A stretch of DNA of 64,000 nucleotides from an uncultured Eubacteriales bacterium. Its GTDB lineage: Bacteria > Bacillota > Clostridia > Christensenellales > CAG-138. Position numbers and translations under genes: made by a program. This document shows positions 1 through 64,000 of the stretch, piece by piece. The DNA lies in NCBI GenBank assembly GCA_900319345.1, contig ONNZ01000002.1, forward strand, positions 21,111 through 85,110, written 5' to 3'. The notes below the pieces were generated by a model that saw nothing but the letters and a program-made list of their open reading frames with translations, was not told the DNA's origin and ran no database searches. Position 1 is the first letter of the stretch. The number at the start of each line of letters is the position of its first letter.

Positions 1-176
1 TCGAAGCCCTTGTCCCAGCGCAGCGCCCGATGGCGAGCGATCTTTTTCAGGCACTCCTCGTCGTATGGCTGCATGGCGGCGATATAGTACAGGGGTTTTG
101 GCCCCTGGACCGCCAGTTTTTCCCCGTATGTGCTTTTGCCGCAGGCGGAGCCGCCGGTGAGCAGGATCAGCATCAT
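1..176 (-). CDS. cobU: Adenosylcobinamide kinase / cobinamide-phosphate guanylyltransferase (CobU/CobP), N-terminal part; the gene runs off the left edge
   Basis: My translation of the minus strand from the ATG at 176 reads MMLILLTGGSACGKSTYGEKLAVQGPKPLYYIAAMQPYDEECLKKIARHRALRWDKGF. It has a P-loop GGSACGKS. Its start overlaps the cobT stop as ATGA. Confidence 0.8.
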   Translation of the reverse strand, partial: MMLILLTGGSACGKSTYGEKLAVQGPKPLYYIAAMQPYDEECLKKIARHRALRWDKGF

Positions 177-1237
177 TTCCCTCCCTGGGGCGTATAGGCG
201 TCGATGCCCACCGCGTCGAAGGTGGTCTGGCCCCCATATACGGCCAGCGCCATATCCAGGAGCGGCAGCAAACACACGCCGCCCGTGCCCTCGCCGAGGC
301 GCATATTCGCAAAAATGATTGGATATTTATTCAAAACCATCAGCACTCGCTTGGCCGCCGGTTCGTCGGAACAGTGGCTGGGCAGCATGGCCACGTCTGC
401 CCCGGGGCAGAGCCGCTGGGCCATCAGGGCCGCCACGGCGCTGATGAACCCGTCGATGACCACCGGCACGCCGTAGATGGCGCCGCCGATGAACAGGCCG
501 GTCATGCCGGCGATATCCAACCCGCCCAGCTTGCTCAGCACGTCCAGCGGGTCCTTAGGGTCCGGCCGATGGACGGTGATGGCCCGTTCGATGGCCCAGA
601 TCTTCCGATGCAATCCCGCGTCGCTGAGGCCTGCGCCTCGGCCCGTGACCGTCTCCGCCGGCAGGTTCAGCAGGGCCGCCACCAGGGCGCTGGAAGTGGT
701 GGTGTTGCCGATGCCCATCTCCCCGGAGACCAGGAGCCCGTACCCCTGGGCCTTCAGATCCTTGACCAGGTCCACGCCCGCCGAGATGGCCTCCATGGCC
801 TGCTCCCGGGTCATGGCGGGGCGGCGGGCCATATCCTCCGTGCCGTCCATCACGTGGCGATCCAGGACACCCTCCACCCGGCGGACCATCCCAAGATCCA
901 CCGGGATCACGTCCGCATGGGCCGTCCTGGCCATCCTGCAGACGGAGGAGCCCATCTTCACCATCTCCGCCGCCATGCGGGCGGTGACCTCCTGGCCGGT
1001 CTGAGTCACGCCCTCCCGGACCACACCGTTGTCGGCGCAGCAGACCACCACGGCCCGCTGGGAGATGTCCACGGCCGGGTCCCCGGTCAGAGCAGCGATA
1101 TCCATGACCAGCTTCTCGAGAGCCCCCAGGCTCCCCAGGGGCTTGGCGATGCTGTCCCACTGGCGCTGGGCCGCCTCTCGGGCCGCCTGATCGGGCTTGC
1201 GCAGGCTGTTTTGCCAAACTTGCAGCAAATCTTCCAT
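173..1237 (-). CDS. cobT: Nicotinate-nucleotide--dimethylbenzimidazole phosphoribosyltransferase
   Basis: ORF 173..1255 carries the hallmark GEMGIGNTTTSSA. I trimmed the start to the ATG at 1237 (MEDLLQVWQ), which has AGGAGG 8 nt upstream. The track start at 1255 is a GTG. Confidence 0.9.
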   Translation of the reverse strand: MEDLLQVWQNSLRKPDQAAREAAQRQWDSIAKPLGSLGALEKLVMDIAALTGDPAVDISQRAVVVCCADNGVVREGVTQTGQEVTARMAAEMVKMGSSVCRMARTAHADVIPVDLGMVRRVEGVLDRHVMDGTEDMARRPAMTREQAMEAISAGVDLVKDLKAQGYGLLVSGEMGIGNTTTSSALVAALLNLPAETVTGRGAGLSDAGLHRKIWAIERAITVHRPDPKDPLDVLSKLGGLDIAGMTGLFIGGAIYGVPVVIDGFISAVAALMAQRLCPGADVAMLPSHCSDEPAAKRVLMVLNKYPIIFANMRLGEGTGGVCLLPLLDMALAVYGGQTTFDAVGIDAYTPQGGK

Positions 1238-1239
1238 CG

Positions 1240-1998
1240 TCACGCCTCCTTCCACTGGGCCAACATCTCGTTCATCCAGGCCCGTACGTCCATGCGGTAG
1301 ACCCGGTTGAGCACTTCGTCGGAAAAGACCCGGTCCATGGGCCCGTCGGCCACCACCTGCCCCCTGTCCAGGAGCAGGGCTCTGGTACCGTAGGCCCGAG
1401 CCAGGGACAGATCGTGGACCACGGAGATCACGGCCCGCCCCGGTTGCTTCAGCCAGTTCTGTATGAGCTCAAAGACCTGCTTCTGGTACACCAGATCCAG
1501 GTGATTGGTGGGCTCGTCCAGCAGCAGGAGCTTGGGGTCCTGGCAGAAGGTCTGAGCGAGGAACGTCCGCTGCAGCTCGCCGCCGGACAGGGTCAGCACG
1601 TTCTGGCGGCGCTGCTCGTAGAGGCCCGTCTGTTCGAGAGCCGCCCGCACCGCGTCCTCCTCCCCGCTGTGGCGGGAGAAGATGGTAGGCGCGTAGGCGT
1701 ACCGGCCTAGGCGGACCACTTCCTCCACGGTGAAGGAGTAGCCCACGAAATGGCTTTGTGAAAGGACGCCGATGCCCCGGGCCAGCTCTTGGGGCTTCAT
1801 GGTGCGGATGTCCTTCCCCTCGAAGAGCACCCGGCCCCGGGCAGGCGCGCCGCCCGTGACGGCGTTGATCAGGGTGGACTTCCCCGCCCCGTTGGGGCCC
1901 ACGATCATGAGCCATTCCCCGGGCGCAAGGTCGAAGGATACCCCGTTCAAGATGGTCAGATCCCCGTAGGCGACGGTCAGGTTTTCCACGTGCAGCAT
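1240..1998 (-). CDS. ABC transporter ATP-binding protein, iron-siderophore/cobalamin (FecE/BtuD-like) type
   Basis: Walker A GPNGAGKST, signature LSGGELQR, Walker B LLLLDEP. It lies in an operon behind a cobalamin riboswitch. Confidence 0.9.
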   Translation of the reverse strand: MLHVENLTVAYGDLTILNGVSFDLAPGEWLMIVGPNGAGKSTLINAVTGGAPARGRVLFEGKDIRTMKPQELARGIGVLSQSHFVGYSFTVEEVVRLGRYAYAPTIFSRHSGEEDAVRAALEQTGLYEQRRQNVLTLSGGELQRTFLAQTFCQDPKLLLLDEPTNHLDLVYQKQVFELIQNWLKQPGRAVISVVHDLSLARAYGTRALLLDRGQVVADGPMDRVFSDEVLNRVYRMDVRAWMNEMLAQWKEA

Positions 1999-2002
1999 GG
2001 CT

Positions 2003-3037
2003 TTACCGTCCTTTCCGGGAGGACCCGTAGATGTACACGAAGGCCACCGCGCCGATGATGGAGGTGACCACGCCGATGGGCAGCTCCTTGGGGTTCAGCA
2101 GGACCCGGGCGATGAGATCGGAGAGCATCAGGAAGATGCCACCGCCGAAGAGAGACGCGGGCAGCAGCCGCTTATGGTTGGGGCCCACCAGCAGCCGCAC
2201 CATGTGGGGCGTCACCAGGCCCACGAAGCCGATGGTGCCGCCGATGGACACGCACACGCCGATGAGGCCGGAGACGGCGATGAGGATGACGAGCTTTACC
2301 CGGCGCACGTTCACGCCCACGTGGCGGGCGTTCTCCTCCCCCACCGCGAAGGCGTTGAGCTCCCGGGCATGGAGCAATATGATGCCGCCGAAGAGAACGA
2401 GGGCTGCGAGAAGCACCAGCACGTTCACATAGCTGGTGCCCTGAAGGCTTCCCATGGTCCAAAAGGTGATGCTGCGAAGATGTTCCCCGGAAAAGGTGAT
2501 GACGATGCTCATGACGCTGGAAGCGAACATGGAGAAGATGACGCCGATGAGGATGATGGTGTTGGTGGACAGGGAGAAGTCAAGCTTGTAGGCCAGACCC
2601 AAGATGATGAGCAGAGAACAAAAAGCGAACACCATGGCCATGGCCATGGTGCCCGCCAAGGGCAGACCGGGTATGGTAATCCCGAAGGCGATGGCGATGA
2701 CCGCCCCCAGGGACGCCCCGGAGGACACGCCCAGGGTGGACCCGTCCGCCAGGGGATTCTTCAAGAGGCCCTGCATGGCCCCGCCGCAGAGGGATAAACT
2801 GGCCCCCACCAGCATGACGGCCAGGACCCGGGGAAGCCGGGACGTGAGCAGGATGGCAGGCGCCGTGCCCGCCGGTTGAGGCAGGCCCCGCACGGCCCTC
2901 CAGATCACCGAGACGGTGGTCCGAAAGGGGATGCTGACGCTGCCGACGCAGACCGAGAGGAGCAGCGTGAGCACCGCTGCCGCAGCAAAGAGCAGGTATT
3001 CCCACCCGCGAAAGTGTTCGCTGTTCCTCCCGTTCAT
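2003..3037 (-). CDS. FecCD-family ABC permease (BtuC-like)
   Basis: 344-aa polytopic protein with typical FecCD features (GASLSLCGGAMQGLLKNPLADGSTLGVSSGASLGA). It sits between the binding-protein and ATPase genes. Confidence 0.9.
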   Translation of the reverse strand: MNGRNSEHFRGWEYLLFAAAAVLTLLLSVCVGSVSIPFRTTVSVIWRAVRGLPQPAGTAPAILLTSRLPRVLAVMLVGASLSLCGGAMQGLLKNPLADGSTLGVSSGASLGAVIAIAFGITIPGLPLAGTMAMAMVFAFCSLLIILGLAYKLDFSLSTNTIILIGVIFSMFASSVMSIVITFSGEHLRSITFWTMGSLQGTSYVNVLVLLAALVLFGGIILLHARELNAFAVGEENARHVGVNVRRVKLVILIAVSGLIGVCVSIGGTIGFVGLVTPHMVRLLVGPNHKRLLPASLFGGGIFLMLSDLIARVLLNPKELPIGVVTSIIGAVAFVYIYGSSRKGR

Positions 3038-3049
3038 GATGTCGAAAAA

Positions 3050-4021
3050 TCAGGCGGCGGGCGCCAGCTGCTGGGCCGCTTCATTCTCCGCCACGAAGTC
3101 GAAGAGCATCTGCGCGCCTTCCGCCAGCCGGGGCGCGGGCCGGGAAAGCTCGTTGTTGGGGAGATCCAGGATATTCCCGTTCTTCACGGCGGTCACGTTC
3201 TCCCAGCCGGGCCGGGCCATGATCTCCTCCTCGGGGGTGGGGCCCTCGCCGAAGTACATGGTGATGGTCAGGATGTAGTCGGGGTTCCGCTCCAGGACCT
3301 GCTCCTCGGAGACGGCGGCCCAGCCTTCCACGTCGTCGAAGCAGTTCTTGAGGCCCATCATCTCCGCCACCTCGTTCATGAAGGTGCCGGTGCCCGCGGT
3401 CCAGAGGCCCCACTGCAGGGGGCTGACCTCGAAGTAGATGGTCTTGGTGCCGTCAAACCGGTTGGCCTTGATCTCCGTGAAGATAGAATCCATATCGGAG
3501 ATGAGCAGTTCGGCCTCCTCCTGCTTGCCCATGACCTGGCCGATGAGGCGGATGGCGGTGAAGGTGCCTTCGATATCCTGGGCGTCGCTGACCACCACCC
3601 GGATGCCGGCTTTCTCCAGCTGGTCCACCTGCTCCTGGGTCTGGGCCATCATGCTGAGGAACACTGTGTCGGGCTCCAGGGCGATGATCTGCTCGATGTT
3701 GGTCTCCGCGCCGGAGGTCAGCGAAGGGATCGCCATGACCTCGGGGGGATAGTCGCAGTATTCGCCGCGGCCCACCAGAGCTGCCTCACCGCCGATGGCG
3801 TAGATGATCTCGCAGTCGGAGGCGGTGAGAGCCACGGCCTTGTCCACGGGCTTCTCGAACTTGACTTCACGGCCCGCCATGTCGGTGACGGTGAAGGAGC
3901 CGTCCGCAGGGGCGGGCGCTTCCGCCGGCTTCTCGGCAGGCGCTTCGGCTTCCTTCTTGCAGCCGAAGGACAGGAGCATCAGGGCGGCGATCAGGATCGC
4001 CAGGATCTTTTTGAGTTGCAT
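3050..4021 (-). CDS. Periplasmic-binding-protein-type substrate-binding lipoprotein (BtuF-like)
   Basis: I trimmed the start to the ATG at 4021. The N-terminus MQLKKILAILIAALMLLSFGCKK is a lipoprotein signal with a lipobox Cys. This is the first gene after the B12 riboswitch. Confidence 0.85.
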   Translation of the reverse strand: MQLKKILAILIAALMLLSFGCKKEAEAPAEKPAEAPAPADGSFTVTDMAGREVKFEKPVDKAVALTASDCEIIYAIGGEAALVGRGEYCDYPPEVMAIPSLTSGAETNIEQIIALEPDTVFLSMMAQTQEQVDQLEKAGIRVVVSDAQDIEGTFTAIRLIGQVMGKQEEAELLISDMDSIFTEIKANRFDGTKTIYFEVSPLQWGLWTAGTGTFMNEVAEMMGLKNCFDDVEGWAAVSEEQVLERNPDYILTITMYFGEGPTPEEEIMARPGWENVTAVKNGNILDLPNNELSRPAPRLAEGAQMLFDFVAENEAAQQLAPAA

Positions 4022-4065
4022 GTGTTTCTTCCCCTTTCCGATATTGTTGAACAGAGCGGGAGCAA

Positions 4066-4093
4066 GAAAAACGCTCCCCGGAATTGAGGAGCG
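4066..4093 (-). terminator. Intrinsic terminator forming the expression platform of the cobalamin riboswitch
   Basis: The minus strand reads CGCTCC-tcaattccgg-GGAGCG followed by TTTTTCTT. It lies between the aptamer and the RBS/ATG of the binding-protein gene. Confidence 0.6.
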
Positions 4094-4326
4094 AATATGG
4101 CGGGGGCACGGTCTGCCCCTGCGGTCCACTCAATCCCAGAAGTCTACATGTCCAAACAGGTCTCCCGGCTTGGGTTCCCCCTACTCGAGCCCCTTCCCGC
4201 TCCCCAAGGAACAGTGGGTCACCGCTCTTTCGTCCCCCTTACGGTTACTGGGATAGCTCGGGCTTTCCACCCGATTCCCTCGGCATTCGGCCGCTGCTTT
4301 CGGCAGATAAGGACACGCTATTCAAC
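4094..4326 (-). promoter_or_regulatory. Cobalamin (B12) riboswitch aptamer
   Basis: The minus strand reads AGGGAAUCGGGUGGAAAGCCCGAGC...CCAGUAACCGUAAGGGGGACGAAAGAGCGGUGACCCACUG...GGGAAGGGGC...AAGCCGGGAGACCUG. The B12 box AGCCGGGAGACCUG is at 4157..4170. The conserved GGGAA/GGUG..AA..CC core is present. Confidence 0.9.
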
Positions 4327-4332
4327 TATGAT

Positions 4333-4361
4333 AGTATATCCCTGTCCCCGGGTTTCGTCAA
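4333..4361 (-). promoter_or_regulatory. SigA-type promoter for the riboswitch operon
   Basis: Minus strand: TTGACG (4361..4356), 17 nt, TATACT (4338..4333), just upstream of the aptamer. Confidence 0.55.
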
Positions 4362-4421
4362 GGTCTCCCCTGTCCCTCTCCCCCTGTATGCGCCTATAGA
4401 CACATATACTCTTGGAGCATG

Positions 4422-4468
4422 CTCTTTTTCATTCTCTTACTCTTTCTCTTTATCTTTCTCTTTGTCTC
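4422..4468. repeat. 47-nt polypyrimidine (plus strand) / polypurine tract with an internal 11-nt direct repeat
   Basis: The sequence is ctctttttcattctcttactctttctctttatctttctctttgtctc. The unit tctttctcttt occurs at 4441..4451 and 4453..4463. Only 4 purines occur in 47 nt. Confidence 0.8.
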
Positions 4469-4589
4469 GAAACGGGGGAATGCGACATCGTTACGGGGAA
4501 CCATGTATCTGATACGGGAAGTATCGCAGTGTCTGCCTTCAACAAAAAAGCCGCCGCGCATGCAACAGCTTTTTCGTTTCCGATCCTTA

Positions 4590-5135
4590 TTATCCTTCGC
4601 CCAGCATCCTTCGGTGATCGGCGGCCAGGCCGCAGTAGTGCATGGCCTGCTCCTTCCGCTGTTCGAGGGACGACTCGGGCAGGGTCTTCACCACCTTCGC
4701 CGGGCTTCCCAGCACCACGGAGAAGGGCGGGATCACGGTGTTCTTGGTCACCAGCGCCCCCGCGCCTACCACGGAGCCCTTGCCGACGACGGCTCCGTCC
4801 ATGATGATGGCGCCCATGCCGATGAGCGCATAGTCCTCCACCCGGCAGGCGTGAAGAATGGCCCCGTGGCCCACGGTCACGCAGTCCCCCACCACCGTGG
4901 GGAGCCCGTCCGCCAGGCCGCTGCCCCGACCGGAGTCCTCATGGATGAGGGCCCCGTCCTGGATGCTGGTGTATTTTCCGATGACCACGTCGTGGACGTC
5001 GCCCCGGATCACCGCGTTGTACCAAATTGAGGAGCCTGCGCCGATCTTTACCCGGCCCACCACCATGGCGCCCGGGCAGAGCAGCACGTCCTGTTCGATT
5101 TGGGGCGTAACGCCCTCATAGGGATAGACCGGCAT
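4590..5135 (-). CDS. Gamma-class carbonic anhydrase-like / hexapeptide-repeat (LbH) protein
   Basis: 181 aa. The N-terminus MPVYPYEGVTPQIEQDVLLCPGAMVVGRVKIGAGSSIWYNAVIRGDV and the repeated hexapeptide pattern are typical of the YrdA/PaaY family. Confidence 0.8.
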   Translation of the reverse strand: MPVYPYEGVTPQIEQDVLLCPGAMVVGRVKIGAGSSIWYNAVIRGDVHDVVIGKYTSIQDGALIHEDSGRGSGLADGLPTVVGDCVTVGHGAILHACRVEDYALIGMGAIIMDGAVVGKGSVVGAGALVTKNTVIPPFSVVLGSPAKVVKTLPESSLEQRKEQAMHYCGLAADHRRMLGEG

Positions 5136-5156
5136 AGGTGCGCTCCTTTTGGATCG

Positions 5157-6320
5157 TTATTTGAAGATGTTGCGGATGCCGCCCTTCTTCTTGGCGGGGG
5201 TGGTGGCTTCTCCGCTGAGGGCCGCGTACTGCTGCAACAGCGCCCGCTGCTCGTCGGAAAGCCGCCGAGGGATGTCCGATTCCACCGTCACCAGCAGATC
5301 GCCCTTGCCCTGGGAACTGGCGTTGGGGATGGGCACGCCCTGCTCCTTCAGCCGGAAGGTGGTGCCGTTCTGGGTGCCGGAGGGGATGGTGTAGCGCACC
5401 TTCTCCTTCAGGGTGGGCACGGTGATCTCGCCGCCCAGGGCCATGGTGGTGAAGGGCACCTTCAGACTCAGCAGCAGGTTGCAGCCGTCCCTGGTGAAGA
5501 GCTTGTGAGGTTTCACGGACACGGTCACGTACAGGTTCCCTCTCGGGCCGCCCTTGTAGCCAGCTTCGCCCTCGCCCCGCATGTTGATGGTCTGGCCGTC
5601 GTTGATGCCGGCGGGCACCTTCAGATGGATGCGGGTGTTCTTGCGGATGCGGCCCTTGCCCCGGCACTCGGGACAGGGCTCCTTGATGTATTTGCCCGTG
5701 CCGTTGCAGGCCGAGCAGGGCCGGCTGGTGGTAAAGGCCCCGAACATGGTGTTCTGCTGGGTGCGGACCTGGCCCGTGCCGTTGCAGGTGGGGCACCGCA
5801 CGGGGCTGGTGCCCTTCTTGGCGCCGGTGCCGCCGCAGGCTTCGCAGCTCTCCTCCCGGGGGATCAGCAGCTCCTTGGTCACGCCGAAGGCCGCCTCCTC
5901 GAAGGTCAGGGACAGGTTGTACCGAAGATCGTCCCCGGCCATGGGCGCGTCCCGCTGGGCGGAACGGCTGCCGAAGCCGCCGCCGAAACCGCCGCCGAAA
6001 CCGCCGCCGAAGAAGCTGTTGAGAATGTCGTCGAACCCGCCGAAGCCCGCGCCCTCGAAGGGGTTGGCGCCGCCCATGGTGGGGTCGAAGGCCGCATGGC
6101 CGTATTGATCGTACTTCGCTCGCTTATCAGGATCGGACAGGACGCTGTAGGCTTCGTTCAACTCCTTGAACTGGGCCTCGGCGGCCTTGTCGTTGGGATG
6201 CAGGTCCGGATGGCAGGACTTGGCGGCCTTCCGAAACGCGCTCTTGATCTCGCTGTCGGTAGCCGTCTTGCTGACGCCCAAAACCTCGTAATAATCCCGC
6301 TTATCTGCCACGATCCTCAC
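5157..6320 (-). CDS. dnaJ: Molecular chaperone DnaJ
   Basis: J domain (DYYEVLGV...HPD), a G/F-rich region and four CxxCxGxG zinc motifs. The track start is a GTG. A second GTG at 6311 with a better GAGGTGA RBS is an alternative start. Confidence 0.95.
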   Translation of the reverse strand: MRIVADKRDYYEVLGVSKTATDSEIKSAFRKAAKSCHPDLHPNDKAAEAQFKELNEAYSVLSDPDKRAKYDQYGHAAFDPTMGGANPFEGAGFGGFDDILNSFFGGGFGGGFGGGFGSRSAQRDAPMAGDDLRYNLSLTFEEAAFGVTKELLIPREESCEACGGTGAKKGTSPVRCPTCNGTGQVRTQQNTMFGAFTTSRPCSACNGTGKYIKEPCPECRGKGRIRKNTRIHLKVPAGINDGQTINMRGEGEAGYKGGPRGNLYVTVSVKPHKLFTRDGCNLLLSLKVPFTTMALGGEITVPTLKEKVRYTIPSGTQNGTTFRLKEQGVPIPNASSQGKGDLLVTVESDIPRRLSDEQRALLQQYAALSGEATTPAKKKGGIRNIFK

Positions 6321-6379
6321 CTCGTTTCCTCGGCCGAAAGGGGCGGCTGCCCGCCCCTTCGCCGTTTACTTATCCTTCG

Positions 6380-8218
6380 TTACTTGACGACTTCGTAATC
6401 CGCATCGACCACGTTGTCGTCGCCGCCCTCGTTGGGGCCGTAGCTGGTGCCGTCGTTGGGGGCGTGAGGCGGCTGCTGGCCCTGCTGCTGTTGCTGCTGA
6501 TAGATCTTGCCGAAGACCTCGTAGCTCTTCTCGGTCAGGGTCTCGGTAGCCCGCTTGATGGCTTCGGTGTCGGTGCCCTCCAGGGCCTTCTTAAGGTCAG
6601 CCACCATGCCCTCCAGCATGCTCCTGTCGGAGGAACTGATCTTGTCGCCCAGCTCCTTCATGGTCTTTTCGGTGGTGTAGACCAGCTGATCCGCGTGGTT
6701 CCGGGCGTCCACCTCTTCCTTGCGCTTCTTATCCTCGTTGGCGTACTGCTCCGCCTCGTTGACCGCCTTCTTGATCTCGTCCTCGGTCAGGTTGGTGGAG
6801 GCGGTGATGGTCACCTGCTGCTGGTTGCCGGTGCCCAGGTCCTTGGCGGACACGTGGACGATACCGTTGGCATCGATGTCGAAGGTGACCTCGATCTGCG
6901 GCACGCCGCGGGGCGCAGGCGCGATGCCGGAGAGCTGGAACCGGCCCAGAGTCTTGTTGTACTGGGCCATCTCCCGCTCGCCCTGGAGCACGTGGACCTC
7001 CACGGAGGTCTGGCCGTCGGCGGCGGTGGAGAAGATCTGGCTCTTCTTGGTGGGGATGGTGGTGTTCCGCTCGATCAGGCGGGTGAACACGCCGCCCACG
7101 GTCTCGATGCCCAGGGACAGGGGCGTCACGTCGAGGAGCAGCACGTCCTTCACCTCGCCGCCCAGGACGCCGCCCTGGATGGCCGCGCCGATGGCCACGC
7201 ACTCGTCGGGGTTGATGCCCTTGAAGGGCTCCTTGCCGGTGATGGTCCGGACCATGTCCTGGACGCAGGGGATACGGCTGGAGCCGCCCACCAGGATGAC
7301 CTTGTCGATCTGGGAGTTGTTGAGCCCGGCGTCCTGCATGGCCTTCTGCACGCAGGCCTTGGTCTTGTCGATGAGGTCGGAGATGAGCTCATTGAACTTG
7401 GCCCGGGTGATGGTCATGTCGATGTTCTTGGCGCCGGAGGCGTCCATGGCGATGTAGGGCAGGTTGATGTTGGTGGTGGTCACGCCGGAAAGCTCGATCT
7501 TGGCCTTCTCGGCGGCCTCCTTCAGGCGCTGGGTGGCGGTCCGATCCTGCAAGAGGTCGATGCCCGTGTTGCGCTTGAAGTCGGAAGCCACGTACTCCAT
7601 GATCCGCTGATCGAAGTCGTCGCCGCCCAAGCGATTGTTGCCCGCGGTGGCCAGCACTTCGAAGACGCCGTCGCCGATCTCCAGGATGGACACATCGAAG
7701 GTGCCGCCGCCCAGATCGTAGACCAGGATCTTCTGGTTGTTCTCCTTGTCGAGGCCGTAGGCCAGGGAAGCGGCCGTGGGCTCGTTGATGATACGGAGCA
7801 CTTCGAGGCCCGCGATGCGGCCCGCGTCCTTGGTGGCCTGCCGCTGGGAGTCCGTGAAGTAGGCGGGCACGGTGATGACCGCCTGGGTCACCTTCTCACC
7901 GAGATACGCTTCCGCGTCCTGCTTCAGCTTCTGCAGGATCATAGCGGAGATCTCCTGAGGCGTGTAGTCCTTGCCGTCGATGTGGACCTTGCGGTTGCTG
8001 CCCATGTCCCGCTTGATGGAAGCCACGGTGCGGGTGGGGTTGGTGATGGCCTGCCGCTTGGCGATGGTGCCCACCAGGCGCTCGCCGTCCTTGAACGCCA
8101 CCACGGAAGGCGTGGTGCGCGCGCCCTCGCTGTTGGGGATAACGACCGGCTCGCCGCCCTCCAGGACGGCGACGCAGGAATTGGTCGTGCCTAAATCGAT
8201 ACCGATGATCTTACCCAT
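6380..8218 (-). CDS. dnaK: Molecular chaperone DnaK (Hsp70)
   Basis: [18 protein letters not shown]..., DLGGGTFD; full-length 612 aa. Confidence 0.98.
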
Positions 8219-8297
8219 AGTTTTCTTTTCCTCCTGATGATATCTATAGTCTATGCTCTTTCAGCCTTGCCTTTTGCCGGCGCGGCTGTTTTTTCCT

Positions 8298-8837
8298 TCA
8301 CTCGGACACCTTGACCATGCTGTGCCGCAGGATCTTGTCGCCCATTTTGTACCCCTTCTGGAGCACAGCGAGGATCGTTTCGCTCTCCACGCCCTCGGCC
8401 GCCTCGGAAAGGACCGCGTTGTGGAGGTTGGGATCGAACTTGCCCTCCGCCTCGATCTCCGTGAGGCCCAGCTTCTTGAGCTCCTCGGTGAACTTGCGGT
8501 AGACCAGCTTCACGCCCTCCACCCAGGCCTCGTCCGCCTTGTCGGCGTTCAGGATGATCCGATCGAAATCGTCCAGGGAGGGCAGCAGCTCCGACACCGC
8601 GTCCCGCTTGCCGTTCTCGTAGCTCTCGGCCCGGACGCTGTTGTTCCGGCGGCGGTAGTTTTCAAAATCCGCCTGGTTCCGCTGCAGCAGGCGGATGGTC
8701 TCGTCCAGCTCCTGCTGCTTCTTGTCCAGTTCCTCCTGGAGCTTCTTCAGCTCCTCGTTCTCCACCGGCTGTACCTCCCTCGCTTCCACGGGGATCTCCT
8801 TCGCCTTCTCTTCGGCCTTCTTCCTGTTCTTCGACAT
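8298..8837 (-). CDS. grpE: Nucleotide exchange factor GrpE
   Basis: 179 aa with a coiled-coil N-terminus and a GrpE C-terminal domain. It lies between hrcA and dnaK and overlaps the hrcA stop as ATGA. Confidence 0.93.
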   Translation of the reverse strand: MSKNRKKAEEKAKEIPVEAREVQPVENEELKKLQEELDKKQQELDETIRLLQRNQADFENYRRRNNSVRAESYENGKRDAVSELLPSLDDFDRIILNADKADEAWVEGVKLVYRKFTEELKKLGLTEIEAEGKFDPNLHNAVLSEAAEGVESETILAVLQKGYKMGDKILRHSMVKVSE

Positions 8838-9871
8838 CAGTCTTCCTCCAATAAGTTCGTTAAGATACTGCCTAAGCTCTTACTCATGTAGTCCAGCACG
8901 GAGACCACCTTGCCGTAGGGCATCCGGGTGGGCCCGATGACGCCCATGGTCCCCACCGGTATGGAGCCGATGCGATAGGTGGCGGTGACCAAACTGCAGT
9001 CGCTGAAGATGTCCTGGCCGAGCTCGCTCCCGATACGGGAGCTGATCTCGAAGGGACCCGCGTTCTTCAGCATCTGGTACATGGAATCCTTCTTCTCCAC
9101 CGCCGCCAGCAGCTGCCGGGCCCGGTCGATGTCGGAATAGGCGGGGAAATCCAGCATGTTGTTGGCGCCGGAGAGGGCGATCCGATGGGCGTTGGCCCCC
9201 GGCGCGGTCTCCATGGTGTCCACCAGGTCCGTCAGGAAGGTGCCCCGATCCTGCAGCTCGCCGCCCAGCTCCTTCATCATCCTGTCCCCCACCTCAATCA
9301 TGCGGCAGTTGTAGTACCGCTGGGAGATCAGACGGGACAGGCGATCCAGCTCGTCAGCCCCCATCTCGGCAGGGACCCGGATGACGGAGTCCCGGGCGAC
9401 GCCTGCGTCCGTGACCACCACCACCAGGGCGTAGCCCTCGGCGAGGGGCACCAGCTGCAGATGCCGCAGCCGGTTGGTGGTGCTTTCGGGCATCATGACC
9501 AGGGCGGTGTAGTGGGTGATCCGGGAGAGGACGTTGGCGGTCTCCCGCATGACGGCGTCGAGGCCCTTCACCCTACTCTGACAGTAGGCTGACATAACCT
9601 TGATCTCGTCCTCGGTCAGGTTGGACCGCTGCATCATGTTGTTGACGTAGAGACGATACGCCTTGTCGGAGGGCACGCGACCGGCAGAGGTGTGCGGCTG
9701 CTCCAGATACCCCAGGTCCTCCAGATCCGCCATCTCGTTGCGGATAGTGGCTGAGGAGAGCTTAAAGGAGGGGTTCTGGCTCAGGACCTTGCTGCCTACG
9801 GGGGCGCCGGAGAGGATGTACTCGTCCACGATAGCCCGCAGGATCCGCAGCTTCCTTGGATTCAGGTCCAT
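8837..9871 (-). CDS. hrcA: Heat-inducible transcription repressor HrcA
   Basis: I trimmed the start to the ATG at 9871 (MDLNPRKLRILRAIVDEYILSGAPVGSK). A CIRCE operator lies directly upstream. Confidence 0.93.
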   Translation of the reverse strand: MDLNPRKLRILRAIVDEYILSGAPVGSKVLSQNPSFKLSSATIRNEMADLEDLGYLEQPHTSAGRVPSDKAYRLYVNNMMQRSNLTEDEIKVMSAYCQSRVKGLDAVMRETANVLSRITHYTALVMMPESTTNRLRHLQLVPLAEGYALVVVVTDAGVARDSVIRVPAEMGADELDRLSRLISQRYYNCRMIEVGDRMMKELGGELQDRGTFLTDLVDTMETAPGANAHRIALSGANNMLDFPAYSDIDRARQLLAAVEKKDSMYQMLKNAGPFEISSRIGSELGQDIFSDCSLVTATYRIGSIPVGTMGVIGPTRMPYGKVVSVLDYMSKSLGSILTNLLEED

Positions 9872-9888
9872 ACCGTTTCCTCCTTTCT

Positions 9889-9915
9889 TTAGCACTCCAT
9901 TCCCATGAGTGCTAA
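9889..9915. promoter_or_regulatory. CIRCE operator (HrcA binding site)
   Basis: Perfect TTAGCACTC-N9-GAGTGCTAA inverted repeat (ttagcactc cattcccat gagtgctaa). Confidence 0.95.
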
Positions 9916-9926
9916 TCACTGTACAG

Positions 9927-9955
9927 AATGTACCACCATTATTACCCAATGTCAA
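9927..9955 (-). promoter_or_regulatory. SigA-type promoter of the hrcA-grpE-dnaK-dnaJ operon
   Basis: Minus strand: TTGACA (9955..9950), 17 nt, TACATT (9932..9927), with CIRCE immediately downstream. Confidence 0.65.
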
Positions 9956-10001
9956 GCAAATGACCGGCTCACAATGTGAAATGAAGGTGAATTCAGAAGC
10001 A

Positions 10002-10026
10002 CAAAAAATCGCCCCGAGGGGCGATA
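10002..10026 (-). terminator. Rho-independent terminator after hemW
   Basis: Minus strand: ATCGCCCC-tc-GGGGCGAT followed by TTTTTTG. Confidence 0.75.
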
Positions 10027-10086
10027 TGGTTTCCTACGTTTTATGCTCTGTCCCCGTCATGAGCGAAAGACTTACATCCAAAAGAT

Positions 10087-11222
10087 TTACCGAAAATAGC
10101 ACAGGGCGGTGTTGAGATGGTCCATGCCCTGCTCGGTGAGGGCGTAGCGGGCCGGGTCGTCCGCCCACCAGCCGCTTGCCTGGACGTTGAGCCAGGCGTC
10201 CGGGAAAGCTTTTTCGAGGGGCAGGCCGAAGCGGTCCAGGAAGGCTTGCCGGGGGATGCCGCGGACCTTCCGAAGGCCCAGCATGACCACCTCGAACATC
10301 TCCTCCCTGGGGTCGATGTGCAGCGTCTCGGCGGTGGGGAGCCTGCCCCGTTTGAGCTTGCGCAGGTATTCGGAGATACTCTCCGTATTGGACCATCTAA
10401 GCCACTCCCCCTCCCCCGGGGCGGAGGAATGGGCCGCCACGCCGAAGCCCAGGTAGGGGGCGTCGTCCCAGTAAATAAGGTTGTGTTTGCAAGCAAAGCC
10501 GGGCTTGGCGAAGTTCGAAACCTCGTAGCGCTCATAGCCCCGCTGTTTGAGAAAGGCCATGCCCGCGTCCTCCATGTCCGCCACCGCGTCCTCGTCGGGC
10601 AGGACCGTCTCCCCCGCCTTCACCTGTTTATATAGGGGCGTGCCATCCTCCAGGATCAGGGCGTAGGCGGAGATATGCTGGGGCCCCAGGTCGCAGACCT
10701 TTTGGAGGGTGTCCAGATAATCTGCTTGCGTCTGGCCGGGCAGGCCGTGCATCAAATCCACGTTGATATTCTGGAAGCCCGCATCCTGGGCGGCGCGGTA
10801 GGCCGTCAAAAACTGGTCGTAGGTGTGGATGCGGCCCACTGTTTTCAATAGAACGTTGTCGGCGGACTGGAGCCCCAGGGACAGCCGGTTCACGCCCGCG
10901 GCGCGGAGCTTCACGAAGTCCGCGTAGGACGCCGTGCCGGGGTTGCACTCCACGGTGATCTCCCCGTCGGAGCGGACCTCGTAGGTGTTGCGTATCGTAT
11001 TCAAGATGCGGACCAGATCGTCCGCCGGCAGGACCGTGGGGGTGCCGCCCCCAAAGAAAATGGAAGGGACCGGCCCCGCATAGGGCAGCCGATCCCGGCT
11101 TAGCTCGATCTCCCGGCACAGGGCGTCGGGATACTCCGCCGCGGTCATATCGCGGGGCACGGACCAGAAATCGCAGTAGGCGCACTTCCGCACGCAATAG
11201 GGGATGTGGACGTAGACGCCGG

Positions 11223-11226
<4 letters not shown>
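10087..11226 (-). CDS. hemW: Radical SAM heme chaperone HemW (HemN-like, oxygen-independent coproporphyrinogen oxidase family)
   Basis: I trimmed the start to the ATG at 11226 ([21 protein letters not shown] = CxxxCxxC). It overlaps the lepA stop as ATGA. The 555-aa track ORF is an artefactual upstream extension. Confidence 0.9.
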
Positions 11227-13022
<1,796 letters not shown>

Positions 13023-13051
13023 GACGGTTTTCTCCCTAAAAGCTAAAAGGT

Positions 13052-13080
13052 ATCATACCCTAAAACCGAAAAAAAAGCAA
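13052..13080 (-). promoter_or_regulatory. Candidate SigA promoter for lepA
   Basis: Minus strand: TTGCTT (13080..13075), 17 nt, TATGAT (13057..13052). Confidence 0.4.
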
Positions 13081-13112
13081 GCAAAAGGGGCGTTCCCCTT
13101 GGGAACGCCCCT
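13079..13112 (-). terminator. Rho-independent terminator after the 13122..14078 gene
   Basis: Minus strand: GGGGCGTTCCC-aa-GGGGAACGCCCC followed by TTTTGCTTGCTTTTTTTT. Confidence 0.8.
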
Positions 13113-13121
13113 CTGATCGGT

Positions 13122-14078
13122 TTAGTCTTCGTAATCCTCTTCGTCCTCGTCCTCGTCGACCTCGACGATCTCGAAGAGCTTGTGACGCTTTTTCTTGGGC
13201 TTGGGCGCTTCCCTCACGTCTTCATCGTCCTCGCTCCAGTTGTCGTCATCCTCGTATTCGTCCTCGTCGTCGCCCTCCAGCATGCGCTTGAACCAGCCCT
13301 TCTTCCGGGGCTTCTTGGGCTCCTCGTCCTCCTCGTCGTCAAAATCGGGCTTGGCGGCGGGCTTGGGGGCTTTCTTGGGCTCCTTGCGGGCGGGGCGGAC
13401 GGGCTCCTCCTCTTCCTCCTCGTCCTCGGGCTCAATCACGGGACGAGCGGGGGCGCTGGGCGCGGCCGTGACCTCGTGCCGCTCCTCCATGGCCCTCTGC
13501 TCGGAGACGGACTTCTCCACGTCCTTCTCCTCATACTCGGGGGCGGCCTGACCGTTCAGCTCCTCCCGGTTGGCGTTGAGCATCTTGATGTAGTCGTTGA
13601 GATACCGCTGCACGTCGGCCAGCATATCGTCCGCATACTGGCGGGAGCCGTTGGTGATGGCGTTGGCGTTGTCGATGGCCTCCTGTTGGATCTGCTTGGC
13701 CCGCTCCGCCGCCTCACGGTACACGGATTCCTCCGAGACCAGGGCCTCGTACTCCTGGACGGACTGATTGTAGACCTTCTCCGCCGCCTCCTGGGCCTGC
13801 TGCATGAGATCCTCGGCGTCGGCCTTGGCCTTGTTGACGATCTCGTCCGCCTGCTCGTTGGCGTCGCCCAGGATGTTGCTCTCCTCGGCGATGATGCCGC
13901 TGGCCCGGCGGATGTCCTCCGGGATCGTGACCTTGAGATCGCCCAGCAGGTCGAAGAGCTCCCCGACCTCCACGATCTTCCTGTTCCCGCCGCTCAGCTT
14001 ATACTTGGGGCTGTCGTTCAGCACCTGCTCGATACGGGAAATGATGCTGTAAATCTTCATCGTCTGTGCGCTGCTCAT
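13122..14078 (-). CDS. Conserved coiled-coil protein with a long, highly charged, low-complexity C-terminal tail; function unknown
   Basis: 318 aa. The N-terminal roughly 170 aa are predicted helical (…ANEQADEIVNKAKADAEDLMQQAQEAAEKVYNQ…). The C-terminal half is rich in E, D, K and P (…DEEEEEEPVRPARKEPKKAPKPAAKPDFDDEEDEE…VDEDEDEEDYED). It overlaps the coaD stop as ATGA. Confidence 0.7.
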   Translation of the reverse strand: MSSAQTMKIYSIISRIEQVLNDSPKYKLSGGNRKIVEVGELFDLLGDLKVTIPEDIRRASGIIAEESNILGDANEQADEIVNKAKADAEDLMQQAQEAAEKVYNQSVQEYEALVSEESVYREAAERAKQIQQEAIDNANAITNGSRQYADDMLADVQRYLNDYIKMLNANREELNGQAAPEYEEKDVEKSVSEQRAMEERHEVTAAPSAPARPVIEPEDEEEEEEPVRPARKEPKKAPKPAAKPDFDDEEDEEPKKPRKKGWFKRMLEGDDEDEYEDDDNWSEDDEDVREAPKPKKKRHKLFEIVEVDEDEDEEDYED

Positions 14079-14563
14079 TTTCTTGCCAACCTTTCGCGAA
14101 TAATATCTTCATTTATTGCGGGGACCAGCCCCTTGATGCTGCCGCCCCAGAGGCCGATCTCCTTCACGTTGCTGGAGCTCAGGAAGGAGTGGCCAGGGGA
14201 GGCCATAAAATACACGGTCCGAAGGGAGTTGTCCAGATGGCGGTTCACCGCGTCGATCTGGAACTCGTACTCGAAGTCCGACGTGGCCCTTAGGCCTCTC
14301 ACGATGTGGGTGGCCCCCACGGACCTGGCGTATTCCACCAGAAGCCCGTCGAAGGTGCCGCATCGGACGTTTTGGAGCTTCTCGGTGGCCAGCACGTTCT
14401 GGATCATCTCCATGCGCTCCTTGACCGTGAACGTGGGCCGCTTGTCCACGTTGTGAAGCACGGCCACGTACACCAGGTCGAACAGCCCGGCCGCGCTGGT
14501 GAGCACGTCCAGATGCCCCACCGTGAACGGATCGAAACTCCCCGGATAGACGCCGACGGTCAT
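14075..14563 (-). CDS. coaD: Phosphopantetheine adenylyltransferase
   Basis: I trimmed the start to the ATG at 14563 (MTVGVYPGSFDPFTVGHLDV); 162 aa. Confidence 0.93.
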   Translation of the reverse strand: MTVGVYPGSFDPFTVGHLDVLTSAAGLFDLVYVAVLHNVDKRPTFTVKERMEMIQNVLATEKLQNVRCGTFDGLLVEYARSVGATHIVRGLRATSDFEYEFQIDAVNRHLDNSLRTVYFMASPGHSFLSSSNVKEIGLWGGSIKGLVPAINEDIIRERLARK

Positions 14564-15120
14564 TCCCGTTCCCTCCAAATCAAAGTCATTACGCCGCAGG
14601 CTCCGTACCGCTTCACCCGCGACACCTGCCAGGGGCCCTCGCCCAATTCCGGGGGCTGGTCGCTGGCGTGTTCCACGATCACGGTCCCGCCGGGGCTGAG
14701 GATGCCCTCCTGGAAAATCCGCCGGACGGCGTCCGTCGCGTAGTCGGAGGCGTAGGGCGGGTCCAGGAACACGATGTCGATCCGCTTCCCCTGGGCCACC
14801 AGGGACGAGAGGATAGCGCCGTAATCGGCGTTCAGCACCTGCAGGCCCTCGGTGAGCCCCAGCTTCTCGCCGTTTCGACGGATCAGGGCGGCGCATACGG
14901 GGGAAGCGTCCACGCAGATGGCCTCCGCCGCCCCTCGGGACAGGGCCTCCAGGCCCATATTCCCGGATCCGGAGAAAAGGTCCAGGATCGTCGCGCCGGG
15001 CACCTGAAACTGGATGCTGCCGAAGATGGCTTCCTTCACCCGATCCAGCGTGGGCCGGGTGTCTCTGCCCTGGGGGGCGTCGAAGCTCCTTCCCCTGGCA
15101 GAACCGGCTATGATCCGCAA
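14560..15120 (-). CDS. rsmD: 16S rRNA (guanine966-N2)-methyltransferase RsmD
   Basis: (M)RIIAGSARGR..., PTLDRVKEAIF, FLDPPYA. I chose the TTG at 15120 because it has GGAGG 7 nt upstream. The track start at 15165 is a GTG. Confidence 0.85.
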   Translation of the reverse strand: MRIIAGSARGRSFDAPQGRDTRPTLDRVKEAIFGSIQFQVPGATILDLFSGSGNMGLEALSRGAAEAICVDASPVCAALIRRNGEKLGLTEGLQVLNADYGAILSSLVAQGKRIDIVFLDPPYASDYATDAVRRIFQEGILSPGGTVIVEHASDQPPELGEGPWQVSRVKRYGACGVMTLIWRERE

Positions 15121-15186
15121 GTCAACCCCTCCGATATCTTGATTTCGGGTGCGCCCGAAAACCACAACATATTGTGGATCAGAAGT

Positions 15187-15215
15187 ATTCTAACACCATT
15201 CCCTGCTGTTGGCAA
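15187..15215 (-). promoter_or_regulatory. SigA-type promoter for rsmD-coaD
   Basis: Minus strand: TTGCCA (15215..15210), 17 nt, TAGAAT (15192..15187), with a TGt extended -10. It lies in an AT-rich spacer. Confidence 0.55.
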
Positions 15216-15342
15216 GTATTTTTAAATAAATTGTTAACAGTTTTTGTAAAAAATATTAATAAGCCCAGCCGATTCACAGATATTTCCTCCCTGCCGGGGG
15301 GACCGGGCCGTCCGGATAGCTCCCGCCGCCTCCGCGTCATAC

Positions 15343-15366
15343 GAAAAAAGCCCTCTTGCGAGGGCT
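15343..15366 (-). terminator. Rho-independent terminator after the transglutaminase-like gene
   Basis: Minus strand: AGCCCTC-gcaa-GAGGGCT followed by TTTTTTCG. Confidence 0.8.
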
Positions 15367-15379
15367 AAACAAGGGGCGA

Positions 15380-17455
15380 TCATGGCAGGAGGCCGGCCTT
15401 CTCTGCCGCCACCACCGCATCGTAATCGAAGGGTTCCGTGGCCAGGGGCGGGTAGTTCTTCGTATCGAAATGCCAGTACAGCTTGCAGGAATCGCACTGC
15501 TTTTCCGTCCACATGAAGCAGTCGAACTTATGGTACCGGGTCCAGGTGGGGTCGAACACGTACCAGCCGGTGCCCAGATTCACGTTGATCCAGTAGTGCC
15601 TGGTCTTTCGCTTCTCGGTCTTCACCCTCTCCACGGAAACGTACTCGATATCTGTCTGATCCACCAGGGCCTTGGTGGCCGCCCAGATGTTGTAGCAATC
15701 CCCTCTCCCATTCTGCAGGCCTTCGTATGCCGCCCTTCGCCAGTCGGTGTAGTTATGGTTCGTGCCGTTGCCGTACCGGATGGTGTTGCGGACGTACCAG
15801 AATATGGCTTTCAGCTTTTCCGCCTTCACCATATCCGGGGTCGTGATCTCGCCCATGATCCGGGCGGCCAGGTCGCGCAGCATCTCGTCCGTTATGGTGG
15901 GCTGGATCACGGTGAACCGGCAGGAGGCCGACGTCTGGTTCCCGTTCAGGTCGGCGGCGCTGTACGTCACCTCGTACGTGCCTTCCCGATGGATGTCCAC
16001 CTTCGTATCGACCTCGATCTGGACGGCTCCGTCCACATCGTCCACAGCATACACTTCGGCAAGATACGCGACGCTCTCGCCAAGATACACGTTCCTGTTC
16101 CTCACGCCGTAGAGGACCGGGGGAAGCTGGTCGCCTGTGAGCAGGATGGTCTCCGTTTTCTCCGTCACGTTCCCGTTGGCGTCCTCGGCGCGAACAGCGA
16201 CCTGCTGCTCCCCCGCCTTCGTCCAGTCCGGCTCCGTGACGTATCCGATCGTAACGTCGAACACGTCCTCCGTCTCGAACAGCTCCTCCGGCTGCAGCGG
16301 GTGGTTCGTATAGATGGTGCCCACGTCCCGCATCTTTACGCTGGGCGGGGTCGTGTCCGTGATCGTCACGAGGGAGGCTTCCTCCTGTCCGTCGATCCAG
16401 ACCTTCACCAGGTACGTCCCCAGGGTGGAGGATTCGAACGCTTCCACCTGCACGTCCCCCTCCAGCCCAAAGTCCGCCGCCGTCAGCTGTCCGCGTCTTG
16501 CTTCCATGGCTATCGGCTGAATGGTGGACGCGGTGAGCGTGGACCGCACGTCTGTGCTGTTGCCGCCCTCGTCCGTCATCCGCACGACCACCTCCTGGAC
16601 CTCATGGAGGCCGAGGTCAGGCGCCGTCACGTAGGTGAACGTGATATCGGTCTCGTCATGGACGTCCGTCACGAAGGATTCGGGAAGGATCTCCTGCCCC
16701 GGCCCGGTCACCAGGCTTGTGCCCTGCCCGGTCGGCGCAACGGAATCCACCACCGTCAGATGGGCCACGTCCTCCTGACGGCTCCCTCCAAAGCGGAAGC
16801 CGTAGACCACGTCGTACCGGCCCACGTGGTGCATCATGTCACCGGAATAATCGGAAAGGAGCTCCGCGCCCGTTTCAGCAGGGTCGCAGATCAGGTATCC
16901 CGCCGCTTCCGGCAGCTCGGTCCCCGCCTCCGCGACCAGCCCGTCGATCACGCCCCTGACGCAGTAGGCGCAGGGGACCGAGATCCTGTTTTGGGACAGG
17001 TCCTCCACGATCACGTCGACGGTATGGGGACCTATGGTGACGAAATCCGGCTCCTGTTCGTAGTACAGGCGGACGATGTCGTTGTCCGAAAGGGCCGTGA
17101 CCAGCTGATCCGGGGTCAACGCGTTCCCCAAGGGGACGATCGGGGCAGGAACGGGTTCGGCGCTGGGGGCCGTGGTGTCCTGGACCCGAAGCAGTACCGG
17201 TATGTAGGGATAGAGCTTCGTTCTGAGCATCAACACATGGAGCCCTTTCTCCCTGTGCCCTTCGTCCTGCTCGTCCAGGAGCTCCGCTTCCCGCTGGGTG
17301 AACAGCTGCGGGGAGATGGGGCCGCTGTTGTATTCCATTATAGTATAGGGCTTGACGTGATGATAGGCGCCGAATACGAGAAGGGCGATGATGGCTATGA
17401 CGATGCCAACGACTGCGTGTCGCCTGACACGGATCGGATCGGTGCTGCCAGCCAT
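15380..17455 (-). CDS. Membrane-anchored protein with several Ig-like repeat modules and a C-terminal transglutaminase-like cysteine-protease core
   Basis: 691 aa. There is an N-terminal TM helix (VVGIVIAIIALLVFGAY). Modules of the G.Y.V.Y.A.D..GN type recur (e.g. REGTYEVTYSAADLNGNQTSASCRFTV, GEQQVAVRAEDANGNVTEKTE). The C-terminus carries GRGDCYNIWAATKALV ... RHYWINVNLGTGWYVFDPTW, the Cys/His/Asp transglutaminase core pattern. A good RBS gaaggag precedes the ATG. Confidence 0.75.
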   Translation of the reverse strand: MAGSTDPIRVRRHAVVGIVIAIIALLVFGAYHHVKPYTIMEYNSGPISPQLFTQREAELLDEQDEGHREKGLHVLMLRTKLYPYIPVLLRVQDTTAPSAEPVPAPIVPLGNALTPDQLVTALSDNDIVRLYYEQEPDFVTIGPHTVDVIVEDLSQNRISVPCAYCVRGVIDGLVAEAGTELPEAAGYLICDPAETGAELLSDYSGDMMHHVGRYDVVYGFRFGGSRQEDVAHLTVVDSVAPTGQGTSLVTGPGQEILPESFVTDVHDETDITFTYVTAPDLGLHEVQEVVVRMTDEGGNSTDVRSTLTASTIQPIAMEARRGQLTAADFGLEGDVQVEAFESSTLGTYLVKVWIDGQEEASLVTITDTTPPSVKMRDVGTIYTNHPLQPEELFETEDVFDVTIGYVTEPDWTKAGEQQVAVRAEDANGNVTEKTETILLTGDQLPPVLYGVRNRNVYLGESVAYLAEVYAVDDVDGAVQIEVDTKVDIHREGTYEVTYSAADLNGNQTSASCRFTVIQPTITDEMLRDLAARIMGEITTPDMVKAEKLKAIFWYVRNTIRYGNGTNHNYTDWRRAAYEGLQNGRGDCYNIWAATKALVDQTDIEYVSVERVKTEKRKTRHYWINVNLGTGWYVFDPTWTRYHKFDCFMWTEKQCDSCKLYWHFDTKNYPPLATEPFDYDAVVAAEKAGLLP

Positions 17456-17539
17456 AGAATTCTCCTTCGTCTCTTCCCGTCGTGCTCTCGGGCGGGTCCC
17501 TGGTAAAACCTGGGATCGCTCCGTCGCAAAAGCAGTGGT

Positions 17540-17568
17540 AGCATATCACAAAGCCGACGGCAACGCAA
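17540..17568 (-). promoter_or_regulatory. Candidate SigA promoter for the transglutaminase-like gene
   Basis: Minus strand: TTGCGT (17568..17563), 17 nt, TATGCT (17545..17540). Confidence 0.3.
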
Positions 17569-17617
17569 GTGCAGGATCGCCCATGAAGCTTTGCTGTGGC
17601 CAACGGCTGCGGTGAGA

Positions 17618-17634
17618 GGGTACCCTCAGGGACT
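17618..17634 (-). repeat. Fragment of the tRNA-Lys(CTT) 3' end (copy B)
   Basis: gggtaccctcagggact against the resident tggtaccccctcagggact at 17807..17825. It has two fewer C and the same orientation. Confidence 0.6.
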
Positions 17635-17654
17635 AGCGTACTTGCGTGGTCGGG

Positions 17655-17674
17655 GGTACCCCCCTCAGGGACTC
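17655..17674 (-). repeat. Fragment of the tRNA-Lys(CTT) 3' end (copy A)
   Basis: ggtacccccctcagggactc against the resident ggtaccccctcagggactc. It has one extra C and the same orientation. Confidence 0.65.
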
Positions 17675-17698
17675 TTCTCGGCCTCGACGGCCTCGGGT

Positions 17699-17744
17699 AG
17701 GGCGCGCTCTGGATGTCCACTGGACATCCATTCACTACGCGCCC
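17699..17744. repeat. Nested palindrome
   Basis: GGGCGCG-ctct-GGATGTCCA-c-TGGACATCC-attcacta-CGCGCCC. The inner arms are 9 bp and the outer arms 7 bp. Confidence 0.7.
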
Positions 17745-17755
17745 TTCGAGTCCCT
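17745..17755 (+). repeat. Inverted 11-nt copy of the tRNA-Lys(CTT) T-loop segment
   Basis: ttcgagtccct on the plus strand equals the RNA-sense T-loop/T-stem sequence of the minus-strand tRNA-Lys(CTT). Confidence 0.4.
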
Positions 17756-17770
17756 ATCGTAATAACTATA

Positions 17771-17806
17771 AAGGAAAAGAGATGCCGGATGGCATCTCTT
17801 TTCCTT
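17771..17806 (-). terminator. Terminator of the tRNA array
   Basis: Perfect 16-bp stem aaggaaaagagatgcc / ggcatctcttttcctt with a 4-nt loop. It directly abuts the CCA end of tRNA-Lys(CTT) and is followed on the minus strand by uauaguuauu. Confidence 0.75.
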
Positions 17807-17883
17807 TGGTACCCCCTCAGGGACTCGAACCCTGGACACCCTGATTAAGAGTCAGGTGCTCTAGCCAACTGAGCTAAGGAGGC
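17807..17883 (-). tRNA. tRNA-Lys (anticodon CTT), CCA encoded
   Basis: Hand-folded cloverleaf with anticodon loop cuCUUaa and T-loop GGTTCGAGTCC. The acceptor stem has G1-U72 and U4-G69 wobble pairs. Confidence 0.85.
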
Positions 17884-17889
17884 ATATAC

Positions 17890-17965
17890 TGGAGCGGGAA
17901 ACGGGGCTCGAACCCGCCACCTCAGCCTTGGCAAGGCTGCGCTCTACCAAATGAGCTATTCCCGC
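17890..17965 (-). tRNA. tRNA-Gly (anticodon GCC), CCA encoded
   Basis: gcgggaatagctcatttggtagagcgcagccttGCCaaggctgaggtggcgggttcgagccccgtttcccgctcca. Confidence 0.9.
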
Positions 17966-17978
17966 GGGCGCATGCGTT

Positions 17979-18006
17979 ATTATAACAAAATTCTGCCGGT
18001 TGTCAA
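17979..18006 (-). promoter_or_regulatory. Consensus SigA promoter inside the tRNA array, driving tRNA-Gly(GCC) and tRNA-Lys(CTT)
   Basis: Minus strand: TTGACA (18006..18001), 16 nt, TATAAT (17984..17979), with a TGt extended -10. Confidence 0.7.
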
Positions 18007-18075
18007 TGGGTTCGAAAAAATATTTTTCAGGACCCAGGGACTAAGGTCGCTTCTGCAGGCGGGACCGGCAAAAAC

Positions 18076-18149
18076 TGGAGCAGGTAACGGGACTCGAACC
18101 CGTGATCTCAGCTTGGAAGGCTAATGTGTTACCGCTACACTATACCTGC
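18076..18149 (-). tRNA. tRNA-Gly (anticodon TCC), CCA encoded
   Basis: gcaggtatagtgtagcggtaacacattagccttTCCaagctgagatcacgggttcgagtcccgttacctgctcca. Confidence 0.9.
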
Positions 18150-18150
18150 C

Positions 18151-18235
<85 letters not shown>

Positions 18236-18247
18236 GCTGCAAAAAGC

Positions 18248-18323
18248 TGGTGACCCGTCGGAGATTCGAACTCCGGACCCTTTGATTAAAAGTCAAATGC
18301 TCTGCCAGCTGAGCTAACGGGTC
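18248..18323 (-). tRNA. tRNA-Lys (anticodon TTT), CCA encoded
   Basis: gacccgttagctcagctggcagagcatttgacttTTTaatcaaagggtccggagttcgaatctccgacgggtcacca, with a perfect acceptor stem. Confidence 0.92.
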
Positions 18324-18327
18324 AGGT

Positions 18328-18403
18328 TGGCTGGGGTGGCGGGATTTGAACCTGCGCATACAAGAGTCAAAGTCTTGTGCCTTAACCGCTTGGCGACACC
18401 CCA
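18328..18403 (-). tRNA. tRNA-Gln (anticodon TTG), CCA encoded
   Basis: tggggtgtcgccaagcggttaaggcacaagactTTGactcttgt... The U1-A72 start is typical of bacterial tRNA-Gln. Confidence 0.85.
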
Positions 18404-18424
18404 CCGTTGTCCATCCGAAAAAAA

Positions 18425-18503
18425 TGGGGTGGGCGACGGGATTCGAACCCACGACCTTCAGAGCCACAATCTGACATTCTAACCAGGCTGAACTACGCCC
18501 ACC
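18425..18503 (-). tRNA. tRNA-His (anticodon GTG) with encoded G-1, CCA encoded
   Basis: g-gtgggcgtagttcagcctggttagaatgtcagattGTGgctctgaaggtcgtgggttcgaatcccgtcgcccac-c-cca. The extra 5' G lies opposite the discriminator C. Confidence 0.88.
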
Positions 18504-18577
18504 ATATATGCTTTTTTCGGATGAACCCCCCACACGCATGCGCTCGCCGGTTTTCCTCCCGGCGAACGCTGCGTCCT

Positions 18578-18654
18578 TGGCGCGTCTGCAGGGATTCGAA
18601 CCCTGGACCTACGGCTTAGAAGGCCGTTGCTCTATCCTGCTGAGCTACAGGCGC
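18578..18654 (-). tRNA. tRNA-Arg (anticodon TCT), CCA encoded
   Basis: gcgcctgtagctcagcaggatagagcaacggccttTCTaagccgtaggtccagggttcgaatccctgcagacgcgcca. Confidence 0.92.
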
Positions 18655-18675
18655 ATTCAGGAGTTCCAGTCACAC

Positions 18676-18704
18676 ATTTTAACAAGGAATGGAGCTCCTG
18701 TCAA
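18676..18704 (-). promoter_or_regulatory. SigA promoter of the tRNA array
   Basis: Minus strand: TTGACA (18704..18699), 17 nt, TAAAAT (18681..18676), about 20 nt upstream of tRNA-Arg. Confidence 0.7.
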
Positions 18705-18728
18705 CATATTTTTAGAAAAGATGATACC

Positions 18729-19235
<507 letters not shown>

Positions 19236-19262
19236 GTTTCGTCTCCTTTTTCAAAAATCGGT

Positions 19263-19754
19263 TTATTGTAAAACAAATCTATCCTTTAGGCAAGCATTTT
19301 TCTCCACCGTAGCGCCCAGATCCTTATTCCACAGCAGGTAGGCCCCCTCCCCCGTGTCCTCGTAGTACCGCTTGCGAAAGCCTTCCTTCGTAAAATCGAA
19401 GCTGTAATAGAGGCTTTGGGCCACCTGGTTGGTCTCCCGGACCTCCAGCGTCATCCGTTCGGCGCCGTACCCCTGGGCCTTGACCATCATGCCGTAGAGC
19501 AGATACCGGCCCAGATGCTTTCCCCGGCTCTCCGGCGCGATGGCGATGTTGGTGATATGGGCCTCGTCGAAGAGCACCCACATGCCGCCGTAGCCCACGA
19601 TCCGCCCCTCCTCCTCCGCTACCAGGTAGCGGGCCACGCTGTTGTGGAGCTCCCCCAGCAGGGAGAGCTTGGACCAGGGGGACCGGAAGCTCTGGACCTC
19701 GATCTCGTAGACCCGGGCGATGTCCCGCTTGGTCATGGGCCGGACCGTCATCAT
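19263..19754 (-). CDS. rimI: Ribosomal-protein-alanine N-acetyltransferase
   Basis: GNAT fold. It follows tsaE-tsaB and overlaps the tsaB stop; N-terminus MMTVRPMTKRDIARVYEIEVQSF. Confidence 0.85.
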   Translation of the reverse strand: MMTVRPMTKRDIARVYEIEVQSFRSPWSKLSLLGELHNSVARYLVAEEEGRIVGYGGMWVLFDEAHITNIAIAPESRGKHLGRYLLYGMMVKAQGYGAERMTLEVRETNQVAQSLYYSFDFTKEGFRKRYYEDTGEGAYLLWNKDLGATVEKNACLKDRFVLQ

Positions 19755-20353
19755 GCCTGTTGCTTCCTTTCCGCCTGGGAGGGTCTTAGATACAGGAGAC
19801 TGGCCGTCCTCTCCCCCGTCCGCTTCGCGGCCATGCGGGCGATGCTGCCCGCCAGGGGCAAGGCCCCGTCGGCCCCGGGGAAGCCCGTGCCGGTCAGGAT
19901 CACGTTCTCCGGCAGCCGCTCCAAAAAGGGACCGATCTCCATGGCACAGGGGGGGATCAGCGCCGCGCCGTTGGAGGCGTAGAGGGCCCCGTAGCCGTTG
20001 CCGTTCCGGGCGTCGATGACGGCGGCCACGGGCCTGTCGCCGCCCAGCAGCGGATAAGCGAGGGCCGCAAGGGCGTTCACGGACACGATGGGCAAACCCA
20101 AGGCCAGAGCCATAGCGTTGCCGTGGCAGACGCCGATGCGGACCCCCGTGAAGGAGCCGGGGCCCACGTCCACGGCGAGGGCGGTGAGGTCGGCCGGGGC
20201 CAACCCCGCTTCCGCCAGCAGCTGGTCCACCGCGGGCATGACGGTCTCCTCGTGTCGGAGGGGGCTTTCGATCCGCTTCTCGAAGCAGCCGCCGTCCGTC
20301 AGCAGGGCCACCGAGGCCACCCGATCCGTGGTTTCCAGGGCAAGGATGTTCAT
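19751..20353 (-). CDS. tsaB: tRNA threonylcarbamoyladenosine biosynthesis protein TsaB
   Basis: I trimmed the start to the ATG at 20353 (MNILALETTDRVASVALL...GPGSFTGVRIGV). Confidence 0.88.
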   Translation of the reverse strand: MNILALETTDRVASVALLTDGGCFEKRIESPLRHEETVMPAVDQLLAEAGLAPADLTALAVDVGPGSFTGVRIGVCHGNAMALALGLPIVSVNALAALAYPLLGGDRPVAAVIDARNGNGYGALYASNGAALIPPCAMEIGPFLERLPENVILTGTGFPGADGALPLAGSIARMAAKRTGERTASLLYLRPSQAERKQQA

Positions 20354-20793
20354 AGCGCTTTCACCAGTCCTTCGTAGCTCGTTCCATGGGGCGTCAGGCG
20401 CACGGTCCTGGGATCGGCGCCGCTGCCCACGATCTCTATATCCAGCCGTTCCCGGGGCAGGGCCAGGGGCACCCGGTCCGCCCACTCCATGAGGATCAGG
20501 CCGCCCCGGTCCAGGTAATCTTCAAAGCCCATGGCGTACAGCTCGTCCTCGTCCGCCAGCCGATAGGCGTCGAAATGGAAGAGGGGCGGCACGGTGGGGT
20601 ACTCCTGGACGATGGTGAAGGTGGGGCTGCTCAAATGATCGAGGCCCAAAGCCTTGCCGGCGCCCCGGCAGAGGACGGTTTTCCCCGCCCCCAAATCGCC
20701 GTATAAGGCCACGAAGCCCCCCTGGGGCAGGGCACGGGCGACGCGCGCCCCCAGGGCCTCCATCTCCCATTCGGTTTTCAGCGTCAGCTCCAT
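20350..20793 (-). CDS. tsaE: tRNA threonylcarbamoyladenosine biosynthesis ATPase TsaE
   Basis: I trimmed the start to the ATG at 20793. GDLGAGKTVLCRG and SPTFTIVQEY are present; 147 aa. Confidence 0.9.
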   Translation of the reverse strand: MELTLKTEWEMEALGARVARALPQGGFVALYGDLGAGKTVLCRGAGKALGLDHLSSPTFTIVQEYPTVPPLFHFDAYRLADEDELYAMGFEDYLDRGGLILMEWADRVPLALPRERLDIEIVGSGADPRTVRLTPHGTSYEGLVKAL

Positions 20794-21908
20794 CAGAACA
20801 GCTTGACCTCCAAAAGCTCCCGGGCGAAGTCCCCGAACCGGTCCTCCGCGATGGCCCGGCGGATGTCCGCCATGAGCCGCACGGAGAAGCGGATGTTGTG
20901 CATGGTGATGAGGGTGCCGGACAATATCTCCTCTGCCTTGATGAGGTGGCGGATGTAGGCCCGGGAGAAGTTCCGGCAGGCGTAGCAGTCGCACCCCTCC
21001 TCGATGGGGGCGAAGTCCTCGGCATAGGTCTGGTTCCGCAGCATGATCCGCCCCTTTCGGGTCAAAGCGAGGCCGTTGCGGGCCGCCCGGGTCTGGAGCA
21101 CGCAGTCGAACATGTCCACGCCCCGGAGCACGCCCTCGATGAGGCAGTCGGGGCTGCCCACGCCCATGAGGTACCGGGGCTTGTTCTCCGGCATGTAGGG
21201 CCGGATGGCGTCCAGCATCTCGTACATCTTCTCCTTGGGCTCGCCCACGGACAAGCCCCCGATGCCGTAACCGGGGAAGTCCATGGCCGCCAGGGTCTTG
21301 GCGCTCTCGATCCGCAAGTCCTCATAGACGCAGCCCTGGACGATACCGAACAACGCTTGGTCGGGCCGGGTGTGGACCTCCTTGCAGCGCTCCGCCCAGC
21401 GGTGGGTACGATCCATGGCCTTCACGGCGTAGCGGTAGTCCGCGGTGCCGGGGGCGCACTCGTCGAAGCACATGGCGATATCCGCCCCCAGGGCCTGCTC
21501 CACGGCCATGACGCTCTCGGGGGTGAACAGGTGCTTGCTGCCGTCGATATGGGACCTAAACAGCACGCCGTCCTCGTGGATGTCCTTCTTCTTGGCCAGG
21601 GAGAAGACCTGGAAGCCGCCGCTGTCCGTCAGAATGGGCCGATCCCAGTGCATAAATTTATGAAGCCCCCCCGCCTGCTCCACCAGCTTGTGGCCTGGAC
21701 GCAGGTACAGGTGGTAGGTGTTGGACAGGAGGATGGACGCCCCCGTCTCCTCCACGTCCCGGGGCGTCATGGCCTTCACCGTGGCCTGGGTGCCCACGGG
21801 CATGTACACGGGGGTGTCGATGTCCCCGTGGGGGGTGTGGAGGCGGCCCAGGCGGGCCCCGGTCTGCCTGTCCACGTGAAGCACTTCAAACTTGAAATTC
21901 TCGTTCAT
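20793..21908 (-). CDS. tgt: Queuine tRNA-ribosyltransferase
   Basis: I trimmed the start to the ATG at 21908 ([13 protein letters not shown]), which has an AAAGGTGA RBS. Zn site CDCYAC...H; 371 aa. Confidence 0.95.
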
Positions 21909-21918
21909 ATCGTCACCT

Positions 21919-22944
21919 TTACTCAAACAGGCAGGCGTCGCCGAAGCTGAAGAAGCGGTAGCGCTCCTTCACGGCGTGTTCGTATACCCGCAGGACCTCC
22001 TCCCGACCCACGAAGGCGGAGACCAGCATGAGGAGGGTACTCTCCGGCAGGTGGAAGTTGGTGATGAGGGCGTCCACGGCCTTGTAGCGGTAGCCGGGGG
22101 TGATGTAGATACCGGTGTAGCCGCTGCCGGGATGAACGATGCCGTCCTCGGTGGCCACGCTCTCCAGCGTGCGGACGGAGGTGGTGCCCACGCAGACGAT
22201 CCGGCCCCCCGCCGCCCGAGCGTCGTTGATGACCTTGGCGGCTTCCTCGGTGACCCGGTAGAACTCCTGGTGCATTTGATGATCCTCGATGTTCTCCTCG
22301 CTGACGGGCCGGAAGGTGCCGAGACCCACGTGCAGGAGGACGTCCACGATCTTCACGCCCTTGGCCGCGATCTGCTGCAAGAGCTCCGGGGTGAAGTGGA
22401 GCCCGGCAGTGGGGGCGGCGGCGCTGCCCCGGGTCACGGCGTAGACGGTCTGATACCGCTCCTTGTCCGCCAGGCGCTCCGTGATGTAGGGCGGCAGAGG
22501 CATCTGCCCCGCCCGATCCAGCACCTCCTCGAAGATGCCGGAATACAGGAGCTCCACCCGCTTGCCCCCGTCCATGGGGGCATCCCCCAGGACCTTCACG
22601 GAAAGCTCGGGCGTCACCTCATAGACCGTGCCCGTCTTGGCCCTTTTGGCGGGCTTGCAGAGGCACTCCCAGGTATCCCCCTCCAACCGGCTCAGGAGCA
22701 GGAACTCCATGGTGCCGCCGGTCTCGGGCCGATGGCCGATGAGCCGGGCGGGGATGACCCGGGTGTTGTTCCGCACCAGCACGTCCCCGGGGTGCAGGCG
22801 TTGGAGCACGTCCGTGAACACCCCGTCGGTGATGGACCCGTCGCCCCGGTTGTAGATGAGGAGCCTGGACTGGCTCCGCACGGGAGCCGGGGTCTGGGCG
22901 ATCAGCTCCTTGGGCAGGTCGTAGTAAAAGTCGCTTGTCTTCAA
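21919..22944 (-). CDS. queA: S-adenosylmethionine:tRNA ribosyltransferase-isomerase
   Basis: (M)[19 protein letters not shown]... The start codon is TTG at 22944, with AGAGGTG upstream. Confidence 0.95.
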
Positions 22945-22973
22945 AACGCACCTCTGAAAACAGATTCTTCCCT

Positions 22974-23002
22974 ATTATACATAGCCAACCCCTTCGGCGC
23001 AA
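22974..23002 (-). promoter_or_regulatory. Candidate SigA promoter for queA-tgt
   Basis: Minus strand: TTGCGC (23002..22997), 17 nt, TATAAT (22979..22974). Confidence 0.5.
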
Positions 23003-23050
23003 CAGCAAAAAGTGTTCATTTTCCACAGGCTTCCCTTTTTATTCCGTTGG

Positions 23051-23059
23051 TGGTATACT
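23051..23059 (+). promoter_or_regulatory. Extended -10 element (TGgTATACT) only 10 nt upstream of the DUF1538 ATG
   Basis: tggtatact at 23051..23059. No Shine-Dalgarno sequence lies between it and the ATG at 23070. The -35 is weak (ttccct). Confidence 0.4.
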
Positions 23060-23069
23060 TTTATATAGT

Positions 23070-24602
23070 ATGAACGAATTCAACAAACAGCGTGCCATGA
23101 TCGCGAACAAGGTGCAGGAGAGCATCACCTCGGTGCTGCCCATCCTCTGCATCGTGTGTTTGCTGTGCCTGTTCGTGACACCGCTGCCCACGGGGCACAT
23201 GCTATCCTTCCTGGTGGGGTCCCTGTTTGTGGTGGCGGGCATGGGTCTTTTTACCGTAGGCGCGGAGAGTTCCATGACCCCCATCGGCGGCAGGATCGGG
23301 TCTGCGTTGACCAAGTCCAAGAACCTGCCCCTCATCCTGGTCATCAGCTTCCTTCTGGGCGTGGCGGTCACCGTCTCGGAGCCCGATTTGCAGGTCCTTG
23401 CTAACTCCGTCCCCCACATTGAGACGGTGGTGCTGCTCATCGTGGTTGGCGTGGGCGTGGGGCTGTTCCTGGCCCTCGCCATGTTCCGCATCATCACCGG
23501 CGTCAAGCTCCGGTATCTGCTGCTGGGGCTCTACGGGCTGGTGTTCCTGCTCTGCTTCTTCGTGGATAAAAGCTTCCTGTCCATAGCCTTCGACTCTGGC
23601 GGCGTGACCACGGGACCCATGACCGTGCCCTTTATCCTGGCCATGGGCGTGGGCGTCAGCCACATCCGCAGCGACAGCAACGCGGAGTCAGACAGCTTCG
23701 GTTTGGTGTCATTGTGCTCCATCGGCCCCATCCTGGCGGTGCTGGTTTTGAGTCTCTTTTACGGTCAGGGCGAGGGGACTGTGTCCACCGCCGCCACGGT
23801 CCACGAGACCACCACGGAACTGGGGTATTCCTATCTGTTCGCTTTGCCTGACTACCTCAAGGAAACGGCTATCGCCCTGCTGCCCATCCTGGGCATCTTT
23901 CTGCTGTTCCAGGCCGTCTCCTTCCGCATGAACGGTCGGAGCTTCTGGAAAATCATGATGGGCATCGTGTTTACCTATCTCGGACTGGTGCTGTTTTTGA
24001 CGGGCGTCAACGTGGGCTTCGCTTCCCTGGGCAGCGTGCTGGGGGCGGCGCTCACACAAGGACCGCTTCGCTACGTGCTGGTGCCGCTTGCTATGCTGTT
24101 GGGATGGTTCATCATCTCTGCCGAGCCCGCGGTGCTGGTGCTGCAGAAGCAGATCGAGCAGGTCAGTTCCGGGGCCATTTCGGGCCGATCCATCAAATTG
24201 GGATTGTCCATCGCCATCGCGCTGGCCATGGGCGTGTCCATGCTGCGGGTGCTGACGGGGCTGTCGCTCCTGTACTTCCTGATCCCCGGGTACGTGCTGA
24301 GCCTGGCTCTTTCCTTCGTGGTGCCGGACATGTACACCGCCATCGCCTTCGACGCGGGCGGCGTGGCCTCCGGGCCCATGACGGCGGCCTTCATGCTCCA
24401 GTTCATGATCGGCGCCAGCAGCGCTCTTGGGGGGAACGTCCTCTCCGACGCCTTCGGGATCGTGGCCATGGTGGCCATGATGCCCCTCATCATCATCCAG
24501 CTATTGGGCGTGCGGGCCGCCATCGCCGAGAAGCGCATGGCGAAGCAAACGGAGGTCTACGGCGAGGCGGACATCATCGAGCTGTGGGAGGTGGCCCCAT
24601 GA
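23070..24602 (+). CDS. DUF1538-type polytopic membrane protein with an internal duplication
   Basis: I trimmed the start to the ATG at 23070 (MNEFNKQRAM). Two homologous halves are visible: TVSEPDLQVLANSV / ISAEPAVLVLQKQI and FDSGGVTTGPMTVPFILAMGVG / FDAGGVASGPMTAAFMLQFMIG. Confidence 0.7.
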   Translation: MNEFNKQRAMIANKVQESITSVLPILCIVCLLCLFVTPLPTGHMLSFLVGSLFVVAGMGLFTVGAESSMTPIGGRIGSALTKSKNLPLILVISFLLGVAVTVSEPDLQVLANSVPHIETVVLLIVVGVGVGLFLALAMFRIITGVKLRYLLLGLYGLVFLLCFFVDKSFLSIAFDSGGVTTGPMTVPFILAMGVGVSHIRSDSNAESDSFGLVSLCSIGPILAVLVLSLFYGQGEGTVSTAATVHETTTELGYSYLFALPDYLKETAIALLPILGIFLLFQAVSFRMNGRSFWKIMMGIVFTYLGLVLFLTGVNVGFASLGSVLGAALTQGPLRYVLVPLAMLLGWFIISAEPAVLVLQKQIEQVSSGAISGRSIKLGLSIAIALAMGVSMLRVLTGLSLLYFLIPGYVLSLALSFVVPDMYTAIAFDAGGVASGPMTAAFMLQFMIGASSALGGNVLSDAFGIVAMVAMMPLIIIQLLGVRAAIAEKRMAKQTEVYGEADIIELWEVAP

Positions 24603-25267
24603 ACTACGTACTCTCCGTCATCAACCCCTATGGGGCCAACATCATGAAGAAGATCTGCGAGGAGCTGAATCTGCCCATCGTCCTGTCCTCCCCCTGCAAG
24701 GGCACAGCCACCCGCAACATGCTGGACCTGTTGGGCATGGAATCCCGGGACCGGCGGCTGTTCATGACCGTGGCGAGCACGGAGCAGACGAAGGAGCTCA
24801 TTCAGGAACAGCGCAAGCGTTTGTATATCGATGCCCCCGGCAACGGCGTGACCCTCGGCGTACCCATCAAAAGCGTAGGAGGTGCAAAGACATTGTCATT
24901 CTTATCCAACGGGCAAAACGTGAAGGGCGCGCCCACCCTCAACTATGATTACGAACTCATCCTGGTCATCGCCAACCAAGGCGCCACGGACCAGATCATG
25001 GACGCGGCCCGCTCCGCCGGGGCTCGGGGCGGCACGGTGATCCACGGTCTCGGCACCGGCAGCAAGAACGCGGAGAAGTTTTACAAGGTCTCCATCGCCT
25101 CGGAGAAGGAGGTCATCCTCATCGTCTCCGCCGCCGATCAAAAGGCCGCCATCATGAAAGCCATCATAGAGAAAGCCGGCCCTGATACCAAGGCCGGCGC
25201 CATCACCTTCTCTTTGCCCGTCAGCGAGATCGCCGGATTCGGGATCGGGCAGCAGGCTGAGAAATAG
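24599..25267 (+). CDS. P-II-like signal-transduction protein, about 222 aa, apparently two tandem P-II-like halves
   Basis: It overlaps the DUF1538 stop as ATGA. The second half reads YELILVIANQGATDQIMDAARSAGARGGTVIHGLGTGS...KEVILIVSAADQKAAIMKAIIEKAG...GAITFSLPVSEIAG, typical of P-II-like proteins. Confidence 0.65.
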   Translation: MNYVLSVINPYGANIMKKICEELNLPIVLSSPCKGTATRNMLDLLGMESRDRRLFMTVASTEQTKELIQEQRKRLYIDAPGNGVTLGVPIKSVGGAKTLSFLSNGQNVKGAPTLNYDYELILVIANQGATDQIMDAARSAGARGGTVIHGLGTGSKNAEKFYKVSIASEKEVILIVSAADQKAAIMKAIIEKAGPDTKAGAITFSLPVSEIAGFGIGQQAEK

Positions 25268-25274
25268 AAACCGT

Positions 25275-25766
25275 TCATTTTGTTCGTCCCGTTCGGAGGA
25301 AGTGGCCCTCCTGGACGGCGGCGAAGGTGGCCACGGTGCAGGCCGGGACGGCCGAATATTTGAGTTCGATAAGCGAAAACGTCAGCGGCAGGAGGAACAG
25401 CAAGGCCCCTGCCGCTTTGTTCATGGGCGTGTGCTGGGCCACGAAGCGCTTCTGCATCACGTAGCCGGAAACGATGTTCACCGCCTTGACCAGGGCGATG
25501 ACGCCGATCCACACATACAGCCACCCGGGGACGTCCAGCACGGGCAGCAGCTTATAGAGGCATACGGCCACAAAGAGGAGGTCCGCCGCCGTGTCCAGCT
25601 TAGCGCCGAAATCGCTGGCGGTGCCGGTCCTCCGGGCCACGGGGCCGTCGATCATGTCCGATATGCCGGCAAGCAGATACAGCCCATAGAAGGGTGAAGA
25701 AAACGCCGGGCAGAACAGCAGCCCGACGCTCGCCAGTATTCGAATACCTGTGATGAGGTTCGCCAT
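25275..25766 (-). CDS. CDP-alcohol phosphatidyltransferase family protein (PgsA-like)
   Basis: I trimmed the start to the ATG at 25766 (MANLITGIRIL). The motif DGPVARRTGTASDFGAKLDTAAD matches DGxxARx8GxxxDxxxD. Confidence 0.85.
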   Translation of the reverse strand: MANLITGIRILASVGLLFCPAFSSPFYGLYLLAGISDMIDGPVARRTGTASDFGAKLDTAADLLFVAVCLYKLLPVLDVPGWLYVWIGVIALVKAVNIVSGYVMQKRFVAQHTPMNKAAGALLFLLPLTFSLIELKYSAVPACTVATFAAVQEGHFLRTGRTK

Positions 25767-25774
25767 GAAAAGGA

Positions 25775-27448
25775 TCAGCTTTCCTTCGCGCTGCGCAGCA
25801 GGTTCCGGGCGTGCTGGATGGCCAGGGGGTCGTTGACGCTGCCCATGATGCGGGCCAGCTCCGCCGGGCGCTCCTCCTCCGAGAGGGGCTTCACCGCGGA
25901 CCGGGTGCCCTCCCCCACGGTCTCCTTGTAGATATAGTACTGCTTGTCCGCCCGGGCCGCGATTTGAGCGAGGTGGGTCACGCACAGCAGCTGATGGGTC
26001 CGGGACAGCTCCTGCATCTTCCTGGCCACAGCGTTGGCGATGAGGCCGGAGATGCCCGTGTCGATCTCGTCGAAGATCAGGGTGTCGATGGCGTCCGCAT
26101 GAGACAGGGCCGCCTTGAAGGACAGCATGACCCGGGAGATCTCGCCGCCGGAGGCCACCCGGACCAGGGGCTTCTCGGGCTCGCCCTTGTTGGCGGAGAA
26201 GCGGAAGGCCACCTCGTCCACCCCGTTTTCGGACAGGGCCTCCGGGTCCACCGGCGTAAACCCGGCGGAGAAGGAGGCAAAGGGCATGCCCATGTCCTTC
26301 AAATTCGCCTCAATGGCGACTTTCAGCCGTCGGGCAGCTTCCTGCCGGCGCTGAGACAGGGCCTGTGCGTCGGCGGTGAAGGCGGCGACAGCGGCCCGCT
26401 CCGCCTGCTCCAGCTCCGCCATGCGGTCCTCGCCGCCCAAAAGCTCGGTCTGCTCCGCCCGGAGGGCGTCGGCATAGGCCAATATCTCCTGGATATCTGC
26501 CCCGTATTTGCGCTTCAATTGCTCGATCTGGAAGAGGCGGCTCTCGATCTCGTCCAGGGCGTTGGGATCGAAGGACAGGCCGTTCAAGGCGTCCCGCAGG
26601 GTGTAGGCCACGTCCTCCAGGGTATAGTAGGCTTCCTCGGTCTGCTGGGCCGCGGCCTGGTACTCCTCCCCGTATTCGCCGAGAGCCCCCAGGCAGCGCT
26701 TCGCCTCCGCGATCTGCCCAAGAGCCCCCTGCTCCTCGTAGAGGGCGTCGTAGGCGGCCTGCAGGTTCTCTTCGATGGCGGCGAAGTTCTGCAGCTGCTT
26801 CTTCTTCAGCTCCAGCTGCTCCTCCTCGCCGGGCTCCAGAGAAGCGCCGTCGATCTCCTTCAATTCGTAGGCGATCACGTCCAGGCGCCGGGCTCGCTCC
26901 TTCAGGCTGTTTTGAAGCTTCTCCCGGGCGCTGCGGGCCTCCAGGGCCGCCTTCCTTTCTTCCAGCATCCGTGTGAGCAAGCCGTCCCCGTCGCTGCTGG
27001 CGAAGGCGTCCAGCAGGCCCAGATGGGTCTTCTCGTTCAGCAGGGACTGGTGGGCATGCTGGCCGTGCATATCCACCAGCATGTCCCCCACGGTTTTCAG
27101 CTCCGCGGCGCTGACCAGGGTGCCGTTGATCCGGCAGACGCTCTTGCCGCTGGCGTACAACTCCCGGTAGAGGACCACTTCCTCCCCGTCGTACAGCTCC
27201 TGATCCAGCAGGTATTCCGCGGCGGGCGTGCCCCCCTTCACGGTGAACAGGGCTTCCACCGCCCCCTTCTGGGCGCCGGTGCGGATGCTCTCCCGATAGG
27301 CTCGCTCGCCGAGAGCCAGCCCCACCGCCTCGATGAGGATGGATTTGCCGGCGCCGGTCTCGCCCGTCAGTGCAGAAAAGCCCTCCTCGAAGTCCAGGGA
27401 GAGCTTATCGATCAATGCGATATTGGATATGGTCAGGTGCCTGAGCAC
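25775..27448 (-). CDS. recN: DNA repair protein RecN
   Basis: (M)LRHLTISNIALIDKL..., GETGAGKSI and long coiled coils; 557 aa; GTG start. Confidence 0.95.
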   Translation of the reverse strand: MLRHLTISNIALIDKLSLDFEEGFSALTGETGAGKSILIEAVGLALGERAYRESIRTGAQKGAVEALFTVKGGTPAAEYLLDQELYDGEEVVLYRELYASGKSVCRINGTLVSAAELKTVGDMLVDMHGQHAHQSLLNEKTHLGLLDAFASSDGDGLLTRMLEERKAALEARSAREKLQNSLKERARRLDVIAYELKEIDGASLEPGEEEQLELKKKQLQNFAAIEENLQAAYDALYEEQGALGQIAEAKRCLGALGEYGEEYQAAAQQTEEAYYTLEDVAYTLRDALNGLSFDPNALDEIESRLFQIEQLKRKYGADIQEILAYADALRAEQTELLGGEDRMAELEQAERAAVAAFTADAQALSQRRQEAARRLKVAIEANLKDMGMPFASFSAGFTPVDPEALSENGVDEVAFRFSANKGEPEKPLVRVASGGEISRVMLSFKAALSHADAIDTLIFDEIDTGISGLIANAVARKMQELSRTHQLLCVTHLAQIAARADKQYYIYKETVGEGTRSAVKPLSEEERPAELARIMGSVNDPLAIQHARNLLRSAKES

Positions 27449-27461
27449 GGTCTATGCTCCT

Positions 27462-27911
27462 TTACTTCATCATCTTCTGGAACCGCTTGATGATCTCAGC
27501 GGTGTTCTTGCCTTCCCGCACCGCCACGAAGATGGTGTTGTCCCCGGCGATGGACCCGGCGATCTCCGGCCACTTCAGGGAGTCGATGGCTTCGCCGGCC
27601 ACGGAGGCGCTGCCCGAGATGGTCTTGATGACGATCAGGTTCCCCGCGTTGGTGATAGACACCACGCAGTTGGAGAACAGGCGGATGAACCGCTCCTGCA
27701 GGTCGGACTCGGCCTTCTCCACGGTGGCGTACTTATAGTGGCCCTCGCTGGTCAAAACCTTGATGAGCCTCAATTCCTTGATATCCCGGGAAACGGTGGC
27801 CTGGGTCACCTGGAACCCCTGTTCGCCCAGGAGCCGAGCCAGCTCCTCCTGGGTCTCCACATCCCGTGAAGCGATGATCTTGATGATCATGGCATGTCGT
27901 TTCGTCTTCAT
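27462..27911 (-). CDS. argR: Arginine repressor
   Basis: MKTKRHAMIIKIIASRDVETQEELARLLGEQGFQVTQATVSRDIKEL; 149 aa. The position before recN matches other Firmicutes. Confidence 0.93.
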   Translation of the reverse strand: MKTKRHAMIIKIIASRDVETQEELARLLGEQGFQVTQATVSRDIKELRLIKVLTSEGHYKYATVEKAESDLQERFIRLFSNCVVSITNAGNLIVIKTISGSASVAGEAIDSLKWPEIAGSIAGDNTIFVAVREGKNTAEIIKRFQKMMK

Positions 27912-27936
27912 AGTTTCCGCCTCGTTCGTTAGAAAA

Positions 27937-28719
27937 TTACGTCAGTCGATCCTGGATGCGACTGTAAAGATCCATCTGCTCGAATCGGATAAAGGATACC
28001 CTTTCCGTAGACCCGGTGATCCTCAGGGACTCTCCCATGGACACCCGGCAGACCCGCTGGCCGTCCATGGCCGCCATGCCCTCGTCGTGCTCCACCAACT
28101 CCACCTGGCTGTCGCTGCGGACCACGATGGGCCGCACGTGCAGCTTATGGGGACAGATGGGCGTGATGACCATGGCGTCCAGCCCCTCCGGCACGATGGG
28201 TCCCCCCGCCGAAAGGTTGTAGCCCGTGGACCCGGTGGGCGTCGATACCATGACCCCGTCCGCCGATACCGTCCAGGCGCTCCTGCCGTCGATCCTGACG
28301 TCGATGTCCGTGACGCCGGAGAAGGAGAGCTTGTAGAGCACCGCGTCGTTCAAACACCGGTAGACCCGCCCCGTGCTGACCTGACAGTCCAGCATGTTGC
28401 GCTGCTCCAGCCGGTAGTCCCCGGCTTTGAGCCGCGGCAGGGCGGCTACGAATCCTTCCTCCGTCAGCTCCGTCAAAAACCCCACCCGGCCGTAGTGGAC
28501 GCCCAGGATCGGCATATGGGCGGCCATGGCCACCGGCACCTGCCGGATGATGGAGCCGTCGCCGCCGATGGCGATGACGACGCCGTCCTCCCCGGGATCG
28601 GGGGCACGCTCTTCCAGCTCAGCGCATAAAAAACCGTAGCCTGCCGCTGCATCCATCAGGCGCTTGCGGGCGTCGAATGTGGCCGGTTTTTTAGGATTCG
28701 CCGCAAAGAACAGGTACAA
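27937..28719 (-). CDS. nadK: NAD kinase
   Basis: GGDGS motif (AIGGDGSIIR). I chose the TTG at 28719 ((M)YLFFAANPKKP), which has GAGGA 6 nt upstream. The track's longer N-terminus contains a consensus promoter. Confidence 0.88.
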   Translation of the reverse strand: MYLFFAANPKKPATFDARKRLMDAAAGYGFLCAELEERAPDPGEDGVVIAIGGDGSIIRQVPVAMAAHMPILGVHYGRVGFLTELTEEGFVAALPRLKAGDYRLEQRNMLDCQVSTGRVYRCLNDAVLYKLSFSGVTDIDVRIDGRSAWTVSADGVMVSTPTGSTGYNLSAGGPIVPEGLDAMVITPICPHKLHVRPIVVRSDSQVELVEHDEGMAAMDGQRVCRVSMGESLRITGSTERVSFIRFEQMDLYSRIQDRLT

Positions 28720-28750
28720 AGCTTTATCCTCGGATGAATACTGCAGATGT

Positions 28751-28779
28751 ATTATACAGTATAGTTTCCGAAATTTCAA
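28751..28779 (-). promoter_or_regulatory. SigA promoter for nadK, between tlyA and nadK
   Basis: Minus strand: TTGAAA (28779..28774), 17 nt, TATAAT (28756..28751), with a TGt extended -10. Confidence 0.6.
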
Positions 28780-28798
28780 TACAAATATGAATAATTTT

Positions 28799-29620
28799 TT
28801 AACAATTTATGTGAAATTTATGACTGTCCGAGACGACTTGAGCCACTTTTTCCTCGAAATCCGTCGATGCCGCCGGGCTCGTCTCGCCTTCGTTCTGCAA
28901 AAACAGCAGAAACTCTATGTTTCCTTTGGGGCCAGTGATGGGCGAGAAGGAAAGGTCCTCCACCCGGTATCCGGCCTCCTCGGCATACCGGATTATGTTT
29001 ATACATACATCCCGATGAATAGACGCCTCCCGGACCACGCCGTTCTTGCCCACCTGGCCCCGGCCCGCCTCGAACTGGGGCTTGATGAGGGCCACCACCT
29101 GGCCCTCTATCTTCAGGCACGCTTTGAGAGGCGGCAGGATCAGCTTCAGGGAGATGAAGGACACGTCGATGGAGGCGAAGTCGAAGGGGCCGTCGAACCA
29201 GCCGGGCTCCATGAAGCGGGCGTTGCGCCGCTCCATGACCGTGACCCGGGGGTCGTTGCGAAGCTGCCAGGCCAGCTGGCCGTAGCCCACGTCCAGGGCG
29301 CAGACGTGGCTGGCCCCGTTCTGGAGCATGCAGTCCGTGAACCCGCCGGTGGACGCGCCCACGTCCAGGCACACCTTGTCCTGCAACGACAGGGGGAACA
29401 CCTTCAGGGCCTTGTCCAGCTTCAGACCGCCCCGGCTCACGAAGGGAACGGGGTCCTCGTGGAGGGTGACGGCGTCCTCGGGCCGCACCTCCTCCCCCGC
29501 CTTCTCCGCCTTTCGGCCGTTGACGAAGACCTCCCCGGCCATGATCATGGCCCGGGCCCTCTCCCGGGAGGGGGCTAAACCCGCCTCCACCATATGCACG
29601 TCCAACCGCTTCCTATCCAT
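28799..29620 (-). CDS. tlyA: TlyA-family rRNA (cytidine-2'-O)-methyltransferase
   Basis: S4-like N-terminus (MDRKRLDVHMVEAGLAPSRERARAMIMAGEVFVNG) plus an FtsJ-type methyltransferase domain (CLDVGASTGGFTDC). Confidence 0.92.
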   Translation of the reverse strand: MDRKRLDVHMVEAGLAPSRERARAMIMAGEVFVNGRKAEKAGEEVRPEDAVTLHEDPVPFVSRGGLKLDKALKVFPLSLQDKVCLDVGASTGGFTDCMLQNGASHVCALDVGYGQLAWQLRNDPRVTVMERRNARFMEPGWFDGPFDFASIDVSFISLKLILPPLKACLKIEGQVVALIKPQFEAGRGQVGKNGVVREASIHRDVCINIIRYAEEAGYRVEDLSFSPITGPKGNIEFLLFLQNEGETSPAASTDFEEKVAQVVSDSHKFHINC

Positions 29621-31448
29621 TCGATCCCCTCAGCTCCTGAACGGCCTGTATCATGGCCGCCTCGTCGATGCCGCCCAACGTCCGCTGCCGGGCCACGGTG
29701 GCCTGGGCCATGGGCCCGTCGGGCAGGCACAGGGGCCGCACCGTCAGCTCCGGACAGTAGGCCGCCACATACAGGCTCAGCGCCGCCACGTTCTCCTCGG
29801 CGACCACGAGCTTGCAGCCCTTTCGCCGCAGCTCGTCCAGCAGTTCGTAATCTAACGGCTTGTAGAACCGGGCCTCCACCAGGCCGCAGTCCAGCTGCTC
29901 CGCCACCTGACGGGCGATCTGGACCAGGGGGCCGGCGGCCAGGATGACCACGTCCGACACAGGCCGCAGGACGGTCCATTTGCCGTAGACCACGGGGGCC
30001 TCCCCCCCGCCCTCGGGCAGGGTGCCCCGGCAGTAGCGGATGGCCGCGGGCTCGTCCCGGGAGACCGCCAGGCGGATCATGGCCCGAAGCTCGGTCAACG
30101 TGGCGGGCTCGTAGACGGACAGATTGGGGATGGCGCAGAGCATGGCCGGATCGTAGATGCCCTGATGGGTCTCCCCGTCCTGGCCCACCAGGCCCGCCCG
30201 GTCCACGCCGATGACCACCGGGAGCTTCTGCAGGCAGATATCGTGATAGAGCTGATCCACGGCCCGTTGCAGGAAGGAGGAGTAGATGGCCGCCACCGGC
30301 CGAAGGCCCTCCGCCGCCATGCCAGCGGCCATGGTGAGGGCGTGTTCCTCTGCGATGCCCACGTCGAAGGCTCGGTCGGGGAAGGTCTCGAAGAAGGGGC
30401 GCAGGCCCGTACCGTCCCGCATGGCGGCGGTGATGGCCACGATGCGTCCGTCCTCCCGAGCCAGCTCCAGCAAAGTCTTGCCGAAGGTCTCGGAACAGGA
30501 AACGGCCCCGGAGGACGCCACGGCCCCCGTCTCCGGGGAGAAGGGCGCGACGCCGTGGAATTTCTCAGGGTTCTGCTCCGACGGGCTGTAACCCTTGCCC
30601 TTCTGGGTGATCACGTGGACCACCACCGGCCGCTCCAGGGCCCGGGCCTCCCCCAATAGATCGATCATCTGGGGGATGTCGTGACCGCTGATGGGCCCGA
30701 GATAGGTGAACCCCATCTCCTCGAAGAAGGTATTCTGGAGCACGAACCGCTTGATCCGGTTCTTGAAGCCCTCGATGTTCTTGGACATGCGGCGGCCCAC
30801 CATGCCCCGCTCCAGCACCCGGACCACGAACCGCTTCAAGCGGTTGTATCCGCTGCTGGCCCTGAGGCGGGACAGGCTCCGGCTCATGGCGCCCACGTTC
30901 CGGGAGATGGACATCTCGTTGTCGTTGAGCACCACTACCAGGGGCAGCTTGCTGTCGCCCCCGTCGTCAAGCGCTTCATAGGCGAGGCCGCCGGTCAGGG
31001 CGCCGTCGCCGATGACGGCCGCCACGTGGCCGGGCTGGTGCAGCAGTTGCTTAGCCCGTGCCATGCCCAGGGCCGCCGAGATGGAGGTGCTGGCATGGCC
31101 GGTGTTGAAGGCGTCGTAGGGGCTCTCCTCCCGCTTGGGGAAGCCGGAAAGGCCCCCCTCCTGGCGCAGGGTGGTGAAAACGTCCCGCCGCCCGGTCAAA
31201 ATCTTATGGGCGTAGGATTGATGGCCCACGTCGAACAGGATCCGGTCGCCCTCGTCGGCGTACACCCGGTGCAGGGCGATGATCAGGTCCACCGCCCCCA
31301 GGCTGGCGGCCAGGTGTCCGCCGTTCTTGGAGACGCAGTCCACCATATAGCCCCGTATCTCCTCTGCCAGGGCGGGGAGCTTGTCCTCGGGCAGAGCCTG
31401 CAGGTCCTTGGGGCCGTTCAGTTGTTGTAAGATCGGATATTCCTTCAT
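29613..31448 (-). CDS. dxs: 1-deoxy-D-xylulose-5-phosphate synthase
   Basis: 611 aa. It has GGHLAASLGAVDL, the ThDP motif IGDGALTGGLAYEALDD and transketolase-like domains. Confidence 0.97.
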   Translation of the reverse strand: MKEYPILQQLNGPKDLQALPEDKLPALAEEIRGYMVDCVSKNGGHLAASLGAVDLIIALHRVYADEGDRILFDVGHQSYAHKILTGRRDVFTTLRQEGGLSGFPKREESPYDAFNTGHASTSISAALGMARAKQLLHQPGHVAAVIGDGALTGGLAYEALDDGGDSKLPLVVVLNDNEMSISRNVGAMSRSLSRLRASSGYNRLKRFVVRVLERGMVGRRMSKNIEGFKNRIKRFVLQNTFFEEMGFTYLGPISGHDIPQMIDLLGEARALERPVVVHVITQKGKGYSPSEQNPEKFHGVAPFSPETGAVASSGAVSCSETFGKTLLELAREDGRIVAITAAMRDGTGLRPFFETFPDRAFDVGIAEEHALTMAAGMAAEGLRPVAAIYSSFLQRAVDQLYHDICLQKLPVVIGVDRAGLVGQDGETHQGIYDPAMLCAIPNLSVYEPATLTELRAMIRLAVSRDEPAAIRYCRGTLPEGGGEAPVVYGKWTVLRPVSDVVILAAGPLVQIARQVAEQLDCGLVEARFYKPLDYELLDELRRKGCKLVVAEENVAALSLYVAAYCPELTVRPLCLPDGPMAQATVARQRTLGGIDEAAMIQAVQELRGSNG

Positions 31449-32248
31449 ACTGTCCTGACGGCGATCCGGTTGGCTAAATCGCAGAGATACGCCGCCGCTT
31501 CTCCGCTGTACCCGCTCAACAGCTTGCGGATGTCCGACGCCAGGGCGTCGATCTCCCGCTTCGTTTCGTCCACGCCGAGGAGGGTCACGTAGGTAAGCTT
31601 CCCCTCCGCCTGGTCCTTCTCAATATCCAACAGGTCGTCGGTCATCTGGAACAGCAGCCCCAGCTTGTCCGCAAAGGCGCGGATATCCTCCGCCGCCGCT
31701 CCATCGCAGCCGCCCCGATAGGCCCCGGACAGGCAGGCCGCCCGAAAGAGGGCCCCGGTCTTCAGATCGTGTATGCGCTGGAGGGAGGCAAGGTCCCGGG
31801 CGCTGACGTTCAGATCCAGGCTCTGGCCCGCCGCCATGTCCAACGCCCCCTGGAAGACGGCTTTCTTCGCCGCCTCCTGGCCCGGCACGTCCGACAGGAG
31901 CCGCATAGCCATGGTGAGGAGCCCGTCCCCGGCCAGGATGGCGTTCCCCTCACCGAAGGCCTTGTGGCAACTGGGCTTGCCCCGGCGCATGTCGTCGTCG
32001 TCCATGGCGGGCAGATCGTCATGGATCAAGGAATAGGCGTGGATCATCTCGAGGGCCGCCGCGAAGGGCAGGGCGTCCTCCACGGTGCCGCCCACCAGCT
32101 CGCAGCAGGCCAGGCACAGGCAGGCCCGGATGCGCTTGCCCCCGGACAGAAGGCTGTAGCGCATGGAGCTAAGAAACAGGGGCGGCAGATCGAAGGCGGC
32201 GCTGTACCGGTCCAGGGCTGCCTCGATGATGGGCAGATAGTTCTTCAT
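31445..32248 (-). CDS. ispA: Farnesyl/geranyl diphosphate synthase (polyprenyl synthetase)
   Basis: First Asp-rich motif LIHDDLPAMDDDDMRRGKPS and second motif QMTDDLLD. Confidence 0.92.
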   Translation of the reverse strand: MKNYLPIIEAALDRYSAAFDLPPLFLSSMRYSLLSGGKRIRACLCLACCELVGGTVEDALPFAAALEMIHAYSLIHDDLPAMDDDDMRRGKPSCHKAFGEGNAILAGDGLLTMAMRLLSDVPGQEAAKKAVFQGALDMAAGQSLDLNVSARDLASLQRIHDLKTGALFRAACLSGAYRGGCDGAAAEDIRAFADKLGLLFQMTDDLLDIEKDQAEGKLTYVTLLGVDETKREIDALASDIRKLLSGYSGEAAAYLCDLANRIAVRTV

Positions 32249-32439
32249 GACCCCATCTCCGTGCCCTTGAGCCGCTTTTCGAAGGCGGCCAGCTCCTGAG
32301 CGCAGCTCTCGTAGAGGGCCATGCCCCGCTCGTGCAGGGCGACCATCTCCTCCAGGGGCACGGTGCCGCTTTCCAGCTTTCCGATCAGCTCCTCCAATTC
32401 GGCCATCTTTTCTTCGAAGGTCTTCTCGTTCTTCTTCAT
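32245..32439 (-). CDS. xseB: Exodeoxyribonuclease VII small subunit
   Basis: 64 aa. KTFEEKMAELEELIGKLESGTVPLEEMVALHERG. It is coupled to xseA and ispA. Confidence 0.92.
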   Translation of the reverse strand: MKKNEKTFEEKMAELEELIGKLESGTVPLEEMVALHERGMALYESCAQELAAFEKRLKGTEMGS

Positions 32440-33647
32440 GTCATATCCTTTCCCGTCACATGGGCCTGTACGCGGCCGTCCCGGAACCGAAGGGTGAGCC
32501 CCTCGCCCACGGTCGTATCGTCCGCCCTGCGAACGAGGTCGTTTCTTTCATCAAACACCAGGGCAAAGCCCCGATCCAGAGCCCCCAGGGGGTCCGCCGC
32601 CTTGAGCCGGGCCCCGACGGTGGCAAGGGCGTCCCGCTGCCTCTGCAGCCGTCCCTCGATCCCCTCCTCCAGGGCGTCCCGGCAGGTATCCAGCCGCTGC
32701 TGCTCCTGCATCAGGCGCTGTTCCGTCAGCAGAGCGCCCCGCCGCCGGATGAGCAGCTCCAGCCGATCCCGCTTGCGCTCCATGCCGTGGCGGAGGGCCG
32801 AGCAGAGCCTGTCCCGGCTTTGGGCCAGGCCGTCCTTCAGCTTGCCCAGCTCCGGCACCGCCAGCTCCGCCGCCGCGGAGGGCGTGGGAGCCCGAAGGTC
32901 CGCCGCAAAATCCGTCAACGAAAAATCTATCTCGTGACCCACGGCGGAGATCACCGGCAGGGTACAGTCGTGGACCGCCGCCACCACGATCTCCTCGTTG
33001 AAGGCCCACAGATCCTCCAAAGAGCCGCCGCCCCGGCCCACGATCAGCACGTCACAGCGCTGCTCCTGGTCCGCCTGGCGGATGGCCGCGGCGATCTCCC
33101 CCGCCGCCTTCTCCCCCTGGACCGCCACCGGGTACAACCGAATGGGCATGTTGGGGAACCGGCGGGCGATCACGTTGCGGATGTCCTCGATGGCCGCGCC
33201 GGTGCCGGAGGTCACCACCCCCACCGCCCGGGGCAGGAAGGGGATGGGTTTTTTCAAGCTCTCGTCGAACCAGCCCCGCCCTTTGAGCTCCTCCCGCAGG
33301 GCGATAAACTTTTGATACAACGCTCCGTCCCCGGTCTTCTCCATGCGCTCGGCATAGACCTGGAAGGAGCCGTCCCGCCCATACAGGCCCGCCCGTCCCT
33401 CGATGCGGACGGACATGCCGTCCTTGGGGAAGAAGCTGAGCCGCAGGGCGTTGGGCCGGAACATGACGCACCGCACGGAGGCCGCGTCGTCCTTCAGGGT
33501 GAAATAGAGGTGGCCGGAGGTGTGGCGCTTGAAGGCGCTGATCTCCCCCGTCACCGTGAGCTCGCCCATGAAGGGGTCCCGGGAGAGCATCAGATCCACG
33601 TATTCGTTCAGTTCGGACACGGTAAAGACCGGCTTCAGCTCCGTCAT
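32436..33647 (-). CDS. xseA: Exodeoxyribonuclease VII large subunit
   Basis: 403 aa with an OB-fold N-terminus (VFTVSELNEYVDLML...GEISAFKRHTSGHLYFTLKD). Confidence 0.95.
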   Translation of the reverse strand: MTELKPVFTVSELNEYVDLMLSRDPFMGELTVTGEISAFKRHTSGHLYFTLKDDAASVRCVMFRPNALRLSFFPKDGMSVRIEGRAGLYGRDGSFQVYAERMEKTGDGALYQKFIALREELKGRGWFDESLKKPIPFLPRAVGVVTSGTGAAIEDIRNVIARRFPNMPIRLYPVAVQGEKAAGEIAAAIRQADQEQRCDVLIVGRGGGSLEDLWAFNEEIVVAAVHDCTLPVISAVGHEIDFSLTDFAADLRAPTPSAAAELAVPELGKLKDGLAQSRDRLCSALRHGMERKRDRLELLIRRRGALLTEQRLMQEQQRLDTCRDALEEGIEGRLQRQRDALATVGARLKAADPLGALDRGFALVFDERNDLVRRADDTTVGEGLTLRFRDGRVQAHVTGKDMT

Positions 33648-34588
33648 AGGGCCACCTCCCGATCGTACCCCAGGGCTGCCACGCCCACGGCGTTGTCGCT
33701 GCTGAAGCGGCTCTCGCCGAAGAACAGGGGCAGCTCACACCGCTCCCGCAACAGCTCCCGGAGGAGCTGGCTGGAGGCCACCCCGCCGCACAGGAGCACG
33801 GGCCGTTCCCCCCGCTGCCGCGCCGCGTTGGTCAACAGCTTGGTCATGGTCCTGGCCAGCAAATCGTAGATGCCGAAGGCTACCTCCGATGGCTCTGCGC
33901 CTTGGTGCAGCGCCCGCTGGGCCGCCGTCTCCGCCCCGGACAGGGAGCAGGTCAGCTCTCGCACAGAGGCGGGGATGCGCATATCCCTGTTCGTCGCCTG
34001 ACGGGCCAGGGCTTCCATCTCCTTCCCCGCGGGAAAGCCGCAGCCCAGGAGCACGCCCACCCGGTCCACCAGCTGGCCCGCATGCAGATCCTCGGAGCGG
34101 CCCAAAGGCTCGATGGAGAAGGCGCCGGGCTCCCTGGTCTCCACGGCCAGCAGGTCCGTGGTGCCGCCGGAAAGATGGACGGCGTAGAAGGGCTTGGCCA
34201 TCAATGCCTCGTTCCCGATCAGGGCGGCCCGGATATGGCCGCTCTGATGGTCCAGGGGAAGCAGCGGCACCCGAAGGGACGCCGCCAGGGCTCGGGCCAC
34301 GCCCATGCCGGTCAAAAACACGGGCATATAGGAATCCTCCCGCGCCACGGGGGACCGGCTGCAGGCCACGGCCGCGATATCCTCCGGCGACACGGCGGAA
34401 AAAGCTGCCTCCACCAGGGGCGGCAGCTGCCGGGTATGCAAAAAAACGCCCTCGGACTGTCTCAACCCTCTGTCGCCCTTCTGGACCGGGAGGAGGGTCC
34501 TCCCGTCGTACAGGACGCCGGATCGGCCGAAGCAGGCGACCGAGGTCGTGTAGCAGCTGGTATCTATGCCCAGCACTGCCCCCTTCAT
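33644..34588 (-). CDS. Divergent Kae1/TsaD-like (glycoprotease, ASKHA-fold) protein
   Basis: I trimmed the start to the ATG at 34588 (MKGAVLGIDTSCYTTSVA). TsaD-like landmarks are retained: LDHQSGH (HxxxH metal site), SGGTTDL, GGVASSQLLRE and SSDNAVGVA. The N-terminal segment after GIDTSC is atypical. It overlaps nusB as ATGA. Confidence 0.7.
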   Translation of the reverse strand: MKGAVLGIDTSCYTTSVACFGRSGVLYDGRTLLPVQKGDRGLRQSEGVFLHTRQLPPLVEAAFSAVSPEDIAAVACSRSPVAREDSYMPVFLTGMGVARALAASLRVPLLPLDHQSGHIRAALIGNEALMAKPFYAVHLSGGTTDLLAVETREPGAFSIEPLGRSEDLHAGQLVDRVGVLLGCGFPAGKEMEALARQATNRDMRIPASVRELTCSLSGAETAAQRALHQGAEPSEVAFGIYDLLARTMTKLLTNAARQRGERPVLLCGGVASSQLLRELLRERCELPLFFGESRFSSDNAVGVAALGYDREVAL

Positions 34589-35010
34589 TCGCTGCGAAGC
34601 TCCCGGGCAGCGCTGCCCAAGATGCCGTTGATGAAGCCGGAGGACTTGTCCTCGGCGTACCTCTTGGCCAGCTCCACCGCCTCGTTGATGGTGGCGCCCA
34701 CGGGGATCTCGGGCATGCACATGAGCTCGTAGACGGCCATGCGCAGGATGGTCAAATCCACCTTCCCCAGCCGGTTCAGCGCCCAGCCCTGGGCATACTT
34801 GCCGATGACGGCGTCCAGCTCCTCCTGACGGTCGGTGACGCCGGCCACCAGGTTCTCCAAAAAGGTCTTGTCGCTGCCGGAGAGGGTGTCCGCCTGTTCC
34901 GACTGCTCCAAAACTTCATCCATGGTCTCGCCGCCGCCCAAAGAGGCAGCGTAGAGCATCTTCATCGCGATCTCGCGCGCCAAGGAACGAGGATCCATAT
35001 CCGCCCTCAC
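34585..35010 (-). CDS. nusB: Transcription antitermination factor NusB
   Basis: SLAREIAMKMLYAA..., ALNRLGKVDLTILRMAVYEL. The GTG at 35010 overlaps the upstream stop. An ATG at 34998 is an alternative start. Confidence 0.93.
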   Translation of the reverse strand: MRADMDPRSLAREIAMKMLYAASLGGGETMDEVLEQSEQADTLSGSDKTFLENLVAGVTDRQEELDAVIGKYAQGWALNRLGKVDLTILRMAVYELMCMPEIPVGATINEAVELAKRYAEDKSSGFINGILGSAARELRSE

Positions 35011-35228
35011 TTCTTCTGAAAAATGCTGGCGAAGAAGTCCTTCACCGCCGCCCAGCCGCCTTTATCCAGCAGGGTGCCCACCAGCACGCCCAGGGCGACC
35101 AGGGCCGCCAGAAGGAGCGTCCGCCAGAAACCGATGCAGAGGAAGAGGATCCCCAGCACCAGGGCGGAGACCACCATGATGGAGAGCCACTTGTGCTCAC
35201 TGTAAAACGTTTTGATCCACTCTTTCAT
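35007..35228 (-). CDS. Small two-TM membrane protein (DUF2273-like)
   Basis: 73 aa. It sits between amaP and nusB, as in Asp23 loci. Confidence 0.7.
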   Translation of the reverse strand: MKEWIKTFYSEHKWLSIMVVSALVLGILFLCIGFWRTLLLAALVALGVLVGTLLDKGGWAAVKDFFASIFQKK

Positions 35229-35238
35229 AGCCTGTCCT

Positions 35239-35787
35239 TTACTTCACCCGACTGGGAAGCTGTTCCACGGGGGTGGGCTTGGTCTCCTTCGCCTCCGAGG
35301 CGGCCTCCACCAGGATGCCCACCTTGCCAACGCGGATGCCCGTCATCTCGAAGATGCGGTTCTTCAGCCGCTCCTGCAGCATGGCCGCCAGCGGAGCCAC
35401 GGCCACACCGGGGTTCAACGCCATCTCCAGCTCCAGGTCCACGCCGCCGCCGTTGTTCTTCACCGCGCTCTTGCAGGCACGGACGCCGTCGCAGTCCTGG
35501 GCGATCTTTTTGGCCATATCGCTGATCACGTTCAGATTTACGTAGGCGCTGCCGTTCTCGCCCTCGTTGACCAGGGCCGCCTCCTGGCGCTTGCGGGCCG
35601 CACGGCGCAGATGGAGCCCTACCGCCGCCAGGATGCTGACGAGGGCCAGCACGCCCACGGTCACCCGCACCGCGCTCACCTGGAGCCAGGCGAGAGACGG
35701 GAACAGGACCAGGATGATGAGCAGCAAGCCCAGCAAAACGGCCAGCACGGAGAGCACCCAAAGGAGCAACCGGTCAAACAGCTTCAT
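35239..35787 (-). CDS. amaP: Alkaline-shock-response membrane anchor protein AmaP
   Basis: 182 aa with N-terminal TM helices and an Asp23-like C-terminal part. It lies directly downstream of asp23. Confidence 0.75.
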   Translation of the reverse strand: MKLFDRLLLWVLSVLAVLLGLLLIILVLFPSLAWLQVSAVRVTVGVLALVSILAAVGLHLRRAARKRQEAALVNEGENGSAYVNLNVISDMAKKIAQDCDGVRACKSAVKNNGGGVDLELEMALNPGVAVAPLAAMLQERLKNRIFEMTGIRVGKVGILVEAASEAKETKPTPVEQLPSRVK

Positions 35788-35812
35788 AGTATTCTCCCCT
35801 TCCCACCGGCAA

Positions 35813-35834
35813 GAGCCCGCCCCGAGGCGGGCTC
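35813..35834 (-). other. Intercistronic GC-rich stem-loop between asp23 and amaP
   Basis: GAGCCCGCC-ccga-GGCGGGCTC, a perfect 9-bp stem with no U-tract. Confidence 0.5.
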
Positions 35835-35857
35835 CGGCCAGGATCGTTTTTACAAAA

Positions 35858-36304
35858 TCACTTCACGCGCGGCGCGGGCGCTTCGGGCTCCTCCGCCACG
35901 GGTTCGGGCTCGGGCGCGGGGGCCGGCTCTTCCTTCTTCTCCGGCTCGAAGTAGATGCCGTTCACGTTCACGTTGACTTCCACCACCTTGAGGCCGGTCA
36001 TGGTCTCGATGGCGTTCTTGATCTCCTGCTGCACCTTCTGGGCAACTTCCTGAATGCGATAGCCGTACTTGACCACGATGGTGATGTCGCAGGCGCACTC
36101 CTCGGTGCCCACCTCGACTTTCACGCCCTTGGTGTAATTTTTCTTGCCCAGCTTCTCGGAGAGGCCTTCCATGGTGGTGCCGATCATGGCATGGACGCCC
36201 TCCACCTCGCTGGCTGCCAGGAAGGCGATGGTCGCCACCACGTCCTCGGCAAATACGATCTTTCCGCCCTGGATGTTCTCAATGTTGGTATCGACTTCGT
36301 TCAT
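35858..36304 (-). CDS. Asp23/Gls24-family envelope stress protein
   Basis: I trimmed the start to the ATG at 36304 (MNEVDTNIENIQGGKIVFAEDVVATIAFLAASEVEGV), which has a GGAGG RBS. Confidence 0.9.
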   Translation of the reverse strand: MNEVDTNIENIQGGKIVFAEDVVATIAFLAASEVEGVHAMIGTTMEGLSEKLGKKNYTKGVKVEVGTEECACDITIVVKYGYRIQEVAQKVQQEIKNAIETMTGLKVVEVNVNVNGIYFEPEKKEEPAPAPEPEPVAEEPEAPAPRVK

Positions 36305-36348
36305 TGTGTTGACCTCCTTCTGGTTTTTGGACACATTGATACGGTAAT

Positions 36349-36377
36349 AGTATACCAACTTCTGCCGAAAAAGGCAA
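36349..36377 (-). promoter_or_regulatory. SigA promoter for the asp23-amaP-nusB... unit
   Basis: Minus strand: TTGCCT (36377..36372), 17 nt, TATACT (36354..36349). Confidence 0.55.
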
Positions 36378-36381
36378 CCCG

Positions 36382-36903
36382 TTATTGTGCGGTTGACACC
36401 TTGATATTTTCCGCCGTTTCGCCGGTCTGCCGCAGGACGATGTCCAGTATCTGGGCCACCTGCTCGTCGGTCAGGGCGTCGGCGTCCACGATCACGTTGA
36501 CGGACCCGTTGTGCATGGACACGATGACCTCCTCGAAGCCCTTGGCCCGGATCAGGTTCTCCGTGTTCAGCTCCGACTCCATGCAGTCCACCAGGGTCAT
36601 CTTCTGCTTCTGGGCCTCGGACAGGGTGGCTTCGTCCCCGCCCTGGGCCACGATGGCGTCCAGATACGCCAGCTCCTGGGTCCTGACGCTGTCCCGTTCG
36701 CTGCGATACATGTCAAAGAAGCTCCCCTGGGCCCCCGGCGCGGACACGCTGACCGCTGCCGTGGCGGCCTGGGCCGCCTTCTCCTCGTTCCGGTTCATGA
36801 TGACGTTGGCGGCCACCGCGGCCAGCAGCAGCAGGCACACCGCAAAGAGCGTCATGGTGCGTCGGTTCAGCAGTTTCCTCATGTTTTGGATGGATGGTCT
36901 CAT
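36382..36903 (-). CDS. spoIIIAH: Stage III sporulation protein AH
   Basis: 173 aa with an N-terminal TM helix and a YscJ/FliF-like C-terminal part. It is the last gene of the spoIIIA operon. Confidence 0.8.
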   Translation of the reverse strand: MRPSIQNMRKLLNRRTMTLFAVCLLLLAAVAANVIMNRNEEKAAQAATAAVSVSAPGAQGSFFDMYRSERDSVRTQELAYLDAIVAQGGDEATLSEAQKQKMTLVDCMESELNTENLIRAKGFEEVIVSMHNGSVNVIVDADALTDEQVAQILDIVLRQTGETAENIKVSTAQ

Positions 36904-36961
36904 GTTTTTTCCTCCTTATCGAATATTGTCAGATCTGGGGATATGGGTTTCATGGTCTATC

Positions 36962-37513
36962 CTATGAGGGATAGTTCATTTCAAACACCTCGATGCAGGA
37001 AAGGGGCACCCCCGTCACCGCCTGCACCGCCCGCTGGAGGCTCAGCCGCACGGCCGGGTCCGCCGCCCCCTCCGCCACCACGATGACGCCCCGGATCTCC
37101 GGCTCCCGCTCCACCAGGATGATGGGGCTCTGGCCGCCCTCGGTGGAAACGGTGGCGGGCTGCCTCATCTCCCGAGACTGCTCCGACCGGGTGGCGGAGT
37201 TGACGCCGGAGGTCTCGGACACGCTCTCGTCCAGGGTGCTGACGGTGGCGGCAACCCGCTCCCCCGCCGTGGCGTAGGTGACCAGGACCCGGACCTTGCC
37301 CGCGCCGCGCACGGTGCTGAGGATGTCCTCCAGCCGTGCTTCCAGCGTGACCTCCGCCGCCGCGGGCCCGTCCCGGGGCGCGGCCTGGAACCAGCCCTCG
37401 CCCAGGCCGTAGAAGAGGCCCGCCAGCAGGAGCAGCGTCCCGTACAGGACCCAGGAGGCGTACTTCCAGCTTCGCAGCCGATCCCACGCGGCTTTTATCC
37501 CCATCCCCTTCAT
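36962..37513 (-). CDS. spoIIIAG: Stage III sporulation protein AG
   Basis: 183 aa with an N-terminal TM helix, ...GKVRVLVTYATAGERV... and PEIRGVIVVAEGA, which are typical of SpoIIIAG. Confidence 0.85.
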   Translation of the reverse strand: MKGMGIKAAWDRLRSWKYASWVLYGTLLLLAGLFYGLGEGWFQAAPRDGPAAAEVTLEARLEDILSTVRGAGKVRVLVTYATAGERVAATVSTLDESVSETSGVNSATRSEQSREMRQPATVSTEGGQSPIILVEREPEIRGVIVVAEGAADPAVRLSLQRAVQAVTGVPLSCIEVFEMNYPS

Positions 37514-37666
37514 TCATCCTCCCTTCAGCGCCAGCCAAAAGAGGCGCAAAGCTTCCAAAAGATAGCAGACGGATACGGCCCGCCGGCCCGCCGCTCCCAC
37601 GGTCCCGGAGGGGAACAGCAGCAGCAACAGGCCCGTGATGGCGCCGCACACGCAGAGATCCAGCAT
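37514..37666 (-). CDS. Minimal 50-aa SpoIIIAF-position membrane peptide
   Basis: MLDLCVCGAITGLLLLLFPSGTVGAAGRRAVSVCYLLEALRLFWLALKGG. It has two hydrophobic segments and fills the whole gap between the spoIIIAE stop (37675) and the spoIIIAG start (37513). Confidence 0.55.
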   Translation of the reverse strand: MLDLCVCGAITGLLLLLFPSGTVGAAGRRAVSVCYLLEALRLFWLALKGG

Positions 37667-37674
37667 CCCTTCCC

Positions 37675-38784
37675 TCACGATCCGCCTCCGAAGCAGCCCG
37701 CCGCCCCGCCGATGGACACACCCAGCATGGCCCCGGCGGCCAAGATCAGCGCCCCGAGGACGGTCAGCATCTCCCCCAGGGCCGCCAGCATGGTGCCCAT
37801 CTCCCGCTGATCGAGGGGCAGGAGCAGGGCGGCCGCCCCCCGGAGGCCGAAGCCATGCAGCAACAATGCCAGGGCGGGCCCCGCCGCCTGCCAGAGGGCC
37901 AGCAGCATGCCGGTCCGGCCCAAGGCCCCCTTCACCAGGCCCAGGCAGGCCGCGGCGGCGCTCAAGGAATCCGACACCATGGACCCCACCAGGGGCAGGC
38001 TCCCCGCCGCCACCCGGCCCGTCCGCAGCAGCAGGGAATCCATCCCCGCCGCGCCGGCACCCATGAGGGCTGCCAAGAGGGAGTAGCCCAGGGAGACGGC
38101 CCGCACGCCCCACCGGGCCACGGCGAACAGCAGCCGGGAGAAGGAGGCGAGCACGCTGTCCCCCGTCAGGTCCGCCGCCCGCAGAACCCCCGCCGACAGG
38201 ACCAGGGGCACCAGGCCCCCTTCCATCCAGCGAAGGCAGGTGTGGACCAGTAGCTCCCCCAGCGTCCCCATGAGGGCTGCCCCCTGGGGGCTGCCGAGAA
38301 GCAGCAGCGCTCCGGTCATGAGGGGCACGGTCACGTCCGCCAGGGCCAGGATGCCTTTCAAACATGCCAGGCCCCGCCGGATAAGGGGCACCAGCCGCAG
38401 GAGCAGCAAAGCCGCCAGCCCCACGGACAGCACCCGGCGGGCGGGCACGCTGGGGGCGTCCAGCAGGGTTTCGAAGAGGGCCGCCAGGACCCCGGTGACC
38501 AGGGCGATCAAAAACAGCGACGCCGCCCCGGGCAGGCCCGCCCGGCCCTTCTCCTGCAGCCAGACGATGAGCCGCGACGGGTCCTCCTCCCCCTCCGCTA
38601 GGGAGCGCACCAGGGCGGAGGGCCGCTGCCACGGCTCCGTCCCCTCCAGACGGGAGAAGAACTCGTCCCAGGCGGCCAGGTCCACCCCGTCGAGCACGTC
38701 CCCCGTATCCGTAGGGGGGAGGGTGGCCGCGGGTCCGTCCAAAGGCGAAAGCAGCAGCAGGCCGCAGAGCAGGAGCGCCCTCAT
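37675..38784 (-). CDS. spoIIIAE: Stage III sporulation protein AE
   Basis: I trimmed the start to the ATG at 38784 (MRALLLCGLLLLSPLDGPAA, a signal peptide). It is polytopic and overlaps spoIIIAD as ATGA. Confidence 0.85.
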   Translation of the reverse strand: MRALLLCGLLLLSPLDGPAATLPPTDTGDVLDGVDLAAWDEFFSRLEGTEPWQRPSALVRSLAEGEEDPSRLIVWLQEKGRAGLPGAASLFLIALVTGVLAALFETLLDAPSVPARRVLSVGLAALLLLRLVPLIRRGLACLKGILALADVTVPLMTGALLLLGSPQGAALMGTLGELLVHTCLRWMEGGLVPLVLSAGVLRAADLTGDSVLASFSRLLFAVARWGVRAVSLGYSLLAALMGAGAAGMDSLLLRTGRVAAGSLPLVGSMVSDSLSAAAACLGLVKGALGRTGMLLALWQAAGPALALLLHGFGLRGAAALLLPLDQREMGTMLAALGEMLTVLGALILAAGAMLGVSIGGAAGCFGGGS

Positions 38785-39179
38785 GGGCCTATCTCCGCCA
38801 GCACGGTCTCGGCGGAACGAAGCACCTCCCGAACGGCGGGCAGCATGGCGCACAGGATCATGACCCGGCCGCACAGCTCCACCTTCAGGGCGATGTTCCC
38901 CTGGCCTCCGTCCCGGCAGATGCGGCTCCCCGCCTCCGTGAGGCAGGCGAGGCCCAGGATGCGGACCACCCGGCTCAAATATTCGGAGGACAGCTGGCCG
39001 AAGCCGGTCAGCTCCCGCAGGGAGACGCCCAGCTCCTCCGTCTGCCCCAGCAGCATCATGAGCAGCAGCGCGCCTGTGGCGAGGCCCGTCAGCAGGCCGT
39101 AGCCCCCGTTATGACGGGCCAGGGTCACCGCCAGGAGCGTGCCCACGATCCCCACGCCCAGAACGCGCATCAGCTCCAT
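38781..39179 (-). CDS. spoIIIAD: Stage III sporulation protein AD
   Basis: 132-aa membrane protein at the expected operon position. Confidence 0.85.
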   Translation of the reverse strand: MELMRVLGVGIVGTLLAVTLARHNGGYGLLTGLATGALLLMMLLGQTEELGVSLRELTGFGQLSSEYLSRVVRILGLACLTEAGSRICRDGGQGNIALKVELCGRVMILCAMLPAVREVLRSAETVLAEIGP

Positions 39180-39191
39180 TCATTACCTCCT

Positions 39192-39389
39192 TCAGTACAG
39201 GGAAAACACCCGCCGGATGGTCTCCATCAGGGAATTGACCGTCTCCAGCACCAGGAGCGTGCCGATGGCCAAGCCCACCACCGCCACCAGGGCCGCCAGC
39301 TCCTCCCGGCCGCTTTGCTTCAGCAAGGTCATGATCACGGACACCAGCAGCCCCAGGCCCGCGATCTTGATAAGGATCTCGATCTGCAT
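39192..39389 (-). CDS. spoIIIAC: Stage III sporulation protein AC
   Basis: I trimmed the start to the ATG at 39389. The 65-aa product is MQIEILIKIAGLGLLVSVIMTLLKQSGREELAALVAVVGLAIGTLLVLETVNSLMETIRRVFSLY. Confidence 0.88.
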   Translation of the reverse strand: MQIEILIKIAGLGLLVSVIMTLLKQSGREELAALVAVVGLAIGTLLVLETVNSLMETIRRVFSLY

Positions 39390-39390
39390 A

Positions 39391-39840
39391 TCACAGGACC
39401 AGCAGCAAGGCCGCCACGCCGGTGAGATACCCCACGGAGCGATAGACCTGCCCCTTGTTCTTGAGCTCGGCCGCGGTTTGCTCCCGGCTCCGTTGGAGCA
39501 GGGCCAGCAGGGCGTCCCGCTCCGCCCGCAACGCTGCCGGGGACCGGGTCTCGGACCGGGCATAGGCGGCGAGGGCGTTCCGCTCCTCCGCCGTCAGCAG
39601 GGGCATGGACGGTTCCCGGCCCCTCGAGAGGTCCATGAGCTGCTCCCGTTCCGGTGTGGGCGGGCAGCGCAAGGCCCCCTCCCGAAAGGACACCAGGGCG
39701 GTGAGCTGCCGTTCGCCGATCTCACGGATGAGCTCGTGGAGCTTTAGCAGCGCCTGCTCCCGGCGCTGCAGGCGGCGGCTCCTGCTCTCCCCCGCCAAGG
39801 CGCACAGCAAAAACAGGGCGATCCCCGCCAACAGCTTCAC
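39391..39840 (-). CDS. spoIIIAB: Stage III sporulation protein AB
   Basis: 149 aa. The GTG start overlaps the spoIIIAA stop; N-terminus (M)KLLAGIALFLLCALAGE. Confidence 0.82.
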   Translation of the reverse strand: MKLLAGIALFLLCALAGESRSRRLQRREQALLKLHELIREIGERQLTALVSFREGALRCPPTPEREQLMDLSRGREPSMPLLTAEERNALAAYARSETRSPAALRAERDALLALLQRSREQTAAELKNKGQVYRSVGYLTGVAALLLVL

Positions 39841-40739
39841 AGCGTCTTCCCCTCCTCGTCTCGTATCTCCTGGACCTGGCCGCAGCCCGTCAAGCGCACG
39901 TACCGCTGGAAGGTCCTGCCCTCGAAGAGCCGCCCCATCCCCTCCCGGCGCAGCAGCTCCTCAAAGGAACCGCCGTGAGCCGTGCAGAGCACGTCCACGC
40001 CCCGGCTTTTCGCTTCCAGCACCGCCGCCACGTCGGAGACGAGGTTCAGCTCGTCCGCCGCCAGGACCTGGGGGCCCATGGTGGACAGCAGTCGCAGCAG
40101 CCCCTCCCCCTTGCTGACGCCGGAGAGCACGTCCGTCCGATCCCCCAGATCGAAGGCTGCGGCCCCTTCCCCGGCGATCTCGTACCGCTCGTCCACCACG
40201 CCCACCCGATGGGGCGTCGCCCCGGCGAGGCCGTCGGACAGGAGGCGGACCAGGTCCCGGAGCAGGGTGGTCTTACCGCAGCCCGGGGCGGAATAGAGGA
40301 GGGTGGAGCGCAGGCGCCCCTCCTGGAGCAGATCCGGCAGCACCCCTTCCCCGCAGCCCACCACGGGCCGGAGGATGCGGATGCAGAAGCCCGTGACCGC
40401 AGCAGGCGCGCCGGTCTCGGCGGATATCCGCCCGGTGACGCCCACCCGGCCCCCCTGCTGCAGGGTGATGAATCCCTGCCGTATCTCCTTCTCCCAGGCG
40501 TACCGGGCGTGGTTGCAGAAGGCGGAAAGCAGCCCCTCCTGCTCCCCCTCCCGCAGCATGGGCCGACCGTTGGGGGCGTAGAGCAGCCGGCTCCCGGTGG
40601 GTGTGACCACCTCCATGGGCCGGCCCAGGCGCAGCCGTATCTCCGTGGCCCCGGATAGGTCCAGGGGTGCCAGGGCTTGACGCATGTCCTCCGTCAGCAG
40701 GGGCAACAGCCAGGTTTTCCAATTCGTTCCTTCATCCAT
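39837..40739 (-). CDS. spoIIIAA: Stage III sporulation protein AA (AAA+/secretion-ATPase-like)
   Basis: Walker A SAPGCGKTTLLRD. I chose the ATG at 40739 (MDEGTNWKTW). The track start at 40784 is a TTG. Confidence 0.88.
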   Translation of the reverse strand: MDEGTNWKTWLLPLLTEDMRQALAPLDLSGATEIRLRLGRPMEVVTPTGSRLLYAPNGRPMLREGEQEGLLSAFCNHARYAWEKEIRQGFITLQQGGRVGVTGRISAETGAPAAVTGFCIRILRPVVGCGEGVLPDLLQEGRLRSTLLYSAPGCGKTTLLRDLVRLLSDGLAGATPHRVGVVDERYEIAGEGAAAFDLGDRTDVLSGVSKGEGLLRLLSTMGPQVLAADELNLVSDVAAVLEAKSRGVDVLCTAHGGSFEELLRREGMGRLFEGRTFQRYVRLTGCGQVQEIRDEEGKTL

Positions 40740-40782
40740 GGTCCACTGTATGTGACGGCTTTGGTGCACATGTGCATGCAAC

Positions 40783-40813
40783 AAAAAAAGCGGCCCGCCG
40801 TAGCGAACCGCTG
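40783..40813 (-). terminator. Probable terminator after the U32 gene
   Basis: Minus strand: AGCGG...CCGCT GC-rich hairpin followed by TTTTTTTG. Confidence 0.45.
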
Positions 40814-40827
40814 AACAATATGTGGAA

Positions 40828-42852
40828 TTATAACAAGGTGCGGAAGGCCAGGCCGCTGGTGCGGTCGAACCAGGGATCTTTCCCCCGGCGGAAGCCCTCG
40901 TAGACCTGCCGACAGGTCTTGCTGTCCTCCGTGGTGAAATAGAGGGTCACGAAGTCGAAGGGCGGCAGGGCCTTGTCCCCCAGGTACAGGGGCACGGAGT
41001 TGAGGAGGGTGGTGTACCGCCGATCGTGGCAGAGCATGGGGAAGGTGACGCCCTTGCGGTCCACCAGCTCCGGTTTCCCCGCACAGCTGCCGCAGCCCTT
41101 CTCCCCCCGGGCGGGACAGGCGCGGAACTGCATGATGGGGAATCGGCCGTAAGCGAGGATGCCCCGGGGCTTCTTTCCGCCCAGCTTTGCGCCCATCTTC
41201 ACGGGCAGCTCGAAGGACAGGGTGGTATCCGCGAGGCCCATGGCTTCGTAGGTCTCCAAAGACAGGGTGTTGGTCACGTTCAAAGTGGGGCCGCCGTGGA
41301 CGACGAGCCCGGCCCGCCGGGCCAATACCAGCTCGCACACGTTCCCCGCCACCGCGTCCCTGAGACCCTTCTCCTTCAGGGCGAGAAGCCGGTCCAGGGC
41401 CGCCTGTTCCTCCAGGGGCCAGACGAGCTGGGGAAGCTCCGCCCACAGGGGCACGGCTTCCTGCAGCAGCTCCGGATGGCGCTCGATCTCCTCCAGGGGC
41501 AGGATGGCCGCTTCCGCCTCCGTCGGGAAGAAGGCCTGTTCCGCCCGCTCGAAGCGCAGGCGCAGGGCTTGTTTTTGGGAAATATAAGGCGCTATCTCGG
41601 GCGTTGCCATGGGATGGAGATCGTAGCCGTTGCCCCGACTGCGCATTTCAAGGAGCCTATCCAGGACCTCCCGCCGAAGGCCGTTCACCAGGGAGCCGGG
41701 CACGGGCAGGCCCTCCGGCAGCTCCACCCGGCAGTCGCGCACGGTGAAGGGCGTGCCGCCGGTCTTGCTAAGGTTCCGCCGGGCAATGTCCTCGGTCAAC
41801 GGGGCCATGTCCCCATCCAGGATGGGCGCGGCGGCCTGGGCCCGACGGCCAGCGCCGTCCTCCGCCGTGAGCGAAAGGGTATCGTCGGTGGCGGTGAGCT
41901 TTAGGTCCACGGGCACGCCGGGGAACTCCCGCCGGTAGAGGTCGGCCAGCTTCCCAAACACGGTCTTGGACGCCGCGGCGTCCTCCGCGGTGCGGACGCC
42001 GAACATGCGCACGTTCCGCTTGCCGGTGAGATACCCGTCGGTGAAGCCGCTGCGGGAGAACACCGCCTGCAGGGTGGCCATGTCCGGCTCCTTCCCCGCC
42101 AAAGCGTCCCGGACCGCGGTGACGGCGGCGGCCACGTACTCCGGCCGCTTCATGCGGCCCTCGATCTTCACGGAGCAGACCCCCGCCGCTTCCAGGTCCC
42201 GGACCCGGGTGATGAAGCTCATATCCTTCAACGACAGGGCGTAGGGCCGCCCGTTGCAAGATGCGTTGAGGCGGCAGGGCTGGGCGCACAGGCCCCGGTT
42301 GCCGCTGCGCTCTCCCATCATGGCAGAGTAGTAGCACATGCCGGACACGCTCATGCACAGGGCCCCATGGACGAACACTTCCAGCTCCGCCCTGGTCTCG
42401 CTCCGTATTTTGCGTATCTCCTCCAAGGTCAGCTCCCGGGCCAGGACCACCCGAGAAAAGCCCATGTCCTCCAGGGTCTTCACCCCGGCGGCGTTGTGGA
42501 CGGACATCTGGGTGGAGCCCACCAGCGGCAGGTCCGGGCAGATGGTCTTCAGCACCTTCGCCACGGCCAGGTCCTGGACGATGACCCCGTCGGGCCCCGC
42601 CTCCGCCACCTCTCGGGCGGCGGTCAAAAAGGCGGGCAGCTCCTCGTCCCGGATGAGGGTGTTGAGGGTCACGTACACCTTCACCCCCCGGCCGTGGCAG
42701 TAGTTCACCGCCTCCGCAAGGCTGTCGTCCTTGAAATTGTCCGCGTTGCGCCGGGCGTTGAAGGCGCCGGTACCCAGATAGACGGCGTCGGCGCCGCTCC
42801 TTACGGCGGCGATCAGGCTTTGTTCGTTTCCGGCAGGAGCCAATATCTCCAT
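40828..42852 (-). CDS. Peptidase U32 family protein, long form
   Basis: 674 aa. The N-terminus MEILAPAGNEQSLIAAVRSGADAVYLGTGAFNARRNADNF is typical of U32 collagenase-like / RlhA-TrhP-type proteins. Confidence 0.88.
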   Translation of the reverse strand: MEILAPAGNEQSLIAAVRSGADAVYLGTGAFNARRNADNFKDDSLAEAVNYCHGRGVKVYVTLNTLIRDEELPAFLTAAREVAEAGPDGVIVQDLAVAKVLKTICPDLPLVGSTQMSVHNAAGVKTLEDMGFSRVVLARELTLEEIRKIRSETRAELEVFVHGALCMSVSGMCYYSAMMGERSGNRGLCAQPCRLNASCNGRPYALSLKDMSFITRVRDLEAAGVCSVKIEGRMKRPEYVAAAVTAVRDALAGKEPDMATLQAVFSRSGFTDGYLTGKRNVRMFGVRTAEDAAASKTVFGKLADLYRREFPGVPVDLKLTATDDTLSLTAEDGAGRRAQAAAPILDGDMAPLTEDIARRNLSKTGGTPFTVRDCRVELPEGLPVPGSLVNGLRREVLDRLLEMRSRGNGYDLHPMATPEIAPYISQKQALRLRFERAEQAFFPTEAEAAILPLEEIERHPELLQEAVPLWAELPQLVWPLEEQAALDRLLALKEKGLRDAVAGNVCELVLARRAGLVVHGGPTLNVTNTLSLETYEAMGLADTTLSFELPVKMGAKLGGKKPRGILAYGRFPIMQFRACPARGEKGCGSCAGKPELVDRKGVTFPMLCHDRRYTTLLNSVPLYLGDKALPPFDFVTLYFTTEDSKTCRQVYEGFRRGKDPWFDRTSGLAFRTLL

Positions 42853-42878
42853 GGCAGGACCTCCCCTCGTTTGTCTCT

Positions 42879-42907
42879 ATTATAGCGACCCAAATCCCTC
42901 CTTGCAA
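42879..42907 (-). promoter_or_regulatory. SigA promoter for the U32 gene
   Basis: Minus strand: TTGCAA (42907..42902), 17 nt, TATAAT (42884..42879). Confidence 0.6.
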
Positions 42908-42930
42908 TCGCTCTTTTGTGCGGGTATACT
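42902..42930 (+). promoter_or_regulatory. SigA promoter for the plus-strand block
   Basis: Plus strand: TTGCAA (42902..42907), 17 nt, TATACT (42925..42930). It uses the same palindromic hexamer as the divergent promoter. Confidence 0.6.
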
Positions 42931-42959
42931 ATAGAAAACCCTTGGAAAGGCGCAGCGAT

Positions 42960-43850
42960 ATGGAAGTCAAGAAGTTCAGAAAAAAGTGGGGCGATCGAAA
43001 GGATGGCCGCCGGATACGGAGCCTTACCGCCATGGCCATGGTCTCCCCCTATATCATGGTGACCCGAAACACCTCCAGCAACTTCTTCCGGGACACGGTG
43101 GAGATCACGGAGATCGAGAAGTACATCCGCGAGAAGCGGCGGGAAGGGCTGAAGAACTTCGGCATCATGCACGTGATCATCGCCGCCTACGTGCGGGCGG
43201 TCTCCCAGCGGCCCGCCGTCAACCGGTTCATCGCGGGGCAAAAGATCTACGCCCGGGACGAGTATATCGAGATGTCTTTGGTGGTCAAGAAGGAGATGTC
43301 CGCGAACTCCCCCGACACCTGCATCAAGCCCATTCTGGACGCCCACGACACGGCGGCGGAGATCTATCACAAGATCAATGCCCTCATCGAGCAGAACAAG
43401 GCCACGGCGGAGCTGAACAACAACTTCGACAACACAGCCAAGCTCTTCTCCTTCATCCCCGGAGTGCTGCTGAAGTTCGCCGTGTGGCTGCTGAAGCTGT
43501 TGGACTATTTCGACCTGCTGCCCCGGAAGCTGACCATGGCCAGCCCCTTCCACGCCTCCTTCTTCATCACGTCCATGGGCTCCCTGGGCATCCCGCCTAT
43601 CTATCACCACCTGTACGACTTCGGGAACATTCCCGTGTTCCTGGCCTTCGGGTCCAAGTATCGGAAGCACGAGGTGAACGCCGACGGCACCGTGTCCGAA
43701 CGGAAGTACGTGGACATCACCGCCGTCACCGACGAGCGCATCTGCGACGGCTTCTACTACGCCTCCGCCTTCAAGCTCATGCGGACCTATCTTAAGAACC
43801 CTTCCATCCTGGACGAGCCCGTGCTGGGGCCCGTGCGGGACGTGGACTGA
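42960..43850 (+). CDS. Stand-alone 2-oxoacid dehydrogenase E2 / CAT-fold acyltransferase-like protein with a substituted catalytic His
   Basis: I trimmed the start to the ATG at 42960 (MEVKKFRKKWGDRKDGRRIRSL). The C-terminal ITAVTDERICDGFYYASAFKLMRTYLKNP aligns with the E2 motif DHRxxDG but reads DERICDG. Confidence 0.65.
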   Translation: MEVKKFRKKWGDRKDGRRIRSLTAMAMVSPYIMVTRNTSSNFFRDTVEITEIEKYIREKRREGLKNFGIMHVIIAAYVRAVSQRPAVNRFIAGQKIYARDEYIEMSLVVKKEMSANSPDTCIKPILDAHDTAAEIYHKINALIEQNKATAELNNNFDNTAKLFSFIPGVLLKFAVWLLKLLDYFDLLPRKLTMASPFHASFFITSMGSLGIPPIYHHLYDFGNIPVFLAFGSKYRKHEVNADGTVSERKYVDITAVTDERICDGFYYASAFKLMRTYLKNPSILDEPVLGPVRDVD

Positions 43851-43854
43851 TCCC

Positions 43855-44442
43855 ATGGCCGCCGACAAGCGCAAACGGCGCTTCTCCACCTACATCCTGC
43901 CCATCCTGTTCTGCGGGCTGCTGATCGCCCTGGCCGTCCTGACGGACCGGCACAAAGAACAGCCCGTCAAGGGGGTGCTGCAGGAGGGCGAGCCCCTGAC
44001 GTTGACGGAGCAGGCCATGGAGAACTACCTCTATGCCGCCGGGTTCACCCTGCGGGACGAAGCGATCCTGGACGGCAGCGGTAAAGAGGTCGGGACCCTG
44101 ACCGTCGATCGCGACGGGGACGCCGTCGCGTCCATGACCCTTTCCTTCCCCCTGTCCACCTACATTCCCACGGAGGACGACGAGGGGCTGGACGGGCTGA
44201 AAGCGGCCCACGATGCTGACGCCCAGCGGGGACAGGAGCTGTTCTTAGCCCTGTTCGACGCCATCTCCGCCACGGACAAGCGGGTGGCCGCCCGGCGGGA
44301 CAGCGCTTCAGCGAAGCTCCAGACCACCATGGACACCGGCAAAGCCGCCGCCCAGGCCGCCAACAGCTGGCGGTTCGACTTCTCCCTGGCCCCCGATACC
44401 TTCGAGGGCACGGTCACCGTGTTGTTTACACTTGTAAAATAG
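43855..44442 (+). CDS. Membrane-anchored hypothetical protein
   Basis: 195 aa. The basic N-terminus MAADKRKRRFSTYILPILFCGLLIALAVL is followed by one TM helix. Its start is 4 nt after the E2-like stop. I recognised no family. Confidence 0.6.
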   Translation: MAADKRKRRFSTYILPILFCGLLIALAVLTDRHKEQPVKGVLQEGEPLTLTEQAMENYLYAAGFTLRDEAILDGSGKEVGTLTVDRDGDAVASMTLSFPLSTYIPTEDDEGLDGLKAAHDADAQRGQELFLALFDAISATDKRVAARRDSASAKLQTTMDTGKAAAQAANSWRFDFSLAPDTFEGTVTVLFTLVK

Positions 44443-44539
44443 CGTTCAAGTAGCAAATATTCCGCAATTTGGTCATAGAGTTGTGACGTTTTGGACGAAT
44501 CTGCCTGCTATGCTCGGGGCATGGAAAGGAGGTTCAGCC

Positions 44540-46030
44540 ATGAAACGGATCACAGCTTTCTTTGTATTCTGCCTTCTTTTTCTCGTCGGCTGCCAGCCCA
44601 CGCCCACCGTGGAGACGGTGCCGCCCAAGGATTTCGACGCCCTGATCGAAAAGGCGCAAACGAGCCCCGCAACCGTGCAAGTGACGCTGGTGCCGGAAGC
44701 TGAGGATATCTCTGCCGCCGCAGCAGAGGATGCATTGGAGCGCTTTCAAATGGAGTTCTATGGGAATACAGAGGCCTTCCACGTGGTGGTGGACGCCCAG
44801 GTGGTCCGGCCCCAAGGGCCCTTCCCCATCCTGGAAGTGACCCCCGGGGACTTCGACGACGAGAGCGCCCAGCCCTTCTTCGACGTGCTGACGGAGGGGT
44901 ACACCCTGTATACGGCGGAGGAGCTGGAGACCAAGGCGTCTCTGGAGAAACAGATAACGGAGATGCAGCAGTTCATCGACGACGGGCTCCCCGGCTACGA
45001 CGGCCCGGCCAGCAAGAAGAAGGACGAGATCAAGCATTGGAAAAGCGAGCTGGAAAAGCTGAAACAGCGGTATCTCACCGCCCGGGACGAGCCGGGGACC
45101 CCGGCCGCCAAGGTGCAGCTCACCTGGCGGGAGCCGGCCAAGTACGACACCCAGACTGCCGGCGCCTTCCTGGTGCAGAGCGCGGACAGGAAGCAGACCT
45201 TCCAGGTCCGGACCAACGCCACGGGCGCCCACGGCAAGCGCAACTTTGACAGCAAAGAGGCCGTGCTCCTGTTCTACAACGACGCCGCTTTGCCGGAGAA
45301 CGCCATCCGCGCCTTCTATCAGTCCGACGCCATCGAGGACAGGGACGCCGTGCCCGTTGGATCCGGCCTGACGGCCACGCCTCGGGAAGCCCAGGAGCAG
45401 GCCGAGGCCCTGGTGCAGCGGCTGGGGCTCACGGACTTTGCCGTGAAGGACGTGCGGCTGACCCACGCCCCGGAGGAGGCGGAGGGGCTGATCGGCGTGC
45501 CCTGCTACCTGTACAGCGTGTCCTTCGCGCGGATGGTGAACGGCGTCCCCGTGATCCGGCCCACCAACAGTTCCAGCTCCGGGGACGAGGCGGAGCCTCG
45601 GCCCTCCTGGACCTATGAGGAGCTGGCGATATCGCTGCGGAACAAGGATATATACGGCTTCGTCTACGGCGGCCCCCTGGTGCTGGGAAAGACCCTGGTG
45701 GAGGACGCCAACCTCATGTCCTTCGACGCGGTCATGGAGCGATTCGACCAGATGGTGCGGGTGAAGTACGAGGGCATGATGGCCGATCCCGGCTGGGGCG
45801 GCATCCTGTCCATGGAGGTTCAGGTGGACCGGATCGAGCTCAGTTTGGAGCGGGTGGCCCAGCCGGACAACATCAACGGCGGGCTGCTGGTGCCCGTGTG
45901 GAGCTTCTACGGATCCATCCTCTGCACCCGGCCGGAGGATTCCTTCGACCACGTCTTTGACCACGCCATGCCCTTCCTCACCCTGAACGCCGTGGACGGG
46001 AATCTCATCGACCCCATGAAGGGATATTGA
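44540..46030 (+). CDS. Lipoprotein paralog 1, unknown function
   Basis: I trimmed the start to the ATG at 44540, which has an AAAGGAGG RBS. Signal and lipobox: MKRITAFFVFCLLFLVGCQPTPT. C-terminus: ...LLVPVWSFYG...FLTLNAVDGNLIDPMKGY. Confidence 0.8.
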   Translation: MKRITAFFVFCLLFLVGCQPTPTVETVPPKDFDALIEKAQTSPATVQVTLVPEAEDISAAAAEDALERFQMEFYGNTEAFHVVVDAQVVRPQGPFPILEVTPGDFDDESAQPFFDVLTEGYTLYTAEELETKASLEKQITEMQQFIDDGLPGYDGPASKKKDEIKHWKSELEKLKQRYLTARDEPGTPAAKVQLTWREPAKYDTQTAGAFLVQSADRKQTFQVRTNATGAHGKRNFDSKEAVLLFYNDAALPENAIRAFYQSDAIEDRDAVPVGSGLTATPREAQEQAEALVQRLGLTDFAVKDVRLTHAPEEAEGLIGVPCYLYSVSFARMVNGVPVIRPTNSSSSGDEAEPRPSWTYEELAISLRNKDIYGFVYGGPLVLGKTLVEDANLMSFDAVMERFDQMVRVKYEGMMADPGWGGILSMEVQVDRIELSLERVAQPDNINGGLLVPVWSFYGSILCTRPEDSFDHVFDHAMPFLTLNAVDGNLIDPMKGY

Positions 46031-46043
46031 AAGGAGTGCATAT

Positions 46044-47486
46044 ATGAAAAGAATCTGCATGTTTATTCTGGTTGTCCTGTTTTTATGCGTCGGCTGTCAG
46101 CCCACGCCGGAGCAGGAATATGTGATAAACAAGAGGGACAACGATCTGGGGCAGAAGGTGGAGGCAAGGAGCGATCTGAAAGCCCAAACGTTTCCCAGCC
46201 GCTGGGAGCAGGAAGCCACAGAGGTGCGCCAGGGGCTCACCGTCCGGGTGGATGCGGACATTCTGCAGAAGGCGGACGGCCTCTACCCCGTATACCGGAC
46301 CCGTGGCGCGGACATCACCATTGACGACGCTGCGGCGTGGGCAGGGAAGCTCCTCCCCGCACCGGTGTCCCGGACCGATCGGGAATGGACCAAGGCACAA
46401 TGGGAAAAGGAGCTGCAGGATTATCTGCAGCGGATCGACGATCTCAAGGCCTGGATCGCCGCCGGCCGCCCCTACGACGGGGTGGACCGGGACGAATATC
46501 TGCCGGACCCAGAGGAGATCGAGGAACAGACGAATCAATATATGGAGCTGATTCAAAAGGCTCCGGATAAGAACAAGACCACCCCTCTCTCCGACTTTCG
46601 GGACATGCCCAAGGGGCAAGGCTACGCCTACGCCCTGTCCGACGGGTCCACCGCCTATATCAGCTGGGACGAGGACTACGTCCAGATCGGCAAGGGTTGC
46701 CGCCGGGACGCCTATATCTATTACAACTATTACTATGAGGACGAGAAGGACATGGACGATTCCCCCTATGCGCCTCTGTGGCAGGACGTGACCATGACCC
46801 GGGGGGCGGCGGAGGCGGTCCTCCAAAGGGAGCTGCAGCGGCTGGGCTTTGAGGATTTCTCCATCTTCGGTGCCTTTCCCGCCAATCTCATGGACGCGGG
46901 CGGCATGGGCGATTCGGATCGGGTGGCCGTGGGCTGGTCCTTCCATCTGAAGCGGAACCCGGGCGGCTACCCCACCGTGGACGTGCCCTATGAGCCCGCC
47001 CAGGAGCTAAACTACGGCGCCACCGATGAGTTCACCGCGAGCCCCCATATGCGGGAGGAGACGCTGGAGCTGATGGTGGACGAGCGAGGCGTGCAATGCT
47101 TCCTGTTCAGCGCCAAAAAGGAGATCGCCGGCATTGAGAACACTAACGTGGAGCTGCTGCCCTTTGAAGAGGCGAAGACCCGGATCCTCAACGCCTTCGC
47201 TATGTGCTACCCCACCTACGACTGGAACAAGGACAAGGATCTGAGGCTGGAGATCTATCGGGTGCTCATCACCTCCTACACCCTGCGCCTGCCCAACAGC
47301 GAGGACCGCCGTGAGGTGCCCTGCTATGTGGTGTTCTATGACGACAGCATCAACTATTCGGACCCCTCCCAGCCCAACTATGAACAGAACCGGGACCGGG
47401 TGCGGAACGATCCCAATCTGATGCACGACTGCCTGTTCATCAACGCGGTGGACGGGTCTGTCATCCACACGGACTGGGGCTGGTGA
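46044..47486 (+). CDS. Lipoprotein paralog 2, unknown function
   Basis: MKRICMFILVVLFLCVGCQPTPE; C-terminus ...CLFINAVDGSVIHTDWGW. The 13-nt gap contains GGAG. Confidence 0.8.
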   Translation: MKRICMFILVVLFLCVGCQPTPEQEYVINKRDNDLGQKVEARSDLKAQTFPSRWEQEATEVRQGLTVRVDADILQKADGLYPVYRTRGADITIDDAAAWAGKLLPAPVSRTDREWTKAQWEKELQDYLQRIDDLKAWIAAGRPYDGVDRDEYLPDPEEIEEQTNQYMELIQKAPDKNKTTPLSDFRDMPKGQGYAYALSDGSTAYISWDEDYVQIGKGCRRDAYIYYNYYYEDEKDMDDSPYAPLWQDVTMTRGAAEAVLQRELQRLGFEDFSIFGAFPANLMDAGGMGDSDRVAVGWSFHLKRNPGGYPTVDVPYEPAQELNYGATDEFTASPHMREETLELMVDERGVQCFLFSAKKEIAGIENTNVELLPFEEAKTRILNAFAMCYPTYDWNKDKDLRLEIYRVLITSYTLRLPNSEDRREVPCYVVFYDDSINYSDPSQPNYEQNRDRVRNDPNLMHDCLFINAVDGSVIHTDWGW

Positions 47487-47499
47487 AAGGAGTGTATAT

Positions 47500-48960
47500 A
47501 TGCGTATATTATGTATTTTTATTCTTCTATTCCTGTTGATATTCGCCGGCTGCCAGCCTACGCCGGAGGTGGAGCCGGTGATCCACAAGAACGAGGGAAC
47601 GCTGGAGCAGCAGATCAGCGCCACAGCGGCGCCGGCCTACCGGATCACCATCGACGCGGAGGAACAGAAGGAGACGGCAGCCTCGGCCACCGAGACCGTG
47701 GAAGCCACCGTCGCGCCCAGGGAGAACACCCTGCGGGAAGCCGTAGGCGCGCCGGAACGGGTGCAGGACAGCTTCGATGGGCCGGCGGTGGGAGATCAGC
47801 TGTATATAGAGATGGATGCGAAGGTGGAGGTGCCCAATGTGGAGAAGGTGCCCGTGCTGCGGGGCCAGGTGGGGTACGCGCCAGAGCAGGCGGCGGAGCG
47901 GATCACCAAGCTTCTCTTGGGGGACGGCCCCTATGTCCGCCCCGGTCACAGCGAACGGGCGTATAACCAGCTATTTATGGAGTACTATCAGAAGTGGATC
48001 GAGGCCCTGGACCAGAAGCCCTACGGCGCCGGGGCGGACTACGACCGGATACAGCAGAATCTGCAGCAGAACTTCGACGCCCACGCCGAGGGCTTCCGCA
48101 ACGCTGACACCAGCTATGATCGGCCCAGTCAGCCCTGGACCGGGAGCTTCGACGACGCCATAGAAAAAGGCATCAGCATCAGCAACGGAGAGCGAAGCGT
48201 CGGCATGGTTGCCGGCAACACCCACTTCTCCTACAGCGCGGGCAGCCACCCCTCCCTTTACGGCTGGATGGACTGCCCCCGGGGACCTCGGGATGAAGAG
48301 GAGGAACGGGACTTGCAGAACGCCGCAGACTTTGCGAACGCTTTGGGCTGCGCTCAGGTGATCCCCCAGTACATCATCGACGCGGACGAGGACACCCGGG
48401 TGCGCAACCAGGTGGAGACCGGCTATGACAGCGGCTACAAGCACTTCACCCTGCTGCCCGTCTACGAGGGCATCCCCGTGTACCCCTACACCACCATGTA
48501 CGGCTCCGACACGGGGCGGCAGGCGGCGGGGATCCCCTTCGCCCAGAACCTGGAGCAGGAGGAGATCTTCGGCACCCTGTACGAGGGGGAGGTGATCAGC
48601 CTCCAATGGAACAGCCCCTTCACGGTGCTCTCCGTGGAGAACGAGAATGTGCCGCTGCTCTCCTTCGAGCGGATCATGGAGATATTCAAGCGCCAGGTGT
48701 TCATGAGCGTGTATTGCGACCAGGGCCACCCCATCACCTACAAGATCACGGCCATCCAGTTCTCCTATATGCGGGTGCAGATCCCGGACAGCAACGACTA
48801 CTACCTGCTCCCCGTGTGGGACTTTACGGGCTATATGGTCTACGACTGGCAGATGAGCCCCGGGGACATGGCGGTGGCCCGGGGATTCTTCCACAGCATG
48901 TCCATCCTGACCATCAACGCCGTGGACGGCAGCGTCTTGGACCGGTTTTTGGGGTATTGA
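47500..48960 (+). CDS. Lipoprotein paralog 3, unknown function
   Basis: MRILCIFILLFLLIFAGCQPTPE; C-terminus ...YYLLPVWDFTGY...SILTINAVDGSVLDRFLGY. The 13-nt gap contains GGAG. Confidence 0.8.
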   Translation: MRILCIFILLFLLIFAGCQPTPEVEPVIHKNEGTLEQQISATAAPAYRITIDAEEQKETAASATETVEATVAPRENTLREAVGAPERVQDSFDGPAVGDQLYIEMDAKVEVPNVEKVPVLRGQVGYAPEQAAERITKLLLGDGPYVRPGHSERAYNQLFMEYYQKWIEALDQKPYGAGADYDRIQQNLQQNFDAHAEGFRNADTSYDRPSQPWTGSFDDAIEKGISISNGERSVGMVAGNTHFSYSAGSHPSLYGWMDCPRGPRDEEEERDLQNAADFANALGCAQVIPQYIIDADEDTRVRNQVETGYDSGYKHFTLLPVYEGIPVYPYTTMYGSDTGRQAAGIPFAQNLEQEEIFGTLYEGEVISLQWNSPFTVLSVENENVPLLSFERIMEIFKRQVFMSVYCDQGHPITYKITAIQFSYMRVQIPDSNDYYLLPVWDFTGYMVYDWQMSPGDMAVARGFFHSMSILTINAVDGSVLDRFLGY

Positions 48961-48977
48961 TTATTTTTGGCAGCCCC

Positions 48978-49006
48978 TTGCAAAATGAATACAGCCATGA
49001 TATTAT
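48978..49006 (+). promoter_or_regulatory. SigA promoter for yitT
   Basis: TTGCAA (48978..48983), 17 nt, TATTAT (49001..49006). Confidence 0.55.
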
Positions 49007-49040
49007 ACAGGCTGTCAATTCGTTCAGGGGGCAAGAAACA

Positions 49041-49916
49041 GTGGAAAAGCTGAAAAAATCGGTTTGCATACAGGAATGGGGCAAGGACATCCTGGCGGAC
49101 GTGCTGGGGGCGTTGCTCTACGGCGCGGGCGTGTACGTGTTCGCCGTGAACGCCAACTTCGCGCCGGGCGGGATCACGGGTCTTGCCATATTGGTAAACC
49201 ACTTCTTCCCCTTCCTGCCCATCGGCACCCTGACCGTCATCATCAACATCCCGGTCATCCTGCTGTGCTATGCGTACCTGGGCAAGAAGTATTTGGTGAA
49301 GTCCATCCTCTCCATGGGCATCATCGCCTTCGTGCTGGACGTGATCTACCCCCACGTGCCCGCCTACACCGGGGACCCGCTGCTGGCGGCCCTGTTCGCG
49401 GGCGTGATCTCCGGGGTGGGCCTCGCGCTCATCTACGCACGAGGCTACTGCACCGGCGGGTCTGACTTCATCATCATGGCCATCCGCAAGAAGTTCCCTC
49501 ACCTGTCCGTGGGCTCCATCACGCTGATCATCGACGGCTGCATCATCCTGGCGGGCGGGTTCGTGTTCGGCCGGGTGGACGCGGTGCTGCAGGGCATCGT
49601 CATGACCGGGGCCAGCACGGTCATGATCGACAAGATCCTCTACGGTGCCGGCTCCGGCAAGCGCATCACCGTCATCACCGACAAGGGCCAGGAGGTGGCG
49701 GACGCCATCGGGACCCAGCTCCACCGGGGTGTGACCATGATGAAGGTGGTGGGCGCCTACTCCGGGCTCGAGCACACCATGCTCCTCTGCGCCTGCTCCA
49801 ACTCCGAAGGGTACCGGGTGAAGAAGCTGGTCTACTCCATCGACCCCAAGGCCCTCATCATGATCTCCCCCAACGACGAGGTCTTCGGCGAGGGGTTCAA
49901 GAGTCCCGAGGATTGA
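49041..49916 (+). CDS. YitT-family membrane protein (DUF2179 C-terminal domain)
   Basis: GAGVYVFAVNANFAPGGITGLAILVNHF... No in-frame ATG lies near the conserved N-terminus. I chose the GTG at 49041, which has GGGGG 9 nt upstream. The track ORF start at 48606 overlaps lipoprotein 3. Confidence 0.75.
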   Translation: MEKLKKSVCIQEWGKDILADVLGALLYGAGVYVFAVNANFAPGGITGLAILVNHFFPFLPIGTLTVIINIPVILLCYAYLGKKYLVKSILSMGIIAFVLDVIYPHVPAYTGDPLLAALFAGVISGVGLALIYARGYCTGGSDFIIMAIRKKFPHLSVGSITLIIDGCIILAGGFVFGRVDAVLQGIVMTGASTVMIDKILYGAGSGKRITVITDKGQEVADAIGTQLHRGVTMMKVVGAYSGLEHTMLLCACSNSEGYRVKKLVYSIDPKALIMISPNDEVFGEGFKSPED

Positions 49917-49975
49917 CCTTGACGGCCCGGCCCCGAGGGGATAAGATGAAAATAGGACACAAGGAGGACGAAGAT

Positions 49976-50293
49976 ATGGCCCACAGCGAAGCCTTTTACA
50001 AGAAGCCCGAGGAGTGCCACTACTCCTTCTTCCAGCACAAGGAATGCGAGTTCTTCCCCTGCCACAAGACGGATCACCCGGAGGACTTCAACTGCCTGTT
50101 CTGCTACTGCCCCCTGTTCGCCCTGGGGAAGAAGTGCAAGGGCAACTTCCGGTACACGGAAAACGGCGTGAAGGACTGCTCGAACTGCCTCATCCCCCAC
50201 ACCCGCAAGAGCTATTCCTACATCATCTCCCGGTTCCCGGAGCTCATGGAGGTGGCGAAGGAGCAGGACCGGGCGGAAGATGAAAAGGCCTGA
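49976..50293 (+). CDS. Cysteine-rich small metal-binding-domain protein
   Basis: I chose the ATG at 49976, which has AAGGAGG upstream. The sequence is MAHSEAFYKKPEECHYSFFQHKECEFFPCHKTDHPEDFNCLFCYCPLFALGKKCKGNFRYTENGVKDCSNCLIPH. Confidence 0.7.
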   Translation: MAHSEAFYKKPEECHYSFFQHKECEFFPCHKTDHPEDFNCLFCYCPLFALGKKCKGNFRYTENGVKDCSNCLIPHTRKSYSYIISRFPELMEVAKEQDRAEDEKA

Positions 50294-50302
50294 AAAAAAC
50301 TC

Positions 50303-50331
50303 TTGCATTCTAAAATGAAATAGTGTATTAT
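50303..50331 (+). promoter_or_regulatory. SigA promoter for tRNA-Ser
   Basis: TTGCAT (50303..50308), 17 nt, TATTAT (50326..50331), with TGt immediately upstream. It lies 16 nt before the tRNA 5' end. Confidence 0.65.
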
Positions 50332-50347
50332 ACCCATCGGACCCTGT

Positions 50348-50438
50348 GCAGAGATGGCTGAGCTGGTCTAAGGCGCACGACTGGAAATCGTGTATACTAG
50401 GAATAGTATCGAGGGTTCGAATCCCTCTCTCTGCGCCA
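50348..50438 (+). tRNA. tRNA-Ser (anticodon GGA), long variable arm, CCA encoded
   Basis: gcagagatggctgagctggtctaaggcgcacgactGGAaatcgtgtatactaggaatagtatcgagggttcgaatccctctctctgcgcca. Confidence 0.9.
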
Positions 50439-50439
50439 C

Positions 50440-50477
50440 AAAAATGACACCCCAATTTGGGGTGTCATTTTTGTTTT
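50440..50477 (+). terminator. Rho-independent terminator after tRNA-Ser (hairpin 1)
   Basis: atgacacccc-aattt-ggggtgtcat followed by ttttgtttt. Confidence 0.85.
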
Positions 50478-50498
50478 GGCGCAGAGAGAGGGATTCGA
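50477..50498 (-). repeat. Exact inverted copy of the last 22 nt of tRNA-Ser
   Basis: tggcgcagagagagggattcga is the reverse complement of 50417..50438. Confidence 0.9.
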
Positions 50499-50511
50499 TG
50501 GGCGGGTCTTA

Positions 50512-50536
50512 GCAAAGGCCACAGTGCGGCCTTTGC
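50512..50536. other. Perfect 9-bp stem-loop
   Basis: gcaaaggcc-acagtgc-ggcctttgc. Confidence 0.7.
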
Positions 50537-50566
50537 CCCTGCCCTGCCCGAGGCCGCAGCCGAGAA

Positions 50567-50580
50567 GAATCCCTCTCTCT
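50567..50580 (+). repeat. Second direct copy (14 nt) of the tRNA-Ser T-arm/acceptor 3' segment
   Basis: gaatccctctctct is identical to 50419..50432. Confidence 0.75.
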
Positions 50581-50581
50581 C

Positions 50582-50618
50582 AAAAAGGGCACCCCCTTGC
50601 GGGGTGCCCATTTTGTTT
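50582..50618 (+). terminator. Terminator-like hairpin 2, a diverged copy of hairpin 1
   Basis: gggcacccc-cttgc-ggggtgccc followed by attttgttt. It shares the acccc...ggggtg core with hairpin 1. Confidence 0.6.
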
Positions 50619-50623
50619 ATTTA

Positions 50624-50640
50624 GCGCAGAGAGAGGGATT
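50624..50640 (-). repeat. Second inverted copy (17 nt) of the tRNA-Ser 3' end
   Basis: gcgcagagagagggatt is the reverse complement of 50420..50436. Confidence 0.8.
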
Positions 50641-50665
50641 GCGCCACCGCTCACACGCAAACCCC

Positions 50666-52009
50666 TCATCTACCGCAAGCGGTCCCCCTTCCCCCGAGGG
50701 GAAAGGCATTTTCACGCTCCGGCAGCAGCAGAAACGCCACCGCCCACGCCGCTAAAACCACAAGGAACACCGCCTGAAGCGGCATTTTGGAAATGAGCTG
50801 TTCCATTTCATAGGGAGCGAGGTGCCCCATAACACTCTGTAAAAAATGGAGCAGGATGGGTATAAGAATGTTGTGGGAATGCAGATACATCGCCGCCATG
50901 GCGAGGCCGAACACACCCATGAACAGAAGAGAGGACTGATTCAATCCCAACAGTGTCGTTGCACCATAGACCCCGCCGCAAAGCAGGCCGTAAAGCAACC
51001 GCCGCTTTCCGCTCCGCTCCCCTTGCCGATAATACCCTTCCAGCAGGAGCGCAAATAGCAGCTCCGTGAAAAAGGCGTCGGTAAACTGCTGCCCCATAAG
51101 CTGTTCAATGATCAGGTTCCAGGGAATTTCTCTCCGCCATGCGGCCCAATAGTCTGCCGGTGTCCCGGTGAACAGCACCACGATCTCCACCAACAGAAAA
51201 ATGATCACGCCGCCGCCCGCCAACAGAGCAGGGCCGACATTTCGCGTGTGGACGATCTCGCGATAGCTGCCCTTGTCGAAATACTTCACTAAGATCCACA
51301 GTGTCACCAAGCCAAAACCAAGGCGCAACAGGATGTCCAGCAGCAGACGGGTCGCGGGCTCCTGAGCGAACCCCTGCGCCATATACTCGGCGCTCACGAA
51401 CCCCAGGCAGATCAGCACCGCCATCCAAAACCCGCCCCGGGGCCGCCAGCGATCCTGCCGCTGCTCCGCCATGCCCGCTTCCCATTCGGGGTCCATCTTT
51501 CGGATGACCTTGTCAAACACCCGGCTCTCTGCATAGGTCATCATGCGGTTATACAGCACCACATAGAAGGCCATCAGCAGGAGGCCAGCCGTAAACGTGA
51601 TGAGAAAGATGTTCACGCCTTTATACTTCAGGGCCAGGAGTATCACCAGCCAGCAGACAACGCAGCAAGCCATGGTGAACATATTGTCTTTGCGCCATTT
51701 GCGCTTGAAGAAGGCCAATCGTTCCTCGATGGTAAAGGGGCTTTCTGACAGGGCCGATTTTATATTCTCCTCCGCCCTTTCCCGATAGGTCTCTTCCGTG
51801 AGCCTTTCCCCACTCAGTATTTCATTGATGGAGACGCTGTACCGTTCGCTTAAGCGTTGCAGCATCTCCACCGGCGGCAAGTAAGTGCCCGTCTCCCACC
51901 GGGACACCGTCTTATTGGAAACGCCCAGGGATTCTCCCAGCTCCTCCTGAGTGAGGTCGTTTTCCTTTCGAAGCTCCGCTAAAAAGGCGCCAATGCGCGT
52001 TATGTCCAT
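50666..52009 (-). CDS. XRE-family HTH fused to a polytopic membrane region ending in a degenerate CPBP (CAAX-protease)-like domain
   Basis: 447 aa. N-terminus: MDITRIGAFLAELRKENDLTQEELGESLGVSNKTVSRWETGTYLPPVEMLQRLSERYSVSINEIL (HTH_3). Multiple TM helices follow. The C-terminus resembles CPBP motifs, but the key residues are changed: FTELLFALLLEGYY, VYGATT and ILLHFLQS. GC is lower than the flanks; I counted 29/60 in 51601..51660. Confidence 0.7.
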   Translation of the reverse strand: MDITRIGAFLAELRKENDLTQEELGESLGVSNKTVSRWETGTYLPPVEMLQRLSERYSVSINEILSGERLTEETYRERAEENIKSALSESPFTIEERLAFFKRKWRKDNMFTMACCVVCWLVILLALKYKGVNIFLITFTAGLLLMAFYVVLYNRMMTYAESRVFDKVIRKMDPEWEAGMAEQRQDRWRPRGGFWMAVLICLGFVSAEYMAQGFAQEPATRLLLDILLRLGFGLVTLWILVKYFDKGSYREIVHTRNVGPALLAGGGVIIFLLVEIVVLFTGTPADYWAAWRREIPWNLIIEQLMGQQFTDAFFTELLFALLLEGYYRQGERSGKRRLLYGLLCGGVYGATTLLGLNQSSLLFMGVFGLAMAAMYLHSHNILIPILLHFLQSVMGHLAPYEMEQLISKMPLQAVFLVVLAAWAVAFLLLPERENAFPLGGRGTACGR

Positions 52010-52087
52010 TCGTCATTCCTCCTGTTTGGTGCCTTTCAATATACCACGGAACCCCCGCTTTGTCCTCCCCATAAACAGCGAATCCAT

Positions 52088-52110
52088 GAAAAAGCGCCCC
52101 GAAAGGCGCT
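52088..52110 (-). terminator. Rho-independent terminator, apparently the original terminator of the THUMP methyltransferase gene
   Basis: Minus strand: AGCGCC-tttcgg-GGCGCT followed by TTTTTCATGG. Confidence 0.75.
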
Positions 52111-52120
52111 TTGGACTGGT

Positions 52121-52192
52121 CTATTCTCCCTTCCCCCTCACCCGCTCCGGGAAATACTGATAGAAGGTGCAGGGCATGCCGCCTCGCCTCAT
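52121..52192 (-). pseudogene. Displaced 3'-terminal remnant of the THUMP methyltransferase gene
   Basis: It translates as MRRGGMPCTFYQYFPERVRGKGE*. The live gene ends ...SNGGLPCTFYQYFPERVREI*. The remnant begins immediately after the TAA of the small AT-rich ORF. Confidence 0.75.
52135..52183 (-). repeat. Direct repeat R1 (49 nt), partner of 52611..52659
   Basis: An ungapped hand alignment gives 39/49 identical. Of the 10 differences, 9 are synonymous in the methyltransferase frame. Confidence 0.8.
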
Positions 52193-52606
52193 TTAGTGGA
52201 ACAGTATGAGCAAAAGCTGCTGCACTTTGAAGGCAATATTATTATAACGGGACAGAAAATAGCTATAACAAGATGCGCCAATACGTTCGTCTCCTGCATA
52301 CTCGTATATAATGTAACGCGTATCCTCCATACAGCAGATAGCAGAATCATTTGTCCATCGATAGGCCTTCCGATAACGTTCAATGCGTTTTGGCTCACTG
52401 ACTGTGCCGATCCATTCGCTTTCGCGTGTATCATCAGAATACGTGTAGATTTCAAGTCGATCTATTTCTTCAGGCAATGGTTCGCTATACAGCGGCCCAG
52501 AATCAAGGCCAAATTCATTTGCGAACCAAAGAAGCAGCCCGGAGAACAGAACGAGCAGCACGATAAATGCCTCCATTATAGGAGATAATTGCTTTTTGGT
52601 TTTCAT
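52193..52606 (-). CDS. AT-rich small membrane-anchored hypothetical protein (137 aa)
   Basis: The ATG at 52606 overlaps the methyltransferase stop as ATGA. N-terminus: MKTKKQLSPIMEAFIVLLVLFSGLLLWFANEF, followed by about 100 aa of soluble sequence with 4 Cys. I counted 22/60 G+C in 52201..52260, against 46/60 in 53001..53060. Confidence 0.65.
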   Translation of the reverse strand: MKTKKQLSPIMEAFIVLLVLFSGLLLWFANEFGLDSGPLYSEPLPEEIDRLEIYTYSDDTRESEWIGTVSEPKRIERYRKAYRWTNDSAICCMEDTRYIIYEYAGDERIGASCYSYFLSRYNNIAFKVQQLLLILFH

Positions 52607-53721
52607 ATCTCCCTCACCCTCTCGGGAAAGTATTGATAAAACGTGCACGGCAGGCCCCCGTTGCTGAGCTTTCTCCGCTTGTCCGCCCGCTTGCCGTAGA
52701 CCTTCTCGAAGTTGTCCATGCCGGAGATGATGCCAATGTTCCAGCCGGGGAGGCCGTCGAAGACGCGGCGCATGTCCCGATAGAGGTCCGCCGCCTCCTT
52801 GCCCGTGAGCATCCGCTCCCCGTAGGGCGGGTTGCAGAGCAGGAGCCCCTTCTCGTAGTCCGTCTTCAGCTTCTGGACCGGCCGCACCTCCCAATGGACC
52901 TCCACCCCCGCCTTCTCGGCGTGGCGGCGGGCCACGGCCACGGAGCGCTCGTCGATATCGTAGCCGAAGATGGGGAGCCTGTCGTGGCGCTCCTCGTCCC
53001 GGGCCTGCTCCCGGGCCTTCGGGAAGACGCGGGCGTCCAGGAAGGGCCAGTCCTCCGCGGCGAAGCGCCGGTTCAGGGAGGGGGCCTTGTTATTGCCGAT
53101 CATGGCCGCCTCGATGGGCATGGTGCCGCTGCCGCACATGGGGTCCATAAAGGGCGTGTCCGGCCAATAACGGCTCAGCAAGATGAGCCCAGCGCCAAGG
53201 GTCTCGCTCAGCGGCGCGGCCACGTTATAGGTCCGATACCCCCGGCGAGAGAGGCCCGCCCCGCAGCAATCCAGGGCCACGGTGACCTTGTCCCGCAGGA
53301 GCCCCACCTCCACGATGACCTCCGCCCCGTCCTCCGGGACGCGGTCCGTGCGATAGGCGGCCTTCAGGTTCTCCACGATGGCCTTCTTGGCGATGCTCTG
53401 GCAGTCGGACACGGAGAACAGGGTGCTCTTGGCGCTCTTGCCGTTCACGTGGATGCGGCTGTGGGGGGTCAGATAGGGCTTCCAGTCCAGGGCCTTCACG
53501 CCCTCGAACAGGGCTTCGAAGGTGGTGGCTTCGAAGGAGCCCACCTCCAGCAGCAGCCGTTCCGCCGTGCGCAGGTACAGGAGGGCCCGGGCCATGTCCT
53601 CATAGGAGCCGGTGAAGCTCACGTTGGCGTCCGCGTTCTGCACGTCGGATATATCCATCTTTTTGAGCTGGAAGGCGGTGACCGACTCCAACCCCAGCTT
53701 GGTGGTGGCGATGAATCTCAT
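52603..53721 (-). CDS. THUMP-domain class I SAM-dependent RNA methyltransferase (RlmL/YpsC-like)
   Basis: I trimmed the start to the ATG at 53721 (MRFIATTKLGLESVTAFQLKKM...). It has a THUMP N-terminus, DPMCGSGT and NPPYGERM; 372 aa. Confidence 0.88.
   Translation of the reverse strand: MRFIATTKLGLESVTAFQLKKMDISDVQNADANVSFTGSYEDMARALLYLRTAERLLLEVGSFEATTFEALFEGVKALDWKPYLTPHSRIHVNGKSAKSTLFSVSDCQSIAKKAIVENLKAAYRTDRVPEDGAEVIVEVGLLRDKVTVALDCCGAGLSRRGYRTYNVAAPLSETLGAGLILLSRYWPDTPFMDPMCGSGTMPIEAAMIGNNKAPSLNRRFAAEDWPFLDARVFPKAREQARDEERHDRLPIFGYDIDERSVAVARRHAEKAGVEVHWEVRPVQKLKTDYEKGLLLCNPPYGERMLTGKEAADLYRDMRRVFDGLPGWNIGIISGMDNFEKVYGKRADKRRKLSNGGLPCTFYQYFPERVREI
52611..52659 (-). repeat. Direct repeat R2 (49 nt), forming the current 3' end of the methyltransferase gene
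   Basis: See R1. It encodes GGLPCTFYQYFPERVR. Confidence 0.8.
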
Positions 53722-55430
53722 TCCCGGCTCCCCTCCTCCAGTGTGGTAAAGATCATCTTCAGGGCGTTGTTCAGCCGCCGCGCGGTGATGTCGAAGGCCT
53801 CGCACAGGGCTTCCTCGGTGATCTGCTGCTCCAGGAAATGGACCGCCATGCATACGAAGGCGGCGGTGAAAGCGTCCTCCTGGGTAGGCGAGATGCGGCG
53901 GTACTTGCCCTTCTGGGCCAGGACGAAGTAGTAGAAGGCCCGCTGGGCGAACTCCGCCGTCTTCTCCGGGCAGTCGATCTCCTCGGCGCAGCGGGCAAGC
54001 CGCTGGAAGATCTTCATGTAGGGCTTGGGCAGGTCCGCGGGGAGCGTGGCGTGGATGACCTCCCCGAACTGCCAGAGGCCGTTGTAGAACATGGCGTGGG
54101 GCTCCGCCCCGTCGAAGGTGTGCAAGGCGCCGAAGGCGATCTGCTTGTCCTCGTCGGACTGGTCGGCCCGCAGCAGGAACGCGCGCAGCAGCCGCTCCGC
54201 CTCCCTGTCCCCCGCCACCACCAGGATGGTGATGATGCCGTGCTTGTCCGGGGCCAGGGGCGAAACGAGGGCCCAGCCCACCAGGTCCCGAAACTCCCCG
54301 TCCTCCGCCCAGCGTTTGGCCAGGTATTCGGGGCCCTTCGCGAAGGTTTCCCCCATCCGGCGCAGCCGTTCGGCGGCGATCCGATAGGGCACGTCGTACT
54401 GGATGGTCCAGCCCTTGCCGCCCCTTTTGGGGTCCGGCTCCGCCTGAACGGCGTCGAGATACCAAGCGGCCACGGTGTCGTGGGGGTCCATCTCCACGAT
54501 CCGCCGATACAGGTCCGCGGCCTCCCTGGCCTTGCCCAGCATATACTTCGTATACCCCAGCTCGTGGAGGGTCAGGGGATCGTAGGGGATGATCTTATAG
54601 AGGGTCTCCCCGCACTCCTCCACCCGCACGTAGTCCTCCAGCTCCAGGAGCATCACGTTCAGGTTCCCCAGCTCCTCCGTGGTGCCGTCCACCGGGATGG
54701 GGATGGAGTTCAATATCTCCCGAGCCTCCCGCTTCTTGCCCTCGCCCCGCTTCAGCAGGGCCAGCAGGCACTTGGCGCGGACGTAGTGGCTGTCCTCCTT
54801 GAGGATGTTGAAGAGCCGCTGCTCGCAGGCCTCGTACTCCTCCAAACAGTACTCCGACAGGGCGATCTCCATCTGAAGCCACAGGGACCGGGGGTACCGT
54901 TCCTCCAGGTCCAAGAGGTGCCGCAGGGCCTCCCGATCCCGGCCGGACACGTGGAGGGTCTTGGCGTAGTGGATGTGGGCGATCAAATCCAGGTCCTCCC
55001 CCTCATCGAGGCCCAGCTGCCAGTTCATCTCCGGGGTATCGTCCATCATGTCGAGATAGTCCGCGGCGTCGGCGGCATAGGCTCCCTCCGGGTCCGCCTT
55101 GAGGTAGTACTCGAGGCACATGCGGGCGGGGCCGAACTCCTCCATGGCGATGAAGTTGCTGGCCATGCCGAAAAGCCCGTCGGGAGGCAGGGCCTCCAGC
55201 CGCCCCAGACCCATGAGCACGGCGATGCTCTCCTCGAACCGCTGCATCCGGTTCATGATCTCCGCCAGGGCGATGGTGATCTCCGGGTTGTCCGGGTCCT
55301 TCTCGTGGGCGAGGCGCAGATGGGACAGGGCGCGGATCAGGTTCCCCGCCTCCGCCTGACGGCGGCCGGTGCGCAGATAGAACCCCGCCCCCTGGTCGAA
55401 GGACAGTATGTTGTCCCGCTCCTGCTTCAC
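53718..55430 (-). CDS. TPR-repeat protein
   Basis: About 570 aa with several TPR-like helical repeats (ALSHLRLAHEKDPDNPEITIALAEIMNRMQRFEESI...). I chose the GTG at 55430, which has AGGAG 8 nt upstream and overlaps the hslO stop as GTGA. The longer track ORF overlaps hslO. Confidence 0.7.
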   Translation of the reverse strand: MKQERDNILSFDQGAGFYLRTGRRQAEAGNLIRALSHLRLAHEKDPDNPEITIALAEIMNRMQRFEESIAVLMGLGRLEALPPDGLFGMASNFIAMEEFGPARMCLEYYLKADPEGAYAADAADYLDMMDDTPEMNWQLGLDEGEDLDLIAHIHYAKTLHVSGRDREALRHLLDLEERYPRSLWLQMEIALSEYCLEEYEACEQRLFNILKEDSHYVRAKCLLALLKRGEGKKREAREILNSIPIPVDGTTEELGNLNVMLLELEDYVRVEECGETLYKIIPYDPLTLHELGYTKYMLGKAREAADLYRRIVEMDPHDTVAAWYLDAVQAEPDPKRGGKGWTIQYDVPYRIAAERLRRMGETFAKGPEYLAKRWAEDGEFRDLVGWALVSPLAPDKHGIITILVVAGDREAERLLRAFLLRADQSDEDKQIAFGALHTFDGAEPHAMFYNGLWQFGEVIHATLPADLPKPYMKIFQRLARCAEEIDCPEKTAEFAQRAFYYFVLAQKGKYRRISPTQEDAFTAAFVCMAVHFLEQQITEEALCEAFDITARRLNNALKMIFTTLEEGSRE

Positions 55431-56323
55431 GCCTGGGCTCCTTCCCGGAGGATGGCCAACAGCTCCGCCTTGGTGAAGGTATACCTGCTGTTGCAGAAAT
55501 GACAGCTGAGCTCCGCCTGGCCGTCCTCCTCGATGATCTCGGAAAGCTCCTCCCGGCCAAGGCTCATGAGGGCCCGCTCCATGCGCTCCCGGCTGCAATC
55601 GCACCGGTAGGCGGGACGAAGCTCCTCCGTGAAGGACACGTCCCCCTCCGGGAACAGGGAGAGGACCACGTCCCGCAAGCCTTCGCCTTCGGAGAGACGC
55701 TCTGTGAGATGGGGGATGGCCTCGGCCTTAGTCATGACGTAATCCACGTGCTCGGCGGGACAGTCGGGCAGGGGCTGAATGAGCAGGCCGCCGGCGCCCA
55801 GGACCTGGCCCGACAGGGGCTCCAGCCGGACGCCCAGGTACACCAGGCTGGGCTGCTGCTCAGAGGCGGTGAAATACTCAGCGAAATCCTCCGCCACCTC
55901 GCCGGAAATGAGGTGGCACATACCCACGTAGGGCTCCTTGAGGGACAGGTCCCGGACCACGGTAAGCTTGCCGTTTTGGCCCACGTAGCCGCCCACGTCC
56001 AGCTTGCCGTTGGGCTTAGGGGGCAGCTCGCAGGCCGGGTCCCCGGTGCAACCCTTCACGAAGGGGCCCTTGCGGCCCACGCAAACGAGGTTCCCCCCAG
56101 GGCCGCCTCCGGAAAGGATGGCGGAGACAGAGTCCGTGTCGTTCTTCAGCTGCCCGGCCATCATGGCTACCATGAGAAGCTCCCGGCCCAACGCGGCGGT
56201 GGCCGTGCGGCTGAGGGCATGGATGCGCTGGGCCTCCGTCACCAGTTCCCGACCGGTGATGGCGGCGAAGCGGATGGTATCGTGTTTCAAAAGTCCCTGC
56301 AGGATCGTATCGTTCATGTTCAT
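55427..56323 (-). CDS. hslO: Redox-regulated chaperone Hsp33
   Basis: 298 aa with the C-terminal zinc centre YRCDCSRERM ... LSCHFCNSRY. Confidence 0.93.
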   Translation of the reverse strand: MNMNDTILQGLLKHDTIRFAAITGRELVTEAQRIHALSRTATAALGRELLMVAMMAGQLKNDTDSVSAILSGGGPGGNLVCVGRKGPFVKGCTGDPACELPPKPNGKLDVGGYVGQNGKLTVVRDLSLKEPYVGMCHLISGEVAEDFAEYFTASEQQPSLVYLGVRLEPLSGQVLGAGGLLIQPLPDCPAEHVDYVMTKAEAIPHLTERLSEGEGLRDVVLSLFPEGDVSFTEELRPAYRCDCSRERMERALMSLGREELSEIIEEDGQAELSCHFCNSRYTFTKAELLAILREGAQA

Positions 56324-57057
56324 TCCTTTCGCGCGGTGAATTGAAGCCGTTCCGCCCTATCCGTCGGCGGGTTCCTGGTGAAGGCTTCGTACACCTGTAT
56401 GTCATGGAAGCCGCTGCTTGCGAGGGCGGCCCTCAGCTCTTCCTCGGTATAGGCCCGCTGGCTGTGGTGCTCCTCGAAGCGGGCGTAGCCTGTCCCCTGC
56501 TTCAAAAAGCCGGTGAGGAGCATGTCCACCCGGCCGAGGCGGGGATGGTAGGTGTTCTCCCAGATGTAGGCCCAGTCCGGGCCGGTGGCGGCGAAGGTGT
56601 TGTCGCCCAAAACGGCGGACAGCTTGTAGGCGGAGGACACGTCGAAGAGGAGCATGCCGCCGGGCTTCAGGGCCTTCCAGGCGGATTGAAAGAAGTCCTC
56701 GACCCCGTCCATAAGATAGTTCACCCCGTCGCAAGCTGCGACCACCGCGTCCACGGGCTTGTGGAGGGCGATGCGCCGCATGTCCTGGCAGACGAAGGGC
56801 AAAAACCGCAGCCCTGCGTCGAGGGCCTTCTGCCGAGCCCCCATGAGCATGTCCTCGGACAGGTCCGCCCCGGTCATGGCATAGCCCATGCGGGCCAGGC
56901 GCACCGTCAAACTCCCGGTGCCGCAGGCGCATTCGAGGACGCTTTTCGCCCCCGCCTCCCTCAGAAAGCCGTCGATATAGCTGGCCCAGCCGTCGTAGTC
57001 CACGTCCGCCATCATGCGGTCGTAGCCCGCGGCAAAGGCGCTGTACGCTTCGTTCAT
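56320..57057 (-). CDS. Class I SAM-dependent methyltransferase
   Basis: VLECACGTGSLTVRLARMG (motif I); 245 aa. Confidence 0.85.
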   Translation of the reverse strand: MNEAYSAFAAGYDRMMADVDYDGWASYIDGFLREAGAKSVLECACGTGSLTVRLARMGYAMTGADLSEDMLMGARQKALDAGLRFLPFVCQDMRRIALHKPVDAVVAACDGVNYLMDGVEDFFQSAWKALKPGGMLLFDVSSAYKLSAVLGDNTFAATGPDWAYIWENTYHPRLGRVDMLLTGFLKQGTGYARFEEHHSQRAYTEEELRAALASSGFHDIQVYEAFTRNPPTDRAERLQFTARKE

Positions 57058-57989
57058 ATCAACCCATTCTCCAGGTCCTGGGCGTATTCCACCAGCCGGG
57101 TGAGCCGGTGGTTCATGCCCGATTTTTTGATATCCGCCATGTCGGCCAGCTCCTGCAAGCTGGCGTCCGGGTAGTTGAGCCGAAGCTCCGCCGCCTCCTT
57201 CAGGGCCTTGGGCAGCCGCTGGAAGTGGCCGTGGCTCAGAATGGTGTTCACCGCCTGCTGCTGCTTGACGGAGGCGGCCACCAGCTTATCCAGGTTGGCG
57301 TACTCGCAGTTGGTGGTCCGGTTCACGTAGTTCCTGGTCTCCTTCTCCGCCCGCACGTTCTCCAAATCCAGCGCCGCGATGTTGGAGCCGATGAGGGCCA
57401 GAAAGCCGGTGACGCTGTCCCCCTCCTTCAGGTACACCACGTACCGGTTCCGGCGCAGGGCGTATCGGGCGTTGAGCCCGTACCCGTTCAGCAGGTCGCA
57501 CAGGCCCGCGGCGAAGCTCTCCGCCCGGCAGAGGATCTCCACGCTGTACTCCCCCTGGGGATCGGAGCAGCTGCCCGCCCCCAAGAAGCACCCCCGCACG
57601 AAGGCGCGCCGGGCCTCGTCCTCCCGGACCAGGTCCTCCGGCAGCCGGGACAGCAGATGGACGCCCTCCTCGTCCAAGACCATGACACCCGTGGCGGACA
57701 GCATCTCCCCCGCCTTCGGTCCGCTCATGTTCACCACGTAGAGGGGGGCCTTCCGATGCTCCCGCACCCGCTCCTCCATCTCCACGTCCAGCTCGTAGAG
57801 GGACGTGCCCAGGGCGGCGATATGCCGGCCCACCTCCCGATTCTCCGTGCGGTAGCTGACTGCCTTGCGGCGGCCCAGCTTCAAATTCCCGCAAGCAAAG
57901 GTGAGGCCGGCCAGTTCGGCCAGCTTCACACCTGCGTCCCGCACCCGGATGCGGACCACCTCGTCCTTGATGTTGGAAGCAAAGCTCAT
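57054..57989 (-). CDS. whiA: DNA-binding protein WhiA
   Basis: 311 aa with LAGLIDADG-like repeats and a C-terminal HTH. It follows rapZ, as in other Firmicutes. Confidence 0.92.
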   Translation of the reverse strand: MSFASNIKDEVVRIRVRDAGVKLAELAGLTFACGNLKLGRRKAVSYRTENREVGRHIAALGTSLYELDVEMEERVREHRKAPLYVVNMSGPKAGEMLSATGVMVLDEEGVHLLSRLPEDLVREDEARRAFVRGCFLGAGSCSDPQGEYSVEILCRAESFAAGLCDLLNGYGLNARYALRRNRYVVYLKEGDSVTGFLALIGSNIAALDLENVRAEKETRNYVNRTTNCEYANLDKLVAASVKQQQAVNTILSHGHFQRLPKALKEAAELRLNYPDASLQELADMADIKKSGMNHRLTRLVEYAQDLENGLI

Positions 57990-58874
57990 TTAGTGCATCA
58001 TCCTGCTTTCGATATCTGCCGCCTCGATGGTTAAGTCCCTATGGTACACCCGGGCGGGGATACCCTTCTCCCGAAGGCGATGGGCCACCGCTTCCGCGGC
58101 GTACACGGACCGATGGCGGCCGCCGGTGCAGCCGAAGCACAGCCGCAGCAGGTTCTTCCCCTGCTGCTCGTAGCAGGGCAGGGTCTTCTCCACCAGGTCC
58201 ACGGTCCAGTTCAGCACGTCCTCCACGAGGGGCTTGTCCTTCAAAAAGTCGATGACCGGCTGGTCAAGGCCGGAAAGCCTGCGGAGCTCCGGCACATAGT
58301 AGGGGTTCTCCGCAAAGCGCATGTCCAGCACCATGTCCGCGTCCACGGGCACGCCCCGCTTGTAGCCGAAGCTGCAGATGACCAGGCTCACGTGGGGGGT
58401 GCTGATCTCCGGCAGTATTTTCTTCATCATCTTGGGGAAGTTGCGGGCTGCCACGTCGGAAGTGTCCACCACGTAGTCCGCATGGGCCAGCATGTTCCCC
58501 AGATACGCCCGCTCCAAGCGCACCCCGGAGGCGGCGTCGCCGCCCTCGCCCAGGGGGTGCCGGCGACGGGTCTCGTTGTACCGCTCCAAAAGCACCTCGT
58601 CCCGAGCGTCCAGGAACAATATCTCATATCGGCAGGACAGGGCCCGCAGCACGTCCAGGGCATCCTCCGGCTTGGCGGACAGGAGGCTTTCCCGGCTGTC
58701 CACCGCCACCGCCGCCCGTTCGATGGGCACGTCCGCCTTGTTGCACATCTCCACGAAGGCCGGCAGCATGGGGGACGGCAGGTTGTCCACGCAGTAGTAG
58801 CCCATCTCCTCCAGGGCGTTCAGGGCGGTGCTCTTGCCCGCGCCGCTCATGCCTGTGACGATCAAAAGATACAT
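57990..58874 (-). CDS. rapZ: RNase adapter protein RapZ (YvcJ)
   Basis: MYLLIVTGMSGAGKSTALNALEEMGYYCVDNLP; C-terminal GCTGGRHRSV. Confidence 0.95.
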   Translation of the reverse strand: MYLLIVTGMSGAGKSTALNALEEMGYYCVDNLPSPMLPAFVEMCNKADVPIERAAVAVDSRESLLSAKPEDALDVLRALSCRYEILFLDARDEVLLERYNETRRRHPLGEGGDAASGVRLERAYLGNMLAHADYVVDTSDVAARNFPKMMKKILPEISTPHVSLVICSFGYKRGVPVDADMVLDMRFAENPYYVPELRRLSGLDQPVIDFLKDKPLVEDVLNWTVDLVEKTLPCYEQQGKNLLRLCFGCTGGRHRSVYAAEAVAHRLREKGIPARVYHRDLTIEAADIESRMMH

Positions 58875-59776
58875 ACAAGATCCTCCAGTCGTTTCACCTC
58901 GGGTTCCAACGTGACGCCTGTCTCACGATATACCACGTCCTGCACGTGCCGGATCAACGCCTGTATGTCCCCCGCCGTGGCCCCACCCCGGTTCACGATG
59001 AACCCGGCGTGGAGCTCGGAGACCTGGGCCCCGCCCACGGTGCAGCCCTTGAGATGGCAGCCCTCGATGAGGGCTCCCGCGAAGTGGCCCTCCGGCCGCT
59101 TGAAGGTGCTGCCCGCCGAAGGCAGGGACAGGGGCTGCTTCTCCCGGCGCCGCCGCATGCAGTCGGCCATGGTGTCGGCCGCCGTGCCGTCGTCCGGGGC
59201 GAGCTGGAGCTCCACCGCGGTCACGATTGTCTTCGGCCAGGTATAGGGGCTTCTGCGATAGCCCATCTCATCAAGGCGGGCGTCCTCCCAAGCGAAGCCG
59301 CCCTCCCGGTAGCAGCGGACCCGTTTTAGCACGTTTTTGATCTCGCCGCCATAGGCCCCGGCGTTCATGGCCACGGCCCCGCCCACGGTGCCCGGGATGC
59401 CGCACAGGCGCTCAAGGCCCATGAGCCCCCGCTGCACGCTCTCCTTGGCGAGGGCGGTCAGGGAGCAGCCCGCGCCCACCGTGACCTTCTCCCCCTCGAA
59501 CAGGGGGGCCGAACCATCGCCGGAAAGCTGCAGGATCAGGCCGGAGAAGCCCTCGTCGGAGGGCAGCACGTTGGTGCCGTTGCCCAACAGGATGACGGGT
59601 ATCTGCGCCGCCTGGCACAGTTCCAGGGCGCGGCACAGCGTCCCCTCCTCCTTGGGCTGCAGCAGGGCGGCGACGGGGCCGCCCACCCGGAAGCTGACCA
59701 GCTCCGACAGGGGCACGTTCTCTTTTGCGCCCAGGTCGATCAGCGCCCGGGCTATATTATCCTTAGGATATACCAT
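58862..59776 (-). CDS. murB: UDP-N-acetylenolpyruvoylglucosamine reductase
   Basis: 304 aa with an FAD-binding domain (LGNGTNVL) and a MurB C-terminal domain (GSTFKRPEGHFAG). Confidence 0.95.
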   Translation of the reverse strand: MVYPKDNIARALIDLGAKENVPLSELVSFRVGGPVAALLQPKEEGTLCRALELCQAAQIPVILLGNGTNVLPSDEGFSGLILQLSGDGSAPLFEGEKVTVGAGCSLTALAKESVQRGLMGLERLCGIPGTVGGAVAMNAGAYGGEIKNVLKRVRCYREGGFAWEDARLDEMGYRRSPYTWPKTIVTAVELQLAPDDGTAADTMADCMRRRREKQPLSLPSAGSTFKRPEGHFAGALIEGCHLKGCTVGGAQVSELHAGFIVNRGGATAGDIQALIRHVQDVVYRETGVTLEPEVKRLEDLVCIF

Positions 59777-59794
59777 GGTATCAGTATAGCAAGT

Positions 59795-60718
59795 TCAAGA
59801 CTCAATTACAATGGCAAGCCGCTGAAAAAAGTTGTTTTTTGCCCCCTCGTCCCCGGCGAGGGCCGCCGCAGCCTCCTCCCGAAGCTTCGTCCGGTGGGTG
59901 TGGTAGGCGAAAGGGTCCGGGGCGATCACCTTCTTATAGGCCCGGTCCAGGTCGAGGAGCAGGCTGTTGCCGTAGGGGCAGGGGGCGTCCGTGCGGACGG
60001 AGAAGGCCCCCAGGGACGGGAGGAGCCGCTGGGTGGGCTCCGACAGCAAGAAGGCGTAGAAGGCCAGGCAGGCCCTGGCCTTTTCCTCGTCCGTGTTCCG
60101 GTCGACGCCCAGATAGCAGACCTGGTCCGTGAAGGCCCCGGCCACGGCGGCGTCCGCCCCCATTTCCCCCTCCCGCTGGATATCCCCCCAGGTCCTCAGG
60201 TCCAGGACCGTGCCCGTCGCCCCGTTGGCCAAGGTCGCCACGGGATCCGTCTCCCCCACGGTGGTCTTCACGTACCCGGAGAAGCACCAGGGGGCGGCGT
60301 AGGGTGTGAGGGCGAGGCCCGGCCGCAGGTCCGTCTCTGGGTCATAGTCCAACCCCTGCAGCAGCTCCTCGTAGAGGGCCCCGGAGAAGAAGGAGTACAT
60401 GTCCGCCCGGCGGCCGTAGGCCATGCGCTCCCAGAAGTCCGCTTCCCCCATGCCCTCCACCGTGATCCGCACGCCGAAGTTCCGCTTGTTGAAGGCCTCC
60501 GCCCGCTCCGTCAAAAAGGCGGTCACGCTGCCCTGGTAGGTCTTGCAGGTGACGATGTGGTAGAGGGTGAGGGGCCCCACGTAGTCCGGCGGCTGGAGCT
60601 GGCGGCTCTTCACGTAGAAGCTCTCCCCCGTCCCCGCCCCCACCCGGGGCCCGGCGTACAGGAGGAACAGTAGGATCAGCAAGGCGGCCGCGGCCCGAAA
60701 ATACAGTCTTTTTCTCAT
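59795..60718 (-). CDS. Hypothetical exported or membrane-anchored protein
   Basis: 307 aa with an N-terminal signal or anchor, MRKRLYFRAAAALLILLFLLYAGP. I recognised no motif. Confidence 0.55.
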   Translation of the reverse strand: MRKRLYFRAAAALLILLFLLYAGPRVGAGTGESFYVKSRQLQPPDYVGPLTLYHIVTCKTYQGSVTAFLTERAEAFNKRNFGVRITVEGMGEADFWERMAYGRRADMYSFFSGALYEELLQGLDYDPETDLRPGLALTPYAAPWCFSGYVKTTVGETDPVATLANGATGTVLDLRTWGDIQREGEMGADAAVAGAFTDQVCYLGVDRNTDEEKARACLAFYAFLLSEPTQRLLPSLGAFSVRTDAPCPYGNSLLLDLDRAYKKVIAPDPFAYHTHRTKLREEAAAALAGDEGAKNNFFQRLAIVIES

Positions 60719-60728
60719 AATTCAGGGT

Positions 60729-60759
60729 ATGCCCGAAAGGTAGACCCGATGCCCGAAAG
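60729..60759 (+). repeat. Two copies of ATGCCCGAAAG spaced 20 bp start-to-start, upstream of spoIIAA
   Basis: Copies are at 60729..60739 and 60749..60759. The motif resembles the Spo0A box TGNCGAA but does not match it. Confidence 0.6.
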
Positions 60760-60783
60760 CTCGTCCTTTTTCGAGGCAGGACG

Positions 60784-60800
60784 CGGCGGCTCCCCCGCCG
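60784..60800 (+). other. GC hairpin plus T-rich run in the spoIIAA leader region
   Basis: CGGCGG-ctccc-CCGCCG followed by tatttattct, about 35 nt upstream of the spoIIAA ATG. Confidence 0.4.
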
Positions 60801-60837
60801 TATTTATTCTGGACAGCCTACGAAAAGGAGATCGCCT

Positions 60838-61143
60838 ATGGAAATAAACGCAAGCAAACGCGGCCCCCGGCTCCATGTGAAGCTGTGCGGGGAGCTGGAC
60901 CACCACAGCGCGGAGCAGACCAGGAACATGCTGGACACCCTCCTAAAGGACATCACCGTCCGGGATTTGACGCTGGACCTCTCCGGTGTCAGTTTCATGG
61001 ACAGCGCGGGCCTCGGGGTGATCCTGGGCCGCTACCGCATCTTGAGCATGCGGGGCGGGCATCTCACCGTGACGGGCATGTCGGGGGCCATCGACAAGAT
61101 CTTCCGCATGTCGGGCGTCTACGCCATCGTGGACAGAGTGTAA
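60838..61143 (+). CDS. spoIIAA: Anti-sigma F factor antagonist (STAS domain)
   Basis: 101 aa. It has DLSGVSFMDSAGLGVILG with the phosphorylatable Ser, and an AAAAGGAG RBS. Confidence 0.93.
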   Translation: MEINASKRGPRLHVKLCGELDHHSAEQTRNMLDTLLKDITVRDLTLDLSGVSFMDSAGLGVILGRYRILSMRGGHLTVTGMSGAIDKIFRMSGVYAIVDRV

Positions 61144-61153
61144 GGAGGCGCGT

Positions 61154-61588
61154 ATGGATAACTGGATGGAGCTGACCTTTCCCTCCCTCTCCGTGAACGA
61201 GGGCTTTGCCCGGGCGGCCACGGCTGCCTTCGCATCGCTGCTGAACCCCACCATCGACGAGCTGTCGGACCTTAGGACCGCGGTGTCCGAAGCGGTGACC
61301 AACGCCATCATCCACGCCTATGGGAACGACCGGGACGCCATGATCACCCTTCGGTGTGAGGCGGAGGGCAAGAAGCTAAAGGTCGTGGTGAAGGACACGG
61401 GCTGCGGCATCGAGGATATCGAGCTCGCCCGTCGGCCCTTCTACACCAGCAAGCCGGAGCTGGAACGGTCCGGCATGGGCTTCGCGGTGATGGAGGCGTT
61501 CATGGACCGGGTGGAGATCGAATCGGCCCCCGGCGAGGGGACCGCCGTGACCATGGAGAAGGAGATCGGCGTCGCCCGTGGGGAGTGA
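61154..61588 (+). CDS. spoIIAB: Anti-sigma F factor (serine kinase)
   Basis: 144 aa with an HATPase_c fold: AVSEAVTNAIIHAY, DTGCGI, GMGFAV. Confidence 0.93.
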   Translation: MDNWMELTFPSLSVNEGFARAATAAFASLLNPTIDELSDLRTAVSEAVTNAIIHAYGNDRDAMITLRCEAEGKKLKVVVKDTGCGIEDIELARRPFYTSKPELERSGMGFAVMEAFMDRVEIESAPGEGTAVTMEKEIGVARGE

Positions 61589-62285
61589 GGATTTCCTCGA
61601 AGGCATCCGGCGGGTGCAGGCAGGCGACCAGGCGGCGGAGGAAGCGCTGCTTCGGGAGAACATGCCCCTGGTGGCCGCCATCGCCCGCCGGTATCAAAAC
61701 TGCGGTCTCGCCCAGGAGGACATGATCCAGCTGGGCAGCATCGGCCTGCTGCAAGCCCTGCGGCGGTTCGACCCGGACCGGGGCCTGTGCTTCTCCACCT
61801 ACGCCGTGCCCCTCATTGCCGGGGAGATACGGCGGTTTTTGCGGGATGACGGCATGGTGAAGTTCTCCCGGGAGGCTAAATCCCTGGCCCTGCAGATCGA
61901 GCGGGTCCGCCGGGAGCAGGGGGACTTGACCGTAGAGGAGCTGTCGAAGCGGTTGAACGTGCCCCTGGAGGATATCACGGCGGCCCTGGCCTCCCGGACG
62001 GCGGCCCTCTCCCTGGACGCGCCTACGGACGAGGACGGGGCCGACCTGCAGACCTTTTTGGGGAGCGACGGCGCTAACACGGAGCAGGACGCCCTGAGGC
62101 GGGTGGAGCTGAGGGAGCTGTTCGCCGTCCTCTCGGAGCGGGAACGGCAGGTGCTGTTCTTGCGCTACTTCCAGGACCGGACCCAAAACGAGGTGGGAAA
62201 GCGGCTGGGGCTCTCCCAGGTGCAGATATCACGAATAGAAAAGAAGGCCCTGCTGCGCATGCGGCAGCAGGGCGAAAAAGCTTGA
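61578..62285 (+). CDS. sigF: RNA polymerase sporulation sigma factor SigF
   Basis: The GTG start overlaps the spoIIAB end. Sigma-70 regions 2-4 are present (YAVPLIAGEIRRFLRD ... TQNEVGKRLGLSQVQISRIEKKAL). Confidence 0.9.
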   Translation: MGSEDFLEGIRRVQAGDQAAEEALLRENMPLVAAIARRYQNCGLAQEDMIQLGSIGLLQALRRFDPDRGLCFSTYAVPLIAGEIRRFLRDDGMVKFSREAKSLALQIERVRREQGDLTVEELSKRLNVPLEDITAALASRTAALSLDAPTDEDGADLQTFLGSDGANTEQDALRRVELRELFAVLSERERQVLFLRYFQDRTQNEVGKRLGLSQVQISRIEKKALLRMRQQGEKA

Positions 62286-62286
62286 T

Positions 62287-62769
62287 CTATCGTTCCATGA
62301 GCATCCGTATCCCGTAGGCGGAGACGGACTGTTTATATACTTCCTCCCCGGTCAGGCGAAAGCCGCACTTCTCATAGAAGCGGACGGCCCGGCCGTTGCC
62401 CTTCACCGCCCACAGGCAGATCTTGGGATAGGCTGCCAGGGCTTCCAGGGCTGCGTCCATCAGCTGCCGTCCCACGCCGGTGCCATGGTATTCCGGTAGC
62501 ACGTAGAGGGCATACACCTCCCCCATGTCGGGCTCCTCCGGGCCATGGTTCCCATACCCTACGAAGCCGACGACCCGGTCCCCCTCCTTGGCCACCAGGA
62601 TATTGTCCCGCCAGAGGAAGGCCCGTTCCTCGCACTTTTCCAGAGTCAGCTTGTTTAAATAATCCTGACTCACCAGGCCCGGGTAGGTCTCCTGCCAGCA
62701 CTTCCAATGGACGAAAGCCTTGCCTTTGACCTCCTGGTCCGTCTCCATGGGTTTGATCACGATGGACAT
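62287..62769 (-). CDS. GNAT-family N-acetyltransferase
   Basis: 160 aa. The acetyl-CoA motif is LYVLPEYHGTGVGRQLM. Confidence 0.88.
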   Translation of the reverse strand: MSIVIKPMETDQEVKGKAFVHWKCWQETYPGLVSQDYLNKLTLEKCEERAFLWRDNILVAKEGDRVVGFVGYGNHGPEEPDMGEVYALYVLPEYHGTGVGRQLMDAALEALAAYPKICLWAVKGNGRAVRFYEKCGFRLTGEEVYKQSVSAYGIRMLMER

Positions 62770-62776
62770 AGAGACC

Positions 62777-63421
62777 TCAGTAGTTGATGGTACCCTCGGT
62801 GCCGTCGATGAGGCGCTTGATGTTGGCCCGATGGCGGATGATGATGACCGCGGTGCAGAGGGCGGCGAAGAGCCACAGCCAGGGCCGCTGGGCGTAGTTC
62901 ACGGCGCAGAGGATGGTGAAGAGCAGGGAGCTGGTCATGGACACCAGGGAGATCTTATGGCAGAGGAAGTAGACGATGAGGGCAAAGCCGAAGGTGATGG
63001 CCCCGCCCAGGGGGAAGCTGAAGAACATGAAGGCGAAGAAGCAGGCCACGCCCTTGCCGCCCTTGAAGCGATACAGCACGGGCCAGCAGTGGCCCAGCAC
63101 CACGCCCAGGCCCCCGATATAGCCGCCCAGGGCAAAGTCCAGGGCGCTGTTTTGGACGGCGATGCCCCACCATTTGCCCAGGAGAGCCCCCAAAGCCACG
63201 CCCAGGAAGCACTTGAAGGCGTCCCCCAGGAAGGTGATCACGCCCCACTTGGTGCCGAAGACCCGGGTCATGTTGGTGGCGCCGGGGTTGCCGCTGCCGT
63301 GCTTTCTCACGTCGTCGTGGAGGAAGCGCTTGGAGAACAGCACCGCCGACTGGAAGTTGCCGATGAAGTAGCTGAGGATCAGGATGATGGCTACGGTCTG
63401 GATTTGGACTACGTTCAACAT
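62777..63421 (-). CDS. plsY: Glycerol-3-phosphate acyltransferase PlsY
   Basis: I trimmed the start to the ATG at 63421 (MLNVVQIQTVAIILILSYFIGNF). It has HGSGNPGATN and FKGGKGVA. Confidence 0.93.
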   Translation of the reverse strand: MLNVVQIQTVAIILILSYFIGNFQSAVLFSKRFLHDDVRKHGSGNPGATNMTRVFGTKWGVITFLGDAFKCFLGVALGALLGKWWGIAVQNSALDFALGGYIGGLGVVLGHCWPVLYRFKGGKGVACFFAFMFFSFPLGGAITFGFALIVYFLCHKISLVSMTSSLLFTILCAVNYAQRPWLWLFAALCTAVIIIRHRANIKRLIDGTEGTINY

Positions 63422-63423
63422 GT

Positions 63424-64000
63424 TTATTCCTCCTTCCCTCGATTGCGGAAGATGATCTTGATGGGCGTCCCGGCGAAGCCAAAGGTCTTCCTGAAGTAGT
63501 TCTCCATATACCGCTTGTAGGAGAAGTGGACCAGGGCTTCGTCGTTGACGAAGATGACGAAGGTGGGCGGCTGGACGCTGACCTCCGTGGCGTAATAGAT
63601 CTTGAGGCGCTTGCCGGACATGGCCGGAGGCTCCGTCATGGAGATGGCCTCGTTGACGATGTCGTTCAGGGTGCCGGTGGTGATCCGGCGGATGGACTGG
63701 GCGTAGCTCTCCTTGGCGGCGGAAAGGAGCTTGTTCACCCGCTGGCCGGTCTTGGCGGAGATGAACAGGAAGGGCACGTAGTCCATGAAGGCCAAATCCA
63801 CCTGCATGTCCTTCTTGAACTTGTTCATGGTGTTGGTGTCCTTCTCGATCAGGTCCCACTTATTGACCACCAACACCGAGGGCTTCCCTTCCTCGTGGAC
63901 GTAGCCCGCGATCTTCACGTCCTGCTCGGAGAGGCCCTGTTCCGCGTCCACCACGATGAGCACCACGTCCGCCCGCCGCACGGCGGCCAGGGACCGGATG
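63424..64000 (-). CDS. der: Ribosome-biogenesis GTPase Der (EngA), C-terminal part; the gene continues beyond the right edge
   Basis: The second GTPase domain end (LVVNKWDL) and the KH-like C-terminus (...PPTFVIFVNDEALVHFSYKRYMENYFRKTFGFAGTPIKIIFRNRGKEE) are present. Confidence 0.9.
   Translation of the reverse strand, partial: IRSLAAVRRADVVLIVVDAEQGLSEQDVKIAGYVHEEGKPSVLVVNKWDLIEKDTNTMNKFKKDMQVDLAFMDYVPFLFISAKTGQRVNKLLSAAKESYAQSIRRITTGTLNDIVNEAISMTEPPAMSGKRLKIYYATEVSVQPPTFVIFVNDEALVHFSYKRYMENYFRKTFGFAGTPIKIIFRNRGKEE

Follow-up and report, generated by a model that had tools for sequence, protein, structure and literature searches.

Tandem, deeply diverged DUF6034 proteins with lipoprotein signals in an uncultured Eubacteriales bacterium, and their possible role in extracytoplasmic sensing

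The yycH and yycI genes are part of the WalRK operon transcript, and their products, which have large extracellular domains, regulate its kinase (PMC7355866). YycH and YycI reach WalK via transmembrane helices, and in B. subtilis their extracellular domains were reported to be dispensable for signalling (PMC7355866). A survey of BlaR-like proteins found diverse extracellular sensing domains, with 96% of the proteins near a BlaI, and atypical members whose sensor does not bind penicillin are on record (PMC13492132). Here we compare these systems with three tandem genes in a stretch of 64 kb (the window). The triplet consists of very divergent copies from DUF6034 (Pfam PF19499), a family of predicted membrane-tethered surface proteins in Clostridia of the gut and rumen. 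This unstudied family is huge, with 5,175 clusters when grouped at 50% identity, and no mention of it was found in the literature searched. The triplet is not a new kind of system, but the predicted fold and the gene partnerships of the family offer a helpful hint at what this domain of unknown function may do.

A sequence-only reading of this DNA described three tandem paralogues that are deeply diverged and bear lipoprotein signals, and the three reading frames are located exactly as it gave them (Table 1). The genes are co-directional, tightly packed and operon-like. The open frame of P1 runs upstream to a GTG at 44483, and the ATG at 44540 has GGAGG 7 nt upstream. The lipobox contexts LVGCQPTPT, CVGCQPTPE and FAGCQPTPE, the three C-termini, the upstream elements LLVPVWSFYG and YLLPVWDFTGY and the segment TPREAQEQAEALVQRLGLTDFAVKDVRL were all found in the sequence. 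Common to the three proteins are a lipoprotein signal peptide with a C-[Q]-P-T-P motif and a C-terminus of the form ...NAVDG...GY. Lipoprotein signals were judged by a positive n-region, a hydrophobic h-region and a lipobox [LVI..][ASTVI..][GAS]C. P1 (FLVGC) and P3 (IFAGC) also pass the strict PROSITE-type pattern, which P2 (L-C-V-G-C) fails solely through the Cys at -3, so that the lipoprotein signal holds strictly for P1 and P3 and is atypical in P2. Family-wide, 267 of 294 full-length members have a lipobox followed by a conserved C-[Q/V/L]-P-T-P, and the LPAM_1 model matches 23 of 100 members. Judging from these signals, P1, P2 and P3 would be lipidated and exposed at the surface.

Table 1. 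Features of the DUF6034 triplet and of the genes preceding it (positions in the window)
Feature	Position	Strand	Description
up310	42918..43850	+	310 aa; weak 2-oxoacid dehydrogenase acyltransferase-like C-terminus (Pfam PF00198 E 8e-9)
up195	43855..44442	+	195-aa protein, N-terminal membrane anchor
P1	44540..46030	+	496-aa DUF6034 lipoprotein precursor (predicted), lipobox LVGC, Cys18, then QPTP
P2	46044..47486	+	480-aa DUF6034 paralogue, polymorphic middle slot, atypical lipobox LCVGC
P3	47500..48960	+	486-aa DUF6034 lipoprotein precursor (predicted), lipobox FAGC
Junction module 1	45973..46134	+	last ~19 P1 codons (..NAVDG..GY and stop), 13-nt spacer, P2 signal peptide through lipobox-QPTPE
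Junction module 2	47429..47590	+	equivalent elements between P2 and P3

The sequence-only reading assigned no named family, but Pfam DUF6034, itself uncharacterised, matches all three proteins end to end, with E-values of 1.4e-64 (P1), 5.4e-27 (P2) and 2.8e-38 (P3) and scores of 219.3, 95.3 and 132.5 bits against a gathering threshold of 27 bits. Model positions 1-481 are covered by P1 (residues 1-496) and by P2, and P3 aligns in two stretches. The same model matches all 100 homologues collected (100/100), and compared with this family P1, P2 and P3 are plain members that show no difference. Neither the sequence-only reading nor our searches found a catalytic family or motif in the three proteins. 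Their paralogy is far beyond chance: they share a Pfam model and match each other by BLAST at E 2e-11 (P1-P3), 5e-7 to 2e-8 (P1-P2) and 5e-9 (P2-P3), at a global identity of just 20-26%. DUF6034 members are often arranged in tandem, and closer relatives of each paralogue (37-51% identity) occur in the arrays of other organisms than within the window; P3 has the richest set, with 129 homologues. The copies are therefore old lineages of a typically arrayed family, and the old triplication suggested earlier does not hold as a local event.

The best-conserved element of the triplet at the DNA level is the junction module. It forms a direct repeat of 162 nt (45973-46134 versus 47429-47590) that is 70% identical at a spacing of 1456 nt. 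Its RBS-bearing 13-nt spacers, TGAaaggagtgCatatATG and TGAaaggagtgTatatATG, are near-identical as the earlier reading had noticed, and the first carries the RBS AAAGGAG.

To compare folds, an AlphaFold2 model of P3 was used (pLDDT 88.6, pTM 0.84). Its only significant Foldseek matches in the PDB were 5coz, the WalK-YycH model 9a5d_B and the YycH structure 2fgt, and the similarity is partial overall (TM 0.26-0.49). The best match is 5coz (E 8e-10, TM 0.49 normalised to target, 444 aligned columns), a structural-genomics entry for EUBREC_2869 of Eubacterium rectale, a related gut Clostridium, although this protein is shorter (347 residues) and has no detectable sequence similarity; functional literature on it was not found. 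The YycH matches (9a5d_B, E 1.3e-5, prob 1.0; 2fgt, E 2e-3, prob 0.99) have TM values of 0.21-0.27 over about 230-240 columns and represent a partial, multi-domain similarity. Like YycH and YycI, DUF6034 proteins are predicted to be tethered to the membrane and to have a large extracytoplasmic alpha/beta part of several modules, and the fold match is significant but partial. They differ in lacking sequence similarity: YycH (PF07435) and YycI (PF09648) gave no match at E<=1 in P1, P2, P3 or 100 relatives, and a PDB sequence search gave no match to 2fgt. Furthermore, the window proteins have a predicted cleavable lipoprotein signal instead of a kinase-contacting N-terminal transmembrane helix.

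The gene neighbourhoods also point to signal transduction. Diverse metagenome loci supplied 149 genes next to DUF6034, and in this set HAMP/HisKA/HATPase_c kinases (16 proteins) and OmpR-type regulators (14) were the only families seen more than twice. The same-strand order response regulator-histidine kinase-DUF6034, with one or more DUF6034 copies, is present in 20 of 74 metagenomic loci with about 10 kinase lineages and gaps of mostly 15-118 nt. Against a background of 1-2% the binomial probability of this adjacency is 3e-12 to 6e-8. A lipobox is present in 21 of the 22 DUF6034 proteins of these loci, and two further loci (L015 and L016) have the order DUF6034-response regulator-histidine kinase. 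Homologues of the triplet itself are involved: one of P2 (40% identical) lies within a two-component system-linked array (L088), and one of P3 (37% identical) comes after a regulator-kinase pair (L034). The position directly after such a pair is that of yycH and yycI after walRK. However, the partner kinases are HAMP kinases of ~460 aa without the PAS domains of WalK, arrays of DUF6034 genes can reach at least 10 copies, and the window triplet has no adjacent kinase.

A second partnership is found in six of the top 150 family representatives, which have a Peptidase_M56 domain (E 1e-47 to 1e-54) followed by full-length DUF6034 (P0160, P0221, P0243, P0275, P0295, and P0247 with a truncated M56 domain). 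The fusion junction retains a transmembrane helix, kept among family members only in these fusions, and then continues with (T)ACQPTP. Every fusion gene examined comes after a Penicillinase_R/BlaI gene, confirmed beside P0295 and P0160 in the loci L011, where the arrangement occurs twice, and L012. As in BlaR1/MecR1 (BlaIR-type systems, including atypical ones like CenIR), the fused domain is at the sensor position after the last transmembrane helix, and its gene is downstream of a BlaI-type repressor. Unlike these systems, DUF6034 is not a penicillin-binding or transpeptidase domain, and the window proteins are free lipoproteins, as far as their signals predict, without M56. The fusions are a minority, with 1 of 145 ORFs in the metagenome set.

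We propose, with confidence that is about evenly balanced, that DUF6034 serves as a module for sensing or co-sensing outside the cytoplasm and modulates a membrane signal transducer. The predicted protein would be lipid-anchored and outward-facing, with a disordered tether of ~55 residues and then a three-module alpha/beta structure whose overall shape is like that of YycH, the accessory regulator of WalK, and whose C-terminal modules are PepSY/FTP-like. On the outer side of the membrane it may bind a partner protein or a ligand from the envelope or the environment, and thereby modulate the transducer. In some organisms this would occur through fusion behind a BlaR1-type M56 sensor-protease that controls the BlaI repressor, and in many others through a free lipoprotein encoded directly after a regulator-kinase pair. 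The window triplet would be a stand-alone version with its transducer, if any, elsewhere in the genome, and its paralogues and swappable middle-gene alleles could provide a panel of differing binding specificities. Since the 64-kb window contains no histidine kinase, response regulator, M56 or BlaI gene, and a two-component system is not adjacent in 54 of the 74 family loci, the function of the triplet is transferred from relatives that are 25-40% identical. The surface recognition or interaction role suggested by the sequence-only reading fits the BlaR1-type fusions, the two-component adjacency and the YycH-like fold. Still, a processed lipoprotein has no equivalent of the kinase-contacting transmembrane helices of YycH and YycI, and adjacency to a two-component system could also signify a regulated target instead of a co-sensor.

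This last point leads to an alternative that we consider unlikely, namely that these proteins are variable envelope lipoproteins with a structural, protective or adhesive function, that they are outputs of signalling which neighbouring two-component systems merely regulate, and that arrays and allele swapping result from pressure by phages, hosts or competitors. It would agree with the tandem arrays, in which divergent copies number from 2 to at least 10, with pseudogenised copies in L004 and L005 and with the absence of an adjacent transducer from most loci. Deeply divergent middle-gene alleles coexist in rumen populations, as this alternative would also expect: P2 is 99.8% identical in L001, an allele class of ~30% identity takes its place in L002 and L004, and sequencing runs of both DNA and RNA from the rumen contain the two alleles, whose breakpoints lie near 46110 and 47484. 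The triplet evolves faster than its housekeeping neighbours, but its gene-wide dN/dS of about 0.23-0.24 indicates purifying selection that is only mildly relaxed compared with those neighbours. This speaks against gene-wide positive selection, and thus also against reading the earlier remark that the bodies diversify in that sense. Pfam found no adhesin-type repeats or cell-wall anchors in P1, P2 or P3. Moreover, outputs of this kind would hardly account for a fusion at the BlaR1-type sensor position beside BlaI or for a fold like that of a kinase regulator.

It seems quite improbable that DUF6034 proteins are PepSY-type regulators or chaperones, comparable to the FTP-PepSY propeptide in M4 proteases or to YpeB in its pairing with the cortex lytic enzyme SleB, which bind a protease or cell-wall hydrolase outside the cell and either restrain it or keep it stable. 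The two C-terminal modules do have a helix-plus-beta-sheet topology, and their best domain-level fold matches are of this type: the C-terminal half (229 residues) matched the vibriolysin FTP-PepSY propeptide 3nqz_A (prob 0.96, E 0.029) and the PepSY repeats of YpeB, 5boi (prob 0.94, E 0.064, TM 0.37). The ..v.vDa.tG.. ending presumably recalls the PepSY signature. Matches to the FTP model (PF07504) recur below its threshold: 7 of 100 members have one, the best at E 0.012, and P3 reaches 12.3 bits where the cutoff is 21. However, these fold E-values are marginal, and PepSY (PF03413) matched none of 100 members by sequence; the PepSY likeness suspected earlier is weakly supported by the fold. 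No protease or hydrolase gene recurs beside DUF6034 among the 149 flanking genes; the U32 peptidase gene upstream of the triplet in the window is transcribed divergently and does not accompany the family in general. SpoIIIAA is encoded 4 kb from the triplet, which makes the organism a spore former and would suit a YpeB-like role, but no link between triplet and spores was found, and bulk rumen RNA contigs that cover P1 and P3 at neighbour-like depth do not suggest a spore-specific gene.

Lastly, it is very improbable that DUF6034 proteins are lipoprotein accessories of an uncharacterised ABC-type machine for export or uptake. In four distant loci their genes lie beside a conserved module made up of a polytopic membrane protein (~582-601 aa, or split into 228 + 297 aa), an ABC ATPase and a secreted protein with a CARDB domain. 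But this module is rare in the broad metagenome sample (ABC_tran in 2 of 149 flanking proteins) and absent from the 64-kb window, the DUF6034 fold is unlike that of a solute-binding protein, and in L015 a two-component system is found together with the module, which may therefore be the target of that system.

Upstream of P1, up195 gave no match in Pfam, NCBIfam, PADLOC or PHROG. It is syntenic in L001, L002, L004 and L006, absent from 90 other loci, and the fastest-evolving gene of the block (dN/dS 0.29-0.49). Rumen RNA contigs span the gap between up195 and P1 as well as the junction of P1 with the middle gene, and up195 is probably co-transcribed with the triplet as an upstream partner in close relatives only. 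The same-strand block starts with up310, which is separated from up195 by a 4-nt gap and preceded by a promoter-like site at 42902-42930.

The sequence-only reading had described three co-directional ORFs, here P1, P2 and P3, and its coordinates proved exact; every peptide string that it quoted is present in the proteins, as are the two 13-nt spacers (TGAaaggagtgC/TatatATG) between the genes. Its view of diverged, non-enzymatic surface lipoprotein paralogues with PepSY-like modules is partly supported, but it missed the named family to which they belong. All three match DUF6034 (Pfam PF19499) end to end, with E-values of 1.4e-64 (P1), 5.4e-27 (P2) and 2.8e-38 (P3). At sequence level they are thus members of a catalogued, named family that is uncharacterised, and the literature searched for DUF6034, PF19499 and 5COZ (the best structural match, see below) yielded no relevant paper. 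NCBIfam, PADLOC and PHROGs gave no meaningful match for P1–P3 or for up310 and up195, the two same-strand genes upstream of P1. Overall identity among the three proteins is only 20–26%. Since one Pfam model fits each of them end to end and pairwise BLAST gives E-values between 2e-11 and 5e-7, their kinship is, judged from these matches, beyond doubt despite the low identity. The strongest conservation at the DNA level lies in a 162-nt junction module at the P1/P2 and P2/P3 borders, of which the two copies are 70% identical and spaced by 1456 nt. It runs from the last ~19 codons across the RBS spacer into the signal peptide, up to and including lipobox-QPTPE. The ends of the three paralogues are conserved as protein and RBS signals. 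The lipoboxes of P1 and P3 are canonical and that of P2 (LCVGC) is atypical at position -3. Each paralogue has closer relatives outside the window than inside it (P1 51%, P2 40%, P3 up to 68% identity, below orthologue level), and therefore P1, P2 and P3 represent old lineages of an arrayed family and not a private triplication.

Features of the triplet region, and distant loci with an associated uncharacterised ABC module
Feature	Position	Strand	Description
SpoIIIAA	39837-40784	-	upstream, divergent from the triplet block
U32 peptidase with DUF3656	40828-42852	-	upstream, divergent from the triplet block
up310	42918-43850	+	weakly 2-oxoacid dehydrogenase acyltransferase-like; first gene of the same-strand block
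up195	43855-44442	+	membrane-anchored, matches no known family; second gene of the block, followed by the triplet
P1	44540-46030	+	ORF, 496 aa
P2	46044-47486	+	ORF, 480 aa
P3	47500-48960	+	ORF, 486 aa
YitT-family membrane protein	after triplet	+	same-strand block
Small Cys-rich protein	after YitT	+	same-strand block
tRNA-Ser(GGA)	50348-50438	+	downstream end of the block
Membrane/ABC/CARDB module	L009 1354-7749; L014 3157-4914; L007 11548-13353; L015 11790-16212		found with DUF6034 in four loci

Of the lipoprotein families in gut and rumen Clostridia that are uncharacterised, DUF6034 is one of the larger, with more than 5,000 clusters at 50% identity. When 1.84 billion representative proteins were searched with its profile, 5,175 such clusters matched at E<=1e-3, and 1,972 did so at E<=1e-30. 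A lipobox is present in 267 of the 294 full-length members collected, and in 185 of these 267 it is followed by C-[Q/V/L]-P-T-P (in the triplet, window 44591-44605, 46095-46109 and 47551-47565). This motif is kept even in fusions to M56 proteases, where lipidation is not expected, which suggests a role beyond the lipobox. Tandem arrays are typical, with five copies in locus L008 and at least ten within 17 kb in L014, and about half of 74 metagenomic loci hold at least two copies, short contigs notwithstanding. In L004 the P1 orthologue (7986-9497) contains an in-frame TAG and in L005 the middle gene (906-2398) is frameshifted, either because array members have become pseudogenes in some MAGs or because of assembly errors.

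The genomic neighbourhood links the family to two-component systems. ORFs were called in 80 diverse metagenome loci, DUF6034 genes were marked with a local HMM, and the 149 flanking proteins (up to two genes on either side) were scanned against Pfam. The sole recurrent families were HAMP/HisKA/HATPase_c kinases (16 proteins) and OmpR-type response regulators (14); every other family occurred at most twice. The same-strand order response regulator–histidine kinase–DUF6034 (one to five genes) was found in 20/74 loci, mostly with gaps of 15–118 nt between kinase and DUF6034 gene. Against a background kinase frequency of 1–2% of the genome, which is our own assumption, the chance probability of this order is 3e-12 to 6e-8, or 4e-7 to 2e-4 with a conservative count of independent lineages. 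The linked kinases form about ten lineages less than 60% identical to one another, measure 456–484 aa and have two transmembrane helices flanking an outer loop of ~125 aa, and 21 of the 22 kinase-adjacent DUF6034 proteins carry a lipobox. In a gut locus that is widespread (L015/L016), DUF6034 comes first, followed by regulator and kinase. Within the 64-kb window there is no kinase, regulator, M56 or BlaI gene, and therefore the triplet is of the 'orphan' type, as are about 70% of DUF6034 loci. The connection of the window proteins to two-component systems runs through homologues: a relative of P2 (40% identical) in the array L088, which is linked to a two-component system, and one of P3 (37% identical) directly after a regulator–kinase pair in L034.

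A parallel to the order regulator–kinase–DUF6034 is walR-walK-yycH-yycI, where the kinase is regulated by YycH and YycI, two proteins that are anchored in the membrane and have large extracellular domains (PMC7355866). Our proposal, to which we give an even chance, is that P1–P3 serve as extracytoplasmic modules for sensing or co-sensing, are anchored by lipid and act on a transducer whose gene lies elsewhere. There are two caveats to the analogy: YycH contacts WalK via a transmembrane helix, which the DUF6034 lipoproteins lack, and in YycH and YycI the extracellular domains have been reported as dispensable to signalling in B. subtilis (PMC7355866). In the main rival explanation, which we regard as fairly unlikely, P1–P3 would be variable proteins of the envelope and no more than targets of regulation by signalling systems.

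A sensing role would also fit a second gene arrangement, in which DUF6034 is fused to BlaR1-type proteases. Six fusions were found among the best 150 family representatives, each of ~800 aa (one N-terminally truncated), with a BlaR1-type Peptidase_M56 in the first ~320 residues (E 1e-47 to 1e-54) and a complete DUF6034 in the remainder. The join retains a hydrophobic helix followed by (T)ACQPTP. The lipoprotein signal peptide has thereby been turned into the last transmembrane helix, which places DUF6034 outside the membrane, at the position of the penicillin-binding sensor of BlaR1. Both fusion genes examined lie directly after, and overlap, a Penicillinase_R (BlaI/MecI) repressor gene, and L011 contains two such pairs in tandem. 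The pairs (L011 4613-11215; L012 4621-7406) appear to be carried on mobile elements, as they adjoin serine recombinase, Mob_Pre and TnpV genes. According to a study from 2026 on C. difficile CenIR, 96% of M56 'BlaR' proteins are near a BlaI, their sensing domains are diverse and only ~6% contain a penicillin-binding domain (PMC13492132); DUF6034 is absent from its discussion. YycH/YycI and the BlaR1 sensor position are the nearest characterised counterparts at system level. What sets DUF6034 apart from them is its anchor, its sequence, the type of partner kinase and the number of copies.

P3 was modelled with AlphaFold2 from a 100-sequence alignment, which gave a confident model (pLDDT 88.6, pTM 0.84) with a signal peptide, a disordered tether (residues ~18–72) and three alpha/beta modules; a long helical hairpin belongs to the first module. 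Foldseek returned only three credible matches in the PDB: 5coz, an uncharacterised Eubacterium rectale protein (E 8e-10), YycH in the WalK-YycH model 9a5d_B (E 1.3e-5, prob 1.0) and the YycH crystal structure 2fgt (E 2e-3, prob 0.99). The TM-scores were low (0.26–0.49), as expected for multi-domain proteins with differing domain arrangements, and we therefore call the predicted fold YycH-like and not homologous. Profile searches of PDB sequences gave coiled-coil noise only. A phage receptor or tail-like origin was dismissed, as the best match among viral structures (E 0.43) provided no counterpart. Modelled alone, the C-terminal 229 residues (pLDDT 83.7) best matched the FTP-PepSY propeptide of vibriolysin MCP-02 (3nqz_A, E 0.029, prob 0.96), followed by the PepSY-repeat C-terminal domain of YpeB (5boi, E 0.064, prob 0.94). 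The PepSY resemblance noted in the sequence-only reading is thus reasonable as a module type but does not extend to family assignment: the PepSY profile matched none of 100 DUF6034 members, and the FTP profile gave sub-threshold matches in 7/100. That the proteins exert PepSY-type control of an extracellular hydrolase seems quite improbable to us. We consider it very improbable that they are partners in an uncharacterised ABC module, an idea that derives from four distant loci where DUF6034 is accompanied by a conserved, unannotated set of genes: for a polytopic membrane protein (~582–601 aa, or in L015 two parts of 228 + 297 aa), for an ABC ATPase and for a secreted protein with a CARDB domain (486–721 aa). 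The membrane component of this module matches no Pfam family.

P1 and P3 are under mildly relaxed purifying selection, with dN/dS of 0.24 and 0.23 against orthologues in L001, L002 and L004, compared with 0.05–0.15 for up310 and 0.15–0.25 for the U32 peptidase. These values rule out gene-wide positive selection, and the earlier description of the protein bodies as diversifying overstates them. The dS from L001 is very uneven (P2 0.009, P1 0.116, P3 0.355, flanks 0.10–0.19), which indicates recombination in a mosaic pattern. One class of middle-gene alleles comprises P2 and its L001 counterpart (99.8% identical), and another those of L002 (9502-10956) and L004 (9514-10962), which are 81% identical to each other. 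The two classes are no more than ~30% identical to each other, and this similarity does not extend beyond the N-terminal ~176 residues; only the signal-peptide region of the middle slot is common to both. Rumen RNA and DNA contigs diverge from the window at ~46110, just past lipobox-QPTP, run on as the other class ('..VDAVKQKN') and rejoin it at ~47484 ('GSIIDVMKGY*'). Judged from these breakpoints, the unit exchanged at the middle slot is the mature-protein coding part, bordered by the conserved junction modules. The depth of the window P2 allele relative to P1 and P3 is about 10–35% in some samples and equal in others, and X17 shows a third variant. Rumen samples contain, side by side, at least two and perhaps three classes of middle-gene alleles that are deeply divergent. 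Ongoing gene conversion among P1, P2 and P3 found no support, as identity at third codon positions of the conserved ends (0.50–0.62) is similar to that at first and second positions. Contigs of two RNA runs contained a triplet-less joint (window ~44389–44424 to ~48974–48977), with the end of up195 fused to the region upstream of YitT and shorter sides of 148 nt (X30) and 26 nt (X25). Since it was seen in RNA contigs only and in none of eight DNA runs, this form is unconfirmed and is not relied on here.

We tentatively extend the sensing proposal to the whole family, although this wider reading remains doubtful. DUF6034 would be a previously unrecognised and very widespread Clostridia class of modular, YycH-like extracytoplasmic co-sensors, in which free lipoproteins may supply signal input to histidine kinases and fused domains to BlaR1-type proteases. 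Together with the tandem arrays, a cassette-like swapping of the part that encodes the mature protein, between conserved junction modules, could then generate and shuffle sensory specificities in rumen and gut populations. Little is understood of how Gram-positive anaerobes use accessory proteins to sense their surroundings, and the YycH fold link, the position after regulator–kinase pairs and the use at the BlaR1-type sensor position provide a testable hypothesis for DUF6034. Diverse sensor domains of the non-beta-lactam kind have lately been noted in systems of the BlaIR family, and if the hypothesis is true DUF6034 would be a concrete case of them. The coexisting middle-gene alleles offer a natural system for variation of sensory or surface repertoires among strains of one rumen species.

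The window belongs to a high-GC (~62%) Clostridial genome. The nearest relatives are MAGs from the rumen that bear the label 'uncultured Clostridiales bacterium RUG...', and gut metagenomes from cattle, sheep and other sources contain its sequence. No terminator or Rfam element was found within the triplet block, whose sole upstream sigma-70-like site sits before up310. In rumen and sheep metatranscriptomes, up310, up195, P1, the 3' half of P3 and YitT have similar contig depth, which is a rough guide only since such libraries can contain DNA, and contigs bridge the up195–P1 gap and the P1/middle-gene junction. This is consistent with polycistronic transcription of the block in ordinary growth. 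The fastest-evolving gene of the block is up195 (dN/dS 0.29–0.49; 60% identity where the adjoining up310 has 85–95%), and its synteny with the triplet is restricted to close relatives. SpoIIIAA is the start of the spoIIIA operon and the organism is therefore a spore former; a sporulation link of the triplet was discarded, as it rests only on this gene, located on the other strand and 4 kb off, and found no further support. A long minus-strand ORF (49832-50455) is probably spurious because it overlaps the tRNA-Ser gene and, upstream of that, coding genes of the plus strand. Lastly, 1.7 kb downstream of the triplet the minus strand encodes a 447-aa protein (50669-52009) with an N-terminal HTH_3 DNA-binding domain, a multi-pass membrane region and a terminal Rce1/CPBP-like intramembrane protease domain, possibly a membrane-tethered transcription factor.

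Follow-up and report, generated by a model that had tools for sequence, protein, structure and literature searches.

Some integrative elements insert at the 3′ end of a gene and bring a surrogate copy of that end with them; the ICESt1/ICESt3 family, which targets fda, is an example. Oliveira et al. (2017, Nat Commun) reportedly described hotspots of chromosomal integration located between core genes. Decayed derivatives of the 3′-end-targeting integrative elements are known as CIMEs and microCIMEs (PMC7563491). In E. coli, a single crossover with a circular molecule left duplications of 109–950 bp of the homologous segment (PMC3240628), and homology-facilitated illegitimate recombination was reported by de Vries and Wackernagel (2002) and Prudhomme et al. 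(2002), as cited in a passage of PMC5361080. The locus analyzed here, in a stretch of 64,000 nucleotides from an uncultured Eubacteriales bacterium of the rumen (the window), shares traits with each of these systems. Its insert has the look of what cellular recombination ordinarily produces at a site that varies between strains, and not of a new kind of mobile element.

The host gene (52603..53721, minus strand) encodes a THUMP-domain class I SAM-dependent RNA methyltransferase resembling the N-terminal half of RlmL. Both the THUMP domain and the UPF0020-type class I SAM methyltransferase domain are present (Pfam PF02926 THUMP, 2.1e-14; PF01170 UPF0020, 1.6e-46; PF22020 RlmL_1st, 3.1e-15); NCBIfam matches to RlmK/L and Trm14 both fall under the cut-off. 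The methyltransferase belongs to a cluster of 429 members. According to the genes called on identical contigs, a housekeeping operon closes with it as the last native gene; the order is WhiA, UbiE-type methyltransferase, Hsp33, TPR protein, THUMP methyltransferase, and ATGA overlaps join the genes. In the window the protein ends ...GGLPCTFYQYFPERVREI at its stop codon. The operon's intrinsic terminator (~52088..52112, minus strand) consists of an 8-bp GC-rich hairpin with a U run behind it and was missed by a simple pattern scan; it sits 0.5 kb from this live end and would now also serve the inserted ORF. The next gene in type-A haplotypes, empty and filled alike according to synteny, encodes an Xre-type HTH protein fused to a CAAX/Rce1-like membrane protease domain (HTH-CAAX; 50666..52009, minus strand; Pfam HTH_3 and Rce1-like) and has its own promoter-like site at 52066..52038. 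Farther on, tRNA-Ser(GGA) (50348..50438, plus strand; ARAGORN and Rfam tRNA) converges on the methyltransferase gene; Rfam gave no RNA element besides this tRNA between 49.8 and 54 kb.

An initial annotation, made from the window alone, had proposed that a single AT-rich gene was inserted into the 3′ end of the methyltransferase gene, and all the features it described were found where it placed them. A repeat search recovers a 52-nt stretch of the gene end twice, at a spacing of 476 and with 41/52 positions identical (79%): the proximal copy, R2 (52608..52659, minus strand), lies inside the live methyltransferase ORF, and the displaced distal copy, R1 (52132..52183, minus strand), is a dead remnant. 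The 49-nt gene-end copies first noticed, 52611..52659 and 52135..52183, are indeed 39/49 identical in an ungapped alignment, and their ten differences comprise nine synonymous changes and one L to M. This agreement is above chance, since 300 shuffles of the downstream 1 kb reached at most 28/49 (mean 22.7); a scan of both strands of the window found no other 49-mer at 30/49 or more. The distal copy is in frame and reads GGMPCTFYQYFPERVRGKGE up to its stop codon, with the terminator right behind it. A 9-nt filler, ATGAGGCGA (52184..52192, minus strand), separates R1 from the stop codon of the inserted ORF, and filler and distal copy together make up an in-frame remnant ORF of 23 codons (52121..52192, minus strand).

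Between the two copies lies a foreign cargo ORF of 137 aa that has no promoter or terminator of its own (52193..52606, minus strand). Its ATG overlaps the methyltransferase stop codon as ATGA, and a scan between the methyltransferase gene and the small ORF found no promoter-like site. A single promoterless ORF, putatively read from an external promoter, is a trait of integron cassettes. The AT-rich composition reported initially holds along the ORF, with GC of 0.415–0.455 vs 0.65–0.72 in the methyltransferase gene; no other 414-nt stretch of the window is as low in GC as the ORF (0.430 vs 0.633 overall), and its GC3 is 0.43 vs 0.92. A second low-GC spot, at 28594-29044, is merely where the NAD kinase and TlyA-like genes meet, without a repeat.

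The cargo protein consists of an N-terminal membrane helix, which AlphaFold2 predicts at residues 9–32 in agreement with the anchor proposed earlier, and an alpha/beta domain of ~100 aa from an uncharacterized family. This family is rare, with 17 representatives at E <= 0.001 among 1.8 billion. No match was found in Pfam, NCBIfam, PHROGs, or PADLOC, and Foldseek searches of the PDB with two confident AlphaFold2 models (pLDDT 87) also gave no match (best E 0.12; query-normalized TM-scores <= 0.37). With its confidently modeled fold and no structural counterpart, the family is in itself a minor lead. The suggestion that homologues elsewhere might be flanked by duplicated target ends did not hold; they lie behind a VanZ-like gene and have a terminator of their own.

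Empty sites, as predicted in the initial annotation, are present in five related rumen MAGs (L002, L003, L005, L008, and L021). In these the methyltransferase end, which reads ...ERVREK, ...ERVREKHE, ...ERVRERGE, or ...ERIER before the stop codon, is followed directly by the terminator and HTH-CAAX gene that the window has. The clean empty arrangement occurs in 5 of the 11 closest species-level relatives (L001–L009, L011, and L021), the others having different contents. The proximal end had been regarded as a surrogate that came with the insert. Against this, an R2-type end with no R1-like remnant is found in insert-free L001, L021, L003, and L063. The R2 type reads GTTTTATCA(A/G)TACTTTCCCGAGAG, and the R2 of the window matches that of L001, the closest genome (96% identity over 5.1 kb), except in the last three codons. 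The R1 type, CTTCTATCAGTATTTCCCGGAGCGG, is shared with insert-free L005 and L008, and GGM-type ends occur in L063, L064, P0030, P0033, and P0035. Because both end types occur in insert-free relatives, both are native alleles of the species complex; the proximal end was evidently not imported along with the AT-rich foreign DNA. No intact allele ending ...GGGAAGGGAGAATAG was found among GTDB species representatives. A matched empty site was sought as well, and all of the 21 contigs read that carry an identical HTH-CAAX protein contain the insert (10 places listed); this absence counts against a reading by recombination only.

The segment between the methyltransferase gene and tRNA-Ser, which forms its far border, differs in content among relatives. 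There is no intervening gene in L004, a carboxylesterase in L064 and L065, and, in L001 and L063, a CAAX-only gene fused at the methyltransferase stop codon. L006 has the methyltransferase followed by a peptidase gene, without a remnant. In L007 the order is methyltransferase, peptidase gene, methyltransferase 3′-end remnant, terminator, and HTH-CAAX, and the remnant is decayed and frameshifted, with a length of about 205 nt (212 in the BLAST alignment). The insertion in L007 evidently arose independently at this locus, with its joint at another point. Two independent events have used the methyltransferase 3′ end as their anchor, leaving remnants of 52 nt in one case and ~205 nt in the other, and no site motifs were found.

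All insert-bearing contigs in which the right junction could be read (the window and L051–L062) share the sequence TAA-ATGAGGCGA-GGCGGCATGCC(C/T)TGCAC. The filler is unchanged in every one of these haplotypes and, with the first bases of R1, marks a unique joint that has no exact match among GTDB species representatives. There are four different downstream contexts, yet one right junction, which fits a single origin. The 422-nt insert is 100% identical in L051, L056, L057, and L059, where the methyltransferase flanks are 95–97% identical, and 98.8% identical in L060, where the flank is at about 90%. By simple arithmetic, zero changes in 422 nt at 3.5% divergence has a probability of ~3e-7. Since the insert is identical across genomes whose flanks differ by 3–5%, its spread has been lateral and recent. 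To the right of TGCAC, R2 has 1–3 SNPs in 38 nt (L051, L058, L059, and L060), compared with 0–5 in the 422 nt of the insert; the flanks of the insert evidently exchange with host alleles.

Parts of the initial interpretation have to be revised. The insertion of one AT-rich gene, with the live end proximal and the dead end and terminator distal, stands, but site-specific integration as its cause is not supported: the ends are native alleles, no recombinase (within +/-5 kb), terminal inverted repeat, or attC was found, and the L007 junction differs. The reported lack of a recombinase in the window is borne out within +/-5 kb (Pfam searches of called genes on identical contigs). Two marks of an integrative element are present, the direct target repeat (52 nt, 79%) and the empty sites in relatives. 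The repeat search found no inverted repeats at the joints. An IS element, transposon, or MITE was rejected for want of terminal inverted repeats and a transposase, and because the 52-nt copies are non-identical. An integron cassette was rejected as well, since there is no attC-like fold; single-stranded DNA folds of the junction regions have z = +1.36 and -0.42 relative to shuffles. A prophage, plasmid, or ICE origin was likewise rejected: the insert with its repeats has no DNA match in INPHARED phages or PLSDB plasmids, neither the methyltransferase-end pattern nor the right-arm pattern matched in IMG/VR, and no viral relative of the cargo protein was found.

The explanation that we favor, with a probability of roughly 0.62, is recombinase-independent capture, anchored in a conserved gene at the edge of a hypervariable segment and followed by spread through homologous recombination. 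A piece of foreign AT-rich DNA, some 0.43 kb long and with a single promoterless gene on it, would have been captured once behind the last codons of the methyltransferase, at the edge of the strain-variable segment that extends from the methyltransferase 3′ end to the tRNA-Ser 3′ end. The recombination and repair functions of the cell may have effected the capture, anchored in methyltransferase sequence, and a dedicated integrase would be unneeded. Homology-facilitated illegitimate recombination, a single crossover with a circularized fragment, and a template switch are possible routes. Any of the three would duplicate the anchor stretch between the two joints and so produce the 52-nt duplication. 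The methyltransferase would have been kept intact, with change limited to its variable C-terminal tail, and the second gene-end copy would have been left as a dead remnant.

Following capture, the new gene could be translationally coupled to the methyltransferase through the ATGA overlap, with the purine-rich last codons as its ribosome-binding site, and would borrow the promoter and terminator of the operon. Homologous recombination would then have carried the insert between rumen strains and species with 3–10% divergence. Recombination tracts are expected to stop at the borders of the heterologous insert, so that the flanks would be re-assorted and the two copies would now be different natural alleles. 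How the capture proceeded at the molecular level, that expression is coupled, and whether the insert brings any selective benefit are matters of inference. Among the three options offered initially, recombination with a divergent allele comes closest to this explanation; a trans-mobilized single-gene cassette is possible but improbable.

A sub-variant of the same explanation differs solely in dispensing with the homologous anchor. It posits one-step capture with a true target duplication, by staggered-break ligation or two template switches, and we consider it unlikely. On this view the recipient would have been of type B, its methyltransferase gene being followed by a CAAX-only gene, and would have had a GGM-type allele. 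The 52-nt copies, identical at first, would have been overwritten later by flanking recombination. The copies in L051 are indeed nearly identical, with 1 mismatch over 35 nt right of TGCAC. The left joint lies within the final methyltransferase codon, where there is a purine-rich, SD-like run, GGAGA, that also occurs in the native upstream region of the homologue in L042, AAGGAGAT, and there is a GGCG repeat at the right joint. No donor of the AT-rich ORF was found, however, so that these candidate microhomologies, GGAGA on the left and GGCG on the right, are conjectural under the favored explanation as well, and a stagger of 52 nt would be unusual. The two copies are also different alleles in L058, in L060, and in the window, where 8 mismatches separate them over the same 35 nt and identity is 39/49.

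A rival of another kind holds that the unit is an integrase-less cassette of ~476 bp, micro-CIME- or integron-like, that was excised as a circle and inserted by a recombinase encoded elsewhere, with crossover at or near TGCAC. The cassette would comprise a surrogate methyltransferase end, one promoterless ORF, and a 26-nt right arm. Decayed, integrase-less, cis-mobilizable elements including "microCIMEs" are known in streptococci (PMC7563491). The invariant right junction and the complete identity of the insert in backgrounds that have diverged by 3–5% would suit a cassette, and the block edges provide further support. The block identical to the window spans 52632..52167 in L051 and 52644..52167 in L056, that is 466–478 nt bounded by two TGCAC motifs, and its right edge in both genomes falls exactly after TGCAC, where host-specific sequence begins; in L058 and L060 the switch comes within 6 nt of TGCAC. 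This length is almost exactly that of the hypothetical excised circle, which counts against the recombination reading. Plain homologous recombination would leave arms no longer than 29 and 17 nt, so that either the arms were eroded later or another mechanism was at work. In filled haplotypes, furthermore, R2 right of TGCAC belongs to one allele family throughout and R1 right of TGCAC varies. A fixed proximal and variable distal allele is as expected of an element-borne surrogate end and likewise speaks against recombination.

Other observations make the cassette distinctly improbable. There is no recombinase within +/-5 kb, and the joints have neither inverted repeats nor an attC-like fold. 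The putative core, GGCATGCCCTGCAC, occurs naturally as plain coding sequence in insert-free GGM-type alleles (L063 and L064), and thus requires no att site. Polymorphism is higher in the end that the element is supposed to carry than in the cargo, and the L056 boundary is not an integration joint but a 47-nt deletion that fuses the ATG of the remnant in frame with the next gene. L007 displays the same architecture with a different junction. No other cargo with the same right arm was found in 185,579 species genomes (GTDB) or in IMG/VR, and in 39 other species, examined through their representatives, the methyltransferase end has no second copy within 4 kb. The predicted circle (attP-type) junction would read ...GGCGGCATGCCCTGCAC joined to GTTTTATCAATAC..., or in longer form ...ATGAGGCGAGGCGGCATGCCCTGCAC joined to GTTTTATCA(A/G)TACTTTCCCGAG...ATATGAAAAC; in assemblies it is matched only by the distal copy of L051, which also reads as a natural allele.

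That the small ORF is ancestral and was deleted in relatives, or is an artefact of metagenome assembly, is scarcely credible and effectively refuted by these data: the restriction of the clean empty arrangement to five of the eleven closest relatives might favor it, but a dead copy of the upstream gene's end is not expected behind an ancestral gene, the contrast in GC3 and the identity of the insert across diverged backgrounds argue against it, the exact cargo protein is indexed in 152 blocks of the collection, and the 20 contigs read, of up to 368 kb, come from independently assembled samples of several studies.

Under recombinase-independent capture, the locus is a clean natural case of a housekeeping operon that gained a foreign promoterless gene at its end with no help from mobile-element machinery. 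The conserved gene was joined within its last codons and remains whole thanks to a 52-nt duplicate, and the newcomer is probably expressed by translational coupling. Empty, filled, and re-assorted haplotypes can all be obtained from many rumen metagenomes, and the locus could serve as a model for dating and tracing the gene-specific spread of DNA by homologous recombination in an uncultured gut lineage. Were the cassette reading true, the unit would be the smallest kind of gene-end-targeting mobile cassette and would provide integron-like addition of genes to a housekeeping operon end in Clostridia; unless it proves right, current understanding is unchanged.

Comparison with described systems places the locus as follows. 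As in CIMEs and ICESt1-type elements, the insert lies between direct repeats of the target end, the gene that was hit still functions, and empty sites occur in relatives; like a microCIME, the unit is devoid of mobility genes. It differs from CIMEs in that no genome examined has an integrase-bearing partner element at the site, the repeat is native coding sequence with both allele forms in insert-free relatives, and the independent insertion at the locus uses another junction. The single promoterless ORF of ~0.5 kb behind a presumptive upstream promoter recalls integron gene cassettes. Unlike these, it has no attC-like folded site and no integron integrase or attI nearby, and it was inserted within coding sequence, which is duplicated.

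Polymorphic-toxin loci (T6SS effector–immunity arrays, Rhs, CDI; PMC5361080) offer a different parallel, in which the conserved 5′ part of a gene is the anchor, the incoming module brings a new gene end and cargo, the old end is orphaned downstream, and several events occur at a single locus. Here, in contrast, the displaced 52 nt are a functionally equivalent end of the same gene and not an alternative toxin tip, and the cargo has no recognizable toxin or immunity character (no PADLOC or Pfam match). As at chromosomal hotspots, the methyltransferase–tRNA-Ser interval holds strain-specific accessory genes, mostly without mobility genes, and turns over through recombination in conserved flanks. 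It departs from them in that one border joint lies inside a core gene and has left a datable 52-nt remnant scar.

The closest likeness is to homology-facilitated illegitimate recombination and single crossover, in which DNA enters beside a conserved anchor without an element-encoded recombinase and with no specific site at the joints. As in single-crossover products, the homologous segment is partly duplicated on both sides of the insert (PMC3240628). Three differences set the locus apart from those cases: the process is inferred from population data on uncultured rumen Clostridia, the duplication amounts to just 52 nt, and the anchor gene is intact, with the new gene probably coupled translationally to it.

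The gene for the THUMP methyltransferase (52603..53721, minus strand; Pfam RlmL_1st, THUMP and UPF0020) forms one co-directional block with those for WhiA, a UbiE-type methyltransferase, Hsp33 and a TPR protein (window 52603-57700; 1-5004 in L051, an insert-bearing locus of another genome), and neighbouring start and stop codons in this block share 4 nt or are separated by 2 nt. Behind it on the same strand lie a 137-codon ORF (52193..52606), whose start shares an ATGA with the methyltransferase stop, a nine-base spacer ATGAGGCGA, a second, displaced copy of the methyltransferase end (R1; the live, proximal copy is R2), a terminator with hairpin and U run (about 52088-52112), and a gene fusing an HTH to a CAAX protease domain (HTH-CAAX, 50666..52009). 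A tRNA-Ser(GGA) gene at 50348..50438 converges on the methyltransferase gene.

The two gene ends are identical at 39 of 49 positions in register (41/52 when extended in a repeat search), against a maximum of 28/49 in 300 shuffles of the downstream kilobase, and no other stretch of the window reaches 30/49. In the frame of the methyltransferase, nine of the ten differences are silent. The distal remnant, a 23-codon ORF, has no evident function. The 137-codon ORF has a GC content of 0.43 versus 0.633 for the window, a GC3 of 0.43 versus 0.92 for the methyltransferase gene, and is the lowest-GC 414-nt stretch in all 64 kb. On rechecking, everything that the initial annotation stated as fact about the locus (copies, synonymous differences, terminator and ORF composition) holds. 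GC falls below 0.48 in only one other stretch, 28594-29044, which takes in the 5' part of an NAD-kinase-like gene together with the 3' part of a TlyA-like methyltransferase gene and shows no sign of a repeat or an insertion.

A methyltransferase protein search returned 41 loci in species-representative genomes; the close ones all belong to MAGs of uncultured rumen or gut Clostridia. The empty sites that had been predicted are found in five of these loci (L002, L003, L005, L008 and L021), where the gene ends in ...ERVREK, ...ERVREKHE, ...ERVRERGE or ...ERIER and its stop is followed directly by the same terminator, a conserved GATTCGCTGTTTATGGGG motif and the HTH-CAAX gene. By this comparison, the AT-rich ORF is a real insertion. 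The proposal that the incoming DNA brought a surrogate gene end did not survive. R2 (GTTTTATCAATACTTTCCCGAGAGGGTGAG) matches, except in its last three codons, the end of insert-free L001, the closest relative (over 5.1 kb upstream, 96% identical to the window), and L021, L003 and L063, likewise insert-free, share this type. The type of R1 (CTTCTATCAGTATTTCCCGGAGCGG) is that of insert-free L005 and L008, and Gly-Gly-Met ends like that of R1 are natural in the related proteins P0030, P0033 and P0035 and in loci L063 and L064. Both types are thus native alleles; since insert-free relatives carry them, the AT-rich DNA did not import the "surrogate" end, and the foreign part is limited to about 52184..52606.

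In the index of the assembly collection, the exact 137-aa protein appears in 152 blocks, and in every place read it lies behind this same methyltransferase gene. All insert-bearing contigs whose junction was read share the right junction, on the side of the ORF stop, TAA-ATGAGGCGA-GGCGGCATGCC(C/T)TGCAC, and downstream of it four different contexts are found. Type A, with R1, terminator and HTH-CAAX, is that of the window, L052-55, L057, L059, L061 and L062. Type B (L051) has an L001/L063-type end overlapping a CAAX-only gene; in its variant, L056, a 47-nt deletion has fused the ATG of the dead remnant in frame to the CAAX-only gene (5430-6242). Type C (L058) ends in ...ERFRTKEE and differs in the region downstream; in type D (L060) the end is truncated and has a terminator of its own. 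The 422-nt insert of the window is 100% identical in L051, L056, L057 and L059, whereas the methyltransferase flanks are 95-97% identical; in L060 the insert is 98.8% identical and the flank about 90%. By our own arithmetic, zero differences in 422 nt at 3.5% divergence have a probability of about 3e-7. So improbable an identity within diverged flanks implies recent lateral movement between lineages; the shared junction fits a single origin of the insert.

The family of the cargo protein is rare, with 17 representatives at E <= 0.001 among 1.84 billion and one species-representative genome. The protein has no match in Pfam, NCBIfam, PHROG or PADLOC. AlphaFold2 models (pLDDT 87, pTM 0.75-0.80) predict a membrane helix at the N terminus (residues 9-32) and an alpha/beta domain some 100 aa long, and Foldseek found no PDB match for the fold. 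I75, W84, T96, Y121, N123, F126 and Q130 are invariant; D49, C91, C92, E94 and L133 are nearly so, C91, C92 and E94 lying within an AICCDE motif. The closer homologues outside the locus (52-63% identity; P0002, P0004) are encoded behind a VanZ-like gene and carry a terminator of their own. On other Clostridia contigs (L042-L045, L049, L050) such homologues always follow a VanZ-like (PF04892) gene, with GC below that of their own contig in each case; the context of P0005 (44% identity) is different. The domain of about 100 aa is repeated three times in P0009 (1429 aa) and six times in P0017 (2406 aa), whose C terminus is a type IX secretion sorting domain (CHU_C). Repetition in large proteins, one with such a sorting domain, suggests an extracellular module, and an extracytoplasmic role for the cargo is likely.

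The methyltransferase now ends in ...REI, where ...REK, ...RERGE or ...RGKGE is found elsewhere; it loses only a variable tail, which varies among natural alleles anyway. ATGA overlaps link all the upstream operon genes, and the inserted ORF follows this pattern; it has no promoter-like site or terminator of its own. Presumably it rides on operon transcription, the purine-rich last methyltransferase codons serving as its ribosome-binding site.

Among relatives, the whole stretch from the methyltransferase gene to the tRNA-Ser is hypervariable. L004 has no gene there. In L001 (5116-5919) and L063 (2096-2872) a CAAX-only gene is fused at the methyltransferase stop through a TAATG overlap; the HTH half is missing, and the alignment with the HTH-CAAX protein of the window covers residues 180-446 of the latter at 50% identity. 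L064 and L065 (3625-5460) carry, between methyltransferase terminator and HTH-CAAX gene, a carboxylesterase gene (510 aa) equipped with a promoter region and terminator of its own. At the far border (50348-50640; 98.8% identical in L004), the tRNA-Ser(GGA) is succeeded by a perfect 18-bp hairpin, then by its own 3' end in inverted orientation (28 nt, 93%) and a direct 14-nt copy, and lastly by another hairpin and another inverted copy. These repeats could be att-like remnants stacked on one another, or else a module of tRNA end and terminator that has been duplicated.

In L007 (5104-6400) the order is methyltransferase, a peptidase gene of roughly 1 kb, a piece of the tRNA-Ser-adjacent repeat, a methyltransferase-end remnant, terminator and HTH-CAAX. 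The remnant is decayed and frameshifted, about 205 nt long (212 in the BLAST alignment), with a 4-nt deletion. L006 (5105-6130) has the methyltransferase and peptidase genes without the remnant. From its sequence we take the peptidase to be DmpA/P1-type peptidase-like. The L007 junction lies elsewhere in the methyltransferase gene than that of the window insert, and L007 shows the same architecture made independently, the most telling point against a dedicated site-specific system.

The initial annotation had seen in the displaced end the signature of site-specific integration, of which an excising 476-bp cassette would be one form. Three observations match exactly what such a cassette would leave: host-specific sequence resumes directly behind TGCAC in both L051 and L056, the blocks identical to the window (52632..52167 and 52644..52167, respectively) are 466-478 nt long, and one allele family occupies the proximal end across all filled haplotypes. 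Plain homologous import would have had to work with arms no longer than 29 and 17 nt, barring later erosion, and decayed elements without integrase (CIMEs, microCIMEs) are known (PMC7563491). However, no recombinase lies within +/-5 kb (precomputed Pfam, genes called on identical contigs), a repeat search found no terminal inverted repeats at the insert, and the junction regions show no attC-like fold. The apparent crossover core, GGCATGCCCTGCAC, is plain coding sequence in natural insert-free alleles. Neither the insert nor its right arm turned up with other cargo in 185,579 species genomes, IMG/VR, and phage and plasmid collections, and a second methyltransferase end within 4 kb occurs in 0/39 other species. 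The supposedly element-borne proximal end is, moreover, denser in SNPs (1-3 in 38 nt) than the cargo (0-5 in 422 nt), and is exchanging with host alleles. With the different junction of L007, these observations make a cassette improbable.

The lack of mobile-element hallmarks, the independent L007 event and the hypervariable interval favor capture of a foreign gene by host recombination anchored in the conserved methyltransferase gene. The candidate routes are homology-facilitated illegitimate recombination and integration of a circularised fragment by a single crossover; duplication of the homologous segment is a known outcome of the second route (PMC3240628; PMC5361080). The insert would then have spread through homologous recombination, and flanking tracts that halt at the heterologous insert would explain both the sharp borders and the mixed alleles. 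The locus is a neat population-genomic case of gene capture, and the evidence points away from a new integration system and towards an ordinary hotspot event that needed no recombinase.
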